From contig JAYWIR010000136.1 of NCBI GenBank assembly GCA_036172245.1, forward strand, positions 55,045-75,044: a stretch of DNA of 20,000 nt. Direction: 5' to 3'. The notes beneath the pieces were generated by a model. It made no database searches. It was not told where the DNA came from and was given only the letters and a program-made list of their open reading frames with translations. Numbering within the stretch: position 1 is the stretch's first letter; every line of letters begins with the position of its first letter. The translations under genes were made by a program, and so were the position numbers. Source of the stretch: Raillietiella orientalis. Its lineage: Eukaryota. Below are positions 1 to 20,000 of this stretch, in pieces.

Positions 1-2
1 CC

Positions 3-374
3 AATGCCCAGAAAAAGTCCTTGAGGCGTCCGGCTGAGGCGAATGGACCGGTGACTTCCGAGTCCGAAGCCGAAGCCGGCAACGATCCGGCTGTCGCTCT
101 CCCGAAGCGCAAATCGGGCCGAAAGGTAGGCAACCCGCGGCGCTCCCCACCTCCACCGGCGGAGGAAAAAATGCGGTCGGACCACGACGACGGGGAGGCG
201 ATGTCCGCAAGGTCTCGCGACTCCTCGCCGGAGACGTCCCTGGCAAAGCAGGGTCATCCAACCACCACCACAACCACCGACGGACCGCCTCCTTGCGAGC
301 AACAGCCCGTCGCAATGGATACACAACTCCCGCCTGCTGAACAGCAGGCGGAGGACGGTAAGCAAGCACAATAA
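3..374 (+). pseudogene. ORF1 (gag-like) low-complexity C-terminus, copy A; runs off the window edge
   Basis: Open frame ending TAA 372-374 just upstream of the EN domain; similar to the D1 ORF1 C-terminus. Confidence 0.75.
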
Positions 375-382
375 ACACACCA

Positions 383-1264
383 ACGCGTGGACTCTCCTCC
401 TGCCGGCGACAGCGCGTAATCTGTTGGAACGTCAACGGGTTGCGCGACGACGGCAAGAGGAGAGAAGTGGCCGCCAGCCTGCGGGACTTCGACCTGGCGC
501 TTTCGCAGGAGGCGCACGTTCTCCACGCAGGGGAGGCCCAGGAAATCGAACGGATTGCAGGCGGGCGGCTCGTATACCAAAACGGGAGAGACCACACCCG
601 CGGTGTGGCTTTCATGCTGAAGCCAGCCGTCGTTGATGCGCTGCGCGACGTGCACTTCGACGGGGAAGGTCAAATCGGGCAGATTGTTGCCAAGTGGTCC
701 GACGCGATCGACCTCGTCGTGACAAACGTGTACGCGCCCGGCGCGAGCCACAGGCGCGGGGAACGCACTGCGTTCTTCGAAGGCCTGCGGCGAGATTGGC
801 TGGCCGAAGCAGACATGCGAAAGGCGCACCTCATTGCCGGGGACTTTAACGTCCGCCTGCTGGCAGGTGCGCCCGACATTCGCGCACAGCTGGTCAACGA
901 GATGTGCGCTGCCATGCACGCGCGCAACTTGTTGGCCGGTGACGCCGGGACGAAGACGAGGATCGACCACATGTTCCTCGACAACCACCTGTGTTCGCGG
1001 GTGGGAAATCGAGGGGCAGTGCCATCCGAACTCTCCGACCATCCCCGGCTCGTGCAAGAAATACACCCGCGCGGTAGAGGTCCACCCTCCACAGCGTGGC
1101 GTTTGCCAGGGGACTGGTTGCGCCTCGCAGGAGCAGCGCAACATCTTCGCTCGTTCCTGCAAGGCTTCCATCTGCAGTCGCTCGCGGACTGGGACGACTT
1201 GAAGAGCTCAGTCCGCGAGTTCTACGACCAGTTTCTCCTTAACGGTCTTTCTCCAGGTTTCGGC
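383..1264 (+). pseudogene. ORF2 N-terminal APE-like endonuclease domain, truncated
   Basis: Motifs CWNVNGL, SQEAH, NVYAP, AGDFN, RIDH and LSDHP in the canonical APE/L1-EN order. Confidence 0.93.
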
Positions 1265-1474
1265 GTCATCACTCGGGTACGCCCGGGGCGTTTACTAATA
1301 AACTTTACATGCGTGGTACAAGGCCCCACCACGGCCGTAAACACAGGACCTGTCGGGACATCGGGACGCAGCTTGGCGTGGCACTTCCCGACAGCGAAAG
1401 GGGATGAGGGGAAAAACAAAAAGAAAAATAAAGAAATAAAAAAAACAAAAAAAGTTTGGAGGGCAGGGTAGGGA

Positions 1475-3951
1475 TCACTGGTCGCTGTGAGGAGGGCCCA
1501 TCCTTCGAAGAAAGCCCTCGAGGTGTCTCCGCATATCTCCCAGTTGGGGCCATCCGGCAGCTCTTCGCAAGAAGCGCTGGGCATACGGGATGACATCCCT
1601 CGCCTGTGGACCCACTCCTTCGTTATTGGCGTCGCTCCATGCCGCCACGATGCCACGGACGCAGCACAAGGCTGCGATGGCTGCGGCTGGCTGCAGGGCG
1701 TCCTTCACGAAGAGGGGCCGAAGAACGTCTCTGGGAATGCTGCCCGTAGGGAGCCCTCGGTTCGCCCCGAACCGTTCCCAGAGGGGTCGGATGGCAGCAC
1801 AGTCCACAATAAGGTGAGGAAGCGACTCCCGCTCCCCACACCTGGCACACGCAGGATCCACAGCTCCCCTCGTCCAGTGGAAGCGGCGCGCGTTGCAGGG
1901 TAAACCCCAGTGCAACAAAAGCAACGCCGACTCTTGCCACTTGAGGGGCAGGATCCTGGATTCCTTCATCACCGGGGGCCACTTCAGCTCATCCCTGGGG
2001 ATGGCGAGCAGCTCGCCCCATCTTCTTAGTCCTCGCGGCTGGACGCTCGCCATCGTGGCGTCGGCCAGTTCTCCTGTTGTCCGGCCGCTGATCAACTTCT
2101 GGCGTCCCTCGATGCAGTAGGAGACTTGCCACCTTGGCGTCCGGGTGCTGTGAAGTGCCCTCCTTAGGAAGGGCAGCGCCGTAGCTAGGCAGGTCGTCTC
2201 TGCCCACGTGCATCTTCCTGGACTCTCCAGGAGATTCCGCAGCGTGCAGCGGGAGTAGGGGCTGCATCGAAGACGATTCCGCGTCTCGTGGCTTCTCTGG
2301 TTAACCACTGCCCACGTTCAATATTCTCCTCCAGCCAGACGGGGGAGTTGGCGGGGCAGCAAATCATCCAGATGTTCTCCTTGGCCAATGTTGCGATGCG
2401 CCCGAGCAGTAGGCCGCATCTTTGCATATTCCGGCCACGGCTCACAAGATAAGACGCGAGTCCATTGCACCGGGACACACGGCAGGCCAGGAGGCGGGCC
2501 GGAGTGCACCAATGGGTGCTCCACATCTTCGCTGCGATGGCGAGGCTTCGCCACCGCAGCTGCTTCTCCACGCGCTCCAGCGTCAGGAGGCCGAGACCGC
2601 CGTACCGACGAGGAGCGCTTAAGTCATCTAGAGGCAGACGTGGCCTCCCTCTGCCCCAGAGGGCGATGCGAAGTAGGTCCTTGGTCCTCTTTTTAACGTC
2701 ACGGGGGACGGGGCACACTAAAAGCAGGGGGCGGAGGATGGGAGCCGCGAAGGCGTTCCACACCGCGACCCGTTCCGGCAGAAGGAACTTGCCTTCCAGG
2801 AACGGGCCGATTGCCAACTCTACCTTCTGGAGACGACCTGACCAGGCTTCTGCGAGGCAGAAGTCCCCTATCGGGACACCCAGGTACTTCAGGTACCTGG
2901 CCGTGAAGATCCCCAAGCGGATCAAGTCAGGCCGTCCGACCCACGTCGCACCCACCGGTACGACCGACGACTTCGCCTTGTTTACCCGCAATCCAGTCCC
3001 ACGACTTAGCAGGTCGAAGAAATCCTCTACTGCGGCTGCCGGGGCGGACATGGGCAACATGAGCAGAAGGTCGTCGGCGTATGCTGCTATGGCGAGCGTG
3101 CCGGGGCACGAGCTGGGCAGGGCAGCCAAAGTCACCCTGTACGCTTTCAGCACCAACTCAAAGTAGGTGCTGAAGAGCAGGGGACTGAGGCTATCGCCCT
3201 GCCGTATGCCCCGTCGCTCCGGCACGCCGTACACCTGTTGGCTGGAAAAGACGATGTTGACAAAGGCATTGCGCCAGCATGAGCTCAGGTAGGAGAGAAG
3301 GAAGGGTGGGAAGCCCATGCGACCCAGGAGCTGCAACACTAGCTCCTGGTCTACGCAGTCGAACGCCTTGTGGAGATCAACGGCGATCGCTAGGGCTCCC
3401 TTCCCAGCCCGGGTATCCATTCCCAGCCCAGCTGGCGGTCCCAAAGTGGGGTTGCCAATGTTTCCCCCTGTTTCCTTCAGGCAAGGCTGCACATGGAACC
3501 ATGTGCTCGCGAAGAACAGGTTGGCATCCATACTTCGCCCGGGAACAGCGTATGTCTGCTCCGGGCTAATTATGGAGTCTGCCACCTGTCCTCTACGCGA
3601 AGCTCACAGTCCAGCGATCAGCTTGGCGTCCGTATTCACATTTGTGATCGGACGCCAGTTGCCTAGGGATCTCAGGTCCCCTCCCTCCGGGAGGAGCCTC
3701 ACACGGGCTGACCGAAACGAGGCGGGAACGTCGCCTTCGTCTCGGATCAGCCCGGTCAACTGGAGCACCAGGGAAGCCAGCTCTGTCGCGAAGCATTAAA
3801 AAAATTCCGAAGGAAGGCCGTCCTCCCCTGGCGCCTTACGCCTCTTAAGCCTTTTAATACCGGCGAGAATTTCACCGGTAGAAAAAGGCTCGTCGGGGCT
3901 GATCCTCTCCTCCTCCCCTATTGCCTGGCCTCCGTCCGGAAGCAGGAGCCG
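1475..3951 (-). pseudogene. ORF2 reverse transcriptase plus C-terminal CCHC knuckle, copy B (in-frame stops and a frameshift; no endonuclease)
   Basis: Motifs APGEDGLP, NWRPIT, DLHKAFD, GIRQGDSLSP, YADD, KYLG and CARC-x7-H-x4-C. Stops near 3797 and 3605; frame change near 2190-2300. Confidence 0.93.
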
Positions 3952-4039
3952 CTTTCGGGGCAGGTGCCCCTATCTCCATGGGTACGGGGGACGTTCGCCC
4001 GGCCCCCACCCCACATTCACTAGTGGCGGGATCTGGCAT
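3938..4039 (-). pseudogene. ORF1 N-terminal stub, copy B
   Basis: MPDPATSECGVGAGRTSPVPMEIGAPA aligns with D1 MPHTKTGEHPGAMTSLPPEEMEVGAPA; shared start context ggcag(a/c)aATGcc. Confidence 0.7.
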
Positions 4040-4123
4040 TTCTGCCATCCCCCGACCACTGATGCACCGCACTACACCAATAAAGTCGAACGAGTCAGAA
4101 GCGCGCAGAGAACACGTCTGAAC

Positions 4124-4783
4124 GTCGGCACTGCTGGTGTTGCATTGGGGGCTTCCTTGCAACCCCCGCCGACACCACTGGACGAAAAGGGGTGTCAACC
4201 CTAATTGTGTCAGCTGCGGGAGAGAGAATACCTCCTCAACCAGTTAGTGGATTGTGTTGCCCTCCGTCGCTTGTGGGAACGCTTTGCCGCAGCCCTGGGG
4301 ATCCCCGGAGGCAACCCCTGAGACGCTTTGCGCCCCTTCTTCGTCCGTGACGCCCTGCCTCCAGCGGCCTCGCTTGCAGCCTTGTGCTGCCTACGCGGGA
4401 TCGTCGTGGCATGGAGCAAAGCGACGGGAGGATCCAGCGACGGGGATGCCAGCGTGTATGCCGCCCGTTTCCTCAGGATGGCGACGCGATGGCCCCATCT
4501 GGAACCACACAAGCAGAAACAGCTTGCCGGCATCCTCCAGAGGATGACGGACCGTACCAGCAGACTGTGATCCCTTCCCGATCATTCCCTGATTTTTGTT
4601 TATTTTTTGTTTTCTTTTTGTTTCGTTCCCCCTCCCCTCTGCTGCCGAGGTCGACCGCGCCGGTCTGCGCACCGGTAGCCCGGCAGGCTATATCTTTCCA
4701 GGGCGTGGCAGGACTACTGGTCCAGTCACAGATTGTATAGGTTTATTCCTGAGAGTAAACGTCCCGGCGCACCAGGGTTTCAA
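4124..4783 (+). mobile_element. LINE copy C: 3' fragment (ORF2 C-terminus plus 3' UTR) of a diverged subfamily
   Basis: SALLVLHWGLPCN...CVSC...RPFFVRDALPPAA is homologous to the B/D2 C-terminus; U-rich UTR; AGTAAA 4754-4759; terminal hairpin. Confidence 0.88.
4125..4570 (+). pseudogene. ORF2 C-terminal (zinc-knuckle) region, copy C, degenerate
   Basis: Homology to B and D2; internal stop near 4319; ends TGA 4568-4570 followed by TCCC, as in B and D2. Confidence 0.85.
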
Positions 4784-4882
4784 TGGAGAATCCGGAGCGT
4801 CGAGCGGACGTGTCTTTTCGTTGCTCCTGAGTTTCATTTCCGTTGGTGCTTGTGCGTGGTGTGGGTGGAGGATTAGGCAGCA

Positions 4883-6155
4883 ATGCCTCATACCAAAACC
4901 GGTGAGCATCCGGGGGCGATGACCTCATTGCCCCCGGAGGAGATGGAGGTGGGGGCTCCCGCATCAGTGGAGGCTTCCGCCAGCATGGATGCGCCCCGGC
5001 CCTACCCAGGGCTTGGAACGCCGTGGCTGCGGCACCTACGCCAGCAACTATGGCGGAAATGCGCGCTTACCTGGAGGAGGGGTATAACCCACCCCTTCTA
5101 TATAAGGTAGGCGGTTTATATTCTTCCGAGAACGCGCGCGCCTTTTCGCAGGCGATGCGCGTTCTCGGTGTACAAAAAGAGGAGCTTCTGGCTATGTCCG
5201 TCAGAAGCGGGGATCAATTTGTGGAAGTTATCTGCAAGAAGGTAACTCTTGCGCAGAGACTTCTGCGAACCCCCGTCATTAAGGGCAGCCGGAGGCTTCT
5301 CCGCATTACTACAGACCGGTCGTTGATCATTCACCTGACCGGTATCACGTTACGAATGACGAAGGTGGCCGTCCGGAACGGATTAAAAAAATTTGCAACT
5401 GTCCACGCGCTGTGGGGAAAGTCTACTCCTTTTGTCGATTACGACGGGGTGCTTGGCGGCCTGGGTACAGCGCGAGTGACGGTTCGCGAGGGACGTGAGT
5501 TTCCCCACAAACTCACCGTCAACGGTGAATCGGTTGACGTATGGTACGTAGGAAAACCCAAGTTTTGCGCCTGCTGCAGCAGCTTTGGCCACCTTAAAAT
5601 GAGGTGTCCGAGCGTGCAGTGCCAGCAATGCAAAAAAGCGGGGCACACCCGTATGGTGTGCACCCAAAACACAGTCCGCGTCGTGTCCGCGAAAAACGCG
5701 AGAAAGCGCGCGGCTAAAAAGAGAAAGAAGCTGGCAGCTCGTGCTGCTGCTAAGGAGGTCACCTCCGCCACCAAGGCGAAGGCCAGCCCCGAGACCCCGG
5801 CGAAAACCGCCGAAAAGGTCGAGGGCGAGGGTCAAGAGCCAGGGTGGCAAAAGGTCGACCCCAAGAAAAAATTCCATAAGAAGGGAAAGAACGTGGCGAA
5901 ACGGAGCGAAACCGCTCTGCAACGCGAAAAAATTAAAAGCTGCTGCGTCGTTGTAGAGCGGATTTCCGCCATCGACGAATGCGGCGCTAAAGAACTCGCC
6001 GCTGCCCCTGCTCAACCCTCCGTTGACAAAGTCCACAAGGAGGGGAGCGAGACGGCGGCTTCCGTCATCGAGCCCACGCTCGATGACGTCGCCTTCGAGA
6101 GCGCCGCGGAGAAGCTGGCTCTCTCGTTGCAGCCGGTTGCCCCCAAGTCTGGCAA
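4883..6155 (+). pseudogene. ORF1 gag-like nucleic-acid-binding protein (probable RRM region, two CCHC knuckles, basic tract), copy D1
   Basis: ATG 4883; frameshift near 5010-5023; knuckles CACCSSFGHLKMRC and CQQCKKAGHTRMVC (CX2CX4HX4C); basic tract KNARKRAAKKRKK. The RRM call is inferred from the L1/Tx1 ORF1 layout. Confidence 0.88.
6144..6155 (+). repeat. Target-site duplication, left copy (CAAGTCTGGCAA)
   Basis: 11/12 match to CAAGGCTGGCAA at 8410-8421; the pair brackets D2. Confidence 0.75.
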
Positions 6156-8194
6156 TCCGGGTCGTCCAGCTTGCTGGACGACCAGGGCCGGGAATGTTCG
6201 TCCCCGGCGTCGGTACGGCATCTCGTGCGGAGTTATTATTTCTCCCTTTACGCCAGGGCGCCCCCGGATCAAGATGCCTCTCGGCTCTTGCTTCCGGATG
6301 GTGCCCCGGCAATAGGGGGGGAGGAGTGGTTAAGCCTCGATGAACCTTTTACCACCGGCGAAATTCTCGCCGGTATCAAAAGGCTCAAGAGGCGGAAAGC
6401 TACAAGGGAAGACGGCCTTCCCGCGGAGTTCTAACAGAGCTTCGCGGAAGAACTGGCACCCCTACTGCTTCAGCTGACAAGGCTGATCCGACACGAAGGC
6501 GATGTTCCCGCCTCGTTTCGGTCAGCGAGAGTGAGGCTCCTTCTGAAAGGGGGAGACCTTAGGAATTTGAACAACTGGCGTCCGATCACGATTGTGAATA
6601 CGGTCGCCAAGTTGGTTGCCGGGCTATTGGCTTCGCGTCTGGGGCAGGTGGCAGAATATATAATTAGCCTGGAGCAGACATATGCTGTTCCCGGGCGAAG
6701 TATGGATGCCAACCTCTTCTTCGCGAGCACATGGATGCACGCCCAGAGGTGTCAAAAGGAAGGGAAAGGAAAAATCGGTAACCCCACTTTAGGGCCGCAA
6801 GCAGGGCAGGGAATGGACTCCCGGGCGGGGAAGGGGGCCTTAGCGCTCGCAGTCGATCTCCATAAGGCGTTCGACTGTTTTGACCAGGGGCTTTTGCTGG
6901 AGCTCCTGGTTCGCATGGGCTTCCCACCCTCCTTGATTACCTACCTGCGCTCTTGCTGGCGGAATGCGATTATCACCATCTTTTTCAGTAGTCAGAAGGT
7001 GTATGGCATGCCGTTGCGGCGAGGCATCAGGCAGGGAGATAGCCTTAGTCCCCTGCTCTACAGAACCTACTTTGAGTTGGTGCTGAGAGCCTACAGAGTG
7101 ACTTTGGCCTCCTTGCCGAGATCGTGTCCCGGCACGCCCGCCGTAGAAGCCTTTGCCAACGACCTTCTGCTCCTGTCACCTATGTCCACCCCGGCTTCGG
7201 TGGTCGAGAAGTTCTTCGATCTGCTCAGCCGTGGGACCGGACTGCAGGTCAACAGGGCGAAGTCGTCGGTGGTGCCAGTAGGTGCGGCGTGGGCAGGGCA
7301 GCAGGACTGGGTCCGTCTGGGGATCCCCACGGCGAGGTGCCTCAGGTACCTTGGTGTGCCGTTGGGTGACTACTCCCCTGCGGAAGCGTGGTCCAGCTGT
7401 CTTCAAAAAGTCGAGACGGCGATCGGCCCGTTCCTGGAAGGCAAGTTTCACTTGCCGGAACGGGCCGCGGTTTGGGACGCCTTCGCGGCCCCCATCCTCC
7501 GCCCCTTGCTTTTTGTTTGCCCCGCCCCCAGAGAATGCAAAAAGAGGAAGAAGGACCTCCAGAAGATGGGAAGATGTTAAGCGGCTGGACCACAGGAGAA
7601 CTGGCGGACGCCACGACCCCGAGCGTCCAGCCGCGTGGACTAATGAGATGGGGCGAGCTGCTCGCCATCCCTACGGATGTGCTGAAGTGGCCCCCGGTAC
7701 TAAAGGAATCCAGGATCCTGCCCCTTAAGTGGCAAGAGTCGGCGTTGCTACTTCTGCACTGGGGTTTACCCTGCAACGCACGCCGCTTTCACTGGACAAG
7801 GGGAACTGTGGATCCCGAGTGTGTCAGGTGCGGAGAGCGGGATTCGCTCTCCCACCTTATTGTGGACTGTGCTGCCATTGGACCCCTCTGGGAACGGTTC
7901 GGGGCGACCCTGGGGCTCCCTACGGGCAGCACCCCCAGAGACGTTCTTCGGCCCCTCTTCGTGAAGGACGCACTGCAGCCAGCCGCAGCCATCGCAGCCT
8001 TGTGCTGTGTCCGTGGCATCGTGGCGGCATGGAGCGACGCCAACAAAGAAGGAGTGGGTCCATACGCGAAGGATGTCATCCCATACGCCCAACGCTTCAT
8101 GCGGAGAGCTGCCGGATGGCCTCAACTGGGAAATATACGGTCGGACCTCGAGGGCTTCCTTGAACGAATGGGCCCTCCTCACAGCGGTCAGTGA
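6156..8194 (+). pseudogene. ORF2 RT plus C-terminal CCHC knuckle, copy D2 (inactive)
   Basis: Motifs EDGLPAEF*, NWRPIT, DLHKAFD, GIRQGDSLSP, RYLG and CVRC-x7-H-x4-C. The catalytic YADD has decayed to FAND. Stop at 6432-6434; internal deletion near 7555. Confidence 0.92.
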
Positions 8195-8272
8195 TCCCTT
8201 CCCTGCCCTCCAACTTCTTTTTGTATGTTTATTTTTTTATTTTTCTTTTTGTTTTATCCCCATCCCCCTTCG

Positions 8273-8401
8273 CTGCTGAGGAACGCTACGCTGGGCTGCG
8301 TCCCGGCGTCCCGGCAGGTCCAGTGCATATGGCCGTGAGCGGGGCCTTGTACCGCGGATGTAGAGTTTTTTAAAAATAAACGCCTTGGGCGTACCCGGGT
8401 G
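8273..8401 (+). other. Structured 3'-UTR element (hexaloop hairpin, second hairpin, AATAAA 8375-8380, terminal hairpin 8381-8401)
   Basis: ACGCTGGG-CTGCGT-CCCGGCGT at 8288-8309 inside an outer stem CTGCTG/CGGCAG; equivalents in B, C and E. Confidence 0.7.
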
Positions 8402-8409
8402 TAAACTCA

Positions 8410-8421
8410 CAAGGCTGGCAA
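8410..8421 (+). repeat. Target-site duplication, right copy (CAAGGCTGGCAA)
   Basis: Partner of 6144-6155. Confidence 0.75.
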
Positions 8422-8806
8422 GAAGGCCGTCAGGCGTCCGGCTTCCCCTCTGGAGTCGGCCACTTCCGACCTCGAGGTGAAGGCCGGAAACACAGCATCC
8501 ATCTCTGCGGCACCCCGTAAAAAGGCAGGACGAAAGTCCACAATGCCCCAGAAGATCGTCTCCCCCGACGAAGGGGAAGAGATAGCTTCCGCAAGCGAGG
8601 GTGCCATGAGCGTGGGAAACTCCCGGGACCCGTCGCCCGAGAGAATTCCACGCTCGGACACGGAAGGGATGGTGAGGATGGAGGCCGAACAGGTACCCCA
8701 GGCGCCTGAAGAGGCCTCCGTCCTCGTTCCGATGGTCGTCGTACCGATGGTCCTTTCCTACACCTGCCCCGCGGCAGGTGCCGCGACGCCACTTTCCCAG
8801 CCATAA
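8411..8806 (+). pseudogene. ORF1 C-terminus, copy D1
   Basis: KAGKKAVRRP...LSQP*; homologous to the A tail, and ends LSQP like the E ORF1. Confidence 0.8.
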
Positions 8807-8970
8807 TGCCGGGAATAGCCTCTCGCCGTCGTCTTGTGAGCGCTTGTTGGAACGTGAACGGGCTAAGCGACGACGGCAAGAGGCGTGACGTAGCCGCCAC
8901 CCTGGCATCCTTCGACCTGGTGCTGCTGCAGAAGATCCACGTGATCTGTGCAGATCAAGCCCGGGAGATT
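8806..8970 (+). pseudogene. ORF2 start (first 55 aa of the APE endonuclease), copy D1
   Basis: MPGIASRRRLVSACWNVNGLSDDGKRRDVAATLASFDLVLLQKIH aligns with the EN of A. Confidence 0.9.
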
Positions 8971-9322
8971 TTCCACCCTGTCACGACGGGGCGTTTATTC
9001 CATATAACATAACGAAAAAAAGCAATTATACAAAATAAACCAATTGGGAACCAAACTCCCAACCGACGACTGAACAAGAATGAAGAGAATATTGCTGGCA
9101 CGGAGGCCAGAGTAACAGTTTCTTGAACGGAGTGGGGGGGCGGGAAACACAAAGAAACCAAAATAAATTGAAAACAATGAATAAGGAGGACGGGATAAGG
9201 GTCTTTGGGATCGCTCTGGAAGACACGGGGATAAAACCATGGGCACCGGAAATTTAACCGAGCGAACGGGGACGGGGTATGGGTGGACGAGAGGTCGCAG
9301 GGGTCACCGGATTACGCCGTAC

Positions 9323-12300
9323 TCAAAGGTGTGTAAATCGGTGATGTATGCCAGTGATGTCCTCATTCACCTTGTCACGAAGATGAGACCACCTTAAAGC
9401 CTTCTCCATGAATTGAGCTGCAAGCAGGTGAGCCTCCCTTCGCTGCGATGACAACTCCAGGGCGCAGCGAACCTTCACGATGGCGCGAACGCAACACATG
9501 GTTGCGACAATCGCGCCAACCGAAAGTCCATTTCTGCTGAAGAAGCGCCGCTGCACATCAATGGCAGTGCCTCCTTGTGGCATGATTGCCGAAGTGAGCC
9601 TTCGCCACAGTTCCCGGAGGTCACCGCAGTCCAGCAAAAGGTGCGGAAAAGACTCGATCTCTAGGCACCTTAAACAGTTTGGCAAAGCAGCTCCCCCGGA
9701 AAGCCATGCATTAATGTTCATGGGGCGGCAGGAGATCCAGCTTTGGGCTTCCAGCAGTGAGGACAGCTGCCTCAGCGGGAAGCCAAACCCTATTCTGGTG
9801 TGCCGAAAGTGGGGTAGCAACGAAAGCAGTCCCTCGCTTCTTGTGCAGCGCCTCAGTATAAGGCGTGCGGGTAAGCACCACGGCGTACACCACAGCTTGG
9901 CGCAGAGCCGCAGCATGCGAAACTGCACCTGCAGTTCGATGCTGTTTAAGTCGAGGATGCCCAATCCTGCATCCTGACGCGGCGCCACCAAGTCTTTAAG
10001 TCAAACACGGGATCTTGCAGCGCCCCACAACGCTTTGCGTAGAAGGCGCTGCGCCCAGACTTTGACTTCCTGGAGGGGTGGACAAACAAAAAACAGGGGA
10101 CGGAGGAGGGGGGCAACGAAGGTGTTCCAGATGCAGGCCCGTTCCGGCAAGACGAACTTGCCTCCTGAAAACGGGCCAAGTGCACACTCTGCCTTCCGAA
10201 GGCAGTCCGACCACGCTTTTGAGATGCAGAAGTCGCCCAACGGCACGCCAAGGTACCTGAGGTACCTGCCCGTGGGGATCCCCAGGTAGATCCAGTCGGA
10301 CTGCCCCTCCCACGTCGCACCCACCGGAACAACCATACACTTACTCCTGTTAACGCTCACGCCAGCACCGCGACGAATCAACTCAAAGAAGTCTTCAAGC
10401 GATGTCGCCGGGGTGGACATGGGCAACAGGAGAAGCAGGTCGTCGGCATAAGCTGCCACGGCCGGCGTACCTGGACAGGAGCTCGGCAGATTGGCTAGCG
10501 TCAGCCTGTAAGCCTCCAGCACCAATTCAAAATAGATGCTGAAGAGCAGTGGGCTTAAGCTGTCACCCTGCCTAATTCCTCGTCGTACCGGCACGCCGTA
10601 CACGCGACAGCCACTGAAAACAATGGATGTAATCGCGTGGCGCCAGCAGGAGCGCAAGTACGCCAACAGGGATGCCGGAAGTCCCAGAAGTTCCAAAAGC
10701 TCAAGAAGAAGCTTTTGGTTCACGCAATCGAAAGCTTTGTGCAGATCGACTGCAACCACCAAGGCTCCCGGTGTCTCCCTTTCCTTCCCGCGCCTCCGTC
10801 GGTGAGAGATCGAAGGCGTCGCTTCCGCACGACGATCCACCGTTACACGATGCTGCAATTGCAGCCATGTGCGGATGAACAAGAGATTCGCTTCCATGGA
10901 CCGACCAGGAACAGCGTACGTCTGCTCCGGACTTACCAAGGATTCCGCGATCCTACCCATCCGCGCCACCCAGAGTTTCGAGAACAACTTGACGTCCGAA
11001 TTCGCTAATGTGATCGGACGCCAGTTGTTCAGTTGGCGCAAATCTCCGCCTTTCGGCAGTAGACGCACCTTCGTTGAGCAAAACGAAACGGGGACATCGC
11101 CCGAGTCTCGCATCAGCGACGAAAGTTGGAGCACCAGGGGGATGAGCTCCGCCGCAAAAATCTGAAAGAATTCCGCGGGGAGCCCATCTTCGCCTGGCGC
11201 TTTTCGTATCTTGAGCCCCGAGATGGCCGAGGAAATTTCCTCTGCCGTGAAGGGCTTATCAAGACGCGCGCGTTCCTCCTCGTCTACAACAGGTGCGTCA
11301 ATCGGCAGAAACAGCCGGGAGAGGCTGCGTTCCGTCGGTGCCTCTGTATATAGAGAAGAGTATTGCGCCTGACTATCCGTCGCACGTCGGCTGGAGCCGA
11401 GCATTCCCGGTCCTGGTCGTCGAGCGGAACTGTCGCCCCTGACTGCAACACCTGGCGCTCGGCCTTGGCCTTGCACTCGGATAATCGTCCAACGTCCGCG
11501 AGCCTGGAAAAGGAGCGGGCCTGCAGAAAATCTCTGCTGTTGGCTGCACCCTATCCGAAGCCGCGCGGAAGCTGGTGCAAGGGAAACCGGCAGCAGAACT
11601 CGCGGACCGATCTTTTCAGATCGTCCCAGTCCTCGAGCTCACTTATGGCAAAGAACGAGGAGGTACTGGCGAAGATGCTCAGCCGCCTCTGGGTGGCTTA
11701 GCCAGTCTGCCGGCATCCTCCAAAAACAGTTTGGAGGCCCCTTGCCTGGCGGGAGCATCTCGAACTCGAGCCTGTTGTGGTCTGAAAGCACGGACGGCAC
11801 GGGACCTCTCCGACCCACTCGACAGAGCAAGTGTTCATCAAGGTATACGTGGTCCGGCGTTGCTGCCATAACAGGGTCGCTAGCGAACAAGTTGCACGCG
11901 TGCACGGACGTGCACATCTCATCCGCTAGCAACTTTTCTCTTTTGTGGGATCTATTCTCGGAAAGCAGGTGGACGTTAAAGTCCCCCGCAATGAGATGGG
12001 CCACAGTAGGGTGAGATCGATTGAGACACTGGCTTTGAAGGGAACCGAAGAACTCAATCCTTTCGGCCCTTCGTCCAGCACCGCTCGGCGCCTACATGTT
12101 GGTTACGACAAGGTCGATCGAGTCGGACCACTTGAGTACAAGCTGTCCCACTCGGCCTTCCGTGTCGAAACGAACGCTGCGCACCGTTCTTGCCAAAGTT
12201 CCTCGCACGAGGAAAGCGACGCCGCACGTACGTGCAACGCCGCACCTATAGAGTAGCGTTTCGCCCTCGCGCCGTTCGATTCCGGCGGCCTGCTCTCCGG

Positions 12301-12442
12301 AGATGCTGTGAATCTCCTGCAGGAGCGTCAAGTCGTAGGCGCGCAGAGCGTCAGCCACTAGTCGTCTCTTCTCCTCGTGTTGGAGCCCGTTCACGTTTTA
12401 AGACGTTACGGCAACACGACGAGAAGACGCGATTGCCCTCAT
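9323..12442 (-). pseudogene. ORF2 (APE endonuclease, RT, CCHC), copy E; stops, frameshifts and a C-terminal deletion
   Basis: Motifs *NVNGL (W to TAA at 12398-12400), LQEIH, AGDFN, SDH, PGEDGLP, WRPIT, DLHKAFD, RQGDSLSP, YADD, RYLG and CLRC-x7-H-x4-C. Confidence 0.94.
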
Positions 12443-13100
12443 CACGGCTGGGAAAGCGAGGCCGTGGTGCTCGCCTCACCAGGAGAGCGGGCAGTGAGCA
12501 GCACGACGGGCTGGAGGGCGCGGTCGCCACCGGCCTCAACTGTGCTGCACGTAATCGGGTGCTTCTTCCCGGGAGCAGAACCTGTGGGTTCCGGGGTGAG
12601 CACTCGCCGTTCCGCGGCGAGTGTGTCACGCCTCAGGGCTTCAGCCCTGCGGGCGCTCGCTCCCGCGCGAGTAACGCGTCGTTCAGCTGCGTTATCGGAC
12701 TCCTTTGCGGAGTCTGATGCTCGCACGATCGACGTGCAATTGCATCCGTCCGATTGCACTGGAATGGTCTTCTCGGCGGTCACAGAAGCGAACTTGCATG
12801 CGTTGAAGGCGCTGGCTTTTTCCTTGGAAGAGTCACAAGCCGCGCGTGTTTTCGTATTCCCCCGACTGCTTTTTCCTTTGGAAGAGCTCAGGGATGGAGG
12901 TTGCGGAGCTTTTTTTGGAGATTTTTCTTTCCTCCTCTCCACAACCTTCCATTCGACTTCGCGATTTTTGGAGGCTTCCGCGACACTAGTTGCGGAAACC
13001 TCCGGGATTTTCGCTGCGTTCTCTGGGGGTGTTGCTTTCGCTACGCCTTTCAAAGGCGGCAAAGGAGTCACCTTCTTGACAGTCGGGAAATGGCTCCTCT
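12442..13100 (-). pseudogene. ORF1 C-terminal low-complexity half, copy E
   Basis: Open K/A/S/P-rich frame ending LSQP-TGA, overlapping the ORF2 ATG. Confidence 0.78.
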
Positions 13101-13283
13101 CCTGCCGAGTCGGTGAACTTGCTTCGCGGCTCAAAGTATTGTGCGCTCGACAACTTAATCAGTTAATTGTGCTCGTGTGTGCCCGGAGAGAGGAATTTTT
13201 AAAAACGAAACTACAAAAGAAGCGCCGAGGAGATCGCGGCAAAAGACCTGCAGTGGTCCCGTGCAACAAGACCAGCTGCCAGG

Positions 13284-15069
13284 ATGCAGGCGCCTCGAGA
13301 AGGAGTGTATAGACCGTCCTTCCCCATGGAAGCCATGGAGGTGACGTGCGGCAACGGCTAGACGGTGGCAGGCATGCCGAGGATCGCGCCCGCGGCGTGC
13401 TTTGCTGCGCCGGCGGCGGCGATTCAAGGGTCGTGCCCGCGGCGACGACGGCGGAGGTCGTGCGCACGGCGGCGACGCCGAGGCTCGTGTTCGCGGCGGG
13501 TAAGGTCGCACCTGCGGCGGCGATGCCGAGGGTGCCGCCCGCGGTGGCAACGGTGGCGACGTCGAGGGTTGCGCTCGGAGCGGCGGCGTCCCAGGCAGGA
13601 CCCGCGGGCGTCCACGCGGTTCAGGGCGAGACGCCATCTTGTTCGGCTGCGGCGGCGCAGCCCTTTTCCTATGCGTCGGTGGCGGCTGGACAAGCGAGTG
13701 TCCACCCACCAAGAAAATTCGCGAAACCTCTATGCGGTAAAGTCCAAAAGGTGGATCGGCCGATCGTGGAGTTAGGGCCGAATGTGAAGCCCATCATTTT
13801 CAGGACTTAGCTGATCAAGTTCAGTAATATCAGGGAGGTGTATCTGTCCCTCGATAAGACGGATATCAATTTTGATCGCATACAGGCGATCATACCGGCA
13901 AATAACGGGTTCACAGTCTTCACAGACTGTGAAAATATTAGAGAGCGCTTGCTCCAGAAGGGGATCAATATACAAGGGAGGATGGTTTGTGGTGTTGACG
14001 AGATGCCATACACAACCGTGTTTCTGAACGGCATCTCCATCCTCATACCGCAACTAACGGTGTGGAACTTTTAGGAGCAGTATGGGGAAGTTGTGGACCT
14101 TGAATTCCAGAACTTCTCTGGAAATATATTTTCAGGCGACATGATCGCCAAAATGAAGTTGAAAGAGGGAGCTGTGATCCCTAAATTAGCCGTTCTTGAC
14201 GAACAATCCCTGGGAGTGAACGTGCGTTACCGGCAACAGCAGATATTCTGCACCGGGTGTAACAGTTCGGCCACAGGGCCGGCGCTTGCCCAACGAGTCG
14301 TTGTTTCCGCTGCGGCAAAGTAGGACATCAAGTCCGAAACTGCCCGCAGCCGGAGGTGTGCTCCTTCTGCAAGAAACACGGACATGCCAAATGGAGCTGT
14401 CCGGAGTTTGCAAACTGCAGAAGGATTCGAGGTCTCTCTCCTGTGAGAGAGAGAAACATCAAGGAGGCCAAACATCCTTAGAAGGCAGGAAGGCAGAAAA
14501 AAGTGAAGGAAGCCGTCCCGGTGTCGGCAAATGGCTTCATAGAAGTGGGAAAGAAGGTAAAGAGGGGGATGCTCGTCAAGGAGCAAGAAACTCCTCAAAT
14601 CCTGGAAGCAGCAGAGCATGAAGGCGAGAAGATAGAGGTAGCGCTGAAAGGCGCGAAGGAAGAGAGGCAAGAAGCCACTAAAGTGTCGCAGGAGGCTCTG
14701 CAGACTACGGAGGAGTTGGCAACACGGGCGGAAAAGATCATGGAGGTGCAGAGCGGTCCTCAGCAAGAGAAAATCTTGCAGAAGATCTGCACTGCACAAG
14801 AGAACATCAACCAGGTGGCGGAGGTCGCTGAACGCGAGAAGTTAGAGGAACAGCTTCTCGACGTGAAGGCGAACTTCTGCGGCAAGTTCGAGATAGAGGC
14901 GCTATCTCGAAAATTGATCGCGCAGGCGGAACACTTTACGGTGGAGGCGGAAATTACCGACCTCACAGGTACGGAGAGTGACGCCGGCAGCAAGAAGACC
15001 GCTGCTTCTTCATTGTCTCGGAGAGCACACTCTCTCAGACAGAAGAAGCTCAGGAAAGCCAAAGAATAG
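13284..15069 (+). pseudogene. ORF1 (Ala/Pro-rich N-terminus, SYASVAA motif, three CCHC knuckles, Glu/Lys-rich probable coiled-coil tail), copy G
   Basis: Knuckles CTGC..FGHRAGAC (frameshifted), CFRCGKVGHQVRNC and CSFCKKHGHAKWSC; several TAG stops; ends TAG 15067-15069. The start ATG (13284 or 13326) is uncertain. Confidence 0.87.
13374..13590 (+). repeat. Degenerate coding repeats (PRxxPAA-like units) in the ORF1 N-terminus; also at about 19011-19230 in H
   Basis: Recurring ccgaggg/atcgtgcccgcggcg-like units encoding PRIAPAA, PRLVFAA, PRVPPAV and SRVALGA. Confidence 0.65.
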
Positions 15070-15082
15070 GTCTTCCCCTTTT

Positions 15083-18000
15083 ATGGCCTCTTCCCTATCA
15101 ACCGCCAGGAGGATGAACATCGCCTCCTGGAACGTAAACGGTGTGTTCGACCAGGGAAAAAGAAGAAGGATTGTGCGGACCATCGCACAACAAGACATCG
15201 TGTGCCTGCAGGAGACCCACAGGATGGGTCTGGAGATAAGCCAGAGAATGGAACGGCGATTCAACGGGCAGATGGTCGTCAACGAATCAGAACGGAACAC
15301 GAAAAGTGTGGCGGTGCTAATAAAGAAGCACTTAGCCCTCACTATTCTGGGAGTGTTCTGTCCCCAACCCGGACGAATCATCGGCGTGCGACTGGCCTGT
15401 TTCGCGACTGTTCACCTTATCCTGGTGAACGTGTACGGGCCGCACAGGCTAAAACACCGTTGTGCGGAGGCGCTGCATGCAACACTCCGGCAAAAGGTCG
15501 CCCCTAAGGACGTCGTGATTGTTGCTTTCGATCTCAACATCTTGGATGAGATCATTCATTCGGAAGACGCCAGAGGAAGGACGGCGTATCGACGGCTATC
15601 CGAGGAGTTCGGACTGGTCTGGCGAACAGCAATCCACAAGCCAATCGATCACGTCCTGCACAGCACCGAACTTGGGAACCGCATCCAGGGGTTGCGCGAC
15701 ACTATGACTACGGTGTCCGATCACCCCCTGGTGCGGTTTTCCCTAAGAACGGAGAATCCTCGGCGGAGAAAAGGCACCAGGGCAGCGCTCATCAGCATGC
15801 CCGCCTGGTTCGAAACCCATCCCGGACATCAGGCTGTCCTGGAGGCGAATCTGAGGGCAACAACAATCCGAAGAGTCGCCAACTGGGACAGCCTGAAACA
15901 CAGGATACACCTGTTTGCGAACATGGAGTTCGGGGATAGGCGCTTGAGGCAAGAGGCGTACCGGGAGCTGAACATCCAAGATCGCTCCCTCTCAAAGTAC
16001 TTCGATCAGTACGAGAGTCTGTACTTTCTCAATAACATAAAAGGAGAAGTCGGCGTGCTGGAGAAGAGAAATCTGGCAACAGATATCTCCTGCATCCAAT
16101 ACGACGGCCAAAAGCGACAGTCGTCTGAGGACATCGTGGATGCCTTTCACAGGCATTACACGAAACACTTCAGGCGACAACAGCTGTGCCGCTCTAGTCA
16201 ACAGGCCTTCTTGAGCTATCTCCTGAAGAGGACCGACGACCTCCAGCGGAACAGACTGGAGGAAGAGTTCTCCGAAGAAGAGGTGAAGACTGCGTTTGGG
16301 CAACTTCGCAAGGACGTGGCAGCGGGCATTGACAGTGTACCCATCACGCACTATCAGCGGTAACTGCACGCCTACCTGCGCTTGTTCCACCAGTTGACCC
16401 TCTGCATCGGGGAAGAAGGCAGACTACCTCAGTCCTTCTACGAGAGTCGGATGAGATTGCTGAAGAAAGGAGGCGACTCTACCCAGATCGCCCAATGGAG
16501 GCCAATCCGGATTCTAAACTCCGATGCCAAGTGGTTGGCGAAGATCTGGTCTAACCGCTTAGGCAAGGTCATGTCGAGGCGGATCTCTCCGGTCCAGACA
16601 TGTGCAGTCCCAGGACGACACATGTCGGACAATGTGAAGTGTGCCCAGGCCACTGTTGGACTCAGTCGATACGTCGGCGAGAACCTTGTGCTGGTGTTCA
16701 CTGACATGGAGAAGGCCTTCGACTCCATCGACCAAGGGATGCTGCTGAAGGTTCTGGAGAAGATAGGGCTTCCGGAACACTTCAGCAACTTCGTGAGGGC
16801 GGTACTCCAGAACCAGTACTGCCGGATCAAGATCAACGGCCAGGAGACGGCAGCAATCAGGATGGAACGAGGAGTCCGACAGGGCGACTCGCTAAGTCCG
16901 ATGCTGTTCGTCATCTATATGGAGGCGTTGTCGTCCTTTATCGAGAAGAGCGGACTACTAAGCGGGATTACCATCGATAGCCAGCGTCTTACCCATCTGG
17001 CATACGCCGATGATCTAGTCTTCTTCATCAAGGGAGACAAAAATCAGCGTGCGTTTCTGGGTGTGGCGGCCCTGATGGAACAGGGCTTGGGCTTAAAAAT
17101 CAATTTCCAGAAGAGCCAGATTTTGCCCGTCGGAATACTGGATCTCTCCACTCTAACGGGTAGTGGATTCCGTACAGTGGACACGGCCAAGTAACTGGGA
17201 GTCTACATCGGCGACGGCTCTGCGTCGAAGCTGCTGTGGAAGGAAATCCTTAGGAAAACGGCCAAGGAAGCAGCAAAGTACACCCGAACGGACCTTGGGA
17301 TGAAGCGAAAGGCCAACATATGAAACGGAGTACTCCTTCCGAAAGTGCTCTTCGGGGCGGCCTTCGCGAGAATGAACAAGGACACTACTAGGGAGTTCGA
17401 CAAGCTGCAATGAAGAACACTCTGGGGCCACTATCGCCCAAGAGTAAGACTGAAACCCCTGTGTCGTCCCAGGGAAGAAGGCGGATCCGATATGAAGTCG
17501 CTTGCACATTCCATGGAAATCATGGATACGCGACACATCCTGGACATTGCCACTTACTGGGATGACTGGCCGTATGCGGCGCACAGGGCCTACGCGTTGT
17601 TGCTTAACAACTCGAAAGGCCTGATGACTGCGCTGCTAGGCAAAGTAGGGGAATGGATAACAATCGACCCGACCTGGAGGAGGAAGCAACGGCTGGTGCG
17701 GAAGCACCAAATCAAGATCGTACCGCGAAGCAGGGAACTCTGGCAGGACGGGTCCATCCTGGTGATCCCTTGGTTGCTTCCTGTCCCGCCGGACACGAGA
17801 AGCTGGATCTACCAGCGGACCAGAGTTACCCTACTGCAAATCCAGGAGTAAAGGCGAGGAGGCTACCTACATCAAACACGTATACTTCGGTATCCAGAGA
17901 TGATGTTAGGAAGGTTTACCCACAGGAACCGCGAAGTGTGGTTCAACTACAACGACTTCGCATGGTCAAGGGTAACCAGAACAAACCTCCGAAGGCTTAT

Positions 18001-18601
18001 CCAAGAAAACGACCATGACACCAGTGCCCTTTAAGAAGCCACCGAATGCTACGGAAGTGAACGGTTCAACCTGTTAGCGATCGGAACGACGCTCTGGAGG
18101 AGTGACCTTCCGCCGGGCACCCAGGATGACCTCCTGATGTTTTATCACGGAGGAATCCAGATTGGGTCCCGATTGCAGCACTTCACAGGAAGACGGGAAG
18201 ACCGAGACTGCGCAGCATGTGGAGACGACGACACGAGACTTCACCTCTTGACGTGTCCCACACTGCTGCATGACTGGCTGATCCTCAAAAAAATCATCGG
18301 ACTTACGAACAGATCCGTATTGGAGATCCTCGCCGGGATGTTTCAGGGGGATGGAAATGTTCCCTGTTACAATCCCATGGTGAGGACGACCATAGCCCTC
18401 TCCATCACCGCCATACTTGTGCGGTGGTGGAAAATGAGGAAAGCCAGGAGAGCCGCACCACCGATGGAGATCCTGCAAGGGCTCTCGAAGAGGGAAATCG
18501 GCATCAGGAACTGCAGGAAGATCCACGCCTGGACGTACAGATTCATCCTGAAGAGTATCCAGGACGACGCCCGGGACCATCCAGCTGGAATTCCTCCCTG
18601 A
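15083..18601 (+). pseudogene. ORF2 (APE endonuclease, RT, CCHC), copy G, with multiple stops
   Basis: Motifs SWNVNG, LQETH, NVYGP, IDH, SDHP, AGIDSVP, WRPI, DMEKAFD, GVRQGDSLSP, YADD, K*LG and CAAC-x7-H-x3-C. Stops include 16361-16363 and 17192-17194. Confidence 0.94.
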
Positions 18602-18735
18602 AAAGCAGAACTCTAGTGCAACCCAAGGACCCCCAAGTGCAAAATGTTTGTATTGAGTTAATGAGAGTGCGAATGTAAATTTTGTGTTTTTATATAAAAA
18701 TAAACTTACCCCACCGCTTGTGGGACTTGGGGAAA

Positions 18736-20000
18736 CCTGCCGAGTCGGTGAACTTGCTCTGCGGCTCAAAGTATTGTGCGCTTGACAAAGAAATCAGTTA
18801 ATTGTGCTCGTGTGTGCTTAGAGAGGGGAAGTTTTCCAGACGAAACTAAAAAAAAGAAGCCGCGAGGAGATCGCGGCAAAAGACCTGCAGTGGTCCCGTG
18901 CAGCAAGACCAGCTGCCAGGATGCAGGCACCTAGAGGAAGAATGGAGAGACCGTCGCCCCCCATGAAAGCCATGGAGGTAACGTGCGGCAACGGCGAGGC
19001 GGTGGCAGGCATACCGAAGATCGCGCCCGCCGCGGGCTTTGTGCGCCAGCGGCGGAGATGCCAAGGGTCGTGCCCGCGGCGACGACGGCGGAGGTCATGC
19101 TCGCGGCGGCAACGCCGAGGATCGTGCCCGCGGCGGGGAAGGTCGCGCCTGCGGCGGCGATGCCGAGGGTGCCGCCCGCGGCGGCAACGGTGGCGACGTC
19201 GAGGGTTGCGCTCGCGGCGGCGGCGTCCCAGGCAGGACCCGCGGGCGTCCACGCAGTTCAGGGCGAGACGCCATCTTGTTCGGCTGCGGCGGCGCAGCCC
19301 TTTTCCTATGCGTCGGTGGCGGCTGGACATGCGAGTGTCCACCCACCAAGAAAATTCGGGAAGCCGATATGCGGTAAAGTCCAAAAGGTGGATCGCCCGA
19401 TCGTGGAGTGAGGGTCGAATGTGAAGCCCATCATTTTCAAGACTGGGCTGATCAAGTTCAGTAATATCAGGGAGGTGTATCTGTCCCTCGATAAGACGGA
19501 TATCAATTTTGATCGCATACAGACGATCATACCGGCAAATAACGGGTTCACAGTCTTCACAGACTGTGAAAATATTAGAGAGCGATTGATCCAGAAGGGG
19601 ATCAACATACAAAAGAGGATAATTTGTGGTATTGGCGAAATGCCATACACAACCGTCTTTCTGAACGGCATCTCTATCCTCACACCGCAACTAACGATGT
19701 GGAACTTTTTGGAGCAGCATGGGGAAGTTCTGGACCTTGATTTCAAGAACTTCTCTAAAAATATATTTTCTGGCGACATGATCGCCAAAATGAAATTGAA
19801 AGAGGGAGCTGTGATCCCTGGAATAGCCGTTCTTGACGAACAATCCCAGGGAGTGAACGTGCGTCACCGGCAACAGCCGATATTCTCCACCGAGTGCAAG
19901 CAGTTCGGCCACAGGGCCGGCGCTTGCCCGACGTGTCGTTTTTTCCGCTGCGGAAAAGTAGGACATCAAGTCCGAAACTGCCCGCAGCCGGAGGTGTGCT
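18736..20000 (+). mobile_element. LINE copy H: tandem head-to-tail sibling of G (5' UTR plus ORF1 start), runs off the window
   Basis: Collinear with 13101-14361, roughly 90% identical by eye (5 differences in one sampled 60-bp line); starts with the same CCTGCCGAGTCGGTGAACTTGC. Confidence 0.93.
18921..20000 (+). pseudogene. ORF1 N-terminal part, copy H (frameshift, stop, decayed knuckles)
   Basis: Homologous to G ORF1; TGA 19409-19411; the first Cys of the knuckles is altered (STECKQFGHRAGAC, FFRCGKVGHQVRNC). Confidence 0.87.

Follow-up and report, generated by a model that had tools for sequence, protein, structure and literature searches.

A 3'-UTR hairpin with a CUGCGN loop is under selection in L1/Tx1-like LINEs that end without poly(A)

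Introduction

What is the role of a hairpin that recurs in the 3' UTRs of several diverged LINE copies at one locus, and is it the signal by which reverse transcriptase (RT) recognizes the element's RNA? [quoted passage not shown] Those of UnaL2 and ZfL2 are established (PMC4176376), while for SART1 and R1 the accuracy of the start has been tied to poly(A) or to pairing with the target (PMC7265360). The initial annotation of this DNA, which proposed an RT-recognition element, set such stringent LINEs against a poly(A)-dependent L1. This contrast was overstated, as a 3' hairpin has already been proposed, from compensatory changes, for the monocot 1a lineage of the L1 clade (LINE1-1_ZM, ZmSINE2/3; Ohshima 2012, PMC3472496), and five of 15 green-algal L1 families are described there as having no 3' repeat (PMC3472496). 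The L1 group shifts between stringent recognition of RNA, by structure, and relaxed recognition, by poly(A), and the L1 clade provides few examples of these shifts.

The window, that is, the whole stretch of 20,000 nt analysed here, holds nested copies of non-LTR retrotransposons and lies on a 75-kb contig, from a eukaryotic assembly of 210 Mb. The results listed by a literature search, with subscription journals and Repbase outside its scope, include no description of the hairpin motif.

Materials and Methods

Relatives were collected within the same genome through DNA and pattern searches and by fetching sequences directly. The 272 termini obtained were grouped into 102 clusters at 82% identity, the largest of which was split by tail into D2-like and B-like sets. 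Sixteen clusters without a U tract were dropped, followed by six of the remaining 87 that were duplicated or in which the region was missing, leaving 81 representatives. Most of these are copies that are single and decayed. The terminal motif served as the anchor for every one, which inflates its conservation in the set. The representatives were aligned with MAFFT on sequence only (alignment A2). Covariation was scored against a home-made, R-scape-like null of 60 tree simulations, and joint changes were counted on an independent tree of ORF2 codons covering 62 of the 81 representatives. For genome counts the degenerate pattern CYGRNCTGCGNNYCRG was used, with both positions that close the loop left free.

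LINE copies in the window

The reading frames of the window encode an APE endonuclease (PF03372) and an RT (PF00078). Copies B, D and E share 61-76% identity in RT, and the RT of family F, whose ORF1 has a zinc knuckle, is 30-34% identical to theirs. The nearest named RT relatives are fish and amphibian proteins at about 28-32% identity, none of which carries a Tx1 label. Since L1/Tx1-type LINEs are marked by an ORF1, an ORF2 with APE and RT, and target site duplications, all of which are present, we read the elements as L1/Tx1-like, an assignment made from anatomy and not from a tree with reference elements. They resemble LINEs of the Tx1 group, including Tx1-Mar, in having two ORFs, APE and RT domains and a site preference within mobile elements (PMC4494074); Tx1-Mar itself is described as preferring another transposon as its target (PMC4494074). 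They are unlike the target-specific Tx1 LINEs in that their targets are sibling LINEs and their ends lack poly(A).

An intact tail runs, in order, from the stop codon through a U tract, a C tract, a first hairpin (H1), a variable hairpin (H2), AATAAA and a further hairpin (H3) to five final bases. In copy D2, the RT domain lies in a frame at 6435-7580, upstream of the open frame for the C-terminal part of ORF2 (7370..8194, + strand), whose translation contains a CX2CX7HX4C motif and whose stop opens the 3' UTR. A U-rich then C-rich tract (8213..8270, +) precedes H1. The third hairpin of D2, H2 (8334..8356, +), lies between H1 and AATAAA; it varies with lineage and its covariation was not significant.

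The H1 hairpin in single copies and in subfamilies

H1 of D2 occupies 8273..8317 (+), with an outer stem (8273-8278/8312-8317), an internal loop and an inner stem (8291-8295/8302-8306) capped by the loop CUGCGU (8296-8301) on a G-C closing pair. Copy C has H1 at 4642..4686 (+), where a U-A pair closes the loop CUGCGC (inner hairpin 4660-4675). On the - strand are H1 of copy B (1350..1394; inner hairpin 1376-1361), which carries private mutations, and the inner hairpin of copy E (9095..9110), where a C-G pair closes the loop CUCCGU. On recheck, the positions first given for the hairpins of D2, C, B and E were all correct.

The loop had been given as CU(G/C)CG(U/C). However, 24 of 28 copies of the E subfamily read CTGCGT and one reads CTCCGT, and position 6 varies, being U in 39, C in 16, A in 12 and G in 8 of 75 hexaloops. 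The consensus is CUGCGN. Likewise, the decayed inner stem reported for B is real in this copy but is not a property of its subfamily, which has CCGGG/CCCGG in 18 of 24 copies and CCAAG in one. Both CUCCGU in E and the decay of the stem in B are changes private to one copy. Within the D2 subfamily, U-G is fixed in 25 of 29 copies.

Covariation of the outer stem, also claimed, survives as one real compensation, between B (CTGTCG/CGACAG) and C (CTGCCG/CGGCAG). Neither of the two outer pairs tested on the ORF2 tree had an excess of joint changes (0.5 and 1.0, versus 1.4 and 1.5 expected), and the CAAGAA arm quoted for E is not its subfamily's main form (5' arm CACAAA in 15/28, CAAGAA in 10/28).

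Individually, the four H1 copies fold no better than shuffled sequences (z = -0.55, -0.62, -1.56 and -0.67). When whole UTRs were folded, the mean pair probability of the inner stem was at least 0.5 in 8 of 18 scored representatives, with two of the low values probably mislocated; low pairing in these folds arises because the repeated CCGG arms permit other registers. The 3' arm is missing in two representatives, and five of the 81, in one subclade, have pentaloops. The loops of this subclade (L124, L126, L161 and L183) read UCCGC, AUAGC, ACGGA, UUAGA and CUUGC, retaining the penultimate G, and provide a natural test set for co-evolution of loop and protein.

Covariation and conservation of H1

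The sole structure predicted by RNAalifold for alignment A2 was the 5-bp inner stem. Its closing pair (CG 33, UA 30, GC 4, UG 1, unpaired 12, gap 1; n = 81) ranked top of 11,781 column pairs, with E about 0.05, and no other pair was significant. On the ORF2 tree the closing pair showed 6.6 joint changes, 5.3 of them from one Watson-Crick pair to another, against 1.0 expected, so that C-G, U-A and G-C were swapped jointly about five times. A second inner pair had four joint changes versus 1.5 expected (p about 0.03), and the three further inner pairs had no clear excess on this tree. G-U is tolerated (pair 42-60 of A2 is GU 22, AU 20 and GC 15) or fixed, which favours pairing on the sense-strand RNA.

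The genome holds 3,373 matches to the degenerate pattern, versus 86 for the reversed control. Among the first 100 matches listed, counted by hand and including copies that are not independent, the closing positions were Watson-Crick in 88 (C-G 51, T-A 31, G-C 6), G-U in 6 and unpaired in 6. For pairs of representatives below 45% amino acid identity, nucleotide identity is 0.69 at loop positions 1-5 and 0.62 in the inner stem, compared with 0.43 at fourfold-degenerate ORF2 sites and 0.33-0.44 in spacers; loop position 6 stands at 0.30.

The proposal of a covarying inner stem around a conserved loop is thus borne out by an independent tree and by a loop that, at positions 1-5, changes less than fourfold-degenerate sites. 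The absence of covariation, or a loop no better conserved than the flanking UTR, had been named in advance as grounds for abandoning the hairpin, and neither was found for the inner hairpin. As in stringent LINEs, there is a conserved 3'-UTR stem-loop with compensatory changes, these lying in the inner stem, the outer stem not being significant. The H1 inner stem and loop letters 1-5 are under selection as a sense-strand RNA hairpin.

A fixed 3' end beyond H3

The elements end in AATAAA, then CCCGG-N4-6-CCGGG-T (H3), then a subfamily-specific tail of 5 nt, without poly(A). The terminal element of D2 spans 8375..8405 (+), with AATAAA at 8375-8380, H3, bearing two private changes, up to 8400, and the tail GTAAA at 8401-8405; target DNA begins at about 8406, with no poly(A). 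The corresponding elements are at 4754..4783 (+; tail TTCAA) in C, at 1266..1296 (-; GATGA, the subfamily's commonest form being GATAA) in B and at 8970..8999 (-; GGAAA, subfamily form GAGAA) in E. The H3 terminal motif has 2,315 exact matches in the genome and none for the control. In 29 of the 272 termini the base after the tail begins 10-17 bp that recur exactly upstream, most of the others having their 5' ends outside the sequence examined, and empty sites in sibling LINEs match from the base right after the 5-nt tail. The elements therefore terminate at a fixed point 6 nt beyond H3, with target duplications of 10-17 bp. The distance from H1 to this end ranges over 89-184 nt (quartiles 110/118/128).

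Two ideas about the tail were tried and rejected. A poly(A) remnant would suit the 246 of 272 termini with AA at tail positions 4-5, but 10 termini end in AT (GGCAT in seven), and in two AT-ending termini a 13-bp duplication directly follows the tail; the tail is thus at least partly encoded. Tails ending in GGCAT instead of NNNAA occur at L121:7878(-), L146, L177, L193 and L208. An RNA-templated guide reaching past the 5-nt tail was discarded because the junction tracks host variants from position 6, with no overwriting seen. Read-through RNA may still pair with the primer, a step that would be invisible at the junction.

Subfamilies have specific short target motifs, and the same site in sibling LINEs is hit repeatedly, often in antisense, across host subfamilies; E is inserted at ATCTC in the endonuclease region and another subfamily at TCGAA in the codons for RT KAFD. 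Repeated-target junctions lie at 1266, 4783, 8405 and 8970 of the window and at loci L001-L138, some of them perhaps segmental duplications.

Family F provides a comparison. It stands here as two tandem copies sharing a target site (13101-18735 and 18736-20000), and its 3' end (18699..18735, +) has AATAAA, the hairpin CCCAC-CGCTT-GTGGG (18710-18724) and an 11-nt tail without poly(A). Family F ends with AATAAA, CCCAC-N5-GTGGG and a fixed tail, and H1 is absent from all six of its tails found. The terminal hairpin of family F is a possible homologue of H3, in which case two of its pairs would be compensated.

Distribution of H1

Forty H1 matches were chosen for the lack of an exact H3. In 26 of them H3 is present at up to 4 mismatches (reversed-sequence null at least 6), and on visual inspection no more than one or two of the 40 fall outside a LINE UTR context. 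A scan of the window against Rfam gave no match at E up to 1. A compound tail pattern matched no metagenome stretch, in a collection that may omit near relatives, and a protein scan of metagenomes, with near relatives perhaps again outside the collection, gave seven loci at 29-39% identity, none with a match to the H1 model. H1 is so far known from this one genome.

No SINE family with H1 was found, a single candidate having been examined. This candidate, the tRNA-headed L178:748-960, was rejected: among 40 scored matches its one full-length match is itself, and it is a short 5'-truncated LINE that lies, flanked by a 10-bp duplication, within a tRNA-like repeat. The A and B boxes of that repeat were identified by eye; ARAGORN gives no call.

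What H1 may do

The explanation that we favour, at a probability of about one half, is that H1 is a cis-acting hairpin of the sense RNA, gripped by a protein for ribonucleoprotein (RNP) formation and template selection, while H3 sets the start. An element-encoded protein, ORF2p or ORF1p, would grip the CUGCGN loop, which might be folded as a pseudo-triloop with a C1-G5 pair, a UGC triloop and a flipped-out N6. Protein-bound H1 would then lead to assembly of the RNP and choice of the element's own RNA, and H3 would fix where target-primed reverse transcription begins; in this division of labour H1 would select and H3 would register. The variable spacing between H1 and the end, together with the H1-less but hairpin-ended family F, makes a handle likelier than a start-site signal. 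Of the RT-recognition element initially proposed, what stands is a selected sense RNA hairpin in an L1/Tx1-type 3' UTR; the RT-recognition role stays a conjecture, in view of the fixed end after H3, a hairpin which had been missed, the 89-184 nt spacing and a family that does without H1. Several findings count against the favoured explanation: the loop is common to subfamilies whose ORF2 C-termini are less than 45% identical and whose targets differ; the one SINE candidate examined was rejected; pentaloops occur in one subclade and two representatives lack the 3' arm; a single pair gets to E about 0.05, under a home-made null; the inner stem is well paired in only 8 of 18 whole-UTR folds; and C1 does not covary with G5, while the commonest closing pair is C-G.

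The first of these findings would be natural if a host RNA-binding protein bound H1 in the stability, export, localization, 3' processing or translation control of LINE RNA, an explanation that is the main alternative and that we consider possible but on the whole unlikely. The loops of ZfL2-1 and ZfL2-2 are family-specific, whereas that of H1 crosses subfamilies, which would equally suit a host factor. H1 also adjoins the U-rich tract, about 80 nt upstream of AATAAA, and pseudo-triloops are described as general motifs of protein recognition, with a common factor suggested for the foamy virus and HBV loops (PMC3884659). However, H1 matches fall nearly all in LINE tails, host RNAs on the sampled contig seem not to make use of H1, and the unrelated pentaloops of one subclade fit co-evolution with a protein of the element more readily. 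H1 also fails the features of the iron-responsive element (IRE). Like the IRE, it has an upper stem of 5 bp under a C1-G5 hexaloop (PMC8466369), but its triad is UGC (55 of 75 hexaloops) instead of AGU, the Rfam scan gave no match, and the bulged C is absent, the column below the 5-bp stem being G or A that pairs with U or C.

It is improbable that H1 is itself the signal that positions initiation, in the manner of UnaL2 and ZfL2, which was the strong form of the original proposal. A conserved loop, a variable stem and an internal loop 5-6 bp below are indeed described for stringent LINEs (PMC5135761), but H1 lies at a varying distance from an end that is exact to the base, family F ends just as precisely without it, and a far more conserved hairpin stands 6 nt from the end. 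Whereas in stringent LINEs the stem-loop sits at the 3' tip by the initiation site, the tip here is occupied by H3.

Action of the motif as DNA, whether as a protein-binding palindrome, a 3'-UTR promoter for nested neighbours or a cDNA hairpin, is very improbable. The CCGG arms are self-complementary, so that the motif repeats in direct as well as inverted orientation, and the elements are nested in one another; but the closing pair changes jointly, A-U/U-A swaps occur in the arms, and fixed G-U pairs point to sense RNA. Least credible is a functionless, inherited GC-rich sequence with covariation produced by common ancestry and CpG decay. The folding z-scores carry no signal, some U-A swaps are at CpG sites and the outer stem has no excess covariation, but this reading is largely refuted by a closing pair that in most subfamilies lies outside CpG sites, that has a double transversion (G-C) among its changes and that switches recurrently on the ORF2 tree, and by a loop better conserved than fourfold-degenerate sites and spacers.

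Comparison with known hairpins

As in monocot 1a, an L1-clade LINE here keeps a 3' hairpin whose stem changes are compensated and whose loop letters are conserved (PMC3472496). The monocot hairpin is described as lying in the last 45-50 nt, with the loop UCU, and as common to SINEs (PMC3472496); H1 differs in its 89-184 nt from the end, its CUGCGN loop, the lack of a SINE partner found and the presence of H3 at the tip. With the tail stem-loops of ZfL2-1, ZfL2-2 and UnaL2 (L2 clade), H1 shares a kept loop, an exchangeable stem, an internal loop below and proposed binding by the element's protein, the ZfL2 loop being reported as recognized by ORF2p (PMC4176376). Those stem-loops are family-specific, were tested by mutation and binding, and precede terminal repeats (PMC4176376), whereas H1 is known from sequence alone, crosses subfamilies and belongs to elements without a terminal repeat or poly(A).

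The H1 loop would fit, by analogy, the pseudo-triloop motif known from foamy virus and from HBV epsilon. In a foamy-virus construct a pseudo-triloop was proven by NMR, with a CG cross pair, a UGC triloop, a U bulge and a GC closing pair (PMC3884659), and the apical loop CUGUGC of HBV epsilon is reported to bind reverse transcriptase (PMC1636360). All three have a C1...G5 hexaloop with a free sixth base (PMC3884659). The 5' hairpin of human foamy virus, as described, even spells the D2/B loop, G-CUGCGU-C (PMC3884659), although chance or convergence could account for a likeness of 8 letters and we claim no homology. In H1, C1 and G5 are able to pair in most hexaloops (C-G in 56 of 75, U-G in 2, U-A in 1), with C-A in 9, likely from CpG decay; C1-G5 is retained in six of 10 loops with an altered core, and covariation of C1 with G5 among the 75 is absent beyond the one U-A copy. 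The stability rules given for pseudo-triloops are a G-C closing pair and a pyrimidine at position 6, with functional exceptions noted (PMC3884659), and a C-G closing pair abolished the pseudo-triloop signal of the HBV loop (PMC3884659). Both features are present in D2 and B, and 55 of 75 hexaloops have the pyrimidine, but G-C closes only four of the 81 H1 representatives, C-G being commonest (33/81). The search for pseudo-triloop together with retrotransposon found nothing in the literature covered.

A more specific proposal, of a two-part RNA code in this L1/Tx1-like clade without poly(A), in which a pseudo-triloop of the foamy-virus/HBV-epsilon type would act as protein handle and H3 would fix the first copied base, is at this stage doubtful. 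If true, a non-LTR retrotransposon would carry a pseudo-triloop signal, and initiation that is precise and independent of poly(A) could be studied in a tractable L1-group model; H1 alone is the expected sort of signal. Dozens of natural variants of the three-hairpin tail exist in the clade, with base-exact, poly(A)-free ends and subfamily-specific targets, and with these variants the roles of individual hairpins are separable by swaps.

Other features of the tail

At H3, positions 128-137, the first and ninth bases after AATAAA, covary between C-G, U-A and A-U. They form the second-ranked pair (E about 2), with seven joint changes versus 2.5 expected and a predicted pairing of at most 0.23. 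This hints at an alternative mini-hairpin or a pseudoknot, with the confounding factor that both sites are CpG. In many subfamilies a GUUUAUU-like sequence just 5' of AATAAA (e.g. 4741-4760) is predicted to pair with AAUAAAC, and such pairing could bury the polyadenylation signal, with a bearing on read-through transcription.
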